From Octopus vulgaris (lineage: Eukaryota): a stretch of DNA of 64,000 nt. The notes under the pieces are model-generated. The model searched no databases, had not been told where the DNA came from, and saw nothing but the letters and a program-made list of their open reading frames with translations. The translations under genes were made by a program, and so were the position numbers. Numbering within the stretch: the first letter of the stretch is position 1; each line of letters starts with the position of its first letter. This document shows, in pieces, positions 1 through 64,000 of this stretch. The DNA lies in assembly GCA_951406725.2 (NCBI GenBank), contig OX597826.1, forward strand, positions 26,908,001 to 26,972,000, in the 5' to 3' direction.

Positions 1-2288
1 GGGCAACAAAGCCACCATTCGGTCTCTGGTAGACGAACAAGGGCGCGAATTGCTCGATCCCAGCAAGATGTGCTAGGCATTTCAGCGGCACTTTTCCCGA
101 CTGTACGGGACGAATGGCGAGCGTGAACGCAGGGTGGACTTCAGTGCCTACCTGCACAGCCTGCCACAACTCTCGGCAAGAGAGGCAGAGTGCTGCGAAG
201 GTGCCATCACGGCGGTGGATGTGCGGGACGCAATGGCAGAATGCTCGAGGGACAAATCGCCGGGTTTGGATGGTCTGCCCTACGAGTTTTACAATTGTAT
301 GCCAGACTTGTTTGGAGACGTCTTGGCAGCGGTATACTACAACTGGCAGCAAAACGGGAGTATATCTGGTTTTGTGAGTCGAGGATCCGTAACGCTGCTG
401 AAGAAAGATCCAAACAAGGGGGACATTATAGATAACTTTAGGCCAATCACCCTGCTCAATGCAGACCTGAAAATTTTGACCAAGGTGTTAGCCAAGAGGT
501 TGGTGCTTGTCATCGAGAAACTGGTCGACAAGGCGCAAACTTGCGCCGTGCCGGGCCGGAGTATCCATGGCAACCTCCATCTGATGCGCTGCATCATAGA
601 CAGAGTAGTTAAGGAACCTGGCATGGGTGGGGCCCTGATCAATTTGGATCAATCGAAATTTTCGATAGGGTAGACCATCGATACTTGGAGGCAGTCCTGG
701 GAGCGGCCGGTTTCGGTCCCGTCTTCTGCGGCTGGATAGCTGCCTTGTACAGAGGTATCCGTTCGGTAATTCGCGTAAATGGTCATCTATCGAGACCTTT
801 CGACATTGCACGTTCGGTCCGTCAGGGATGCCCCCTCTCGTCGCTTCTATACGTATTGACTCTCGAGCTACTACTGCGGAAGCTGGCGACTCTGAGGGGC
901 ATCCCGCGAGAATTGGGATTCAGGACGAGTGTGTCTGCATACGCGGATGACGTCACTGTCATAGTGTCAAGCCACGAGCACATCCAGCTGGTCGGCCAGA
1001 CACTGAAAGACTACGAAGCGGTGACAGGAGCGAAAATCAACCGGGAAAAGTCAGTGGGCTTGCGGCTCGGCACCTGGAGAAGCAAGCCCATGCCGTCCAC
1101 CAGCATCTCCGTCGTGGGACGCTGGACAGACAGCCCGGTTGAGTTGCTCGGGGTCTGGTTCGATCCGGACCTCCAAATGGAGAAGAACTGGAACGAGATA
1201 ACGAGTAGGGTGATCACTCTCGCCCAGAAATGGGCCGAGAGGAAACTGTCCCTAAAAGGTCGGGCGGAGGTGGCGAACACGTACATCGCGTCCATCATCT
1301 ACTACCGCCTGACCGTCGTACCTTGTCCCGACCCTACCATCACCAAACTAGAACGCATTCTCTTCCGCTTCTTGTGGAAAGGATGCGTCCCGATGGTCAG
1401 GCGATCTATTTGCTGTCAACACCTGTTAAAAGGAGGGCTGGGCATGCCGTGGTTGATGATGCGCAGACACGCGCTGAGACTGCGACATCTCCGGCTCTAT
1501 GTAGACGACGGTGAACAGGTGTGGTCGCCGTTTGTGAGGCACGCGTTCCCGCAGCTCGTCTCCTTGACAGAACTGCAGTCGTGGATCAAAAAGAGGCCGA
1601 GGAAGGACGAATGGCACCGCGAGTATCGCGTTGCTCTCAAGCAACTATGCCGTCCCGGGTCGACCTTGAGTGACTTCAACACAACCCAAGCATTCTATGG
1701 GGGATTAATGGAGGGGAGGTATGACGACGATCTTGGGGCGAACCTGGGCGCCGACGAGGAATACCTGACCCACCTGTCTGAGATGACGTTCGGGCCTGGA
1801 CTTATGGACAACTTCCAGAGATCCCTGACCTGGCAGTGCTACCGAGAAGCGCTACCCGTTCGGTTTAAGCTATATAGGCATTGCTCGAGAAACACGGGGC
1901 CGACCTGCCCGAGATGCAGGCAGGGCGACGAAACCGTTCTGCACGCAGTGCCTAACAATCTCCGACCTGTGGTCTTATGTTGAACAACTACTGTCACGTG
2001 TGGGACGTCGGTTTATCAGCCGAGTCTATCTTTAACATCGTCACGCCTCCTGCTTTCAAACGGGAAGGAAGAGCTATTTTTATCATACTTGTGGCTATGG
2101 CGAAAGAATGTATCTGGTGGACGCGCCTGAAAGGATTAGAGACAAACACTTTCCTCTCTGGTCAATCTCTCATCAACTTCTTCAAGTATCACTTGAAAAG
2201 GAAAGTGAGAGTAGAGAGGCAAGTTTTGTCTAGCGAATGCTTTAAAAAATTGATGGGTGAATGTAGCAAGGATGGCACGTATGAATGA
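1..2288 (+). pseudogene. Disrupted ORF2 reverse transcriptase of the L1/Tx1 element
   Basis: Motifs KSPGLDGLPYEFY, NFRPITLLNADLKILTKVLAKRL and LDQSK (ORF 134-673); SVRQGCPLS, AYADDV, KINREKS and CPRC..ETVLH (ORF 685-1983); C-terminal piece 1977-2288. Frameshifts near 660 and 1950-2010, and a TAG at 74-76. Confidence 0.9.
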
Positions 2289-2665
2289 CGAAGCCACCTT
2301 GACTATGATCCTATGAACCGTAAAAATGAATACAGAGAATTGATTATTTGTAAAAAAATATAACATGTGACTTTATTGACCGAGGTTACCGTAGTCTTTT
2401 CTGTAGGCTTTTCTTTCCACGGGTAAACCTCACCTGTCCTCCGCTTTACACTTTATATTAACATTTCTGTGATAACGATGCCTATTGATCGATTTTTTCT
2501 TTTTCCTTTTATTTTATTCCCCTCCCTTTTTTTTTTGCTTTCCTCCTTTCTTTTTACGATCCCTTTTGATTGAAAACCAAACCCCCTTTTTTTATCCCTA
2601 AAAGAAAAGCTCTACCTTGTAATTTGTCCCGTCTTTGTGCATCCCTATGTGGCTAATAAAGAAAC
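1..2665 (+). mobile_element. L1/Tx1-clade non-LTR retrotransposon, 3' part (runs off the window start)
   Basis: GC-rich block encoding an RT domain and C-terminal cysteine motif, then a T-rich 3' UTR, AATAAA at 2655-2660, ending directly in a (TATC)n array. Confidence 0.9.
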
Positions 2666-2666
2666 A

Positions 2667-3080
<414 letters not shown>

Positions 3081-3868
3081 GACAGATAGAGAAAGAGAGC
3101 GATCGAGAGTGAGAGAGATCGAGAGATCGAGAGAGAGATCACTATTTATAGATATGTAGATAAGTAGTTACTTTTAAAATTCTAGTTCCTAAAATATAAT
3201 AGCTAAATCGCCCTCAAATCACACCTTTATATAGAGAGAAACAGGAAGCATCGGACCACTTGGATAATCAACAAAAGCCCAGATTATTTGTTGTTGTTAT
3301 TGTCGTTGATGTCGTTGACCTTGCATTCATTTTTGTCATTCAAGATTTTATTCTCGACATCGTCTGTCGTCGTTCTTGTTGCTGTTATCGCTGCAATATT
3401 TCCTTTCATCACTCATCACCGCTGTTGCTGTCGGTGTGGTCGCTGCTGCTGTTTCTATTGTTTTCCTTCCCCAGTGTTGTTGTAGTTATTGCTTCTTTTG
3501 TTACGTTTGTTGTTATTGTCCTGCCCAGTGTGGTTCCGCTTGCGATGCGGAAAAAATTATCATTGGTTGCTTCCAGCTCATTCCTGATCGACCAGATATG
3601 TTATCAAAGATGTTTCAGCCATAGAGAGTACACAATATTTTTTCCTTTTATTTCCATATGTTGCTTACTTTCCTAAGAGTTTCTATCTCCATTGAAACAT
3701 TAGAAAATGACATATTCGCAAGTATCGTCGCACATACATACATACATACATACATACATACAAAAATACCCTGTTCTTGATGTTAAAATTCTAATGACAG
3801 AGCCTTGGTTAGAAACCAGTTCGTTCTCTATTGGCAAGAAATCTTGAAATACATACATACATACATAT

Positions 3869-4260
3869 GTGGCTGTGTGGTAAGTAGCTTGCTAACCAAC
3901 CACATGGTTCGGGTTCAGTCCCACTGCGTGGCATCTTGGGCAAGTGTCTTCTGCTATAGCCCCGGGCCGACCAATGCCTTGTGAGTGGATTTGGTAGACG
4001 GAAACTGAAGGAAGCCTGTCGTATATATGTATATATATATATATATATGTGCATGTGTGTGTGTTTGTGTGTCTGTGTTTGTTCCCCTAGCATTGCTTGA
4101 CAACCGATGCTGGTGTGTTTACGTCCCCGTCACTTAGCGGTTCGGCAAAAGAGACCGATAGAATAAGTACTGGGCTTACAAAGAATAAGTCCCGGGGTCG
4201 AGTTGCTCGACTTAAGGCGATGCTCCAGCATGGCCGCAGACTGAAACAAGTAAAAGAGTA
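3869..4260 (+). mobile_element. tRNA-derived SINE family 1 (octopus OR/OK-like), near full length
   Basis: Head gtggctgtgtggtaag...gggttcagtccc (A/B-box-like), internal (TA)/(TG) tract, tail gactgaaacaagtaaaagagta; at least 12 related copies in the window. Confidence 0.85.
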
Positions 4261-4629
4261 TATATATACACACACACATTTATATTGTATTTCGGGACGG
4301 CCATTTTTTAAATTTTTGTCAAATAAACACACGCACATATATATTCGATCTTTTATTACTGTTCGTTTATTACTGTTCTTATTCTGACTCATGTCCATTT
4401 TCCATAAGTATTTCGTCACTTCGGACAATGGATATTAGTTAGAATAAGAACAGTAGTAAACGAGTGAATAACGAATATATAGTGTGTGTGTTTGTTTGGC
4501 ACAGAAAAAAAAATATCCATCCCGAAATACAACAATATCTGTTTCAACACCCGACTTCTCATCAAGAAGCTTGCAACACATATTCATAAACGTATATATA
4601 TGCTCACACACACATATACACACACCATG

Positions 4630-4776
4630 TGAATATAAGGGAAGGATACAGTGTAGGTGTAGACGATCTTTAATTCATAATCCAGGTTGGTACATAATGT
4701 ATATTGGTTCTGTACCAACCTGGATTATGAACTAAAGATCGGCTACACCTACAATGGTTCCTTCCCTTATGCTTCA
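4630..4776. repeat. Hairpin with about 65-bp arms and a 16-nt loop
   Basis: ataagggaagga..tgtaggtgtag.cgatcttta.ttcataatccaggttggtaca is mirrored by tgtaccaacctggattatgaa.taaagatcg.ctacacctaca..tccttcccttat. Confidence 0.85.
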
Positions 4777-5309
4777 TTTATTTATATATCATATATATAC
4801 GTATGAGATAAAAAAAAATGCAAACAGGATGGTATTAGTCTCCGTTGACGAAACTTTTATTATTTCATTAAATCGATAAAAATGGTTTAGTGGACATGCC
4901 ATAGAGAGTGAACAATATAATGTTTTTCGAAAACGGCTTCTTTCAGGAAAAAAATTATTGGAAGAGAAAGTGTTTTGCCAACTCTAAGAAGAATTGGCTG
5001 CCGATTTCTTTAGTCTATAGTGAGTGTCATTCAGTTTTCTAGTTTGCAGCAAAGATTATTACATTTCATGAGAAGAAAAGAAAAACGATTTGCAAGTCAT
5101 TTGTGGCTCTTCTGAAAGGCAATATTCTTTTATCCCTTAAGTTTCAGGGAATGTAAATACTGAAACACCGGTTGTCTAGCACAAACAGATACCCAACCAA
5201 CCAGCCAAAAACACACACATGCACAGAAACATAAATGTACATAAATGCACATAAACATAAATACAGGAATACGTACATACCTACGTACATGCATACATAC
5301 ATGCATACA

Positions 5310-5656
5310 TATGGGGAGGAGACTCCGTTCGATCATGAAGGACCATGGGATTGCACCTAGAAAGTTACCCTCCGAAGCCCAAGTCCAGGCAAATTTGTTC
5401 ATGGAAGGCCAACAGTCACCCATGCACACCAGCCTTCCCTCTCCACACCGCTGATGTTATCGAAGGGAAAGAGAAGGGGCCTATACAGCTTGGCACCAGT
5501 GACGTCGCAACTCATTTCTACAGTTGAGTGAACTGGAGCAACGTGAAATAAAGTGTCTTGCTCAAGAACACAGCACGCAGCCCGGTCCAGGAATCGGACT
5601 CACAACCTCACGATCGTGAGCTCGACGCTCTAACCACTGAGCCATGCACCTTCACA
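5310..5656 (-). mobile_element. tRNA-derived SINE (head B, tail Z)
   Basis: Minus strand starts tgtgaaggtgcatggctcagtggttagagcgtcg...gtccgattcc, then cttgagcaagacactttatttcacgttgctccagttcactca; the head is shared with 35265-35586. Confidence 0.8.
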
Positions 5657-5907
5657 ACATACATACATACACACACACAAACACACACACACGCACACAC
5701 AGACACACACAGACATACACACACTCACACACACATATATATAAGGAAATAAACGCAGGATAATGCTAATAATACACCATGAACAGGATAAACTACCCAT
5801 ATTTTACAGAAAAGTCTCTCGTGGCCGCTGACACATTTTTCAGCAAACTGTTTTATCCTGTTCTAAAGCAAAAGTTGCTTGTTTACTTTTATGGTAATTC
5901 AAATTTA

Positions 5908-5962
<55 letters not shown>

Positions 5963-5964
5963 TC

Positions 5965-6272
5965 CTTTCCCGAAATGCAATTCGTAAAAGTCTGCCATTT
6001 ACCGGATGTAATATTTGTAAAGTAACCCATGTGCGTCGTTGACGTTGGTCAGTTGGCTGCCCGGCTTTGACGATGTAGGGTCGTTTATTTATGATACGTC
6101 CAGACTTGCTGATGAATACAGAGGTATGAAATCACAGGTGATACAAGTCCATATTTTTTAAATGTCTTACTTTGAAAAATTGCATTCGGTTGGATTAGTA
6201 AAATTTTTGGTAGAAATGACTAATTTTGTCCCTCTTAGCGTGTGGCATGTATGTATAATAATGCCCTCTATA
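5965..6272 (+). mobile_element. Diverged partial copy of the 480-bp hammerhead repeat
   Basis: Colinear with 34386-34712 (gccatttaccggat, ttttttaaatgtctt, tttgtccctcttag, taataatgccctctata); flanked on both sides by (TA)n. Confidence 0.85.
6103..6149 (+). ncRNA. Type I hammerhead ribozyme motif
   Basis: GACUUG-CUGAUGA-AUAC agag GUAU-GAAA-UCAC ag GUGA-UA|CAAGUC: intact core and three helices; predicted cleavage after 6143. Confidence 0.85.
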
Positions 6273-6277
6273 TATAA

Positions 6278-6354
<77 letters not shown>

Positions 6355-6591
6355 AAATATCAGAGAGTTATTTCACTTGTGATGTAAACGAATAGGTATG
6401 CTGGGTAAGTGCTGTCGTTGTTCGACCATTAGGTTCCAAGATCACAGCTAAAGCTGGATCAAGGGATGCGTGTTAATTAAATTATTCTAAATGAATGACT
6501 TGATTTACTCGCTCTGCCTTGGTTTTGATTTTTCCTCTAATATAATATACTATAATATATATATATATATATGTGTGTGTATGTGTATGTG

Positions 6592-6631
<40 letters not shown>

Positions 6632-6639
6632 AATGTCGG

Positions 6640-6790
6640 ACAAGCTTCTTTCCCTTTCCGACTATCTCATCTACTCTTCAGGCTTAGGTTGTCTACCAGC
6701 TGTAGTAGAAGACTCTTGACGAAGATGTGACGCAGTGGGACTGAAATCGAAACGATGTGGTTAGCAAGCACGTTTCCTAATTACACAGTA
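6640..6790 (-). mobile_element. SINE family 1, degenerate 5' part
   Basis: gtagtagaagactcttgac...cgcagtgggactgaa...atgtggttagcaagc matches the family 1 head in reverse. Confidence 0.6.
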
Positions 6791-8267
6791 ATGTGCTAAT
6801 TGCTGGGGTGTCACTTCCCACGATGTCACTTCCCACACACTTCCATTTGATGACATTCAAGAGAATATATCTCTATGATTCTAGGCACGGTCAGATAGAA
6901 CAGACACGGCAATTGAAACAGAGTCATTGATGATATATTGCAGAAATGTTCATATTTCAAGAAGTTAGACTTCTTTAAATGGTTTTAGCTAAAAATGGGG
7001 AGTGACTGGAACCGTTATCTTCTAACGTGCTCCGAGACAGATTTATGTACCATATTATCCGGCACACGGGTCGAAATTGTCCTACCAATATTTGCAATCA
7101 AAAATGGTATGTCAAGCTATGTGCCGAGTCAACTTTGGAGAATCAAAAACTCCATGGGAAATGCACACGAATTTGGAAAAATAGTGACGATGTTTGAACA
7201 TTTACACTACCTGTTTACATTAAATACTAAGTCGACTTGTATGACGGAATATACTGTAGTTCATATTCGTATCGATCGCCTTACATTATCAGGTGAAAGT
7301 ATAAATTACCAGTGAGCTGATTTAGGGAAATGTGTTATTAGAAGATATGATTTAAGAAATTTGAATCATATGGAGTGGGTGTTTATGCTGAGGGGGTGAT
7401 ATATCATGTGTATGATGTAAAAAGAAAACAGACCCGGAAGCAGACTGATTTACGTGGGTATACGCGGATGTGGCATGTCGCTTTGTATTTCAGAGGAGAA
7501 GCTATTCTGGAGGTGGCTGAAATGGAACGTAATGTATATTAGAAAAAGTAAGGCCGTGTGGATAAGTGGAAGTGACTATGCTGTTACGTAGCTCAGTAGA
7601 GAAGAGGAAATCACTGTAGATATAGCGGTGGTAATAGCATAGAGCGTAGATTAGAAAGAAATATGGCTAGGGTGGAGGTGGATAATTGGAGGTGGTGCAC
7701 CAATGAGGAGTTCAGTGGAGGAGAGGAAGTTGTAGTGACGGTGAAAATAAATGAGAGTGTACATTAGAAGAAGTAAGGCGACCTAAACTTTTAATCATGG
7801 CGAAAATTCTTTGGCTGTGTCCGTAGATTTGCATTCATTTCATGTATTAAACCGCTCCACATCCCCCCCCCCAGATCGCCACCATTCCATGAAACCGTAT
7901 GAACGATATAACTATCCATTTCTTTTCTTTCTTCTTAACATTATTGGTCTGTATGCGTGTGTAAGAAAACCTTTTAAATAAAGATATCGGTGATGACCAG
8001 GCGATAGATGTATATTTTATTTACTACAATACTTTCAATGCGTTATTCTCCAATCGGCAATCGTTATTTTTTTTTGCTTTTATATGTATATATTTTTTTT
8101 CTCATTTCTTTTTTTTTTTCTTTCCCTCTTTTTTCCTCTTCCAGAGTGCAGGTCGGGGGACGAAGGAATTCGGCTCTGTCTTTTATCTATATTCTGACCG
8201 CTATGATCACGAAATCCATTCACTTGATGAGTAGTAGATAAGGGGTAGGAATGTAATAATAATGATG

Positions 8268-8340
<73 letters not shown>

Positions 8341-9807
8341 TGATGACGTTGGCGATGATGATGATAGTGCTACGTGGAAACCAAAAAGAAAGAAAAGAAA
8401 ATAGCAGCAAACAGAAAAAATATAAATATATATATAAAACATACTAAGAAACAATCAGAAATAAGTACTTGAAGTATGAGCCATATTGTAGTTGGCGAAA
8501 ATGACCAAAACATGTAGCAGTGTAATAATGTATGACAATATGAAAGAGGATTTCATTAAAAAGTTGCTATGATTAGACAGTCTTCCAATAAAATTACTGG
8601 GCTTGTATCACAGATTTCTTTTGCCTTTTCCCTCCATGTTGTCTTTCTTCATTTCTTTCCCTCTGTCACTTTTACATTACCATTTATTCCTTCATCTCCC
8701 ACTTATTTTTCCCTCCTTTTCTTTTCCTCTTCGCCTACTTTTCCCTTTTTTCTTCTCTTTTGTCTTCTTTTAATTTTCTTTTATTTCTTTATTTTTTTGT
8801 CTTTTCACTTTCTGGTTCTTTTTTTCTTTTTTCTTCTTCTACTTCTTCTACATCTCAATAAATAATACCCAATATGTCTGCCGTTGCGTGCAGAATATTG
8901 TATAAAATGAAACATTGTCCAGCAGATATTTCACTATGTCGTGTCCAGCTTGCTTCAGGAGAGAATAAAGATTATTGTTATCGCCAGAGCTTTTGTAGTG
9001 GAAACGATTGGGAGGAAGGGGAGAGACACACACAGAGAGCAAGAAAGAGAGAGAAAGAGAGAGATAGAAAAGGAGAGAAGAACAGAAAAGGAAGAAAACA
9101 AGGGAGAAAGTGATAATAAACGTTTACGCTCATATTTGCATAAGTCCAAGGAAATGGAAATATCAATTCAATCTACATTTAGAATATTCTAAAGTAGAAG
9201 AAAGCAATAAGTCGAAAGCCGAGTGTTGAAATCTTCCTTTGTTTTCGTTTTCTCTCGTTTTTCATCTAAAGCGATTCGACATTTTCTAGAGAACAATATT
9301 TGAACTGTAAAGAAATATCAACGCTAACGTCATTATTAAGAGTTGATAAGATAGCATTTTCTATGTGTATTTGTCATTTCCATACAAACTAATATTATTT
9401 AGCTTTCGAAGTTGCCAGCTCCAAACTTTTTCCGACGAAAAAAAGAGAAGAAAATAAAATAAAAGAAAAAGTTGTAGCTTTACAACATCTCCATCCTACC
9501 CGCTATGTATATATAATCGAAGCCCTTTACATATTGATGGGATCAGCAGAAAGAAAAACGTATTCTATCCTGCGAGAGACAAATATCATTTAATATATAC
9601 AGGATTGAAATGCTAGCTATTACGAGTTTCATGTTTCCGATAGTAGCATTGTCGGACGAGCTTGTATGGTGAGAAGTGTACAATTGGGTATTTCGAGCCT
9701 GAATGGTTGCCCAATAATACACGGTACGCTACACAAGCATGTCCAACAACTGTGTTGCCAAAAGCATGCAAGTTATAGTAGTTCACATTTATCCCCTGTG
9801 TATGTTA

Positions 9808-9809
9808 TA

Positions 9810-9889
<80 letters not shown>

Positions 9890-10011
9890 GTGATAAAGAT
9901 AATATATATATATATATAAACATTACGCTTTGAAACTCGGAGTACCAAGAATTTTGAATCAAACAGCTTTGATCCATATCGATCTCTATCCATCTATCTA
10001 CATATATACAT

Positions 10012-10015
<4 letters not shown>
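9808..10015 (+). repeat. (AAT)n-(AT)n plus about 100-bp unique block, duplicated at 32441-32925
   Basis: acattacgctttgaaactc.gagtaccaa.aattttgaatcaaacagctttgatccatatcgatct is present at both loci. Confidence 0.8.
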
Positions 10016-10072
<57 letters not shown>

Positions 10073-10308
10073 CAGGGTGGCCCAAAAGTAGGCTTACAGT
10101 TATCACATAGGTACTTTAAATTTCTTTTAAAGCATTTTATTACATTTAAACATCTATCTTACAAATTGAAAGATGAGCTTGAAAAAATTAGCTAAATTAG
10201 CATAGAATAATGGTTTCATATCTTTTGTCTAACTAAGATCTATACTGTTAATATAGGAATGCGAAAGAGATAGTTGAATAACTGTGAACCTACTTTTCGG
10301 CCACCCCG
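10073..10308. mobile_element. Tc1/mariner-type MITE
   Basis: TIRs cagggtggcccaaaagtaggcttacagttat / ataactgtgaacctacttttcggccaccccg, inserted in a TA tract, non-coding interior. Confidence 0.8.
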
Positions 10309-10317
10309 TGTATATAT

Positions 10318-10740
10318 CTCTTTTACTCTTACTCTTTTACTTGTTTCAGTCATTTGACTGCGGCCATGCTGGAGCACCGCCTTTAGTCGAGCAAATCGAC
10401 CCCGGGACTTATTCTTTGTAAGCCCAGTACTTATTCTATCGGTCTCTTTTGCCGAACCGCTAAGTTACGGGGACGTAAACACACCAGCATCGGTTGTCAA
10501 GCGATGCTAGGGGGACAAACACAGACACACAAACTTACACATAAATACATATATATATATATATATACATATATGCGACAGGCTTCTTTCAGTTTCCGTC
10601 TACCAAATCCAATCACAAGGCATTGGTCGGCCCGGGGCTATAGCAGAAGACACTTGCCCAAGATGCCACGCAGTGGGACTGAACCCGCAACCATGTGGTT
10701 GGTTTGCAAGCTACTCACCACACAGCCACTCCTGCGCCTA
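10318..10740 (-). mobile_element. SINE family 1, full length
   Basis: Reverse complement of 3869-4260 with complete head (taggcgcaggagtggctgtgtgg) and tail. Confidence 0.85.
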
Positions 10741-11589
10741 GCCACTCCTATATATATATATATATGCGTGTGTGTGCGTGTGTATGTGTGTGTGTATGTG
10801 TGTGTATGTGTGTGTGGTGTGGTGTGTGTGTGTGTGTGTGTATAATCATTATTTTATTCGTTGGTGTGGAGTAAGGGAAAAAACGTTATCTCTAACCCAC
10901 ACACGATTTCGAATCACGTGTCTTTGTGTTTTCTCTCTGTTCCTGTAGCTTAGCCATACAAGAAATAATTGATAACTATTCCAACTGACCAATCCCATTC
11001 TTTTGTTAAATCAAACACTTCTCATTTTATACACTTTGTTCATTTATTTATTTTATTTCTTTGTAAACTGAAATTATTATTAATATTTACACTCGAAGTC
11101 TCCATTCCTGGAAATTTATAAATTGTTAGGGTAGAGAAAGACTGAGTCAAACATCTACCACAGCCTTGTGTGATCATTTAGTGCAGCACATTCGACCGGC
11201 GATGGAATTGCGTAAATGTGTAGGGCTGCTGTTCACTGTGGCAGTGATTCTTTTAACTTCCCAATATTTTCTGCTGTGTGTTGATGAAGTTTAGATCTTT
11301 CATTTATTTATTTTTTCAATATTCCAATAATTCACAACGATTTAGCTGTTGATGTTGTTGTAAAGAATTTTATGGAAGGGCTAGAGATGAAAATATTGAT
11401 AGTTTTGTGATTGTGAAGTGTTCATATATATCTATATATTTATATATTTCATTCTGTCGAAGTATCCGTTGTGTTGCGCGTCAGACAGTTTAGTCGATGT
11501 TCAGTAACATTGCGTCTTCAGTAGTTTTGAGTACAATACAGCTGAGTATGCAGTAGTGAAATATGCTGTTAAAAGCAAAATAGAATAAC

Positions 11590-12782
11590 ATTGGTTTAAA
11601 ATTTTGGCACAAGGTCAGCAAGTTGAGTGTAAGAGGGTGGGGTCGATTACATCTACCGCAGTGTTCAACTGTTGCTTATTTTTATCAACTCCGGGATCTT
11701 TTCGGTTTGAACGGCAGTTTTTAACATAATTTCTAGGTAACTAAAAAATTTTAAACTTCGTATACTGGTAGAATGTGTTTATAAAACATCTTTTTCTCTT
11801 GGCTTTATTGGGAAAATTCTATAGTTTGTATGATATTTGCTGGTTTTTTTTCTTCAATTTCTGCAATTTCAACCAATCAATGATGTCTATTCAGGTGAAA
11901 ACGTTCTGTGCCGTATGAATATGTCCCTCGTTTAAGAAACAGATTGGGTTTATTTACATTTCTGAAGAAAAAAGATACCCTCCACTACCCCTAACCAACC
12001 CTAAACCTAACCCTAACCCTAACTAACCCTAACCCTAAAACAGATTGAAATGCAATAGATCGATACTAGGGTCATAATTATGGGTGACAATTCTATATGA
12101 CACCGCTAGAAAAACTGCCGTTCAAACCGAAAAGGTGAAATGCAAAAGTTGAACCGGTGGCATTTGAACTCAGAACGTAAAATCGGTAAAATGCCGCTAA
12201 GCATTTGTCAGATCCAGTAACGATTCTGCCAGCTGGATGCTTCTCAAATTAGAAATAATAATCCTTTCTATTATAGGCACACGGGACTAGTCATTTGTAT
12301 TGGACTAGTCGATTACATAGACTTCACCGACTGGTACTTAATTTATCAACCCCGAAAGGATGAAAGCCAAAGACGACCTCGGTGAAATTTGAACTCAAAA
12401 CGGACGAGTATTGATTCCGGAGCTATGAAAGGCAAAGTCGGCCTCGGCGAAATGTGAACGTAGAACGTAAAGCTGGAAAAAATGACTGATAATTTTGTTG
12501 GACACATTAACGATTGTAACAGCTCACCGACTTCCATTTTCTTAAGTAATAATTATATTATTGGTTTCAAATTTTGGCACAAGGCGTGCACTTTTGGAGA
12601 TGAGGGAAAGTCGATTACATCGATACCCAGAACTGGCATTTATTTTATCGACCCCGAAAAGGATGAAAGTTAAAATCGACCTCGATGGCATTTCAACTAC
12701 GAACGTAAAGACGGACGAAATACATGTAAGTCTTTTGCCCGGCGTGGTAACGATTTTGGCAGCTCGCTGCCTTCCAACTCCT
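11590..12782 (-). mobile_element. Cluster of about four CORE-like SINE family 2 copies, the first interrupted by a MITE
   Basis: Repeated ttttggcacaagg..gtcgattacatc..tttatcgaccccgaaaggatgaaaggcaaagtcgacctcgg..tttgaactcagaacgt blocks. Confidence 0.8.
11694..12135. mobile_element. MITE with about 25-bp TIRs and internal (CCCTAA)n tract
   Basis: cttttcggtttgaacggcagttttt / aaaaactgccgttcaaaccgaaaag; CCCTAA-like repeats at 11988-12038; interrupts a SINE. Confidence 0.8.
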
Positions 12783-12869
12783 CAAGTAATAATTATATCA
12801 TTATAATGATTTATTTTCAATAACAAAATGCCACAAAATATAATTATACAAAATTAATAGATGCGAATT

Positions 12870-13005
12870 CTGCGCAGGAGTGGCTATGCGGTGAGTAGAT
12901 ATCTTACCAACCACATAGTTCGGGTTCAGTTCCACTGCGTGGCAACTTGGGCAAGTATCATCTACTATAGCCTCGGGCCGACCAAAGCCTTGTGAGTGGA
13001 ATTCT
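12870..13005 (+). mobile_element. SINE family 1, 5' part
   Basis: gcgcaggagtggctatgcggt...ccgaccaaagccttgtgagtgga. Confidence 0.75.
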
Positions 13006-13227
13006 CGTATCAAGTTATTTTTCAGATTAATCGTTGCTTTTTATAATATATTTGATTAAACCCCTGATACCATTTGTCGTAAAACATTTCTATGGGCAAC
13101 ATCTAACTTCAAGTTACGTAAGATGTATCTTGAGTAAAGATGTAACAAAGTTAAATTCTTTACGAATTGACGATGAACGAAACGACAGAAGAAATGTCAT
13201 CAATCCGAAGTGTTGCAAAAAGACGTT

Positions 13228-13291
<64 letters not shown>

Positions 13292-13387
13292 TTATATTCC
13301 TGTCAAGCTATAACTCTCTACCGCACTCTTACTCGGTGTGGATATATATATGTACACACATAGCTTCATATATGTATATATGTATAT

Positions 13388-13433
<46 letters not shown>

Positions 13434-13524
13434 TTTTACTTGTTTCAATTGTTTGACAGCAGCAATGCTGGGGCATCGCACAGCCATATATATTATATAT
13501 GACACACACCTACCTAGACCTACA

Positions 13525-13570
<46 letters not shown>

Positions 13571-13689
13571 TGCATGTACTCACACATATAATAATAACGG
13601 CGGTAAATTTATTAAACGTCACCACCTTACGAGGGACAAGAACAATGGAAAACAAATACAGCATTAGCGACTGCTCATGCCGCAGCTGT

Positions 13690-13750
<61 letters not shown>

Positions 13751-14338
13751 ATTGCTGCTGCTGCTGTTGTCTCCGTCACTGCTGCTGCTGCTACCACTAG
13801 TAAAGCTGCTGCTGCGGCTGCTGCTGCTACCATTACGTATTCTGTAAGAATACAAAATTTCCCCTGTACCCTGTACACTGTAATCCGTGTTGAGGGTTAG
13901 AAAAGAGCGTTCACGGAATTATTGGTTAAAAACTCTTAATGTCGAGAGAGGAGAGACATGCGCCAAAGTTGGATTTACTTAGACAAAAAAAAAGAAGCTA
14001 AAACAAAGGAACCCTGAAACAAAAAGTAGAACAGTAGAAGTAAAAAATGAAAAGAATAACAAAAGTTACAATAGAGAAACAAGAAAACAACACCACCAGT
14101 AAGTGGACCGGGAGAGGATGGATACGAAAGAAGTGCGTAAAGAGGAAAATGTACAAAAAGAAGACGAGAAAAGGAAAAAAATATATATACAACGTAAAAC
14201 AAAAACACAATCAACAACAAGGAAAATGCACTGACGGAAGAATTTATATATATATACGTACTTACATACATTCATACAAACATACTTATATACGTTTATA
14301 CATGTATATATATATATATATGTATATATAAATAAATG

Positions 14339-14386
<48 letters not shown>

Positions 14387-14428
14387 TATGCATGTATATA
14401 TATATATAGGTTTCTATATGTGTGTATA

Positions 14429-14467
<39 letters not shown>

Positions 14468-15099
14468 GTGTGTGTGTGTGTAGATAATGGTCCCTAAATA
14501 CCTATATATTTGTGAGTCTATGCCTGCGTCTGTGTTTGTAGGGAATTCAGAAGAATTATTATTCCCTCATTCTCCACTAAAGAAAACAAAAAAAAAAACA
14601 AAAAAAAAATAAAGAACGAAAGAACGAAAGAAAGAATGAAAGAAAGAAAGAATGGGAAAAGAAAGAAAAAATCCGCAATAGTGATTCTTGGAGGGATTTC
14701 GAAAAATTCTGGGATTTAGCAATGCAAGCAGGTACTCCATCGGGAAATTGTCTTTCTTTTTATAATAGACCTAACCTGACAATTTGGTGTTGCATAAAGA
14801 ATTATTTGAGGAATTTAGATGACCCTGTATAAATGGTTCTTTGCAATACATGCACCAAATATTGTGGGAATAATGGGTTATGTCTTGTGTATGTATTTGG
14901 AGGATGTCTCTATTTGTTTGTTTTGCTTCCTTCGGCGTTTTATATTTTTCCATTCCTAACGGTTGAGAACGGATTTAGTTTATATAACGTGAAAATAATG
15001 CGTGTGTATGTGTGCGAGCGCGGGTATATATATATATGTATATGAATAAGTATATAAAGATAATAAGTATATATATATACGTATGCATATATATACATA

Positions 15100-15165
<66 letters not shown>

Positions 15166-15468
15166 TCGGATATATATATGTATATATATATATATACACA
15201 TACATATATATATGCATACATACACACATACACGCATATATATAGACACGTAGTGTGTATGTATGTGTGTGCATATAGGATATACCCACTTACATGAACA
15301 TACATATGAATGCGTAATTATTGTCAACGAATCAGGAAATAAGTACTCAATACATAGGTTACATAATAATGCATTTAATCTGAACTTTTGCGGGCGAAAA
15401 AATATTGAGGTTAAATAAGCTATACAGACAATATATATTTGTTGAGTGGTTGCGTATAAACATATCTG

Positions 15469-15539
<71 letters not shown>

Positions 15540-15604
15540 ATCTATCTATCTATCTATCTATCTCCCTCTCTCTCACTCTCTCTCTATACACACACACACA
15601 CACA

Positions 15605-15667
<63 letters not shown>

Positions 15668-15669
15668 AG

Positions 15670-15745
<76 letters not shown>

Positions 15746-16089
15746 TAGATAGATAGGGAAAGAGAGACAGAGAGAATGATTGATTTTTAGAATAAATATT
15801 TCATATAGTCAAAGTATATGTAGATAGGCTTTCTTGAAACTTGATTATACAAATTTTTTAGATATCCAGAAGACACACATTCTTAAGGAAAGTTTCCATA
15901 TTGAGTGAGTGCTTTCATGGTCTCCAGCTTTTCAAACACACGTGTTATGTGATAATCTATATGTACACTTGTTTATAGTCTAGCTTTACTATTTCTGGAT
16001 TAGTTTAGGGTTTATTATTCTTATGTTGTCTTTGTTACCTCTTCTTTGATTGTTTGATTTTTGTTTGTTTGTATGAATGTATATTTCAA

Positions 16090-16288
16090 ATTGTAATACA
16101 AGGCCAGCAACATCGTGACAGGAATAGCTAGATTACCTAGATCTCAGTTTTCAACTTATCCTTATTTTGTACATCCCGCCATGAAATACAATTCGACAAC
16201 GGCGGAATTTAAACTCAGAACGTGAAGAGGAGCGAAATATTGCTAAGAATTTTAATCGACGTGCTAACATTTCTGCCAACTAACCGCT
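16090..16288 (-). mobile_element. SINE family 2, degenerate
   Basis: ggcggaatttaaactcagaacgt...gtgctaacatttctgccaactaaccgc. Confidence 0.6.
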
Positions 16289-16299
16289 ATATATATACA

Positions 16300-16408
<109 letters not shown>

Positions 16409-16412
16409 ACAT

Positions 16413-16439
<27 letters not shown>

Positions 16440-16445
<6 letters not shown>

Positions 16446-17269
16446 TGCATACGTGGGAAATTCTGTCTGTGGGTGTGTTTGTGGCGTTCTTAGCTAACAT
16501 CATTTTGTCGATTTTGATGAAACTTGACACGTGAGTAGAACGCATGACTGGAAACCTCATGGCATACACAGTTTGCTGAAAACTGTATATGTAATATATA
16601 TCATGTTAACAGCCAAGGGGAATGACTCTTTCATTTTCCTAAATCATTTAGTATAAATCAAATTGACTACGCTTATTTCTTAGTATTTGAACTGTTATAA
16701 TTATTTTCGAAATTTATCCAGTACAACACTTAAACAAGTAAATAGCATTTTCCTAAACAATAGATCCACTTATTTCGGTTAGTGACTTATTTACGAATAT
16801 ACCAACACTAGCGCCGCTGACAGCAATATTCTGTTGGAACGCACAAAAGCCCTTTTCCGAGTTATTTACTTTGAATTGTTAATATGTCATATCTGATTAT
16901 CCTGTTATTACGTAACATGCTTCACGATTTTAGTATACATATCTTATTGGTATTTCCTCCTAAGTTCTATATACTCTGGGAACGTACTAAAACCCTTTTC
17001 GGGGTGACTTTATTTGAATTCTTACTCTCGGGTAACTGATTACTTATTATTACATAACTCACTTCACAATTTGGGTATTCATAACTTATTGGAGGTTTCC
17101 TAAAAACAAGATCCAGTATAAGACAGTTCGGTATTCTCTGTAAAGGCACAAAAGCCGTTTTAGGGGCTACATACTCTGTATTGTTGTTATTGGCTTAGCG
17201 AAACAATTATGCGAACGGAAACAAGGGATAAGCCCCGCTTTCGCGGAAATTACCGTGTACGTCAGCTAG
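16440..17269 (+). mobile_element. Probable non-autonomous Helitron
   Basis: The 5' part emerges from (TA)n with tctgtctgtgggtgtgtttgt...cgattttgatgaaacttgacac; the 3' end has a small hairpin ccgctttcgcgg then gtcagCTAG followed by T; no TIR or TSD seen. Confidence 0.6.
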
Positions 17270-17297
17270 TACATATATATATCTATATATCTATATA

Positions 17298-17346
<49 letters not shown>

Positions 17347-17349
17347 TAT

Positions 17350-17631
17350 CTTAGCCGAACTCAAAGTTATAGGGACGTAAACACACCAAAATCGGTTGTG
17401 AAGCGATGGCGAGGAAGACAAACACAGACACTTAAAGAATACACCCCCCTTATATATATATACACGACGGGATTCTTTCAGTTTCCGTCTAACACAATCA
17501 CTAACACGGCTTTGGTCGGCCCGAGGCTATAGTAGAAGATACTTGTCCAAGGTGCCACGCAGTAGTGAGATTGAACCTGCAACAATGTAGTTATGAAGCA
17601 AGCTTATAACCACACAGCCACGCCGGCGCCT
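17350..17631 (-). mobile_element. SINE family 1, partial
   Basis: gggacgtaaacacacc...ggtcggcccgaggctatagtagaagatacttg...cacacagccacgccggcgccta. Confidence 0.75.
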
Positions 17632-17698
17632 ATACACACATATACACACACATATATATATATATATATGTGTGTGTGTGTATATGTGTGTGTGTATG

Positions 17699-17755
<57 letters not shown>

Positions 17756-17759
17756 GTAT

Positions 17760-17851
<92 letters not shown>

Positions 17852-17864
17852 TATACTATATATA

Positions 17865-17914
<50 letters not shown>

Positions 17915-18465
17915 TAGATATATACGTAGTACATACATATTAGTGTTAATAATTATTCTTAAGGTGACGAACTGAATGAATGCAACTTCAACTGAGAAGC
18001 CCTTTCTTCATATTTGCTGCTCTTGTACCAAAATTTGAAAGAATTAATAATTATAGTTGTTGTTATTATTGCGGGTATTATTAATAGTAAATTATTATTA
18101 ATTTATCATGTTATCATCATCATTCATATTATTCTTTCATCCTTTGGTTTTATGAAATCTCATGTATCATTATTATATATGCCTTCAGGCAAAAATGTGA
18201 AAGTTCCAAGATAATTGCTTCTGGCTATCCATATACTTAGGCCCACAAAAGCTCATACTTACGGTACGAAATGCGTGATTTTATACACAACTTTGTGTTT
18301 AATATCCGTGAGGTATATAGGCGTTCCAAATATAATTTAAATTTGGTACAGAAAGCCCGCTTTCAGATCATTTTGCATTAAATTACTAGTTTTCCTTACT
18401 TCCACATTGCGACAAACCGGCTCAGAGAGATGTGCTGTGATTTCAATCAATTATATGCTTTACAA

Positions 18466-18780
18466 GTGGAGGTGCAATGGACCTGTAGTTAGGGCAGCGG
18501 ACTCGCGGTTGTAGGATCACGGTTTCGATTCCCAGACTGGGCGTTGCTAGTGTTTAGTGAGCGAAAACACCTAATGATCCATGAGGCTCCGGCAGGGGGG
18601 TGGTGGCGATCCCTGCTGTACTCTTTCGCTACAACTTTCTCTCACTCTTTCTTCTGTTGGCCTGCTCGCTTAGATAGCGGGGTGGCGTCAACTGAAGGCT
18701 AAAACAATGCGAAGCGCATTGTGACCAGCGATGTGTAGCAACATCTGATCGTCTGGTCGGTCACGGTGATCACGATGATG
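18466..18780 (+). mobile_element. tRNA-derived SINE (head A, tail X) with 10-bp TSD
   Basis: Head gtggaggtgcaatgg...ggtttcgattccc shared with 46146-46541; TSD tgctttacaa at 18456-18465 and 18781-18790. Confidence 0.85.
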
Positions 18781-19096
18781 TGCTTTACAAAGCGAGCTAA
18801 TATTATGAGTTTGCTAGGGATCCTTGAATTTATGATGACCCTAACTCTAATTCATTTTTAGATTGAAAATGGCCCAACGTAGTATGAGTGCAGTTTTGCT
18901 CAATACTGTATTTTCAATTCGCAGAGGGATAGCTCGTCTACCTTCTATGAGTTTCTGTTTTGCTCAAAGTTTCCATATATTTTCTACATCAAGTATTGAG
19001 CCTTATTTGATTACATATTCAAATTCATTTACAAATATATTTTCTTTGGTACAATAGCGGCAGCACTGCAGCAGCATAATTAGTTGTAGCAGTTAT

Positions 19097-19181
<85 letters not shown>

Positions 19182-19497
19182 TATGGGGTCATGCGCCGTA
19201 ACAGTACAACACTTCATCCACTGTTTGTTCGGGATTTCCTCCACCTGGCGGTTGACACCTTTCTTTGCACCACTCAGGTGACAATCCGCCAACCAATGGA
19301 TCTCTTGAGGGCTTTACGATGTCGTAAAGCAAATCCTATATCGGCTTCTTTTATTCACCTTTTACCACATGTTGAGGAAACGTTAGGACTATTCTTTTAC
19401 ATGCCGGTTCCCACACAACATACCGGATTATATTCTGATTATATTCTTCAGCTTTTCAGCCTGTTGATAATCAGAAATCCCTTGGTTCTGTAAAATT

Positions 19498-19658
19498 TTC
19501 TTCTTCTTCTTCTTCTTCTTCTTCTTCTTCTTCTTCTTCTTCTTCTTCTTCTTCTTCTTCTTCTTCTTCTTCTTCTTCTTCTTCTTCTTCTTCTTCTTCT
19601 TCTTCTTCTTCTTCTTCTTCTTCTTCTTCTTCTTCTCCTTCTTCTCCTTCTTCTTCTT

Positions 19659-19688
<30 letters not shown>
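19498..19688. repeat. (TTC)n microsatellite
   Basis: About 190 bp of nearly pure TTC repeat. Confidence 0.95.
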
Positions 19689-19727
<39 letters not shown>

Positions 19728-19744
19728 TATACATATAAATATAT

Positions 19745-19951
19745 GTGACCGCGTGTGTACCGTTGGCGATTTTTTTCCTCCGTCTTCCCTTCTCTGGATC
19801 TTTCTTTTTTCTATGTTTCTGACGAAGAGCTCCGCTCGAAACGTAAAATCCTCCTTGTTCCTTTCCTTCCTGAGCGTCAAGTAATACTATATTTGTGCCA
19901 CGTCCTCGCGTTGTTGTGTTTTCTCTTTGTGTTTTCATGTTTGGATTAACT
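19745..19951 (+). mobile_element. Short Penelope-like terminal-repeat remnant with a minimal hammerhead
   Basis: Flanked by (TA)n; contains CTGACGAAGAGCTCCGCTCGAAACGTA; related sequence (gctcgaaacgtaaaa...cttcctgagcgt...taatac) at 36975-37105 on the minus strand. Confidence 0.55.
19815..19849 (+). ncRNA. Minimal type I hammerhead motif (PLE-type)
   Basis: GUUU-CUGACGA-A-GAGC ucc GCUC-GAAA CG UA|AAAU; helix III reduced to palindromic ACGU; weak helix I. Confidence 0.65.
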
Positions 19952-20834
19952 TTATATATATACATACATATACATATATATCTATGTATACATGTATGTA
20001 TGTATGTATGTATGTATGTATGTATGTATTTATGTATGTATGTATGTATGTATGTATGTATGTATGTATGTATGTATGTATGTATGTATGTATGTATCTA
20101 TCTATCTATCTATCTATCTACCTATCTATCTATATATATAATTTTATATAAACTAAAAACAGCACATCTTTCAATCATGTGGCTTAAATTTCATGCAAAT
20201 TATTTTACCAAATAATTTTCTATTACCAAATAATTTTATCAAAGGGTTGTGAAGAAAAAATGGCAGACGAACGAAGGAAAATGGAGAGAGACAAAATGTG
20301 TAGGGACTAACGGTTATACACACACACACATATATATATACTTGTACATATATATACTTGTACATGATGGTATGTATTTGGGTATATACATATATATATT
20401 TATATACATGTATATATATACATACATCTATATATATGCATATATAAATGTTCATCTTTGTACTTTCACCAGATCATCAGCATATAGTTAGACCATCAAA
20501 TCTTTGTATTTGTTTGTTAGAAATTAAAAGTTTTGTTTTTGTGATAAATTCTGCATACACACGTTATTCTATATTAAATAAACTTCAATTAATAATCTTG
20601 AAAGCTGCAGTCGAATAATACACGTTCAGCATTTCTTCGACATCGCACGATGTTTATATGTATCGCAAATATTCATGAAATTATTAACATTAGTGTGGAG
20701 TTGAGATCAACACCAACAAAAGACAGATGCGAGAATATTGCTAGTTCCATGCTGTCTACGATTCCCCAAAATAGGAATATCAGTACGCCATAAGCTGCCT
20801 AAATGTCATTCGCCTAGATACATCACATTCGCTT

Positions 20835-20900
<66 letters not shown>

Positions 20901-21505
20901 GTATGTTAGTACGTCCATCGGAATTCGCCTTTCAGAATAAATAATTGCAAGCCGGTCTATAAAGCATGGTGATAACTGGTTCACACATATGTGTAAAATG
21001 TTATGCGTATATAGGAGCTATAAATAGGGTTCCAGGGAATATATATATATAGAATATATAGATTTATTAGAAATATATTTGCCTAGATTTATGTACTTTC
21101 TTCATTCTCTATCGTCGTTTATATGCATACACACACACATACATGTATAAATGTATGTATGTATGCATATACATACATACATACATATATATATATACAC
21201 AGTCATGTGTGTACGAGTGATTGATCAGATTTCAATAAAAATGTGTATGCGTATTTGTGTGTATGCCCACTTAAGTTTGTTTCCAAGCGTGCTTTCATTT
21301 TATACCTGCGTTCATCTAGGTATATACACAATATATAATTTGTGGGTGTGTGTGTATGCACGTCTAGGTGTGTGTGCATATACATCTAGCCACAGAATAA
21401 AGTTATAAATACTGTGCGCTTCTCTTATGCAGACAGATAGACGCACATACACACACACACTCTCTCTCTCTCTATCTATATATCTATATATATATTAATT
21501 TATTA

Positions 21506-21546
<41 letters not shown>

Positions 21547-21756
21547 TATGTATATATATAGATACACATATATATACATACATATATATATATGGTCAGT
21601 GTTATATGGATTATGTACGGTTTAGTTCATAATCTCGTACATATAATTATAGTCACATGAAAAAACAATATGCACATCGTATAGAACTAACTACGAAAAT
21701 ATACACCGATACACACAAATATATAAATAACCTACAACATAAATGCATATAAAAAC

Positions 21757-21792
<36 letters not shown>

Positions 21793-21942
21793 TCTAGAAA
21801 TAAGTGTTATGCAGTGTAATGCGTATAACCGCATTCTTCTATTTTACATATATATGTCTTATATATGTAAGTATATATTTGTATCTATATACATACTTAC
21901 ATACATACACCATGCTTGTATATATACATATATATGTATGCA

Positions 21943-22015
<73 letters not shown>

Positions 22016-22737
22016 GTATATACATATATATATACATATATATATGCATATATATATGCATATATATATGCATATAAGTACAGACACTTTAGACACGAGT
22101 AGGTCTTCTGAATGGTATTCTGTTTTCAATATAAGTATGAAAAGAGGAATAAATAAGAAAGACGGAAAAAGAAGTTAGAAAAAGGAACAAAGAAGAAGGA
22201 AATAAAGGAAGAAAAATGACGGTCGGAATAACTCAGAGAAACGTGCATATATGTATGTGTTTCTGTATGTGTGTGTCTATGTGTGTGTGTGTGAGAGGGA
22301 GGGAGAGAGGGAGAGAGAGAGGGGGGGAGAGAGAGTGTGTGTCATTCTGTGTTTTCGTGATGTAAGAGTACAAGGGCGTGCAACATTGATATGCAGACAA
22401 ACGCATTCCTCGTCAGGCTGTGAATGAGAGAACGAGTGAAAGATTAAATGAATGAATTTGTCCATGAACGGCCGCACAGTTGAACAGTTGAACGAATGAA
22501 CAAACCAACGTAGGCACGGACATACGAACAGACGGACATACGGGCAGGCGGGCAGACGGACAGTGAGACAGATGGACAGGCAGACGGACGGACGGAGAGA
22601 CAGCCGAATAATATTGAATAAAGGAAAGATAGCAAAATGAATATCTTTACTCATTCCATGGACCTGTCCATTCGTTTTCCATCGAGTCGTAATTCTTTTC
22701 AGGAATAAAAATACGAATAATATACATATATATGATG

Positions 22738-22780
<43 letters not shown>

Positions 22781-22835
22781 TAATAATAATGATAATGATA
22801 ATATGTATATATTTATATACACACACACACAAATA

Positions 22836-22954
<119 letters not shown>

Positions 22955-23485
22955 AAGTTTCGTCCATATCACAGAAGACAGAAGAATAAGAAAGTAAAAA
23001 AAATAAAATTGCCTAAGAAAACCAGCAATAAAAACCAAAAACATTTTACCATTAATAATTGCAATCCAAGGAACAGAGAGAAATGACATATTCAGACCAT
23101 GCTTGCTGAAGCGACGAGAAAAATCACCAAATGTATTAGTAAATGTCTTCGCAGCCAACCCCATTTACTTAGCTACGAGCAAAAAGAAGCGAAGTTCTTT
23201 TCAGTTAGGCTGGTTGGCGATGGCTCACGGGACATCTAGCTTGCGTATTCATACATAGACACACACACACACACACGCAAACACACACACACACACAAAC
23301 ACACATATATAGAAAGAAAAAGACAGATCGATAGCCGTTGGCTGATGGCTGAGTTTTTTTGCTGGTTGGCTGGATATTTGGTTGTCTGGCTTTTTGTTCG
23401 TGCAATATATTTGCGAGACTCCACCTAGGTATGTAAGTATATATCCATTTGTGTATGTACACATTGATAGTTTGATATATTTGTA

Positions 23486-23521
<36 letters not shown>

Positions 23522-23658
23522 TATATACATATATATACATATGTGTGTGTGTGTGTTTGTGTGTGTGTATATATATATTTGTGTATGTATATATGTATAT
23601 ATAAATGTGTATGTAAATATATGTATGTGTATATATATGAATGTATGTATATATATGA

Positions 23659-23689
<31 letters not shown>

Positions 23690-23703
23690 TATGTGTGTGT
23701 GTG

Positions 23704-23739
<36 letters not shown>

Positions 23740-24227
23740 TATGCTTTTGTCTAACTGCATCTATGAATCAAGATAGTGACTTCGAAGCCTCACAGCAAAG
23801 AACTGTTCAGACTGCTACGGCAAATTTTTAATTCATTAGATATATGTATATGAATTGGGAAGGGTGAAACATTATGATCTAATAAAGAGAGCAGAATAAA
23901 CGAACAAAAATTTTAAGAATGACCAATACAAAAGGTGAAACTCAATATACGGCATTCAGGAAAAACAAAAAACAACAACACAGGAATAAAAAGATGTGAT
24001 CAGCGATACTGAGAAAGCTTGCATGGTATGTGCATGTGAGTGTGTGTGAGTGTGTGTGTTTCTCAGCCAACGGCAAATTCCTCCTTCAATGACCCATGAT
24101 ACCACACAGCGAAAGTCAAAAGTAACTTAACGGATCATACCAGGTGGTACTATTGAGTTAGACATGGCTTGGACCAAATCTTTGGCCGAAACATACGTAC
24201 GTTTTCTAAGCTACCTTAGTTGGTATA

Positions 24228-24766
<539 letters not shown>

Positions 24767-24854
24767 TGACATTTATTTTTTCAACAGTTAAAAATTGTAA
24801 CATTTCGTAAAATTCGAATATCGCACACCGTGTTGGTATTTTAGTTACTGACTT

Positions 24855-25360
24855 AATAATCTTTTCTACTAAAGGCACAAGGTCCGAAATTTGGGGGAGG
24901 AGATTAGTCGATTACATCGATCCCAGTATTTCTCTGGTACTTAATTTATTGATCCCGGAAGCATGAAAAACAAAATCGACCTCGGCCGAACGTAGCGACG
25001 GGCGAAATACCACAACTCATTTCTTCCAGCGTGCTAACGATTCTTATTTCTTTATTGCCCACAAGGAGCTAAACATAGAGGGGACAAACATCGACAGACA
25101 AAGGGATTAAGTTGATTACATCGACCCCAGTGCGTAACTGCTACTTAATTTATCGACCCCGAAAGGATGAAAGGCAAAGTCGACCTCGGCGGAATTTGAA
25201 CTCAGAATGTAACGGCAGATGAAATACGGCTACGCATTTCGCCCGGCGTGCTAACGATTCTGTCAGCTCGCCGCCTTAGTCACTGACAATAATCTCTCTC
25301 TGTTATAGGCACGAGGCCTGAACTTTTTTAGGGGAGGGGTTAAGTCGATTACATCGATCT
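24855..25360 (-). mobile_element. Three adjacent SINE family 2 copies
   Basis: Copies at about 24855-25045, 25045-25278 (young, with aaacatagaggggacaaac segment) and a 25295-25360 fragment. Confidence 0.8.
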
Positions 25361-25396
25361 TAAAATGTATTTGGAAGGTTCACTACAAAAGTTACT

Positions 25397-25759
25397 GCCG
25401 CCCAGGTAGGCATGTTAGGCAATGCCTACCCTGAATAAAATAGATCGATATCAACATTTTCCTTGCATAGGAAATATGCACCTAATTCAATGAAATTATG
25501 AATGTTGCTCTGATTACTGTGCATAAAATGCAAAATAGTTTACTTTTTTGCAGATTAGGTCGGCCTAATTGGTCCCTGCCTTTCAATCTCGTGCGGCGTA
25601 CATTTCCACAAAAGCGTTGTCGTTACGTGCTATAAAGGCAGAAAGAGATCTGCCTTCAACTCAGTCGTGTGCCTGTCTTTCGCTTATTTTTTTGTGTGTG
25701 TTTTACTACATTAATGTCGCCAAGTGCCTACCCTGAGTAAATATTGACGGCACGTGCCT
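25397..25759. mobile_element. Possible non-autonomous hAT-like element with damaged left end
   Basis: Subterminal tgcctaccctga at both ends; right end tgacggcacgtgcctg; gttact flanks both sides. Confidence 0.35.
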
Positions 25760-26401
25760 GGTTACTATCTTTCTTTGACATTCCCTATCTGTATATCAAA
25801 TTAAATGTAAACACACCGTTAGAAGGCAGAAGCGGTAGAATTGTCTGTTATAACATCTCTCCGTAGATTTAAAAAGCAGGTGATGAATGGATTATGTAGG
25901 TTTACATTTAGAATGAGAAGTGAGGGAACATTTTCATTCAATCCTGACTTTGATTCTAAATATGAGCAACAGTAATACTATTACGACTGCCAACACTTCT
26001 CGCTGTATCATATGAAACATGCTCTCCTGCAGATCATTTTCACCGCCATTGGCAATATGGGCGCCTTTATACAGTAGGTGGGTCCAACCAGAAGTAGCAG
26101 GCAAGTCTATCTCCCATCACACCCTACCGTCTTAAAAATGAGGTTACTTTGGTTAATGTGATCTTGAATTCTTTGCATATAAAAAAAACAAAAAAGAAAA
26201 GAAAAGGAAATATAATGACAGGATAGTCATGGATAGAAAGGCTTCCATTATAGTTCTACTCGATCAAAACTAACCTAGGGTTAAAGAACTAGGAAAATGA
26301 TATCAATAATAAAGTAGAAGACTCTACGTATTTGTTTGACCTGTTAGAAACCACAGCCAAATCACTTTCTAATAATACACTACGAAATACTTGTAAGGAA
26401 T

Positions 26402-26620
26402 AGGACGGCAAACTGGCAGAATCGTTAGCACGTCGGACAAAATGCACAGCGACATTTCGTACGTCATTACGATCTGAGTTCAAACACCACTGAGGTCGAC
26501 TTCGCCTTTTATCATTTTGGGGTCGATAAAATAAGTCCCAGTCGAACTCTGGGGTCGATGTAGTCGACTAAATCGCCTCCCCCTAAATTGCTGGCCTTGT
26601 GCCAAAATTTGTAATCAATA
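26402..26620 (+). mobile_element. SINE family 2
   Basis: aggacggcaaactggcagaatcgttagcacg...ctgagttcaaa...ggccttgtgccaaaattt. Confidence 0.8.
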
Positions 26621-27074
26621 ATTCTGAAAGAATTAAAAACAAAATGCAACGGTGTGGTCACGCTAGGAATGCCTTTTGTTCATAGATCTATCTACTGGAA
26701 CAGGACTGACCTGAACAGCAAACAGCCAACCAGACAACATTCCCGCTACCTGCCGGCCAACCATCAGCCAGCCAGCCAGCCAGCCGACCAACCAGTTTGC
26801 CAGTAGACGATTAAGCACCGGCCTTTTCCATCACCGCCACCAAAAGCACTGCTGGCACCATCACCGCCGCTATCTTACGAACGTCCACGTCACTATTCCA
26901 ATCACCACCCCCTTCGTCACCACCCATCGCCAGCACATTAAACCCAAAACCGCCATCATTCTTTACATTGCTCTATAATATAACGTGGTCAGTTTAATTA
27001 AGCGCTGCATAGTCAATACTTAAAGACTTACAATCTTTGCAATACCGTGTCTAGGTTAGTCAGACTTTTTCTGA

Positions 27075-27394
27075 ATGGAAACAAAGATGGTGACGATGGA
27101 GGTGGGGGACAGCAGTAGTTGTGGTGGTGGTGGCGGCGATGGCGGCGGTGTTGGTGATGTAATGAACGATGGCGATTGTAGAAATGATAGAGTGATTATG
27201 ATGTTGATGATGATGATGATGATGATGGTAATAGTAGGACAGAAATGTGGTGTTGAGTGATGGTGTTGGTGGACTGGGGGGAACCGGTGCGGGCCTCAGC
27301 AATGGTGATAATGAATTTGTTGTTGTTACAATAATAATAATAATAATTATTATTATTATTATTATTATTAGAATTATTGTTGATATTATCTTTA

Positions 27395-27437
<43 letters not shown>

Positions 27438-27460
27438 GGTAGTAGTAGTAGTAGTAGTAA

Positions 27461-27518
<58 letters not shown>

Positions 27519-27634
27519 TGGTAGTGCTTGTGGTGGTGGAAATGGCGTTGATGGTCAGTGTTGTATGTTTATTCAAGGTGGCTGAGGTTGTGGTTGATAA
27601 AGGCAGTGTGTTGTTTTTATGTGTGTGTGTATTA

Positions 27635-27674
<40 letters not shown>

Positions 27675-28490
27675 TTGTTTGTTAGGGAATGTTGGTTACT
27701 TTAACAGTTACAGAGTATGTCTGTATGTCTGCATATCTGATGATTAGAACGGATGTGATCTTTGTGGTGGTGGTTGTGGTGGTGGTCGTCGCCGTCGTTG
27801 TGGTAGTCGTGGTGGGGGTGCTGGCGTTTGGGGGTGTCTGCGGTGCCCGTTGTGTTGGTGGCTGTGATAGATATTTCACTGATGTACAGCGATGATAGTA
27901 GATGTGGTGATGATGATGGCGGTGGCGGTGGTGGTGGTGGTGGCATTGGTGATGGTGGTGGTGATACTAGCCATGATGGAGGTGATGGGTACGGTGATGT
28001 TGGAAGAGAAGATTATTCTGGCTGCAGAGATAGGAGTACCATTTTTGAGGGTGGCACAGGATGTGTGGGTGGTAGTTGATTTTGGTGGAAATAATGTTAG
28101 TTTTTGTTAGCGATCGGTGTGACGTGGTGGGGGTTTGGGCTAGTATTGGTGATAGCGATGGACATGATTGATAGTGGTATCGGTGGTTGCGTTGATAGAG
28201 GTGCTGGTGGTGGCGTTTAGTTTCACTGGTGATTGGCAGAGATGACGGTATTGTTCCTGAATATGCTGGTAGTGGTGGTGGTGGTGTAGGTGAACGTTTT
28301 TAGTGTAAGTGGAGACGAATACGGTGTGGATTAATCGTAGTTGCGATGGTGTTGAGAGAGGGGGAGTTCTATCGAAGGCAATTATAGTGGTTGGGAGAGT
28401 GGGGGTTGTGTTGGGGATGGTTATTACGATGGTTGTATAAAAGTGGTGGCGTTGAAGGTTGTGGTGGTGGTGGTAGTAGTAGTAGTAGTT
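27075..28490. repeat. Degenerate (GGT/GAT/TAG)n low-complexity region
   Basis: Mosaic trinucleotide repeats; the ORFs are poly-V/G/T artefacts. Confidence 0.85.
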
Positions 28491-28954
28491 GCAGGTCCGT
28501 TATTGGATTAACCGTCCTAATTTCGTTCTAGTCTCGCTTCAAGCCGGATAATTAAATTTCCAGCAGAGGGACAAATATTTGTACAATAAGAAAAAAATAA
28601 ATAATATTAATAATAATGATACAACCAAAATATAAAGCACAATAGAACAAAACAAAAAAAGGAAAAAAATAAAACCTATCAATGAAGATATAAAAACAAT
28701 GAATAAATAAATGAAGATATGATAGACGAGTTAGATATAAAATATAAAATGGCGGTTGATGATTTGTTCACTTCCGGTTGAAAAATATTTGATCAAATAA
28801 TATAATAATGACCATCATCTTCTCCTATTAGGCTGCTGTAGCATCAACTCTTCCGTCGGGCTCACAACATCCTCTTTCTCATACCATTACCCATTAATCT
28901 TATTCCCCTTGGTGATCAAATCGTCTACCTTCTTTGTTTAATGTCTGTACACAC

Positions 28955-29020
<66 letters not shown>

Positions 29021-29051
29021 ATATATATATATGTGTGTGTATATATTTTTG

Positions 29052-29089
<38 letters not shown>

Positions 29090-29090
29090 A

Positions 29091-29165
<75 letters not shown>

Positions 29166-30084
29166 ATTCTCCTACTTGTTGTTTAACCCCAGGTTTACCT
29201 GATCCAAGAGTCCTGTATTCTTCGATTAAAGGCGAAGAATTAAGTAAATCACGTGTTGTTTCTCATTTCTTTTTGTGTGTGTCTGTGGGTGGGGTAATAT
29301 ATCTAAATCTATATTTTTCAATGTTTCCTTGTTTTCTGAGAACGATAAGCATAATTTCAAAAAGATTTGGCTGCTATTTCTATTTCGCGCGGTTGAGCAA
29401 TGGCCTTTTAAGTTCAAATCCCTTTTTATTGGTTTTAAGCTTGTCGGCTTGTATGAGACAGAGGATATACAAGAAAGATTAAGTTCGCTAATCCTTGCTA
29501 TTGTATTACTAATAAGTCAGAGTTTCATAGCGGTTCGGGTCCCAGGCCCAGTATCATTTCTTCGTGAGTTCGATTCTGGGACCGATGGGTGAGTTGTTAT
29601 TGAGCAAAGTAATTCATTTCACGAGTACCTTTTCATTCCACTACTACCTGTGTCGGGGTGAGGGAATGGTCCTGTGATGGACAGGAATACCATTAAGAGA
29701 GGGAATAATTCACTCCCAGTGACTTAAGCGCTTTCACAAGCCGGCAAAATTGCAAACTCCTCAACCGGTAGGATCGATTCTGATTACAGTACCACCACCA
29801 GCACCATCATCCACCACAAACATCACCATCAACGCAACCAAAAACAATACCATCAACACAAATACCACCCTCACCACACACAGCACCCCCAACACCATTA
29901 GCACTACCATCATCGCCACCACCTCCACAAACATCCCCACCAATACCATTGACATCGTCATCGTCATCATTATTATCGTCGTCATCGTCGTCATCATCAT
30001 TACTGCCTCTAGTACTTTGACTCCTAAAGCTGTCTTCCCGGATTTCATAACCCTCTCCCCCATCACTCGGAACGGACGCAAGTT

Positions 30085-30228
30085 CGTCACAAAGTAACTC
30101 ATGTAACCTTCAGAGGAACTGAACAGCGTGAAATGAAATGTTTTGGCCAAGAACGCAAAGCATCACCCATCCAGGGGATCGACACCATTTTCGATCACAA
30201 GTGCAACACCCCAGTCACGGTGTCACAA
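30085..30228 (-). mobile_element. Degenerate SINE head B
   Basis: gaactgaacagcgtgaaatgaaatgttttggccaagaac...ccaggggatcgacacc resembles 5525-5650. Confidence 0.5.
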
Positions 30229-30883
30229 ATTTTCACTATAGAATACCCAGGAACATCTCAAACATAAGAGCATTACACTCATCATCTACTGACATATATA
30301 GACCAAGATTTTGTTACCAAAATCCCTAATTTTACGGCAAATAATCATATATTAGTAAACACGTTAAAAAATAGAGAATGATGAAGACAGAAAGGGTTGT
30401 TATAGTTTTCTATTCAGAACAGCTTCCACATCATCTGTTACTTCAAAGAAATCATTTCAAAGAGCAATGTAAGAAGAAAAAAATTTCTTCGAAACATAAC
30501 TCACTGATAATATACAAGACAATATTAAGAAATACACGCGATTTACTTTCACTTTCGCTTTTTCAATCGTTAGATACTGGGCGTGCTAGGGTGACATTAT
30601 CAAGGGTTTAGTCGGATGAATCGGTCACCACCCTCCGTAATTAATTTTTAAGTCTTGTATACTTATTATTTCACTTTCATTTCTTCAACCACTATGTTAC
30701 GGAGACGTAAGCAAGCCAGTACCAGTTTTTCACACAGTGGTGGGGGACAAACATGAACACAAACACACATATATTCAGGCATGCATAAATCACTCTCTCT
30801 CTTTTTCTGTGTGTGTCTGTGTGTGTCAATATATACACATGACTGTATATATTGACTGGATGATCGAGTCAAGCCGATTGGGC

Positions 30884-30941
30884 GGCTCTCACTGAAGAAG
30901 TATACATGAATACGCGAAACTGGACGTCTAGTCTGAGAGTT
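30884..30941 (+). ncRNA. Type I hammerhead ribozyme motif with palindromic helix III
   Basis: GGCUCUCA-CUGAAGA-a GUAU acauga AUAC gc-GAAA-CUGGA cg UCUAG-UC|UGAGAGUU; GUC triplet, predicted cleavage after 30933; base of helix II imperfect. Confidence 0.75.
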
Positions 30942-30997
30942 TCTCCATTTGGTCATGGGGCTTTCCCCCCACCCTTGTCAGCATAAGTTTATACATT

Positions 30998-31220
30998 TTA
31001 TCTCTTTACTGCACACAGGGGGCTAAACATAGAGGGGACAAACAAGGACAGACACACAGATTAAGTCGATTGCATCGACCGCAAGAGACCTATTTAATCG
31101 ACCCCGAAAGGATGAAAGGCAAAGTCGACCTCGGCGGAATTTGAACTCCGAACGTAGCGACAGACGAAATACTGCTATTTCACCTGGCGTGCTAATGTTT
31201 CTGCTAGCTCATCGCCCTAT
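30998..31220 (-). mobile_element. SINE family 2
   Basis: aaacatagaggggacaaacaaggac...atcgaccccgaaaggatgaaaggcaaagtcgacctcggcggaatttgaactc. Confidence 0.8.
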
Positions 31221-31333
31221 GTTTATATATTTGAGCTCTTCCTACGGCACAAGGAATACTGTACTCCTATTTCTAGCTATGTAGGTGTTGTTGGCACACT
31301 TACATTTAGCGACGATTGAATTTTTCTTTTACT

Positions 31334-31416
<83 letters not shown>

Positions 31417-31764
31417 TATATATATATATATACATCTATATATATACATATATACATACATACATACATATGTGCACAAACACACACACATATATATATA
31501 TTAGTAGAAGTTTGAAAAGTAACAGTTGATATGTATAAGGAAAATGAAAATTATTTCAGCATTTTCCACCTTGTCTTATTTTCCTTATATACATACATAC
31601 ATACATACATACATACATACTTACATACATACGTACTTACATACATGCATGTATACATACATACATATATACATACATATATTCATACATACATGCATGC
31701 ATATATACATACATATATGCATACATACATATCTGCATGCATACATACATACATACATACATAC

Positions 31765-31928
31765 ACGTCGGTATCTTTCAGTTTCGTTCTTCCAAATCCA
31801 TTCAGAATTGTTTGTTTGGCCTAGGGCAAGAGTAGATGACAGTTACTCGAATTGCTGCGCTGTGGAACTAAGCCAGTAACTACATACCTGTGAAGCATGC
31901 TTCCCAACCACACAGTTCCGCCTATGCC
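31765..31928 (-). mobile_element. SINE family 1, degenerate 5' part
   Basis: tctttcagtttcgttcttccaaatccattca...cccaaccacacag. Confidence 0.55.
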
Positions 31929-32440
31929 TCATAGTATGTATCCTTTACCTACCGAGTTCTTTAGAAACAGAATATAAACCATAATCTACATTAAGCTATT
32001 ACCAAATTAAAGAATGCCGACCGATCTTCATTATCATCAACGCTCGTAACAGAAACAGGAGCAGCAATTGCAGCAGCAGCGACAGTAGCATCGACAGCAA
32101 CATTAGGAGAAACAGTCGAACAGCCAGAATCATCCCAATCAATAAAATAAGAAGGCCAATACCAGAAAAAAAAAAATCATAATCAACAGCATCAGCAATG
32201 GCCATATTTGCAATCAACGATGTTAGGAAGTATTTCCCCCACCTTCGTCGTTACCTTAATTGATTGTGCTCATCCACGTCGTCGTCGTCGTCTCATGGTT
32301 GTCATCATCATCATCATCATCAGCATCATCATCATCAACATTATAATCATCACCATCATCATCACAGCGTCTTCATGATGATGTGATGAGCAGGATAATG
32401 ATCATCATCCTCAAAGGGAGAGACACATTTGCGGTGTCAC

Positions 32441-32496
<56 letters not shown>

Positions 32497-32500
32497 TAAC

Positions 32501-32532
<32 letters not shown>

Positions 32533-32599
32533 TAATAACAATAATAATAATAATAATAATAATAACAATAATGATAATAATAGTAATAATAATAATAAT

Positions 32600-32659
<60 letters not shown>

Positions 32660-32660
32660 G

Positions 32661-32721
<61 letters not shown>

Positions 32722-32769
32722 TAAAAATGATAATAATGATAATATCAATAATAAAAATAATAATAATAA

Positions 32770-32813
<44 letters not shown>

Positions 32814-32925
32814 ACATTACGCTTTGAAACTCAGAGTACCAACAATTTTGAATCAAACAGCTTTGATCCATATCGATCTATCTATCCATCTATCTACATA
32901 TATACATGCATACATACATAAATAG
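32441..32925 (+). repeat. (AAT)n-(AT)n plus unique block, second copy of 9808-10015
   Basis: Near-identical about 100-bp block behind a longer AAT array. Confidence 0.8.
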
Positions 32926-33262
32926 ATACATACATACATATATGAACTGAGAACGTAGCGATGGTCGAAATAACGCTAAGCATTGGAATGCGGCCATGCC
33001 AGGGTACTGCACTGAAACGCTTAGAGAAGGAAATCGACAGCAGAACTCATGTTTAAGTCTGTAACGTATCTGTCGGTGATTTTTGTGAAGCTACCTTACG
33101 GGGAGATGACGTAACCAAACGCCGTTTGCAATCTGTGGTGGAGACAAACACGAGGCAAAGATACAAGCACATTCACACACACACACACATACCCACACAC
33201 ACGCACACACACACATACACATACGTGCATATATACATACAAACAAACAATCATACATACAT

Positions 33263-33313
<51 letters not shown>

Positions 33314-33570
33314 TTTAACAATTAAGGATAACCTCTTAATAAGGGATCTTAACAAGAAATTATCGGGTAGTTAGCGTGAAAACCTCATAAAAGAAAAGAA
33401 TTCGAAAATAATTTTTTTCTCTTGAACAAATTAATTATATCTATATTGTATAGAGGGCATTATTACACATAAATGCCTCACACTAAGAGGGACAAAGTCA
33501 TTACTACCAAAATTATACTAATCATACCCAAATGCAGTTTTTCAAAGCAAGACATTTAAAAAATGAATTT

Positions 33571-33628
33571 AGTTCTGTATCACCGTGATTTCACATTCAA
33601 CTTACGTCTTATGATCATCAGCAGAACT
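33571..33628 (-). ncRNA. Type I hammerhead ribozyme, copy 1
   Basis: Reverse complement reads AGUUCUG-CUGAUGA-helix II-GAAA-UCAC g GUGA-UA|CAGAACU. Confidence 0.8.
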
Positions 33629-34050
33629 GATTCTGAACACATCATAAATAAACTACCAACCTTACGTAGCGAAGACGAACAGACAACTGCTCACTCCGGC
33701 CAAGCACATGGAATGTTTATAAATCATATATCCGGTAAATGGCGGGCTTTTTACGAACTGCATGTCGGGTAATAAAAAGTATTTCGGAATAAGTTTAACA
33801 ATTAAGGATAACCTCTTAATAAGGGATCTTAACAAGAAATTATCGGGTAGTTAGCGTGAAAACCTCATAAAAGAAAAGAATTCGAAAATAATTTTTTTCT
33901 CTTGAACAAATTAATTATATCTATATTGTATAGAGGGCATTATTACACATAAATGCCTCACACTAAGAGGGACAAAGTCATTACTACCAAAATTATACTA
34001 ATCATACCCAAATGCAGTTTTTCAAAGCAAGACATTTAAAAAATGAATTT

Positions 34051-34108
34051 AGTTCTGTATCACCGTGATTTCACATTCAACTTACGTCTTATGATCATCA
34101 GCAGAACT
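34051..34108 (-). ncRNA. Type I hammerhead ribozyme, copy 2
   Basis: Identical to copy 1, 480 nt away on the same strand. Confidence 0.8.
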
Positions 34109-34529
34109 GATTCTGAACACATCATAAATAAACTACCAACCTTACGTAGCGAATGATTAGTATAATTTTGGTAGTAATGACTTTGTCCCTCTTAGTGTGA
34201 GGCATTTATGTGTAATAATGCCCTCTATACAATATAGATATAATTAATTTGTTCAAGAGAAAAAAATTATTTTCGAATTCTTTTCTTTTATGAGGTTTTC
34301 ACGCTAACTACCCGATAATTTCTTGTTAAGATCCCTTATTAAGAGGTTATCCTTAATTGTTAAACTTATTCCGAAATACTTTTTATTACCCGACATGCAG
34401 TTCGTAAAAAGCCCGCCATTTACCGGATATATGATTTATAAACATTCCATGTGCTTGGCCGGAGTGAGCAGTTGTCTGTTCGTCTTCGCTACGTAAGGTT
34501 GGTAGTTTATTTATGATGTGTTCAGAATC

Positions 34530-34587
34530 AGTTCTGCTGATGATCATAAGACGTAAGTTGAATGTGAAATCACGGTGATACAGAACT
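34530..34587 (+). ncRNA. Type I hammerhead ribozyme, copy 3 (inverted arm)
   Basis: agttctg ctgatga tcataagacgtaagttgaatgt gaaa tcacggtga ta cagaact; predicted cleavage after 34580. Confidence 0.8.
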
Positions 34588-34708
34588 AAATTCATTTTTT
34601 AAATGTCTTGCTTTGAAAAACTGCATTTGGGTATGATTAGTATAATTTTGGTAGTAATGACTTTGTCCCTCTTAGTGTGAGGCATTTATGTGTAATAATG
34701 CCCTCTAT

Positions 34709-34759
<51 letters not shown>

Positions 34760-35079
34760 ACAACAAAGTAAATATACACATACATGTATATGTTTATATA
34801 CCCGACGTGCTTCAACACATCTTCCGTTAACCAACATCCCGCTCAACGCATTACTCTTCTTAGGGCTATAGCAGAAAATACTTACCCTTGGTACATGAGT
34901 CTGAACCTGAAACCACGTGGTTACTAAGGGATTCCTGAAACACATGCTGTGGCTACTAAACAGGGATCAAATGATTTTTTTAAAGACATTCTATATACAT
35001 CATTTCCACATTAGTTCAGCATCATTAATGAGGGCTTGAAGTCGTTAAGGGGGTCATACATACCTGTAATTAAAAAAAA

Positions 35080-35262
35080 TCGTTTCTGCTGTAGGCACAA
35101 GGCCCGAAACTTTGGGGCAGGGTAATAGTCCGTTGCATCAACCCCAATGCGTAACAGGTACTTATTTCATAGACCCTGAAAGGATGAAAGGCAATGTTGA
35201 CCTGGGTGGAATTTGATCTGAAAACTAAGGGACGGATGAAATGCCGCTAAGGATTTTTCCCC
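35080..35262 (-). mobile_element. SINE family 2
   Basis: taggcacaaggcccgaaac...gaccctgaaaggatgaaaggcaatgttgacc. Confidence 0.7.
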
Positions 35263-35264
35263 GG

Positions 35265-35586
35265 TTTTCCGTCGGTTAGAAAGATGAGGGTACAAGTTGG
35301 TCTTATGAACGGAACATCCTACTCGGGGAATTAACGGGCAAGCGGCTGAGTGCTCCAGACACACGCGTATCCTCAGTGTAGTTCTCAGGGAGATATTCAG
35401 TACGACCGGATTTGACAAGACTGCCCTATTGAATTACAGCTACTAATCACTTTTGGCAGCTGAGTGAACTGGATTAACGTGAAATAAAGTATCTTGCTCA
35501 AGAGTACAATTACAAACGGGGAATCGAACACATGACCTTACGATCGTGACCTGAATACTTCAAGCACTAAGGCTCGCAACTTCACG
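35265..35586 (-). mobile_element. tRNA-derived SINE (head B, tail Y)
   Basis: Head matches 5520-5656; tail (ctgaatatctccctgagaactac...ctcagccgcttgcccgttaatt...taaccgacgg) matches 46352-46535. Confidence 0.75.
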
Positions 35587-36033
35587 ATATAAAGAATATT
35601 AATAAAGGGAATTCTACACTTGTTGTCTGTATTGAGTACTTCGTCTACTTCGGCTGAACAAGTTTCACCTAAAAGAATATGCACAATACATATACGTGTG
35701 AGAATCAGTTAGTGAGTCTATGAGTTAAAATACATGTGTGTGTGTGTGTTCGCGCGCGTGTGTGTGTGTGTGTGTGCGTGTTTGTATGTGCGTGAGTTGT
35801 ATGCGTGCTCAACCACGGATTTCTCTGTGTGTGAATGTATAAATATAAATATTGGTAACAAATACACACACACACACACACACACACAACACACATATAT
35901 ATATATATATAGGTAATAGATATAGGGTAAAGAATTATTAATTTAATAATTAATAATTTTACCAAGTAGTTCGGTATGTAAAATAAAATAAAAACTACAA
36001 AATAAAAAATAAAAATAATAAAACCGATAATGG

Positions 36034-36093
<60 letters not shown>

Positions 36094-36174
36094 TCATATT
36101 TTGATTTCGATTTTTCTGTTTGTATCATCAAGCTTATATTTGTATATATGTATATATGTATATATGAATGTATG

Positions 36175-36241
<67 letters not shown>

Positions 36242-36250
36242 GTCTATCTG

Positions 36251-36291
<41 letters not shown>

Positions 36292-36974
36292 CTATATATA
36301 TAGAGACACAGAGAGAGAGAGAGAGTATCTGTGTGTATGAGTCGTTTTCATGTATGTTTATATATGAGTATGTGTGGCATTGTTTGCCAGTATGCGTATA
36401 TATGGGCATTTGTGGCATTATTTGCACTAACCTTCACTACGTAGGTGAAAGAAGATAAGATCCATAAACCTCCATTGTTATCTGCCAAAGCCAGTCAATC
36501 TTAATATTCTCTGTGTTTTGCAAATCATATCGAGCCAATACTAAGATGGAATGGAATAATCTGGGAATTATTTTACGGATTCTACAGAATCTAGTGCCAT
36601 CTGCATATTACCAATCGCTTTTGTCACGATTCCTCGATACCTGAAATATCCGCTGATTCATTTGCTCATGCGTATATTTCCGATGCTGGCGTATATTTCT
36701 GATGTATTTGCTGTGCTGGTCTATAATGTTCCACAAAATTTTCTGCGACTCTGAAATTTGGTAAAGCATTTCTTCTGTAAATTGTTTGTTGCTAATTATT
36801 TCATGTTAACCAGTTTTTACTTAGGTTGGAATTTTGATAACATGTGCACATATAAAACTTAATTTTTAGATAGGATGTTAACGACAAAATTGAAGGGCTA
36901 ATTGTTGAAATATTTGTGTGTGTAGTATATATGTATGTATAAATACACACACACACACACACATATATATATGT

Positions 36975-37105
36975 TTGAAATTTACAGAAAAACAAAAGAC
37001 GAAGACAGGTCCATAAACAAAAAAAAAGTGTATTAGTTTAACGCTCAGGAAGGCGAGGAAGTCTTTTACGTTTCGAGCCTACGTTCTTCAACAGAAAAGA
37101 ACGCA
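36975..37105 (-). mobile_element. Relative of the 19745-19951 repeat with a variant hammerhead core
   Basis: Minus strand tctttt CTGTTGA agaacgtaggctc GAAACGTA aaaga...cttcctgagcgttaaactaatacac; flanked by (TA)n. Confidence 0.55.
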
Positions 37106-37106
37106 A

Positions 37107-37201
<95 letters not shown>

Positions 37202-37208
37202 TATATGT

Positions 37209-37241
<33 letters not shown>

Positions 37242-38971
37242 CGTATATATGTATATACATTCATACATGCATACATACACACACATATATGTATAGTTGT
37301 GTGAGTATGTTTATATATGTATATATATTGTCCATATAGTGTTGTATGAGGGAGACAAGTGATAAATTCTGCATGTGTGTCCTCACATGTGTTTGCGTTC
37401 CTCGTCGTGTGCATGAAGTGCCAGTGAATGTATCGCGAATACCTGAGGGAGTGGGGGGGGACTGAGGGGAAACAAAACAGTTTCAGGATCAAATTCATAT
37501 GAAGTAAGCGTTGTTGCATCAAAAGTTTTACTTGAAACCATTTCCCTTCCAAACAGAAATAAACCTTCCTTAATCCGCACAATTTTGATACAAATTTGAT
37601 ACAGAGTTGAACAAATTGCTTACTGAAGTTTGTTATGTATCTAGTCACTGAGTTCAAACTCCCGTTAAGAGCAGCTTTACATTTCCTCCTAATTTAATTT
37701 ACAAGTACGGACCGATCTAATATTGGAAGGGTGAACGATTTAATTCATAGTACTCGCGTTCAGAATTCGTCGCATTTTGGCTAAATTATAAATAATTACA
37801 TTCATACGCAATCCTGTTGGAAAGAGATTAAGGATTAACTACCAGGAGAGAAATCTCAACACAAATATAAGACCACTGCTTCTATTTTTCGTCAGCGGAG
37901 ACCAGCATCACAAAAGATAAGGAGACATAGCACCTTAAAGTGATAAATACATAGCAGAGATTAACAGATGTTGAGACATTATGGTAGATACGAGATAGCG
38001 TGGATTCACGCAAGAATTTCTGCGAAATTAATTAGTGCGGGATTTCTTATTCCATATATTGATCAAAGATAATTGATATTATGTAAATACATGGTTTATG
38101 GTCCCTGTGGACAACTAAACACAAAATCACATTCTATAGAAAATGGAGAATATACAAATGTTACGTAAACCATTTTTCTCAGGAGACTTCTGTTGTATGA
38201 CACCGACTCTCTTGTCTTCCGAAAGAGGAAATCATGTGTATTCACAACAATAATTAATTACGAAGATAATGACAACAGGTGGGTACTACTTCTCTTCTCT
38301 TGCAATTGTCTACCAAATTCTCTTTAAAAATGCTGAATCTAGTAATTCTTTAGATTCCAGTCAAATAGATTTTGAAATATGTTAATAAAAATAAAGGCCA
38401 GAATTTGTTTTAGTTACATGGAAACAATACAAATGATGAAGTAGACAGCTTCAGTTTGAAAGATGTATGAAGCATAATGATGCTGCCTGCAGGATTTTTA
38501 TCTTTTCCATCTATTGACGCAGCGTACATTAATACAACTTGTTTAACTAGAGACTGTACATCTCATACATATCTCAGCAGTAGAAAAAAGAAATGTTAGT
38601 CTATAAAGTTACTGAGACTAAACAAAACCTTTTGACTTCATTTTTTCAGGTATGCTTCTTGAACAAATTTAGAACGTTTGTCCTATTGTTTATAACACCA
38701 GGTCTAATGGGATTCTATTTAAAAAATATTACCGAAGGGGGAAAATAATTTCGAACATAAATATGGCTGTGATATGGCCGGACAGTAAATAAGACGCAGA
38801 AGCGCTCATAACCTTCTTGCACCTGTCATTTACCTTGGGAGATCACTCACCTCGCATGTCCACGAATTCGTTCAGGCACAACACCACCATGGCTAAAGTG
38901 ACAGGCGATAACAGTAACAACAATAGCAACGAAAAAGGAGAAAAGGACATCAATATTCATACCAACATTAT

Positions 38972-39600
38972 GGTGGCGAGGCGGCACGTCGGGCAAAATA
39001 CTTAACAGTATTTCATCTAGCTTTTCGTTCTGAGTTCAAATTCCGCCGAGGTCGGCTTTGCCTTTCGTCCTTTTGGAGTCGATAAATTAAGTACCAGTTG
39101 CGTACTGGGATGGAACTAATCGACTGGCCCCCTCCACCCAAATTTTCGGGCTTTGTGACTAGAGTAGAAAAGAATAATTAGCACGTCGGGCGAAATGTTT
39201 GGCGGCATTTCGTCCATCTTCAAGGCTGTGAGCTTAAATTCCGCCGAGGTCGACTTTAACTTTCATCCTTTTAGAGTTGATAAAATAGGTACCAGTTGAG
39301 TACTGGGGTCGATGCAATCAACCTACCCCCTCCGCGAAATTGCTGGCCTTGTGTAAAAAGTTGGAACAAATGTTAATATCAACATAGGGCGAGCTGGCAC
39401 AATCGTTAGCACGACAGGTAGAAATGTCTAACGGTATTTCGTCCGTCTTTAGGTTTTGAGTTCAAATTCCACCGAGGCCGACTTTGTCTCTCATTCCTTT
39501 CGCGGTCGATAAAATTAGTACCAGTTAAACACTGGAATCGATGTAATCGACTAGCCCCCTTTCCCGAAATTGCTGACCTTGTGCTAAAATTTAAAGGCAA
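38972..39600 (+). mobile_element. Head-to-tail trimer of SINE family 2
   Basis: Three about 200-bp units each with gcacgtcggg..aaat / aaattccgccgaggtcg / gtcgataaa..agtaccagtt / ccttgtg. Confidence 0.85.
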
Positions 39601-40234
39601 TATCAATATCAACATAAGTGAGAAAGAAACATAAATAACGGAAGTAGACAACTGTCAGACGACCACGTGGACGAATGGGTAGAAAGACGAAGCAAAATGC
39701 AGCAAAACGCAGCAAAACGCAGCAAAAAATCGTTTGGACATTCACGTACTCCAAGCCCTATGGTACTCCGATTAGAACCTGGACTGCTCCACTTGAAATA
39801 CAGCTTTCCAATTATTGGTAAACGTAGTTGCAAAAATACACGCTATTTACAAACAGCGAATAACTTTGATAAAAAAATTTTCACTTTATGTGAACAATAT
39901 TGCTGAACCGCAAGCAGACCAACATCCTGAATCCAGTGAGGACTCCTTGTTTATAAATAAATATAATAACAAACAACATCCACACTTGACCCAAGAGACA
40001 AATGTCTTACCTTGCAGCAGCTTCTTTTGGCAGGCTAAACACTGCTGTCTATCTTCTTCAGTGCACAACACAATGACACATGTGTACACTGACAACAAAG
40101 ACTCATGGGAAGCATGCAGGCTACTTGGTAAGCAAGCTATTTAGGACACAGTCACTCCTGAAAAAAAACTAGAAATCTCTCCATGTAGAACTTCCAATTT
40201 CTAGTTGAGGATCTTTTCTGTATTAGTCCTCACA

Positions 40235-40390
40235 TTGTACTCATGGTGAGCCTCAAATGCTGCTGAGTTCAACTTTGACTTTCATCCTTTCGGAGGTCAA
40301 TGAAATAAGTACCAGTTACGTACTTGGGTCGAAGTAATTAAATTTTCCCCTACATCAAAAATTTCAAAATTTGAGCCTTTGGTAGAAAGG
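40235..40390 (+). mobile_element. SINE family 2, degenerate
   Basis: ctttgactttcatcctttcggaggtcaatgaaataagtaccagtt. Confidence 0.6.
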
Positions 40391-40453
<63 letters not shown>

Positions 40454-40738
40454 GCTGCTGCTAGTGCTGCTGCTGCAGCTGCTGCTACTACTATAGTGCT
40501 TATTGTTATAACTGCAAAATAATGGTAGGGTCAGCTGTGATAGTATTAGTTTGAGAAGTAGCAGTCCTTTGTATGATGCAGTAGAAAGCAATTATTTAAC
40601 CAACAGGAAGAGGAAAATTCAAAATTCAATATTCTGTAAAAAAAAGTTTTATATAAAATATAAATATGCACATATGATACACATATACATATACATTTAT
40701 GCACAAACATATATATATATACATATACATATATACAT

Positions 40739-40774
<36 letters not shown>

Positions 40775-40786
<12 letters not shown>

Positions 40787-40907
40787 TTATATATATATAT
40801 ATATATCTGTGTATGTATATATGTGTATGTGTGTGTATTTATATATATGTATGTATGTATATACTTATGTATGTGCGTGTATATATATATATATATGTAT
40901 GTATGTG

Positions 40908-40952
<45 letters not shown>

Positions 40953-41071
40953 TTATATATATATATATATATCTGTGTATGTATATATGTGTATGTGTGT
41001 GTATTTATATATATGTATGTATGTATGTATATACTTATGTATGTGCGTGTATATATATATGTATGTATGTG

Positions 41072-41095
<24 letters not shown>
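40775..41095. repeat. Tandem duplication of a roughly 165-bp (TA/TG) mosaic
   Basis: gtatatttat..atctgtgtatgtatatatgtgtatgtgtgtgtattt..atacttatgtatgtgcgtgt occurs twice in succession. Confidence 0.75.
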
Positions 41096-41130
<35 letters not shown>

Positions 41131-41335
41131 ATGCTTACACCCATACAGAAACATACAGGAACACACGCACGCTGGCATACCCATATGTGTGCATTCACAT
41201 CTTTTTACGCGTAAATACAGAGGTATATAAATACACATATCCATATATATGCACGCAAACGCACTCGCGCACACACATACCCACGCACGCACACACACGC
41301 GCATACACACACACAATTACATGGACGCACGCACG

Positions 41336-41368
<33 letters not shown>

Positions 41369-41555
41369 GTAATATTTTTCTCTTTAATAAATTCACCTTT
41401 TTCAGAAAACAAAATGGAAGACAAGCTGTTCGGAGAATTACAATCTTGATTTTTTTATATCTTGACCTGAAGGAAAGGAGTCAACATGGCTCCAGGTAAA
41501 GGCAGCAAATGAGTACATGCACACACACACACACACGCGCACACACACACATACA

Positions 41556-41590
<35 letters not shown>

Positions 41591-42904
41591 GCACACACAC
41601 ACAACACACACACACACGCACACACACACGCACACACACACACATATATATACACACAGCTATTCACATATGCATGTGTATATGTATGTGGGTGTGTGTG
41701 TGTGTGTATGTGTGTATGTATCTCTCTTCTCTCTCTGTATGTACATGAAAGTTTATAAATATATTTGAGCTACTTATCTGAAAGCAAAAGAAAATATTTT
41801 GCAGCCGTTAATACTTGACATGCATAATAAAACGCAATGTGTTCCCTAGGCTGGTTGAAAGAAGTTGCGCATTTTTATACATACACACCCACAAGCACGC
41901 ACATACACTCACAGAGAAACACACACGCGCAATACACACACATATATCGAATATTATTGAATCTTATGGAAGCACATTTTCACACATGCTCCGCTATTCC
42001 AATACAGCAACATATAGAAACTTTAAAATAATTAAACATATATTCTATATACATAGGTGTATACGGGTGCCTGTATTCGTGTATGCGGCTATGTTTGTGC
42101 GAACATATTAATATATGTATATATTTCTGTTTGCGTATGTATACTGAGATATATGTATGGGCATATTGCCTTGCAGATCAATAGTTGCATATCTATACAT
42201 GCTTACATCCATTTTTCACCCACATATACACGTACACACGTCAATGCACACAGATATCTATATACTCATAGTGTTCGTAAATGCTATACACACACAAAAA
42301 TGTTCTAAAATATACGTGCACATACGCATTCATTTATGAGTTCATACACATATACATGCAAACGTACGTTTACAGCAAAGCATGTATATCTAAATGGATG
42401 TCTATACTCACCAAAATTGTATGCACATCTGCGCAGTATCAGTGAAATATTAGTATAAGATATTTGCAAAAATAATTGTATATACACATATACACACATA
42501 TTCATGAGGTCGATCTATAGATGTAGATGGACTCATATATTCATATGTACATATATTTATACTCGTACACTCATACGTATAGATATACGCACGCACACGT
42601 ATATAAACGCATATATATGTACATTTAATATATGCATGACTGTATATGTGCATCTATACTCACATGTAGTTATGTGCAAATATGCACATCTTCATAGTAC
42701 ATATCTACCACGTGTATATTATTAGCACTGATAAGTTTGTATATATATATGTTGCAAACAACTTGCACATGCAAGTGCTACCTCATTTACTAGATCAACT
42801 GTTATTAAATACATCGTCTCTTTTTCACCAAATCCATTGGCAAGCCTTTTTCCACCGTAGTTTGGATATCTCTCAGGATGGTATATACTTTACGATGAGT
42901 TCTG

Positions 42905-43536
42905 ACTAACGATAACAACAGTCGTCTCACACTGTGTCCAACACACCCTCTACATCCGACTTCGATTAGAAAATGCTCCGCTTTCTAGCCTGCGTCTTTA
43001 CATTCCTCGAGGAGGTTTACATAACGGTCAATCTTTCTAACCCGGGCGACGTCCATGTTATATTCACGAGGAATCGCTCACTCGACTAGATTCACAACTT
43101 TCTTTTACACCGCATTAAAATGTTCAGTTTTTGTTCGTAACTGGGATGGGAAAGAGTCCCTGGCACCCTGGTAAATCTGCAGTTACCTCCCCCATAGCCA
43201 TTCCACTTTTCATCGCTCACAGGAATTTTGTTGTTCCTCTTCTTAAAATGGTTCCGCTGTCCCGAGCGCACGAAAGTAATGAAACCTCTAGTTGGTAGTG
43301 TCAAAGGTTTATTTTCACTGTTGAGATCAATTTGGCTTTTCATAGCATTGAATATAACCTTAAAGACCAGGTTGTGTCTCCGTATATACATGTGCAATGC
43401 TAAAGAATAGTGGAAAAAATATGTTTCAATGTTCCGACCTTTTCGCATTTGCACAAATCATTCTTTGAGACGTTTCATCTAACTAGATTTGTAGGTGATG
43501 GCAAAACATCATAGAATGAACGAATTAGAAAACTTA

Positions 43537-43540
<4 letters not shown>
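42905..43540 (-). pseudogene. C-terminal fragment of a HERO-like RLE non-LTR retrotransposon ORF (zinc knuckle plus restriction-like endonuclease)
   Basis: Manual translation across frameshifts and stops: FLIRSFYDVLPSPTNLVR*...C..VGTLKHIF..SLAL.MYIRRHNLVF...TADLPG..LFPIP...LVE*AIPREYNMDVARVRKIDRYVNLLEECKDAG*KAEHFLIEVGCRG. Confidence 0.8.
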
Positions 43541-43576
<36 letters not shown>

Positions 43577-43595
43577 ATATATATACATATATTTG

Positions 43596-43870
43596 TTAGC
43601 TTCAGGGACTAGTGTTACACTACGAACAATCAGCAATGAACTTCATAGGGATGAATTGAAATTAAGCTCTCCTAGAAAAACTCCGCTGTTGACTAAAAGG
43701 CATAGAGATGCCCGTATGTATTCTCTGATATTTTCCTGTAACTTTTACCTGCTTTCCACTGTTCAACTTTTCAGTTTTTCACTGAATTTGTGAGTTCTTT
43801 ACTTTTCGCCATTATTACGATACTACTTTATGTTTTCTCAATGCTGAATGAAGAAGCTAGTGTTTTGACA
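43596..43870. mobile_element. Rearranged fragment of the neighbouring Tc1 family
   Basis: 43596-43714 is inverted relative to 45198-45316; 43720-43870 is direct relative to 45503-45898 but lacks the SINE insert. Confidence 0.8.
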
Positions 43871-44281
43871 TATATATATATATATATATATATCCTCATA
43901 TATATACTTACATATATACATACGGCCTCTGTATATCTCTTGTCTGGTAGAATTAGTGGTGTCATTGTTGTTAGTGTTATTAGCTGCTGTTGTCACGATG
44001 GTAACTGCTGTTGTTGCTGCTCATGTTAGTTATTTAGAAAGAAATGGCGCCCTTGCCAAATAGATATATGCTATAAAGCGTTCTAGAGACAAGATAGATG
44101 TCTTTATCTCGGAAAATGCGTGTTTCTGACTACATTGTTCCATGAGTTCCAACTATTTTAAATCAGTCCGAATTATTTTGAACGAAGTTTGGCATCTAAT
44201 TTTTGCATGTTGCACAAAAATTTAAAGAACTTCTCACTAAGCTTCACTAAGTCTCCTTGTATATGCTCCGTAGGATGTATA

Positions 44282-44338
<57 letters not shown>

Positions 44339-44566
44339 TGGGGTGGGGGTAAATAAATTTTCGTACATGGGGAAATTCTTTATTTACTTAATTTTGAATG
44401 AACATAAATGGGATATACCAATACTATATTTGCATACACATGCATAAACTAAGACTATGCAAAAGAAACTAATAAATTATAGTAACTAAGGAATTTGTAT
44501 ATGATTATAAATATTTAGGGGTGATAAAAGTATTCGTACAGAACATAAATAACTGATAATTCTGAT

Positions 44567-45592
44567 TTAATGCTTCGTAGCATAACCATTATTCAGTTCC
44601 ACTTCAACCAATCTCTTCTTGTAGTTCTTAATTAATGACTTGCATGTTTCTTTAGGAATTTTTTCCCATTCTTCTTGATAAATTTACTTCAAATCTGCAA
44701 TGCACGTTGGGGCACTTGAATGGATTTTAATTTTCAAATAATGCCACAAATTTTCAATGAGGTTCAAGTCAGTTGACTGGCTTGTCCATTCTAATAATTT
44801 TATATTGTGATCGACAATCCATTTTTTGGTAGACTTTGCCGTGTGCTTAGCATCGTTATCCTGTTGTAAAACCCACCCTTCACAAAACTGAAGCTTTTCT
44901 ACAGAGTCCCATAAATCATTGTTCAAAATATTTTGGTACATCTCTGCATTCATTCTACCATCTATCACATGTAAATTGCCTGTACCATTTGCAGAGAAAC
45001 ACTCCCCACACCATGATGTTGCCACCTCCAAAGATTACGGTAGGAATTGTGTTTTTCGGCGAATAGGCGGTACCATCATTCCTCCGAACATGGCTACATT
45101 AATTTCGTCCAAACAATTCAATTTTAGACTCGTCTGTCCATAGAACATTTTCCCAGAATGTATCAGATTTATCTTTATGTTCATAAACAAATTTTAAACG
45201 GGCATCTCTATGCCTTTTAATCAACAGCGGAGTTTTTCTAGGAGAGCGTGTCTTCAGTTCATTCATATGAAGTTCATTGCTGATTGTTCGTAGTGTAACA
45301 CTAGTCCCTGAAGCTAAAAAATCTTCTAGCAACTCCTTTCTGGTGATCATTGAGTTTTTATTCGATTCTTCGCTTCATTTTCCTTAAAGATCTAGGGGAA
45401 ATCTTGCGTGGTGCATCGGATCTTATTCTGTTTTCAACAGTTCCCGATTTTTTTATATATTTAAATACATGAAGATATGGTAGAAAATGGAATACAAAGT
45501 GTCTCTGATATTTTCCTATAATTTTTACCTGCTTTCTACTGTTCAATAATTAAGTTTTTCATTAAATGTGTGAGTTCTTTACTGTTTGCCAT
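44567..45592 (-). pseudogene. Tc1 DD34E transposase, disrupted
   Basis: MANSKELT..GKNYRKISETL (paired-like HTH), PRKTPLL..RH..ARLKF, VLWTDESK, QQDNDAKH, SQSTDLNLIENLW and C-terminal GYATKH*; several stops and frameshifts. Confidence 0.9.
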
Positions 45593-45604
45593 TATTACGA
45601 TACT

Positions 45605-45842
45605 TATTTCTTTACTACCCACAAGGGACAAAACATAGAGGGGACAAACAAGGACAGGCACGAGGATTAAGTTGATTACATCGACCCCAGTGCATAATTG
45701 GTACTTATTTAATCGACCCCGAAAGGATGAAAGGCAAAGTCGACCTCGGCGGAATTCTGAAATCAGAACGTAACGGCAGACGAAATAGGGGTACGCATTT
45801 CGCCTGGCGTGCTAACGGTTCTGCTGGCTCGCCGCCTTAATC
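45605..45842 (-). mobile_element. SINE family 2 nested in the Tc1 5' UTR with 11-bp TSD
   Basis: TSD attacgatact at 45594-45604 and 45843-45853. Confidence 0.9.
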
Positions 45843-46145
45843 ATTACGATACTACTTTATGTTGTCTCAATGCTGAATGAAGAAGCTAGTGTTTTCACAC
45901 TTAAAAATAACAACTGATAAGATAATTGGAACAAACGAAAAATTATTTTAACTGTATTTTGTGGCATAGAAAATCATAAATATATTCTGTACGAATACTT
46001 CACCCCGAAATATTTATAATTGTATATAAATTCCTTAGTTACTATAATTTTTTAATTTCTTTTGCATATTCTTAGTTTATACTTGTGTATGCATATATAG
46101 TATTGGTATATCCCATTTATGTTCATTAGAGATTAAATAAATAAA

Positions 46146-46541
46146 GTGGAGGCGCAATGGCCCAGTGGTTAGGGCAGCGGACTCGCGGTCATAGGATCGC
46201 GGTTTCGATTCCCAGACCGGGCGTTGTGAGTGTTTATTGAGCGAAAACACCTAAAAGCTCCACGAGGCTCCGGCAGGGGATGGTGGTGATCCTTGCTGTA
46301 CTCTTTCACCACAACTTTCTCTCACTCTTACTTCCTGTTTCTGTTTCTGTTGTACCTGTACTTCAAAGGGCCGGCCTTGTCACTCTCTGTGTCACGCTGA
46401 ATATCCCCGAGAACTACGTTAAGAGTACACGTGTCTGTGGAGTTCTCAGCCACTTACACGTTAATTTCACGAGCAGGCTGTTCCGTTGATTCGGATCAAC
46501 CGGAACCCTCGTCGTCGTAACCGACGGAGTGCTTCCATCCC
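46146..46541 (+). mobile_element. tRNA-derived SINE (head A, tail Y) nested in the Tc1 TIR
   Basis: TSD aaataaataaa at 46135-46145 and 46542-46552; head tggcccagtggttagggcagcgg...ggtttcgattccc. Confidence 0.9.
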
Positions 46542-46618
46542 AAATAAATAAAGAATTTTGACATGTACGAATATTTATTCCCCCCCCCCCACTGTATATA
46601 TATATATATATATATATA

Positions 46619-47160
46619 CAGGGTTATTGACATCGAATGAACTGATTTCATTACGCGATATTTTAATAAGGAAAAGCAATAGAAAACTCCAGCTAAGTCA
46701 CAAGTATTTACTCACAATCAACTTTTATTTCCTGTTTTACAAGTGTTCAATGTGGTCACCACCTGCGGCTTTGGCGGCATCAATGCGATAAGAGAATTCC
46801 TCCCTCATGCATATCAGCCTATCACGATCGACTGAGTTGATCGCTATTGTTATTCGATGTTTAAGGTCATAGATGTTAGTGGGTAGCGGTGGAACATAAA
46901 CACGATCTTTTACGTATCTCCACAAAAAAAAAAAAAAAACTGGGGGATCTCGCAGCCCAAGTAGATACACGTCTGGGAGGAATTCTCTTATCGCATTGAT
47001 GTTGCCGGTGCTGCAGGTGGTAGCCACATTAAACAATTGTAAGAGACTAAACAAAACTTGACTGTGAGTAAATACTTGTGACTTAGCTGGAGTTTTCTAT
47101 TGCTTCTCCTAATTAAAATATTGCGTAACGAAATCGGTTCATCCTGTTTAAATAACCTTG
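46619..47160. mobile_element. Fold-back non-autonomous Tc1/mariner derivative made of two 3' ends
   Basis: TA-flanked; about 185-bp inverted arms that include transposase C-terminal codons; interior encodes FFLWRYVKDRVY...RIDAAKAAGGDHIEHL*. Confidence 0.85.
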
Positions 47161-47289
47161 TACATATATATATATATACATACATACGACTGACTTCTTT
47201 TAGTTTCCGCTTAGGAAATCCACTCACAATATATATACAATATATTATATCATGTTATATTTATACACACGCAGACATACACATACAGG

Positions 47290-47354
<65 letters not shown>

Positions 47355-47376
47355 ATATATATATGTATGTATATAC

Positions 47377-47409
<33 letters not shown>

Positions 47410-49164
47410 TGTATGTATGTATATGCATGCGACCCGAATAAGATTCTGTACGTGACCAAATTCATATATTCGGGCGCAGATATTCGCTTATAGACATGCA
47501 AAGTGTATTAAAACATTGGTTTTTGTCGAACGATTACGGATAGAGAGAGAGAGCATAATACAAGTTGTAGAATATAATGCTTATTTAACATGACTACGTT
47601 TTGCGTGACGTGAGTTTTATGTTATCGCGATCATCAGTCAAGAACTACTATTAATCGTCATATTAGTGGTTTTGTATTGCTATAGGCACGGTCTTATTCT
47701 ATTATGGGATTGATCGGTTCGTTAACTTTACCCCTTACCTGTGGCTGATTGGAGCTAGATATGCTTTATCATTTTTATTATTTGAGGGCGTGGTCATCTT
47801 TTCCTGTTTTTATTGTCCATGCATTTTGTTTTAAAGTTATTTATATTCATGGAATAAATTTTTTTTGGCACGTCCTGCATGTCACAAAGCAAGGGTTCTT
47901 ATTTACGGTTCGCTGGTCACGCCGTTTCTTTCATTAGATTCACTTGTTTAAATGCAGATGATTTGTTTATCAAATCGTATGCAGGAAGACATTTTAGCAG
48001 TTGGTTGTCCACACTCTTTGCATATTGTTATACGGTTCGGTAGGTTTTGTTGGGCAAAGTTATGGTACGGTGCTCACATCCTACTTTCCTTCATGCGATT
48101 TTTCGATTCCCTAAACATACTGCCAGGTATGTTCATGTGCATGTGTGTGCGTGCGTGTGTGTGTGTGTGTGTGGGGTGTTTTATTTGAATTATGTGTTTG
48201 CAGTTAGATCTCTACAAATACTGGTGTTTTTTTCTGTCAATGAGGGTCACTATTTTTTCTCTCAATGGGGGTTACTATTTTGTTAGTATTAGCACTTTCA
48301 TGTCCGTGCAGATGTTACTGCATCGTTGGTTGTCAAATCTCTGGTTCGGAAAATGTTGTTGACATCTCAAGCCTGGGATGTTTTCATTCCTCCAAGGAAT
48401 TTTAAGATTATGTTATATTTTTGCTTGATATATAAAAATTAGATGCCATATTCCACAGTTTATTATTTCCAATTTGGTTTTTGTCATTTATTTTCCTCCA
48501 AATTTTTGTCTAATTTATTTTCCCGGACCAACCTCCTACACCTGGATATATCTCCAACAATACCAACTCTTTCCTAGAGTCGGCTATGGTGCCCCATATA
48601 TGATTAAAAGACTTCACCAGGTGGTGCTATTAAGTTAGACATGGCCTCGGCCTATACTGGCCAAAACCTATCAATGTTATCAAAGTTAGTCAGTCAGCAA
48701 CGTCTTATTTTTTCTTTTATAATTCGGAATGATTGTGACTGTTGTGTATGTCTAACTTTGAACGATGTACTTAAGGACGCTGATATATTATTTTGAACTA
48801 TAATTTTGGAATACTGTTACACAATATCATATGATTTATTTAACGTTTCCTTTTGACGGAAATGCGATAGGGTCTTTTTATAAATTGCGTATTTTTATGC
48901 TACTGTTTTGTGTGTGTATGCTGTCTTTCTCCGAGTTATTGTTAAGCTTTAATTCTTTGTTATGTGTGCGTGAATCATCAACATTCACACCGTGGCATCA
49001 TTCTGTGCTTGAATGTGGGGGCATGTCAAACGAGAAAGATTCTTCTGACGAATTTAATTTTTAAACCGAAATCAAATATTGCACATATAACAGCTTCTGC
49101 AATAACGATACTGGCAAGTTCATTAATCGTGGAAGGAAATAATCTCGGTTAAATGCCCGAATAG

Positions 49165-49330
49165 TTATGTGGCATAAATAGTGATGTACTGTTCGATATT
49201 CACGACTGCATATTTCTGGGTTCAATCCCACTGTGTGGCACATTGGGCAAGTGCCTTCTTTTAAAACCTCAGGTCAATCAAATTCTTGTGAATGGACTTG
49301 TAGGTTAAAAACTAAAAAAAAAAATTGTCG
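49165..49330 (+). mobile_element. SINE family 1-related 5' fragment
   Basis: gggttcaatcccactgtgtggcacattgggcaagtgccttct. Confidence 0.55.
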
Positions 49331-49886
49331 AATACACACACACACACAAACGTACACACATAGGGGTGTGAAGAAACTGTTTATAGTTTTCTGGATTCAG
49401 CAATTGCTCGTAAGCGCATTTCTGTTTTCTGTACATAGAGATAATTCGTAGAAAATGCGCCCGTACCCTCAGTCAAGTGGTTGGCGTTAGAATGGGTATC
49501 CAGCTGCAGAGATAATATCAGGGCAGACACAGAACCTCATGCCAACATGGAAGAAAATGGATGTTAAATGATGATGATGAATACGATGATGATATGCGTG
49601 CGTACATATATCATCAAACACACACATGTTTGTATGTTCAAGCGAGCACGTGTGTGTGTGTACATGTGTGTGTATGTATCTCTCTATATCAGAGCATGTA
49701 TGTATGTTACGGTGACTTTTGCATATACGTGTGTATACATATTTGTATGCGCATGCGTGTATAACTGCGTGTACGAGTCTCATCAGAATTCAATATTTTA
49801 TATGCTTATTTTCCAAAGAGTAAGCGTGTGTGTTAGTATGTTTATGTGTATTCCTACGTGTATGTGTGTGTATATATGTATGTATA

Positions 49887-49946
<60 letters not shown>

Positions 49947-50005
49947 CATATATACATATATACATATATACATATATACATACATATATATATAAACAAA
50001 TATAT

Positions 50006-50037
<32 letters not shown>

Positions 50038-50525
50038 GCATGTGCGTGTGTATATGAGGTGGGTTATGTGTATGATAGAGTATTTAAATATATGTAGCTA
50101 AACTTGTCTTCCTATAGTCCAAACGTGTGTTTGTGTGTTCGCAAGCATAAACGGGTATACCTAGTATATGACACTGTTTACCCCTGCACAGGTGGCTGAA
50201 AAGCAGCCGCAATGTCTTTCATTGTAGGAGTGTGTTGTATAAGTGTGTATTTTTCTACAGGCATGCATGCAGAGAGAGAGAAAGAGAGTGAGAGAGAGTG
50301 ACGAAGGAATCTATGCATTGTGTTCTTGCGATCCTTATGTAATATAACTGGCGCCATCCAATCTCGGAATGTACAAAGAAGCAAATAGAGGAGTATCGTC
50401 AGGAGTATCATAAATATCTCTGAATGCGGAAGGCTGTTTTCAAAGCCATGTATTATGTAATTCAAATATCACTAAGTACATTTATGAATATATATGTGTC
50501 TGTCTGTGAGTACGTAGACATTATA

Positions 50526-50580
<55 letters not shown>

Positions 50581-50592
50581 CACATATATATG

Positions 50593-50795
50593 CACACTGG
50601 AAATAGCAGCCAAAACTTGACTCTAAAACTATATTAAATATGCATACAGCACCAGAAGAGAAGACAAAAAGACAAAATAAACTAGCAAAAAGTAATTTTC
50701 TGCTAGTTTATTTTGTCTTTTTGTCTTCTCTTCTGGTGATGTATGAACATTTAATATGGTTTTAGAGTCAAGTTTTGGCTGCTATCTCCAGCGTG
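50593..50795. repeat. Hairpin with about 100-bp arms
   Basis: ctgga.atagcagccaaaacttgactctaaaac...agaagagaagacaaaaagacaaaataaactagca mirrored around a gtaa loop near 50692-50695. Confidence 0.9.
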
Positions 50796-50967
50796 GTGAT
50801 ATCTCGCAGATACGCTAAATTATAATTGTAATAATAATTATTACCTATGTAGGTTTTTGTTCCCATGCTGGCCACTTGATAAGATCGGTATTTAAATTAA
50901 CGATCTTATCCTTATATATATATATATATTTCTAATATAAATACCTTTGAAGATGAAAATTCTAGAC

Positions 50968-51131
50968 AATTATAAATAAGGGCAAAAGAAAAAAATTCTA
51001 TGCCAATATGATGAAAAAATAGACTTTATATCGTCTAAACACATACAATATTTCACTATATTTATAGTGAAATATTGTATTTTTTCAGCATATTGGCATC
51101 GAAATGTTTTCTTCTGCCCTCATTTGTAATT
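50968..51131. repeat. Hairpin with about 70-bp arms and a roughly 24-nt insertion in the left arm
   Basis: agggcaaaagaaaa..atgccaatatgatgaaaaaata..caatatttcactata / tatagtgaaatattg.tattttttcagcatattggcat..ttttcttctgccct. Confidence 0.8.
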
Positions 51132-51214
51132 ATATATATATATATGTTTATAGTTAAAAAATTTATGCACAAACGTGTGTACACACACACACTCATACAT
51201 ACACACATATATAT

Positions 51215-51400
51215 GTTTTGGCACAATGTCAGCCGGCTTCGGGGGTGGATATAAATCAGTTACATCGACACGAGAGTTCAACTGGTGCCTGTTTAATTGA
51301 TCCCGAAGAGGTGAAAAGCAAAGTCGACATCGGCGGAATTCGATCTCAGAAAATAATGATTCACGAACCGCGGCCAAGCATTCTACCCGGCACGGTAAAG
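51215..51400 (-). mobile_element. SINE family 2
   Basis: ttttggcacaa...gatcccgaagaggtgaaaagcaaagtcgacatcggcggaattcgatctcagaa. Confidence 0.7.
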
Positions 51401-51411
51401 ATTACATACAT

Positions 51412-51461
<50 letters not shown>

Positions 51462-51516
51462 CACATACCAACACACACAACCACGTTAGACAGACAGACA
51501 GACTGACAGATAGATG

Positions 51517-51617
<101 letters not shown>

Positions 51618-53117
51618 GCAGAGCTTGGAACTATTGCATTTGCTGATTCGCGTGTGGTGTTGCAATCACCGTCGCATCCACAATGTCTCTAATTTCTTGC
51701 TCTTTGAGTCTTTTGTCTGGTTTTTCTATAGATTCTACTGCCAGCCGTGTAACATCTGTACGGTCTGCCTTTCATCCGATATTTTATGGTCTACTTTTCA
51801 GCACTCTGTCCAGAAGGTATCACATCTGTTGATTTCAAGTTGCAGGTTAATGAGTAATTCCCTATGTAAATTCCTATGTTTATTATAATCCCACAAATGT
51901 AAACCGCAAAAAGTGTGCTTTACGTCAAGTAGAACGTAACGGTTAGAAATATAACTTAATTTTAAAGCGTTCCCTAAAGTCAGTGAAAACTACCAGGGGA
52001 AAATACTGCAAAAAAAAAAAAGAATTATCGCAACCATTTCTATTATCTGTATTGTCAGTCTTAACTGTCTTGTCGTAACTACCATATCATAATCTCCATA
52101 AAAGTATAATAGCCAGCTTCATATTCTGCCACTGCCACAGATTGAGACATTACTAAGATCTAACAGATTTTTACCATAGTATTCATAATTACTGTAATCA
52201 TCAGCACTGTATAGATATGATTAATCCCTGCCGACCATATTGCCAAATGTTACATCAACACAGAATATTTGTCCATATCATAACACGAAGTTGGCTACAC
52301 GTCTGGCTGGGATCGACATACTGATTGAAATCCCGGGAGCTGAATTTCGTGTCTCTTCTCTAATACTACAAAACCTGCTTGTGGGTACGACTAGTGTATG
52401 CTATTTTCGATTGTTCACCGTTTTAAATGAGGAACAAATACTACCGTCTGTGTCCTCATCACTGAATGGTATTCAATATAAAATATCTGCTAGGGTTGTC
52501 TCTAACTCATGTTTGGATGGGATGCTTGGCATGAGAGAGATAATATTTTTCTCACGCGTCTCTGTAATTAAGGCAGATTCTACTTCAACGCAGAAAACAT
52601 CACCGGATGTTCGACCTTTCATCAAATTGTTCCTTATCGATATTTTACCTGTTCAAAAGCACACTCGTAAAAGACAAATCTAAGCTGTTCGTTTTCACTC
52701 CCAAAGTGATTCTTATTTGCATACTACTGTTATTGTGAGCAACATTTATACTCGCAGTACATCAAATGACCATTTAAAAAAAAATTGTGTTTATTGTTAT
52801 TTTTTGTTCAAATTACAATAATTGCTTTCTGTTTTTCTCCCCCCAGTGTGAAATGTATTATTTGTACACTTTTAGTTTCCTGTTGTGGTGAGACCAGGTG
52901 AAATTTTATAGTCTGCTGTTTGTCGGTGATGTGGGAGTGAAGATTAAATTTTGCCTGTAAATTAAACTTGAAGCTGTTATTTAAAAAAAAAAATTTTCTG
53001 GCTCTCGAAATGCAGGTTCCATGTAGTAGAAATTTTTGGAGAAATTTTTTATTCAACAAATAGTATACTTTTTATTCAGAGTGAATTGGGAACATATATT
53101 CATATGAATCCGTAGCA

Positions 53118-54471
<1,354 letters not shown>

Positions 54472-54519
54472 TGATGATAATGATAATAAAAACAACAAGA
54501 ACAACAATAACAACAAGTA

Positions 54520-54812
54520 TTTCTACTTAAGGCACAAAGTCTGAAATTTTGGGGGAGGGAACTAATCGATTATATCGCCCCCAGTACGTAACAGGTACTT
54601 GTTTCATCGACCCCGAAAGGATAACAAGCAAAGTCGACCTCTGCAGTTTAAAAAAAAAAAATTATTTTATGTCTTTCATCATTTCAAGATTCATAATCCC
54701 TTCTACTATAGGTACATGGCCTGAAATTTGGGGCGACGGGGCCAGTCGATTACAACGACCCAACTCCAGTGCTCAAATGTTACTTGTTATATTGACTCCG
54801 AAAAGATGAAAA
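54520..54812 (-). mobile_element. Two partial SINE family 2 copies
   Basis: ggcacaaagtctgaaattttggggga..atcgaccccgaaagga and ggcctgaaatttgggg..gactccgaaaagatgaaa. Confidence 0.7.
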
Positions 54813-55046
54813 CTAACAGCGAGAACAATGCTGTAAACAATAGCTATAGATCCAACAGCTACATCATATACTAGTGTAACAACAGCAACAACAAAAAACA
54901 GCAACCACTGCTGCAACATCAACAACAATAACAACAACTGCAAGCAGCAAAGCTACTACTGCAGTCTACATTTGTATGGAAACATACAATAGGGAGCTTT
55001 GGGGTTTACGTCACTGTTTACAATTATCTTTAAAACAAACTTTTTA

Positions 55047-55487
55047 ATGGCGTAGGAGTGGTTGTGTGGTAAGTAGCTTGCTTACCAACCACATGGTTCC
55101 GAGTTCAGTGCCATTGCGTGGCACCTTGGGCAAGTGTCTTCTACTATAGCCTCGGGCCGACCAAAGTCTTGTCAGTGGTTTTGGTTGACGGAAACTGAAA
55201 GAAGTCCGTCGTATATACATGTATATATGTATATATATGTTTGTGTATGTATATGTTTGTGTGTGTATATGTTTGTGTGTCTGTGTTTGTCCCCCCAATA
55301 TCGCTTGATAACCGATGCTGGTGTGTTTACGTTCCCGTTATTTAGCGATTCAGCAAAAGAGATCTATAGAATAAGTACTATGCTTACAAAGAATAAGTCT
55401 TGGGGTCAATTTGCTCGACTAAATGCGGTGCACCAGCATGGCCACAGTCACATGACTGAAACAAATAACAGAGTAAAAAGAGTAAAG
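55047..55487 (+). mobile_element. SINE family 1, full length
   Basis: ggcgtaggagtggttgtgtggtaagtagc...atgactgaaacaaataacagagtaaaaagagtaaag. Confidence 0.85.
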
Positions 55488-56429
55488 TATCATATAGATG
55501 TAATTTTTGACGCTGAATCCGAATTCATTATTCATTTATTATAGAAAAATTTTTGCAAAAATGTCACAGGTGTTCAAATTTTGATAATTTTCGGAATTTT
55601 CAGCCAATCAGAAAACATCGCATTCGCTGCCTCTTCCATCATCAGGGTGTGTTGGGGACATCGGCATTGCTAGAAAATCTAGAAAGAACAGTCAAAACAT
55701 TAAAATATACACGAATTAACATTAAATATTTAAAAGCTACGAACAAACAAACCAACAGGAATTGCTAGAAACAACAGTCAAAACATTTTTGAGAACAAAC
55801 ATTTATTGGTTTAAAAAATTCAAGAGCGAAAGTTTGCAATACACTCTAGGATTTTAGAAAATAAACTAACCGGCCCCGTGCCATAAAAAATGACGGCTAA
55901 TTGTAGTATTTTACACATAAGTATGAATGGTAAATCAAATTAATACACTTGTCAATGTTGTTTAGTGGTTTCTTTACACACACACACACATGCACACCCT
56001 CACATACACATATGCACACACACACCATCATACACATTCAAGCAATCACATAGCTCCCTTTTACACACACACCATCATACACATTCAAACAATCACATAG
56101 CTCCCTTTTACACACACATATAGTCACACAGATTTGAAACGCTCCCACAGCCAGTCTGCTATTACCCCTTCCCTCCCTCCTTATTCATCTATCACCCCTT
56201 CCTTTCTCATTTATATGTTGTGATATAGAAAATCACAAGAGTATTATTATAGTAGAAGATTATCTTCCTCGTATCCCCTTCTCTTCCTTGTGCGCATGCA
56301 CAGCATCTTTGGTTACTATGGGAAAAGAGACCTTCGCCACGGTGATTTGTAAAATACTCGCTTCTCATTGGCTAAAATACCCAAAATTTGCAAACTGTTT
56401 AGGGTAATAACTTTTTAATAATGTATTCA

Positions 56430-56809
56430 TTTTTATTCTTTTATCTTATTTGTTTCAGTCATTTGACTGCGGCCATACTGGAGCACCACATTTTGGTCGA
56501 GTAAATCGACCCCAGAACTTATTATTTGTAAGTCTAGTACTTATTCTATCGGTTTCTGTTGCCGAACTACTAAGTGACAGCATCGGTTGTCAAGCGATGT
56601 TGGGGGAACAAACACAAACACACAAACACACACACACACGCGCGCGCATATATATATATATACGACGGGCTTCTTTCAGTTTCCGTCTACCAAATCCACA
56701 CTCACAAAGCTTTGGTCAACCAGAAGCTATACTAGAAGACACTTGCCTGAACCCGAAACCATGTGGTTGGTAAGCAAGCTACTTACCACACAGCCACTCC
56801 TGCGCCTAT
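56430..56809 (-). mobile_element. SINE family 1 with internal deletions
   Basis: tgtttcagtcatttgactgcggcc...accacacagccactcctgcgccta. Confidence 0.8.
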
Positions 56810-57059
56810 AGGGAAAATGAATTTCATTTTCATAATTAATATACAAAACTTAATCTATCAAATTTGAAAGCAATTGGAATAAAATTGGAAACAGTGAAGA
56901 AAATCCAGAAAGATCCTGCAATACCTTTTGACATATTTGTGCCACCGTCATCGATGTTACCTTGAGTTAGCATGATCAGCATCGGAGATCCGTCTTTCGC
57001 GTAGTTCCATGCACACAGCGCTTCTCCTTTCCGTTGTGTCACTGTCAACAACAGCATGA

Positions 57060-57259
57060 ACAATACTACCTTACACCATTACCACCACCACCACCACCAC
57101 CACCGCAACCATCAGAACTTCTGACAACAGCAAAACAACAACAGCAACAACAACAACAACAACAATTACGGCAACATTTTCTGCAAATTTAATGCAAGTG
57201 AAAACAACAAAAGTATCTCCCAGGTCACAACGAACGAAAATGTCCAACGCTACCACCAT

Positions 57260-57292
<33 letters not shown>

Positions 57293-57426
57293 AATTACTA
57301 CTGCTGCTGCTGCTATTACTACCACCACCACCACCACCACCACCACCACCACTACTACTACTATCACTATTATTCTATCACCACCACGCCATCATCAGCA
57401 CCCCACCACCACCACCATCACCACTA

Positions 57427-57478
<52 letters not shown>

Positions 57479-59530
57479 ATGTAACACGATGAATAAATAT
57501 AATACTACCGCACACACATGCACAGACAGCGTCATCGGCGCAAGCACTACCACTACCTCCACCACCAGCGCCATCTCACCGACCACCATTAACAGCATCA
57601 ACATCGTCATTATTTAATGTAGCACTGCCATCACACCCACAATTAGCTCACCACCACAACCACCACAACCATCACCACCATCCGCACCACAACAACCACA
57701 ACCACCATCCCCACGATCACCATCACAAACCACTAGTACCAGCAGCACCACCACCACCATCAGCGTCACCTTAACAATTATCCAATCACCATCATCACCA
57801 TCAGCGATTGAATTAACACTTCTTCCATCAAGAACAATAATCATATGACCACCACTTCTGCCACCACCACCACTACAACAACCGCCACTACAAACGTCAC
57901 CAACACCACCACCCGTAACAAAACTGCGGAAAACAAAAGGCGATCACATCCCATAGCACACCGACCGCTATCACTACACGCATTATCAATATCTACGCGC
58001 CCAACCACCAACGCCATCGCCACTCCGCTGATGACCATCACCGTCGTTACCACCATCTCGGGGATAACGCTACTTCACTATCAACAATATCGCTAACTAT
58101 ACCATTCACTTCCTTTTCATTAAATACCACTACAACCACCACCACCGCCGCCAACACCACTACCACCACCAACACCGCCACCACCACCAGAACCAACACC
58201 ACCACTACCAACACCATCACCACTACCATCACCACCACCACCAGTACCATCATCACCACCAGTACCACCACCACCACCACCAGAACCCCGACCATCAGAA
58301 CCACGACCACCACGACAACGACGACGTCGACCACCACCAGAACCACAACTACCAATGCCATCGTGACAAACACTGCCAACAGCATATCCACCATAAGCAC
58401 TGCAACCACCACCACAACCATCGCCACTAGCACTGCAATAACCACCAACATCACCATCACCACTACTACCACCATCAGCCGCACCACCACCACCACCTCC
58501 AACATCAACACAATCGTGACAACATCCACTACCATCACCACCGCCAACAATATCGTGACCACATCCACCATCGTCATCATTATCACCATCATCAACGTCA
58601 TCTCTGATACTAGCACCAAATCTTGATCACTGCAAATAACGGCATCAATGGCGTCATCAACGCCACTACTACAACCCCCATAACCACCACCACCACCACC
58701 ACCACCACTAATACTACGACTAGCTACCGACCGCCAACAATGCTACCACCGGTGGTGCCAGGCTATCTTCAGCAATACCAACACCTACGCCAACACCACT
58801 AATACAACCATCGCCACCACTAGGAACACCAACGCCATCACATTACGACCAATATTCACCATACTGACATAACCACAAATCCACGGCCAAGCCCCAGCAC
58901 CGCCTCCACCTCCACCATGTCCCCACCGCTACGCCCCTCCACCACCTCCAACACCACCACCACCACCAACAACAACATAAGCTCCACCACCATCATTATC
59001 ACCATCACCACCACTACTACCATCAACACCACCACCACCATCTCCACAAGCACCACCACAACCACCATCACTGCCACTACTACCACCACCACAACCACCA
59101 CGATCACCATCACTACCACAACCACGACCACCACTATCACCACCGTCACCACCATCACCACAACCATCACGACAAGCATCACCACCACCACCACCACCAC
59201 AACCACCACCACCATCATCACCACCACTACCACTATCACCACAACCATCCCAACCACCATCACCACATTTAGTGCCACCACTACCTCCACCACAAGCTTC
59301 ACCGTCACCGCCAATACCCTAGACCAAAATCACATCACCATACCAATTCATGAGTTGGCTAGCATCAGCTCTCTTTTTCGCTACACTATGTAAATGTGTC
59401 AGCTGTCTAAAATGAGATTCGTATAAACCTATTCTTCCCTTTATTTCACCCACCACCACCAACAGCAACAACAACACTAGCACCATCACCACGACCACCA
59501 CGACCACCACCACCACCACCACCACCTACT
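57060..59530. repeat. Degenerate (ACC/ACT/ATC)n low-complexity region
   Basis: 2.5 kb of CAC-type trinucleotide mosaic with frame changes and stops. Confidence 0.85.
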
Positions 59531-59734
59531 CAATTTATTTATTTACTCATTTATTTATTTATTTATGTGGCTTGCGTAGGGGAAAGAAATCGCCACAGCG
59601 GATGGTCAGCCATTTTAGTAGCAGCTAATTACTTCCAGAGAACTCTTATAGAACAACAGCCGTCCATTGGCAACATGGCGGCAGTGAAAGGCGAAATAGA
59701 AAAGAGAAAGGAGAAAATATCATCATCATCATCA

Positions 59735-59805
<71 letters not shown>

Positions 59806-60514
59806 GAGATCATCACCATTATTATGATGACTACTAATATCGAAAATAATAACCATGATAATAATAAGAACAAAACCTACGACAGTGACAACAATAACAA
59901 TGATAACGACAATACAATGAACTGAAAGGCGCGAAAAAGATTGGAAAGAGAATAGAAGAAAACGCGAAATAAAGTGTATTGAAGGGAATATATAAATGTA
60001 TGAAAGAAGTAAAGGAAAATAGAGAAAAACACAGTGAGGAAGAATAAAGAAAGAAATATAAAAACAAACAATCCAAAGCAAAGAAATGTAAGAAGCGAAT
60101 AGGAAAAAGAAAGAAAAATATTAACAAAGAGAGAAAGAAAGGAAAATGAGAGTGAATGAAGAAAGATAAAATAGAGTAAGAAATAATGAATATAGATAGA
60201 AAGAAAGAAATCTAGAATCAGGTGGGTGGATAAAGAAAAGATTGAAGGAAAAATAATGGAGGCAAGAATGAAAATAGGAATTAAAACAAGGGAATAAGTA
60301 AGGAATGAATTACTGAAGGAGTAAGAATAATTACGAAAGAACGAACGAAAAGAAATGATAAAAAATGAATTGGAGAAGTATTATGAAAGAACGGAATAAT
60401 GAAAATAGAATAGGAATGAGAGCGAAAGAATAATACGAAAATAATGTCAACGAAATGAATGACAGGAACTGGGTGCAAAGACGAAGAAATTGAATAGAAG
60501 ATAGAATAGGGACA

Positions 60515-61088
60515 AAAGAAGAAGAAGAAGAAGAAGAAGAAGAAAAGAAAAAGAAGAAGAAGAAGAAAAGAAGAAGAAGAAGAAGAAGAAGACGGGGAGG
60601 AGGAGGAAGAGAATAATAATAATAATAATAATGATAAGGAGGAGGAGAAGAAGAATAGGAAGACGAAGAAGACGGGAAGGGGAGGAAGAGAATAATGATA
60701 ATAATAATGATAAGGAGGAGGAGGAGGAGAAGAAGAAGAAGAAGAAGAAGAAGAAGAAGAAGAAAAAGGAGGAGGAGGAGGAGGAAGAAGAGAAAAAGGA
60801 GGAGAAGAAAAAGAAAAAGGAAGAGGAGGAGTAGAAGTGGAAGAAGGATAGTGGAAGAAGAAGCAGAACATGATGATGATGACGGAGATGAAAATAACAA
60901 AGAATTAAGATAAAGGAAGAGGAGGAAAGAAGAGGAATGACGACGATAATGACGATGTCGATGACCATGATCATGATGATGATCATGATGAATAATATGA
61001 TAAAGAAGGAGAGAAAAGTAGTTTAATAATGATAATAATGACGATGACAACGAGATGATGATGAAGATGGTGATGATAATGGTGGTGG

Positions 61089-61156
<68 letters not shown>
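60515..61156. repeat. (GAA/GGA/GAT)n purine-rich low-complexity region
   Basis: Trinucleotide mosaics with a short internal duplication (gaagacgg..gaggaagagaataat). Confidence 0.85.
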
Positions 61157-62357
61157 ATGCTGAGCAAAATTAATAAAATGTTTCAATATATGGTGGTAAG
61201 AAGCAGAAGAAAGAAACGAAAAAGAGCGTCATAAGAATGGAATTGCTGTAGAGAAGAAAAGGGAAAATAATAATAAATGACATTGCAAACGAAAAAAAAA
61301 GACGCAGTCCATGCCTACAAGACACGAGATCAAATCAAAGTCGGGTTAGCATTGCATAACAAATCTATGCTGTTTCTGCAAGAAATTTGATCGAGCGAAA
61401 GAGTAGATTTGTGCAAGTATGATGATGATGATGATGATGTTGAAGATTGGGATTACCATAATGATGATGGCAATAATGATTAAACAGAAGAGGAGGGATT
61501 ATGGTTTTTGCTAAGAGGTTTTAGGATTAACTTCTGTGTTAGACTATTTTTTCTTTTCCAATTTCGTGTTTGCTACACATAAGAGGAACCAAATTTTAGA
61601 TGCTGAAGAAAAGGCAAAAATAAATTAAAATTACATTATACTGCTCTGTATGTACTGAGAAAGAGAGAGAGAGAGAGAGAGAGGGGGGAGAAAGAGAGAG
61701 AGAATCTTCCATCATAATTTGTTGACAGGTTTCGATTTTAAACAACCTCATCAGTATAGGGTGTCAGAAATTATCCTTATAAAACAATATTTTCCTTGCA
61801 AATAGTGGATTCCTTTGTAACTTATGATACTTGTTCAATGTCGTGCACATATACAGCAGTCTAAAATAAAGAAGCACGGCGAACCATTAAAATTATAATT
61901 CGAAAATGTTGTGAGAAACAGTTAATTACCTCGGATCATATGTCCAAGATATTAATCAGAAATTCAAATTCACGTGATAGACTTTCGTTAATTATTTTCT
62001 TTGTTGTGCTAATACTGCGCAGAAGAAAGACCATTCTAATGCAGCTTATAGTTCGAATTCCAAATATATTTTTGTATTTATTTTATCTAGAAAAATGTTA
62101 TAAAGCCAAATATTCAAAACAAATTCAATGACTGCGAGATCTATGTCGTTCACGTTTCTGTGTTGAGCAATTGTAAAAAATTGACGACAGCCGGGAAACT
62201 GTATGCAGTGAGAGAATTCCGGATAACATACCTTGGAAGTTTTTTGTCAACTAAAAAAAGAGAAAAAACCAGTGAGGGTAAAACTTAGTATTTGAAGCCA
62301 CTGTGAGATTTCTAGTTGCGTCCTATTATAGACTGGGGAGGTGTGAAAATCTATCTG

Positions 62358-62429
<72 letters not shown>

Positions 62430-62501
62430 CACAATTATTCATCGCTATTGGTCTATTTATTCACATACTTATATATGACACACAGACGCACACTGATGTA
62501 T

Positions 62502-62585
<84 letters not shown>

Positions 62586-62742
62586 AGAGTAAGAGAGAGG
62601 GGTATAGGTAGATGGATAAGTAGGCAGATAGATAGATAGACAGACAGACATGTAGTCAGGCATATACATAGATAGATAGATATATGTACGTACCGATATA
62701 TGTGTGTGTGTGTGCTTGCCTGCCTGCGTGTGTATCCGTATG

Positions 62743-62821
<79 letters not shown>

Positions 62822-63514
62822 GTTTGCATAATGTGAAGTCCCAGTGAATATGAACTTAATAGTAATTTTGACTTTATAAACAGTATTGAGTGCGCCATTA
62901 GCCGATGTTCCATTTCTGTTTTTGACTTTGCTTCAAAATAATCCAGGATTCTGAACGCATATTCCCATGTGACGAAACGCAACAACAGTCAGAGAGTAAC
63001 TTTCACATGCGCGGTTATGCTTTAAGAATAATTATGCTAGGCAACTTTTCAAATCTCGCAGTTTCCCGAGCAGATATCGATTTATTAATAACCTTCGATT
63101 TCCCGCGAACATATAACATACACGCATATACATATAAGGAGAGAGAATAAGACAGTGAGAGAGAGAGAGAGAGAAAATGAGTGAGATATATAAATATAAA
63201 TCATAAATCTAAAACTTCTAGGTCCCTCTTCGTATGGAACAAGCTGTGCTCTGCCTAAAAAGGGAGGCTTAGTCGCGGAACACTCTGCTCACTGATGTTG
63301 TCATCTTCAGATCAACATCAGACAAGCAAATTCTCTCTCTCTCTCTCTCTTACATATATATATATATATAATTTGGTTTTTGCTGAATTGTTTTTGAGAA
63401 GACATTCTTCGTGGTAAATGACGAGTTTGACGTCTATATCTAGCATACAGGCATAGTGGTCATTCCTCTAAATTTTGTATATATATATATATATGGCTGT
63501 CTCTCGCACTCTTT

Positions 63515-63631
<117 letters not shown>

Positions 63632-63643
63632 TGTATACACATA

Positions 63644-63995
63644 TGCAGGGTTGTGTTAAGAAGCTTGTATAGTCCCAGTGTGTGGCACCTTGAGCAGGTG
63701 TCTTCTACTATATCCTGGGGCTGACCAAAGCCTTGTGAGTGGATTTGGTAAACGGAAGCTGAAAGAAGCTCGTCGTATATATTTTTGTGTGTATTTGTGT
63801 TTCTCCTACGCCATCGCTTGGCAGTTGTTGTTGGTGTGCTTTACGTCCCCGTAACTTGTCTGTTCGGCAAAAGATATCGATAGAATAAGTGCTAGGCTTA
63901 CAAAGAATAAGTTTTGGGGTCGATTTGTTCGACTAACGGTTGTGCTCCAGCATGGCTGCAGTCAAATAACTGATACAAGTAAAAGAACAAAAGAA
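63644..63995 (+). mobile_element. SINE family 1, near full length
   Basis: gtcccagtgtgtggcaccttgagcaggtgtcttctactata...ctccagcatggctgcagtcaaataactgatacaagtaaaaga. Confidence 0.8.
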
Positions 63996-64000
63996 TATGT

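Follow-up and report, generated by a model that had tools for sequence, protein, structure and literature searches.

A 5'-truncated hammerhead repeat in a TA microsatellite of Octopus vulgaris, from a retrozyme-like family with Penelope-like insertion marks

How does a short repeat carrying a hammerhead ribozyme motif come to lie inside a TA microsatellite, and is selection at work on its ribozyme? We addressed these questions at positions 5963-6279 of a 64,000-nucleotide stretch of the Octopus vulgaris genome (the window). We are fairly confident that this copy is a 5'-truncated non-LTR retrozyme, which a Penelope-like reverse transcriptase (RT) and endonuclease would have put into the TA run. 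The locus is composed as follows:

5906-5961, no strand: (TA)28 run, the target, at the 5' junction
5963-6279, plus strand: solo 5'-truncated arm of subfamily A (459-nt unit)
5970-5999, plus strand: 5' side of a long-range stem predicted to enclose the ribozyme, with its partner at about 6163-6190
6003-6101, plus strand: long hairpin predicted 5' of the ribozyme, in which pairs have changed on both sides between subfamilies
6103-6149, plus strand: type I hammerhead motif
6244-6272, plus strand: small predicted hairpin and CCCTCTAT motif (6264-6271), directly before 3' end site 1
6269-6321, no strand: (TA)n run at the 3' junction, followed by (AG)n at 6321-6351

The arm starts at about position 279 of the unit, passes the predicted cut and stops at site 1, where its last bases merge with the TA run. 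Left of the 5' TA run, a dispersed repeat (window 5400-5655) presumably resembles cephalopod SINE-like repeats.

Within 6103-6149, the core elements CUGANGA, GAAA and NUH occur in type I order. Helix I pairs GACTTG (6103-6108) with CAAGTC (6144-6149), CTGATGA lies at 6109-6115, helix II is ATACAGAGGTAT (6116-6127, that is ATAC-AGAG-GTAT), and GAAATCAC starts at 6128 with its GAAA at 6128-6131. Helix III (6131-6142) is near-palindromic, TCAC-AG-GTGA and then TA, with GTGATA from 6138; the AUA triplet occupies 6141-6143 and the predicted cut follows 6143. The preliminary description had put these motifs, as well as the GACUUG/CAAGUC and AUAC-agag-GUAU helices, exactly where we find them. As read from its letters, the stretch 6103-6149 has every part of a type I hammerhead motif, and cleavage is predicted for it. 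In Rfam, the hammerhead family was absent at the gathering score and only TA-repeat noise appeared at E up to 5, a match of this kind being a library match and not a defining structural feature of hammerheads. Folding predictions give the active fold of the 5963-6279 copy -5.8 kcal/mol versus -10.3 for a competing fold (4.5 apart), which would count against efficient cleavage by the monomer. The near-palindromic helix III is predicted to dimerise at -10 to -16 kcal/mol in 5/5 variants, much as in the dimer-type ribozymes described in PMC4209133.

A second insertion of the family, belonging to subfamily B, lies at 33-34 kb in the window:

33312-34153, minus strand: left arm, 480-nt unit, 1.75 units
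34153-34716, plus strand: right arm, with one hammerhead at 34527-34590

The left arm carries two hammerheads (33568-33631 and 34048-34111) and stops at site 2, where (TA)n (33277-33311) follows its 3' end; the right arm, head-to-head with it, ends at site 1, into (TA)n at 34712-34756. The insertion is a head-to-head pair with one arm at each site. That the two loci are homologous, as had been supposed, is established by the alignment of the 5963-6279 copy with 34386-34709 and with the minus-strand unit 33772-33449 (74.8% over 333 columns, E 9e-50). In fact, TAATAATGCCCTCTATA is found at both 6256 and 34693, and (TA)n follows after about 4-10 templated AT-rich bases. The preliminary description took this end to be the 3' terminus of the element. 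It is indeed common to the 5963-6279 copy and the copy ending at 34716, but it is only one of two termini: the minus-strand end at 33312 reads ...CCTTAATTGTTAAACTTA and then TA, a second 3' end within the window.

To size the family, the 2.8 Gb genome was searched with a 308-nt query from the window, which gave 1,978 first-look candidates; 40 of the 1,978 were scored and yielded 44 matches, among them 40 other full-length subfamily A copies, 94-99% identical. For subfamily B, 197 matches came from 40 of 1,684 candidates scored. Two exact hammerhead patterns differing at N7 matched 1,168 and 835 times in the genome (reversed controls 0 and 1), some of the 835 being more distant hammerhead families, and the site-1 motif just before the 3' end matched 2,908 times (control 0). 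From these pattern matches we estimate about 2,000 intact cores in the family. An old, decayed copy at 5963-6279 is ruled out by a nearest copy 99% identical to it; the alignments instead make it a young 5'-truncated member of a sister subfamily, A, and not a decayed member of subfamily B. Units in tandem measure 458-500 nt at a GC of 0.32-0.34, and arrays reach about 31 units, the longest belonging to subfamily C (G000:C1:64640504-64654969). Subfamily C (L062, L083, L127) also carries a duplication of 21 nt that repeats the hairpin before site 1. Helix I falls into at least eight variants or subfamilies, where the preliminary description had proposed at least two. No conserved long ORF was seen in the unit among the ORFs listed, and no RT plus GIY-YIG ORF lies inside the unit or between units.

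Is the ribozyme selected? All six helix I pairs stand in gapless register in 261/284 hammerhead occurrences, a count in which overlapping loci recur. We then considered an alignment of 25 distinct variants, hand-picked from pattern matches, which excludes most single-copy variants with broken pairs and includes some with mismatches. In this set 95.4% of 483 helix cells are paired versus 82.2 +/- 1.0% after shuffling (0/500 shuffles as high, in a control inflated by shared ancestry), and pairing drops to 21.5-40.5% when the partners are slid. Both sides have changed in 5/6 helix I pairs and 7/10 helix II pairs (12/16 in total), and one helix I pair takes five forms; helix III and the core are set by the search patterns and are uninformative in this test. 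RNAalifold, unaided, recovered helices I, II (proximal) and III, and a tree from sequence outside the ribozyme gave two well-supported groups with little resolution within them. Between A and B, helix I differs by three double changes, whose intermediates AGTCTTG/CAAGACT and GGCCTG/CAGGTC occur in other variants. The compensatory change claimed from the window is thus upheld across the 25 variants, 95% paired, and pairing is kept in other copies. For helix II the claim survives in part: proximal pairs do covary, but A and B differ chiefly in that A, like C, has lost the distal stem.

The core was assessed separately in a core-blind sample of 30 loci chosen by the end motif alone. The ribozyme is spanned in 15/30 of these loci (13 insertions), with CUGA(U/A)GA and GAAA in 13, CCGAUGA in one and a decayed core in one. 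With the decayed row removed, 10 core positions are invariant versus 45/134 of the other filled columns, and 0.336^10, about 2e-5, gives a rough measure that ignores relatedness. In contrast to this invariant core, N7, a free position in hammerheads, is U, A, C or G across variants, and H17 is A, C or U; N7 is also the sole subfamily B site with three common alleles. Within single subfamilies, shared core variants affect 0/10 and 0/9 sites versus 29/459 and 24/480, a comparison too weak to stand alone. Purifying selection on the catalytic core is supported by these patterns of variation. In stems outside the ribozyme, 16/39 predicted pairs covary, the long-range stem that encloses it (5970-5999 with about 6163-6190) shows some covariation, and 5/5 natural units fold as circles better than their shuffles (z -4.2 to -6.3, 20 shuffles each). 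Because covariation extends beyond the ribozyme, selection acts on the whole RNA fold in addition to the catalytic core. The selection on ribozyme function first proposed therefore stands for the core, as the core-blind sample indicates, but has to be widened to the whole fold and moved from this insertion to its source lineages, which is where selection acted: with a single ribozyme, 5963-6279 cannot free a unit alone.

What the insertions look like is best seen from their ends. We compiled 173 distinct arms from 164 loci, a non-random set made of best matches and, on contig C1, of first matches. Counted from the predicted cut, site 1 falls at about 122-149 nt and ends 77/173 arms, and site 2 falls at about 240-278 nt and ends 79/173; site 2 lies about 125 nt beyond site 1 and both are used about equally. 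Seven subfamily C arms ending at 152-156 nt were reassigned to site 1 by eye, because the 21-nt duplication shifts an identical motif. In all, 163/173 arms end at one of the two sites, 8 end elsewhere and 2 are unclassified. The TA-microsatellite target proposed earlier is confirmed by 159/163 arms at the two sites that continue into a TA run. Head-to-head insertions have one arm at each site in 40/47 cases (42/47 after the subfamily C reassignment); one of the 47 has both arms at site 2 and four have one arm elsewhere. Forty one-of-each against one same-site pair corresponds to a binomial p of 2e-11; earlier end classifiers, which left many arms unclassified, gave one-of-each counts of 29, 32 and 37 and same-site counts of 0, 1 and 1. 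Tabulating 3' junctions across copies, a check suggested with the first description, thus finds fixed ends, yet at two sites that are paired in inverted insertions. The motifs CTCTATA, CTTAATT, CTCAATT or CTCAATA after a C lie within 16 nt of the junction at 132/173 ends. By contrast, 5' ends are scattered over the unit: 30/163 fall within 40 nt of the predicted cut, where about 27 are expected, and for this lack of enrichment we gave up the notion of copies beginning where the RNA is cleaved. The marks of Penelope-type insertion are all here, namely 5' truncation, tandem and inverted arms, a tail at one end and a microsatellite target.

To explain these features, we propose that tandem source loci are transcribed and that hammerheads cut the transcript into units, probably aided by the pairing of two near-palindromic helices III. 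The cut units would be closed into circles. A Penelope enzyme would then cut both (TA)n strands and start copying the RNA at site 1 from one DNA end and at site 2 from the other; the two cDNAs would stop at variable points and be joined back to back, or one cDNA alone would be joined to the TA run, as for 5963-6279. Transcription, cleavage, circles and Penelope-type priming are all steps that we infer from the genomic copies. Because 5963-6279 reaches about 180 nt beyond the predicted cut on its upstream side, it must have been copied from a circle or an uncut multimer, and we consider the circle about twice as probable.

Might circles play no part at all? The same element and the same enzyme could work from a linear template, an uncut read-through transcript of the tandem arrays, the ribozyme being kept for another step such as RNA trimming or turnover. 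Copies do continue across the predicted cut, misfolding is predicted for the monomer ribozyme, and unprocessed RNA is the main substrate reported for PAc, the Poseidon element of Anolis (Frangieh et al. 2024, PMC11167929). The variation within insertions points both ways. Rare variants confined to some units of an insertion (45 in A, 41 in B) favour a linear template. Against it, 20 rare A variants are common to all overlapping units and 11 extend across both arms (none in B), and arrays that reach about 31 units are more uniform within than between insertions: divergence among units and opposite arms of an insertion is 0.8% in A and 0.33-0.38% in B, versus 2.6% and 1.8% between insertions. 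From these values each insertion would derive from one source lineage, though one molecule is unproven. Units are also predicted to fold as compact circles, and circles have been shown for coral, mussel and axolotl retrozymes (PMC7229834). On balance we find the linear template rather unlikely, and copying from circles remains our preferred reading.

How far does the family resemble known retrozymes? As in the animal non-LTR retrozymes described in PMC7229834 and in bioRxiv 10.64898/2026.07.22.740005, each unit has a type I hammerhead within low-GC, non-coding tandem repeats; thousands of copies, a strongly self-paired unit and Penelope-like elements in the same genome are likewise shared. The mussel retrozyme provides a mollusc case at 350-390 bp (Cervera and de la Pena 2020, PMC7229834). 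Our unit, at 459-500 nt, exceeds the 170-400 nt RNAs of that 2020 account and falls inside the 51-972 bp range of Li, Clavereau and Pollet 2026 (bioRxiv 10.64898/2026.07.22.740005). Unit-length linear and circular RNAs are a mark of animal retrozymes; the octopus family is described here from genome sequence. Counting against our reading, 1/9 Xenopus retrozyme dimers cleaved in vitro according to the 2026 preprint. In the literature searched we found no cephalopod retrozyme; the supplements of PMC7229834 and PMC8557442 may list cephalopod hammerheads or elements. By its sequence the family fits what defines an animal non-LTR retrozyme, with Penelope-like insertion marks added.

The likeness to Penelope-like elements lies in how copies are inserted. 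Tandem and inverted arrays, a tail often at one end only and a TA bias are among their marks as given by Craig et al. 2021 (PMC8557442), and our family shares with the Neptune/Nematis and Naiad elements of that paper 5' truncation, partial tandems, an inverted 5'-truncated copy, an optional one-end tail and a microsatellite target. The type I hammerhead and its palindromic helix III are shared with the Penelope-like elements of Cervera and de la Pena 2014 (PMC4209133). In contrast to Penelope-like elements, the family has no ORF, and its sequence is not homologous to that of the autonomous elements sampled; 4-5 pairs make up helix III versus 1-2 in the published Penelope-like descriptions, and the tail is about 125 nt versus 30-40 bp. 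This tail and the strict one-of-each rule depart from what is in print. Head-to-head arms, two fixed ends and a TA target were each absent from the accounts of animal retrozymes that we consulted, nor did we find anything in the literature on twin priming in Penelope-like elements.

Could the repeats instead be pLTRs, terminal repeats orphaned from an autonomous Penelope-like family that our search did not find and truncated before the ORF? The insertion anatomy is Penelope-like, and 24/57 Xenopus retrozyme families resemble known elements, mostly pLTRs (bioRxiv 10.64898/2026.07.22.740005). But our units stand in tandem with no ORF between them, the ribozyme is preceded by the rest of the unit in every subfamily examined, and our non-exhaustive sample of GIY-YIG loci holds no autonomous element with a homologous terminal repeat. 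The orphan origin is accordingly improbable. At 30 loci with the GIY-YIG domain PF01541, family sequence occurred at one only, upstream, as what looks like a separate insertion; 42 further loci and 16 loci ending in CCTYAATT showed no ORF joined to family sequence.

Which enzyme, then, might serve the retrozyme? A GIY-YIG frame beside a subfamily B array (L052/L091) pointed us to an element with a 775-aa frame that encodes RT plus GIY-YIG. The frame sits in a 4,270-bp tandem unit, at L122:1137-3464 and 3465-5406 (G000:C3:5853500-5863499); it has no start codon at its beginning, and open frames of 223 and 266 aa lie upstream. A search gave 17,769 candidates, and 150/150 scored were identical over the 134-aa endonuclease query. 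Its C-terminal endonuclease after CX4CX2C fits the Neptune/Nematis type of PMC8557442, and its sequence suggests a very young Neptune-type Penelope-like family. It bears a minimal hammerhead-like motif with CCGAAGA (CTGAAGA in an older sister, L162), which the covariance model did not match. The element inserts in (TA)n and ends about 141 and 171 nt after the predicted cut of its motif: 18 + 18 of 38 terminal ends fall at these two points, about 30 nt apart, and 7/7 classifiable head-to-head pairs have one of each, two of the seven having been joined across neighbouring loci by coordinates. A second Penelope-like family, of 781 aa (L165, L170), has two ends and a 3' region that is long and contains tandem repeats; a canonical hammerhead was not found there by pattern. 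As a homologous partner the 775-aa element was rejected: its 3' region scores 43 and 39 against units A and B, within the range of shuffles (maxima 49 and 50), and it meets the B array at an atypical tail-to-tail junction (L091:7179-7210), where its 3' region joins the B array inside its hammerhead with a short junction duplication. Since neither the 775-aa nor the 781-aa family has homology to the unit, the partner is deduced from its footprint alone. In a sister of the 775-aa element (L186) the tail contains CCCTCTATATACAAT, which resembles the site-1 motif of the retrozyme family, a short and AT-rich match that makes a weak partner lead.

That the family is a satellite spread by DNA-level recombination, with an unselected hammerhead-like motif present by chance or as a relic, has the tandem arrays in its favour but is highly improbable and largely refuted by dispersal over many contigs, by 3' ends that are fixed and 5' ends that vary, by a core that stays invariant while N7 takes four bases, and by helices that covary.

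Why should one arm end at each site? In vitro, PAc starts reverse transcription at two sites downstream of its hammerhead, cuts and extends both strands of an AT-rich target, has a protein predicted to be a dimer, and inserts with its ribozyme dispensable (PMC11167929). The start sites of PAc are reported not to differ between the two strands in vitro, whereas one site per arm is found in 42/47 head-to-head insertions here, and an AC-rich loop takes the place of the CCT(C/T)(A/T)AT that here precedes sites about 125 nt apart (PMC11167929). We tentatively suggest, as a possibility that we rate below even, that a Penelope-type enzyme dimer binds a single circular ribozyme RNA and begins to copy it from two non-equivalent sites at once, each serving one of the DNA ends left by cutting the TA target. 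The sites would be recognised through CCU(C/U)(A/U)AU in a conserved fold and not through fixed spacing. The two ends are spaced about 125 nt apart in the retrozyme, about 95 nt in another hammerhead family and about 30 nt in the autonomous element. If this is true, the genome would preserve in the one-of-each rule the trace of asymmetric twin priming, and retrozyme families that are unrelated would have arrived independently at one end motif, hijacking one enzyme.

The retrozyme class itself is known. This family bears on how animal retrozymes are copied, and also on how Penelope-like elements make tandem and inverted insertions with a tail at one end. Its natural covariation speaks for a selected hammerhead, and it has a strict end rule in common with an intact, very young autonomous element of the same genome. 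With covariation and a shared end rule in hand, both questions come within reach of tests on a single small RNA and a single protein that can be purified.

Other hammerhead motifs occur nearby and in the wider genome. In the window, CTGANGA...GAAAC motifs are also present at 19819-19850 (plus strand) and 61754-61720 (minus strand); they are unrelated to the retrozyme family, and the covariance model built from that family did not match them. The type I hammerheads at loci L219-L222 are more distant: their flanks are unrelated, but they have the ATCAC..GTGAT helix III in common with the family. At L231-L245, several other repeat families end in CCCTYAATT and (TA)n with no BLAST similarity to the retrozyme family, and some of them carry their own hammerhead motifs. 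One of these families (L233, L235, L236) has two ends about 95 nt apart, with one of each in 3/3 inverted insertions.

Follow-up and report, generated by a model that had tools for sequence, protein, structure and literature searches.

The question raised by this locus is whether the hammerhead-like stretch near position 30,900 of the window (the whole 64,000-nucleotide stretch of Octopus vulgaris DNA that was analysed) is a real ribozyme motif and, if so, what kind of element carries it and in which state it is preserved. A type I hammerhead motif is indeed present at 30884–30941 (Table 1). It belongs to a dispersed 350-nt repeat, of which this locus is a decayed copy truncated at its 5' end; the repeat is likely a non-autonomous non-LTR retrozyme moved by PLE enzymes.

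All hammerhead letters named in the original prediction are found at their positions, and a motif scan of both strands recovers the motif. The sequence and the predicted fold together provide the elements of a type I hammerhead, being a CUGANGA core, GAAA, a UH site and three helices, open at helix I, and the MFE structure of 30884–30941 is the three-way hammerhead fold. The residue numbering used here is the established hammerhead numbering. Between A9 and G10.1 stands an additional nucleotide, A30899, and relatives have an extra A or U at the same place; the base pair of helix II, G30900–C30915, is therefore intact, and the imperfection that had been placed at the helix II base lies instead at pairs 2 (U.G) and 3 (A x C). 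The 8-bp span proposed for helix I (30884–30891 with 30934–30941) can be formed, but only 6 bp belong to the family core, the inner added G.U pair being a change specific to this copy. Similarly, the helix III palindrome is present, but the proposed 6 bp with a 2-nt loop is wrong for the monomer, which has 5 bp and an ACGU loop. Helix III of the window copy includes one G.U pair, and relatives have a perfect 14-nt palindrome.

The fold energy of 30884–30941 is no better than chance in a shuffle test (z −0.56, with 44 of 200 shuffles as good), and fold energy was dropped as proof of a ribozyme because shuffles do as well. For the 117-nt stretch of the original prediction z is −2.9, with the upstream hairpin contributing. 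At the gathering score, Rfam gives no matches across the window, which is a weak test, since the other hammerhead motifs of the window are also missed. That the motif is not a chance occurrence follows from the existence of a family, as seen from the other genomic matches and from the pattern hits when compared with a reversed control.

Table 1. Features of the hammerhead locus (positions in the window; a dot marks features listed with no strand).
Feature	Position	Strand	Basis or remark
13-bp perfect hairpin at 5' edge	30825–30856	+	
5' piece of 350-nt unit, unit positions about 97–221, 5'-truncated	30872–30998	+	80% to family majority line
Predicted outer stem extending helix I	30873–30882 with 30946–30955		fold prediction
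Type I hammerhead ribozyme motif	30884–30941	+	letters, both-strand motif scan, MFE fold; 85 bits with family covariance model (window copy included)
Helix I 5' strand, 6 bp with 30934–30939	30886–30891	+	
Catalytic core CUGAAGA (30892–30898) and extra A (A30899) between A9 and G10.1	30892–30899	+	sequence
Helix II: G-C, U.G, A x C, U-A, A-U, altered loop	30900–30915	+	5 bp in relatives
GAAA (30916–30919), palindromic helix III (30919–30932), GUC site	30916–30933	+	predicted cut after C17 = 30933
15-bp duplication around inserted repeat	30984–30998 and 31218–31232		13/15 alike
Inserted high-copy short repeat, SINE-like, unclassified	30999–31217	.	flanking 15-bp duplication
3' piece of 350-nt unit, unit positions 207–323	31218–31331	+	85% to majority line
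(CA)n(TA)n microsatellite at element's 3' end	31336–31471	.	family's usual 3' context

The window copy spans unit positions about 97–323 and is a partial single unit, split by the high-copy repeat. It may extend weakly upstream to about 30845, a similarity that is equalled by 55 of 2000 shuffles and by 166 of 3000 random stretches. At four loci (L039, L045, L052 and L053) one and the same common short repeat stands just upstream of the 350-nt unit. The hairpin that had been noticed upstream of the hammerhead is present, with 13 bp, but it is not a feature of the family, having no counterpart in the aligned relatives. It is one of two such hairpins in the window, 23 distinct ones being found in 944 kb of redundant loci, and its 3' arm resembles the 350-nt unit weakly. 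This hairpin is likely a local rearrangement outside the family ribozyme.

The genome that was searched comprises 2.8 Gb and is rich in microsatellites. A 176-nt query gives at least 13 other genomic matches at 71–92%, so the sequence is not single-copy, and a 22-nt pattern gives 17 genomic hits against none for its reversed control. When the DNA and pattern searches are combined, the family is found at a minimum of 106 genomic places, with the best 40 candidates scored in each DNA search, and all copy numbers are lower bounds. The homologue search and the family majority line, proposed together with the original prediction, thus bear out its claim of a second ribozyme-bearing repeat family, independent in sequence of the 480-bp repeat elsewhere in the window; 190 of 300 shuffles score as high as the unit does against the 480-bp unit. 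On the majority line the unit repeats every 350 nt; the core lies at unit position 117 and the cut falls at 158. As in non-LTR retrozymes, which have units of 170–400 nt and a GC content under 50%, the unit carries one type I hammerhead, has a GC content of 0.27–0.49 at the motif and is without an ORF or LTR (PBS and PPT being outside this comparison). The copies consist of one to two head-to-tail units, and among the 106 or more places no long array, as is typical of the retrozymes published so far, is seen, two units being the most. At two of these places (L290 and L275) there are two whole hammerheads, 331 and 345 nt apart. Subfamilies are visible in a 60-copy tree and in the alignments: helix II is GCGUA/UACGC in the subfamily of the window copy and GCCUA/UAGGC or GUCUA/UAGAC in others, and helix I changes on both strands between subfamilies. 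All family copies found are old. In one of them (L043/L087, 1634–1696) downstream sequence, folded back perfectly over 27 bp, takes the place of helix III. The 350-nt repeat is a new family of a known kind; at the level of literature listings, neither a cephalopod retrozyme nor a long palindromic helix III turned up as the subject of a paper, and the family may already stand in repeat databases or in the supplementary motif figures of both Cervera papers.

Other hammerheads occur in the same window and genome. The 480-bp family (window 33300–34716) contributes three hammerheads, all identical, in which the site is GUA and helix III holds an odd palindrome of 11 nt. They stand in an inverted tandem that terminates at (TA)n, and in being tandem, inverted and TA-ended this family resembles the 350-nt one. 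The 480-bp unit, folded as a circle, has a predicted z of −4.7, and this family looks much younger than the 350-nt family. A diverged relative of it lies near 6100 (window 5966–6321); the motif at 6092–6161 reaches only 13.8 bits with the covariance model of the 350-nt family. Minimal hammerheads with an ACGU-type helix III are found at 19815–19849 of the window, in L125 near 8121 and, as an inverted pair, in L005 (435–857).

The helices of the family were compared in 38 copies (39 full zones, from which the duplicate L008 was removed). Paired cells amount to 86.8%, against 83.1% after shuffling (none of 500 shuffles as high) and 22–46% in slid controls, and pair 3 of helix II is C-G in 11 and G-C in 9 of the 38 copies; these pair counts, like the loop states given below, come from related copies and reflect a handful of source-element changes, not independent events. 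Two pair-type measures are no better than shuffles (142/500 and 188/500). Helix III occurs as a 14-nt palindrome, as a 14-nt palindrome changed on both sides (four copies), as 12-nt forms centred on GAUC or GGCC and as an 11-nt form with one unpaired centre. The stems in these 11–14 nt palindromes are 4–5 bp long, in disagreement with the minimal hammerhead of PLEs, in which helix III is absent or very short. When the 12-nt centre is left free in a genome search, AT is found 6 times, GC 6, GT 2, TC 1 and GG 1 (n = 16; control 0). The loop positions of the 12-nt form pair only between two copies and never within a hairpin.

As suggested in the original prediction, the motif is predicted to be able to fold as a dimer: two window motifs cofolded give a double hammerhead at −39.7 kcal/mol versus −24.0 kcal/mol. 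The natural loop ranks 13th of 256 for the predicted dimer gain, to be read with the caveat that any hairpin favours a duplex, non-palindromic loops still gaining 9 kcal/mol. The preservation of self-complementarity into the loop at 14, 12 and 11 nt, across the subfamilies, points to dimer pairing in the source elements. Such a dimer need not be obligatory, because the monomer fold is also predicted. It is possible, as a tentative interpretation, that in this retrozyme lineage the long helix III, palindromic through the loop across at least five subfamily forms, reflects selected RNA–RNA dimerisation, and that the insertion map and the fusion at L131 (both described below) reflect PLE reverse transcriptase copying and jumping onto retrozyme circles.

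Somewhat doubtful is the alternative in which the family is a retrozyme with a hammerhead working as a monomer, the loop palindrome being kept by symmetry repair at the DNA level (template switching in hairpins) and not by selection for dimers. It would be in agreement with the predicted 5-bp hairpin of the 14-nt helix III, with the perfect, locally rearranged hairpins in these loci, one of them within a family copy, and with the fact that a palindrome minus its centre is still a palindrome. The shorter forms speak against it: the 12- and 11-nt helices are predicted to have no stable hairpin alone yet to form strong duplexes, the 12-nt centre is changed on both sides (AT to GC) where hairpin pairing is impossible, and an AC centre is found in none of 19 copies, 17 of the 19 centres being pairable in a duplex.

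For the insertion map, 66 places were laid out on the unit taken as a circle, resolving into 93 runs (L008 being excluded as a duplicate of L007); the end statistics refer to this set and leave out 16 places added later. The unit boundary is crossed straight into another unit by 36 of the 93 runs, 28 are longer than one unit, and in 51 the hammerhead is whole, so that copying went past the cut site. None of the 66 mapped places has a run with two whole hammerheads; two of the 24 places added last do. The 5' starts are scattered round the circle, with no stop at the cleavage site visible by eye in the list of starts, and the 3' ends are concentrated at two stretches, the TA-rich boundary and positions 300–335. 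A TA-type microsatellite follows 45 of the 93 3' ends, as compared with 14 of the 93 5' ends and 11% of random 45-mers. Both orientations are found at 14 of the 66 places (15 were listed, one being a self-hairpin artefact). Copying through the cut site and round the boundary would need a circular template or an uncut multimer. As a circle, the majority unit is predicted to be strongly folded (z −7.5, none of 100 shuffles as low, 63% paired). In this predicted fold the 3' half of helix III is taken up by pairing with the core, which would therefore be switched off.

The preferred reading, a non-LTR retrozyme moved by PLE enzymes, can be pictured as follows. A head-to-tail transcript would fold two neighbouring hammerheads, likely via the fully palindromic helix III, and the folded hammerheads would cut after GUC. 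Ligation of the resulting unit-length RNA would close a circle with a high degree of self-pairing, and in its predicted fold the catalytic core is hidden. With the reverse transcriptase and GIY-YIG endonuclease of a PLE, priming would follow at TA-rich DNA close to the TA-rich boundary of the unit, and the reverse transcriptase would copy round the circle for a variable distance. The outcome would be insertions of 0.2–2 units with random 5' ends and occasional 5' inversions.

The insertions of the family have the partial tandems, 5' truncation, 5' inversion and microsatellite target of PLE pseudo-LTR insertions, and the accessible text of PMC8557442 gives fixed 3' ends, 5' truncation, partial tandems, 5' inversions and a (TA)n bias as PLE traits. 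Because 5'-truncated PLEs make the same insertions, according to this text, insertion anatomy cannot separate a retrozyme from a solo pLTR. It is nevertheless quite unlikely that the unit is the pseudo-LTR of an autonomous PLE whose ORF copies are unsampled or lost, the genomic copies being 5'-truncated remnants, as in the original view of the locus as a PLE terminal-repeat remnant. The shared insertion traits would fit this explanation, as would the extra nucleotide after A9, the G10.1-C11.1 pair and the palindromic helix III, which are traits of PLE hammerheads in the available part of PMC4209133, and the vertebrate retrozymes that are derived from pLTRs in a preprint (bioRxiv 10.64898/2026.07.22.740005, accessible portion).

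The search for a PLE parent argues against it. PLE ORF fragments were found in the fetched flanks (at least 1 kb) at 6 of the 106 or more places, and at none of these six was the unit shown to flank an RT + GIY-YIG ORF, in what is a partial sample: no link to a PLE ORF held at the three places that were followed up, and the neighbours at the other three (L043, L057 and L059) were compared by strand and distance only. The best 40 candidates were scored per genome search, and a parent element could be missed. At L022/L131 (L131 7904–5060, minus strand) the unit is directly fused, on the same strand, to a 5'-truncated, decayed PLE at a shared ATG, which would fit the pLTR explanation. The L131 PLE was rejected as parent, its family having its own upstream ORF1 and its own terminal repeat, and the unit is carried by none of 59 other loci of this PLE family; the end of the unit that is missing there was not seen on the far side of the PLE. 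L131 is a single chimera, made by insertion or possibly by a template jump. The L208 PLE was rejected because a microsatellite lies between its ORF and the unit, with the unit in none of 29 related loci, and the L126 PLE because it has its own terminal repeat. Of 30 GIY-YIG loci, two hold the unit (one only in a wider fetch), and in neither is it a flank.

Intact RT + GIY-YIG PLE frames of 781 aa do exist in the genome, with many genomic matches sharing the frame. At L123 430–5672 (G000:C16) an apparently intact two-ORF PLE (359 and 781 aa) stands between 456-bp repeats of 99% identity; it has a hammerhead-like core in which U3/A8 are read, and ORF2 is followed by a tandem-repeat region. This family was rejected as parent because its 456-bp terminal repeat and the 350-nt unit have no similarity. 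A second young PLE family (L194 = G000:C1; L136–L163) has frames of 454 and 775 aa in a 4.27-kb tandem, and its terminal region, which holds a minimal hammerhead with a 6-nt palindrome, is not like the 350-nt unit. Two motifs 2.3 kb apart (L220 and L221) were rejected as PLE termini, being a local duplication with no ORF hit between them.

As regards the state of the window copy, its divergence is 12% outside CpG and 34% at CpG sites, which is average for its subfamily (subfamily A: 12 and 32%). All core letters are kept in 21 of 78 copies, the window copy among them, and it is one of only three of the 78 with 6/6 pairs in helix I, at least 4/5 in helix II and 4/4 in inner helix III. Decay is seen at pairs 2–3 of helix II and in loop II. 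Contigs of two sequence runs labelled as two other organisms (X2 and X3) span the same insertion, differing by 6 and 8 letters over 245 and 431 nt, and G30900 (G10.1) is T in both of these orthologous contigs over the motif (single contigs, depth 5–6). In run X4 no contig covers the motif. The original suspicion that this copy may be impaired is borne out: the CpG decay of helix II and the loss of G10.1 in the two orthologous contigs make it likely that the window copy is dead or weak. It is also likely that it evolves neutrally. Over all 29 subfamily A copies there are 12 core-site changes in 251, against 25 expected, and this apparent conservation is put down to search bias; in the 15 copies that were not found via the motif there are 8 in 126, against 11.3 expected, which is near the matched rate, and no selection on inserted copies is seen after removing the 14 search-biased rows. 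Two observations on transcripts are not taken as evidence: among the sequence runs matched (contigs only) no holder of the locus is on record as RNA, and run X1, only guessed to be RNA, has one 130-nt contig starting inside the motif. The sole ORF recognised as protein-coding in the window, two overlapping frames at 77–1983, we take to be LINE-type reverse transcriptase-like. That the window copy is kept as a working ribozyme processing a host transcript is highly improbable: the kept core letters, the place among the three best-paired copies, the hammerhead as MFE structure and the insertion common to samples labelled as two other organisms would fit, but the copy was chosen because it looks intact, its divergence is average, both orthologous contigs have T at G10.1 and no host gene is seen among the ORFs of the window (unspliced frames).

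The single window locus is, in short, an ordinary repeat copy, most likely dead, and the distinctive trait of its family is the long palindromic helix III. The mover of animal retrozymes has been proposed and not demonstrated, with PLEs named as a strong candidate, in the accessible part of PMC7229834; the 350-nt family adds a footprint of insertions across the genome, in agreement with PLEs, and a single chimeric junction (L131). Its helix III variants form a ready natural series for comparing monomer and dimer cleavage. If the tentative interpretation given above is true, the palindromic helix III would provide covariation evidence from nature for selected RNA–RNA dimerisation, also in forms that are able to make a monomer helix.

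The comparison with known systems refers to the available portions of the papers concerned. Like the PLE pseudo-LTR hammerheads (Cervera and de la Pena 2014, PMC4209133), the octopus motif has the extra nucleotide at A9/10.1, the G10.1-C11.1 pair and the palindromic helix III, and the family shares with them the dimer potential, the many decayed single copies and the tandem and inverted insertions. Unlike them, it has a long helix III and a predicted outer stem on helix I, and is therefore not a minimal motif, and no RT + GIY-YIG ORF was shown to be flanked by the sampled octopus units. The difference is clear when considering helix III, which has 4–5 bp in an 11–14 nt palindrome versus usually 1–2 bp and a small palindromic loop in the published metazoan hammerheads (PMC4209133). 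The preprint bioRxiv 10.64898/2026.07.22.740005 covers mainly vertebrates, the non-LTR retrozymes of which are likewise found as many solo monomers and few dimers, with mobilisation by PLE enzymes proposed; these are linked to pLTRs by homology, whereas no homologous pLTR was found for the octopus family.

The closest likeness is with the metazoan non-LTR retrozymes (Cervera and de la Pena 2020, PMC7229834), in which the repeats of mussels are about 350–390 bp long. The octopus family differs from coral retrozymes, with arrays of up to 62 units in that paper, in being mostly 0.2–1.7 units and at most 2 units long, and from metazoan retrozymes more generally in that all copies found are old and its circle is a predicted one. 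It agrees with them in having one type I hammerhead per low-GC unit of 350 nt, a head-to-tail arrangement and no ORF, together with a strongly self-paired predicted circle and co-existing autonomous PLEs. Judged by the sequence criteria that were compared from PMC7229834, the octopus family has the characteristics of a metazoan non-LTR retrozyme.

Follow-up and report, generated by a model that had tools for sequence, protein, structure and literature searches.

Our analysis indicates that a 64,000-nt stretch of the Octopus vulgaris genome (contig OX597826.1, positions 26,908,001 to 26,972,000; hereafter the window) carries a non-LTR retrozyme, and we are highly confident that its mobilisation is of the Penelope type. 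The repeat is likely a non-autonomous Penelope-like element (PLE), which probably relies on the reverse transcriptase-endonuclease of another PLE, acting in trans, for its insertion into (TA)n tracts. The retrozyme class and its link to PLEs are already published; the new part is the insertion evidence in a mollusc retrozyme, and the return of animal retrozymes to the genome is a stated open question in papers from this field. The initial annotation of this DNA had proposed a candidate retrozyme, and that identification is borne out by the hammerhead anatomy, the young dispersed copies and the tandem non-coding units.

The locus and its predicted hammerheads

The repeat has the period claimed for it, 480 bp, which is exact and in direct orientation over window positions 33309-34153. 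The head-to-tail arrangement had been extended to 34716; it holds as far as 34153, from where the unit is inverted on the plus strand. The locus consists of two arms joined 5'-to-5'. The left arm (33309-34153, minus strand) contains 1.76 units, and in a numbering that starts from the predicted cut its 5' end lies at unit position 385 (34153) and its 3' end at position 269 (33309), the long site. The right arm (34153-34716, plus strand) contains 1.18 units and runs from unit position 53 at 34153 through 480 to the short site at 136-142. The arms overlap by one base (34153) and form a perfect inverted repeat of 564-570 bp, and the outer ends of both, i.e. both 3' ends, abut (TA)n tracts (33277-33311 on the left, 34712-34756 on the right). 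A transcript spanning both arms (window 33436-34722) would form a perfect hairpin of ~570 bp, a possible source of small RNAs.

Two minus-strand hammerheads with cuts 480 nt apart had been described, and both are present, with H17 at 34058 and 33578: hammerhead 1 at 34051-34108 (predicted cut 34058/34057) and hammerhead 2 at 33571-33628 (predicted cut 33578/33577). A third copy, on the plus strand at 34530-34587 (predicted cut 34580/34581, H17 at 34580), had been overlooked together with the inverted arm, and all three hammerheads are identical. The sole complete cut-to-cut unit (33578-34057, minus strand) has 33% GC and was rightly called non-coding, having no stop-free frame of 100 aa. The 480-nt unit is absent from the Tandem Repeats Finder rows shown for the window, and a tRNA search of the window found none.

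All the elements that the initial annotation had listed for a full type I hammerhead were found: helix I AGUUCUG/CAGAACU, the CUGAUGA and GAAA core, helix III AUCAC-G-GUGAU and the AUA triplet. The motif displays the type I features, namely CUGANGA and GAAA cores, an NUH site and three helices with helix I open. The G10.1-C11.1 pair at the base of helix II is missing in family A, to which the unit belongs, and in sister family B, which both have U.U there as noted earlier for the unit; sister family C has G-C. A helix-checked descriptor finds four cores in the window versus a mean of 0.02 (maximum 1) in 100 resampled windows, the fourth core belonging to sister family D (6102-6148). The Rfam check that had been proposed left the motif unrecognised: two scans (to E 5 and E 10) returned no hammerhead match, only microsatellite-driven noise.

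The lowest-energy fold of a single motif is not the hammerhead (-13.3 kcal/mol for the alternative fold versus -8.7 kcal/mol for the hammerhead; z -1.7 to -2.0). A double hammerhead reaches -30.9 kcal/mol versus twice -8.7 kcal/mol, the best dimer fold being -32.9 kcal/mol, and the hammerhead is predicted to act as a dimer, a mode already published for other hammerheads (in passages of PMC4209133, among other sources). The dimer cleavage suggested earlier is in part supported, by this folding energy and by the invariant helix III palindrome. A helix III of 4 bp with a 3-nt loop is a possible alternative geometry.

Conservation of the core was judged between families, since dead genomic copies decay evenly, and here the earlier expectation of a preserved core holds: sister families B, C and D retain CUGANGA, GAAA and the AUCAC/GUGAU palindrome, and helices I and II are altered. 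When families A and B are compared (two of three units alignable), 7 of 8 core positions and 14-15 of 15 from GAAA to helix III are identical, as are 3 of 7 in helix I and only 41-43 of the 89 nt upstream. Across 12 sequences of families A, B and C, so that the compensatory counts take in two sister families, 91.7% of cells are paired versus 20-39% in slid-alignment controls, and 7 of 15 pairs are changed on both sides; the covariation shuffle test on these sequences is inflated by related rows. Helix III does not vary among the 12, an invariance that is partly built in for families B and C, which were picked with a pattern fixing helix III. Family D, found with a looser descriptor, keeps the palindrome with a centre of 2 nt. 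Three common variants inside the hammerhead occur within family A, at N7 (three bases), in the helix II internal loop and in loop 2.

Family A is a young, dispersed, non-coding repeat. The genome-wide copy-number search that had been suggested gave 1674 candidate places for the unit, and the 40 that were scored contain 208 matches on many contigs, 92-100% identical (full units 96-100%) and in arrays of up to 7.6 units. The helix III pattern of the hammerhead matched 378 times versus 0 for the reversed pattern, and 84 of the 100 matches listed belong to family A by reading; an 11-nt pattern (4583 matches versus 2595 in the control) was too short to use for sizing the family. In sequencing runs under six organism codes, 0.42-0.83 of the unit's words are present. 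The RNA-side data are contigs of runs guessed to be RNA, in which circle and tandem are indistinguishable, and one such contig of 509 nt (run X1) covers one whole unit, as either tandem DNA or a circle would give. Another contig (run X17, organism D) matches window 33584-33715 on both flanks with 130 nt skipped, which hints at a further sister unit. Family B (L113-L116, L236-L265) is older, with units of ~490-510 bp, copies mostly 86-93% identical and 3282 candidates, and it shares the two end positions of family A. Family D is present in the window at 5962-6278 (plus strand), 75% identical to the unit and with a ~459-bp period; its hammerhead has helix I GACUUG/CAAGUC, this copy stops at the short site, within (TA)n, and the top ones among its 1950 candidates are 94-100% identical.

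Insertion ends and the RNA template

Copies of family A stop either 142 or ~269 (~262-270) nt beyond the predicted cut, always adjoining (TA)n, while their 5' ends are variable and lie anywhere in the unit. Among 26 two-armed loci, 21 combine a short with a long end, two end near those sites, one is short+short, two are irregular or unread and none is long+long; the short+long combination thus accounts for 21 of the 22 classifiable loci (p 5e-6 at even odds). The 32 one-armed loci comprise 20 long, 9 short and 3 other ends. The two arms of one locus belong to one subfamily. Arms that share at least 350 positions (nine loci) differ from each other at 1-7 positions versus means of 8.9-15.1 to other loci, in counts that leave out three of the loci read for ends (one overlap, two decayed), and two locus-private variants extend across both arms.

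Of 76 5' ends, 6 lie within 10 nt of the predicted cut, which is no pile-up (p 0.10), and the 480/1 joint is variable in 0 of 48 full units. Because there are two fixed 3' ends and an inverted arm, copying starts inside the unit and crosses the cut site. The absence of a scar at the cut site and the internal position of the two 3' ends leave two possible templates, a circle and an uncleaved multimer; a linear cut-to-cut monomer by itself cannot yield these insertions. The initial annotation had a PLE enzyme copying the RNA into (TA)n, which stands as far as Penelope-type mobilisation is concerned but, given the internal 3' ends, fails for a linear monomer alone. The invariant 480/1 joint and the uniform arrays also led us to reject template jumping among cut linear monomers.

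We lean somewhat towards a circular template, which is favoured over the multimer because long uniform arrays persist; one array (L045) has zero variable sites over 5.3 units. One would argue that the same element and enzyme class could do with an uncleaved linear multimer, in which case the hammerhead would act late or depend on protein and no circle would be needed. Such a template agrees with the misfolding of the monomer, with the partly shared variants within seven arrays and with the Anolis hammerhead mutants that insert normally (reported in passages of PMC11167929). However, with random 5' truncation we infer that arrays copied from linear multimers could only shorten; the persistence of near-uniform 5-7.6-unit arrays speaks against this, and we consider such a template rather unlikely. 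The seven variants that are present in only some units of an array fit multimeric templates or later duplication.

If the template is indeed a circle, tandem transcripts would self-cleave through double hammerheads to yield a monomer, which would then be ligated; RtcB-type ligation of retrozyme RNA is treated in passages of PMC7229834. A Penelope protein, probably a dimer, would nick both (TA)n strands, and the same RNA would be primed twice, so that one cDNA starts at ~269 and the other at ~142. Each cDNA would run round the template through the ribozyme site to a random stop, and the two would be joined 5'-to-5' into a two-armed insertion, one-armed copies being the result of the loss of one cDNA. 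The end rule suggests how the 'tails' and inverted copies of Penelope elements arise.

The Penelope-like partner and competing explanations

The candidate partner is the large, young L081 family of Penelope-like elements, in which the best 150 of 4986 candidates are 97-100% identical and many have open frames of 1310-1312 aa. By eye, the L081 protein (1312-aa ORF) contains DKSG, YVDD, a CX4CxxC linker and C-terminal GIY-YIG motifs, and the element appears Neptune-like, since these by-eye motifs agree with the C-terminal GIY-YIG and CX2-5CxxC given in passages of PMC8557442. Pfam had no match on the whole L081 protein; it gave a weak RVT_1 match on L040, where a separate Penelope-like element of this family lies close to one unit copy as an independent insertion. 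The repeat at L081:5199-5945 carries a minimal hammerhead-like motif whose core, by eye, is changed to CUGAUGC. Again by eye, the two ends of the element fall within the first codons of its own ORF, as in Anolis PAc.

The L081 family likewise occupies (TA)n tracts, and its two 3' ends are separated by 56 nt. We examined 22 of its two-armed insertions; 21 could be read, 20 of them short+long and one long+long. A shared target, a shared architecture and a near-strict rule of one short and one long end, found in the retrozyme and in an intact PLE alike, point to Penelope machinery. The short-end motif ACAATAT is common to the unit and the L081 element, and their long-end motifs are TTAAACTTA and TTAAACGTA, respectively; both motifs end in a TA that the (TA)n target imposes, and among 138 further (TA)n edges of the window, taken as background, the motifs occur 0 and 1 times. 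The unit and the L081 repeat do not align (best E 8.2), and families B and D, although their ends lie at homologous sites, lack the exact end motifs. An 11-nt word common to unit positions 268-278 (window 33780-33790) and to L081 near 5867, mostly kept in family B, is located on one side of the ends in the unit and on the other in L081, and it was given no weight as partner evidence.

Whether the L081 family itself is the partner we regard as evenly balanced. The partner could instead be another, unsampled Penelope-like family, perhaps one with a terminal repeat ancestral to the unit, and we take this possibility seriously without preferring it. It would account for the failure of the unit to align with L081 DNA, in Xenopus, matches between retrozymes and PLE terminal repeats are frequent (passages of bioRxiv 10.64898/2026.07.22.740005), and a published O. 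vulgaris annotation counts 31 Penelope-like families as recently active (PMC13282606, Table 1). However, the physical linkage to a PLE RT/GIY-YIG ORF that such an origin brings to mind, and that had been put forward for checking, did not appear: none of 40 long loci read for ORFs joins the unit to a Penelope ORF, the L040 neighbour being a separate insertion, and the single copies and sister-family loci have no joined Penelope ORF either. Both end motifs fit L081, and in partner and distant searches that scored top candidates only, which leaves room for another family, the distant protein query put the L081 family on top. At a first look with stricter settings most of its hits were L081 copies, and the one divergent Penelope hit checked (L266) does not match the unit.

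Two further explanations dispense with the Penelope enzyme. A satellite or minisatellite growing by DNA recombination, with a vestigial hammerhead, would explain tandem arrays and some partly shared variants, but it is very hard to reconcile with dispersed loci whose 3' ends are fixed at (TA)n and whose 5' ends vary, with inverted arms and with compensatory changes between families. Still harder to credit is mobilisation by an L1/Tx1-type LINE in the manner of a SINE. Several loci do show such a LINE joined to the unit, yet it lies within the unit and is flanked by short duplications; the unit ends at (TA)n without a LINE-like tail, the two-end rule is that of the Penelope element, and the loci read for ends include no unit copy that ends in a LINE tail at a non-(TA)n site. 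Returning to Penelope-type mobilisation, its fullest form is tentative. One Penelope dimer would use two fixed start sites on one circular RNA to make a two-armed insertion, the youngest family would mimic both L081 start motifs without sharing the repeat, and an L1/Tx1-like LINE would in turn hit a 26-bp spot, giving a three-level chain of parasites. The retrozyme unit and the L081 protein form a concrete RNA-protein pair for an in vitro test.

Known relatives and neighbouring elements

Non-LTR retrozymes, in the passages of Cervera and de la Pena (2020, PMC7229834), are tandem low-GC units with demonstrated circles that co-occur with PLEs. The octopus repeat is like them in its low-GC tandem unit with one type I hammerhead each, the lack of an ORF and the co-occurring PLEs, and the U.U at the base of helix II is also found there in axolotl HHR_Amex2. 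The wider retrozyme traits are present as well: non-coding tandem units that are a few hundred bp long and below 50% GC, one hammerhead each and dispersed copies. Contrastingly, its unit is 480 nt versus ~170-400 nt, its helix III, unlike theirs, consists of a palindrome of 5 bp around a 1-nt centre, and their circles are demonstrated whereas the octopus circle is putative. The main text of PMC7229834 has 0 matches for 'inverted', 'cephalopod' and 'squid', and its passages on retrozymes contain neither fixed internal ends nor inverted arms.

Partial tandems, an inverted 5'-truncated copy, (TA)n targets and a tail often at one end only are shared with Neptune-type PLEs as portrayed in passages of Craig et al. 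(2021, PMC8557442), where non-autonomous head-to-tail PLE families are noted in Chlamys. The octopus repeat possesses the traits of a non-autonomous PLE, i.e. 5' truncation, partial tandems, an inverted 5' copy, a tail at one end and a microsatellite target. Unlike the Neptune-type PLEs it has no ORF and a canonical instead of a minimal hammerhead, and the tail measures 127 nt in the retrozyme and 56 nt in the L081 element versus 30-40 bp in theirs.

Two internal RT start sites and an AT-rich target are likewise known from the Anolis Poseidon element PAc (Frangieh et al., 2024, PMC11167929). According to passages of that paper, both strands are cut and extended, a protein dimer is predicted, two start sites are used in vitro, and uncleaved RNA is the main substrate, hammerhead mutants being inserted too. 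In PAc bulk data the start sites are alike between strands, whereas the octopus arms of one insertion almost always differ.

Vertebrate retrozymes are non-autonomous PLEs in the portion of bioRxiv 10.64898/2026.07.22.740005 used here, and our class conclusion for octopus is the same. In that portion the Xenopus link rests on co-occurrence and repeat homology with the mechanism left open, while the mollusc link consists of an insertion signature without repeat homology; one of nine Xenopus dimers cleaved in vitro. For cephalopods, the giant squid paper, in the part available, counts 235 Rfam hammerheads without analysis, and the O. vulgaris repeat paper with its one supplement (PMC13282606) does not mention the hammerhead. 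A literature search, with Repbase, Dfam and most subscription papers and supplements outside it, returned no cephalopod retrozyme and no per-insertion count of short and long ends. Family A may be present, unnamed, in the O. vulgaris repeat library.

The LINE that is joined to the unit is L1/Tx1-like, with a zinc-knuckle ORF1 and a 1133-aa APE-RT ORF2. This LINE and a shorter relative are joined to the unit only at positions 368-393 (L031:2457-7742; L101:4754 and 5253-6951; L157/L200; L154; L196; L197). A genome-wide search that covered this part of the unit found seven LINE tail junctions, at 368 (three), 372, 377 and 388 (two), with 0 in the control. Three of 30 LINE 3' ends read are joined to the unit, one being the query, and three of four LINE copies with one 5' motif join unit position 393 exactly. 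The clustering may reflect region-specific targeting or 5' homology capture, and some LINE copies may have been carried as cargo. Elsewhere in the window, a 456-aa frame at 613-1983 (plus strand) with an RVT_1 match is a LINE fragment, and a short degenerate (CCCTAA)n-like tract at 11985-12039 is telomere-like and interstitial.
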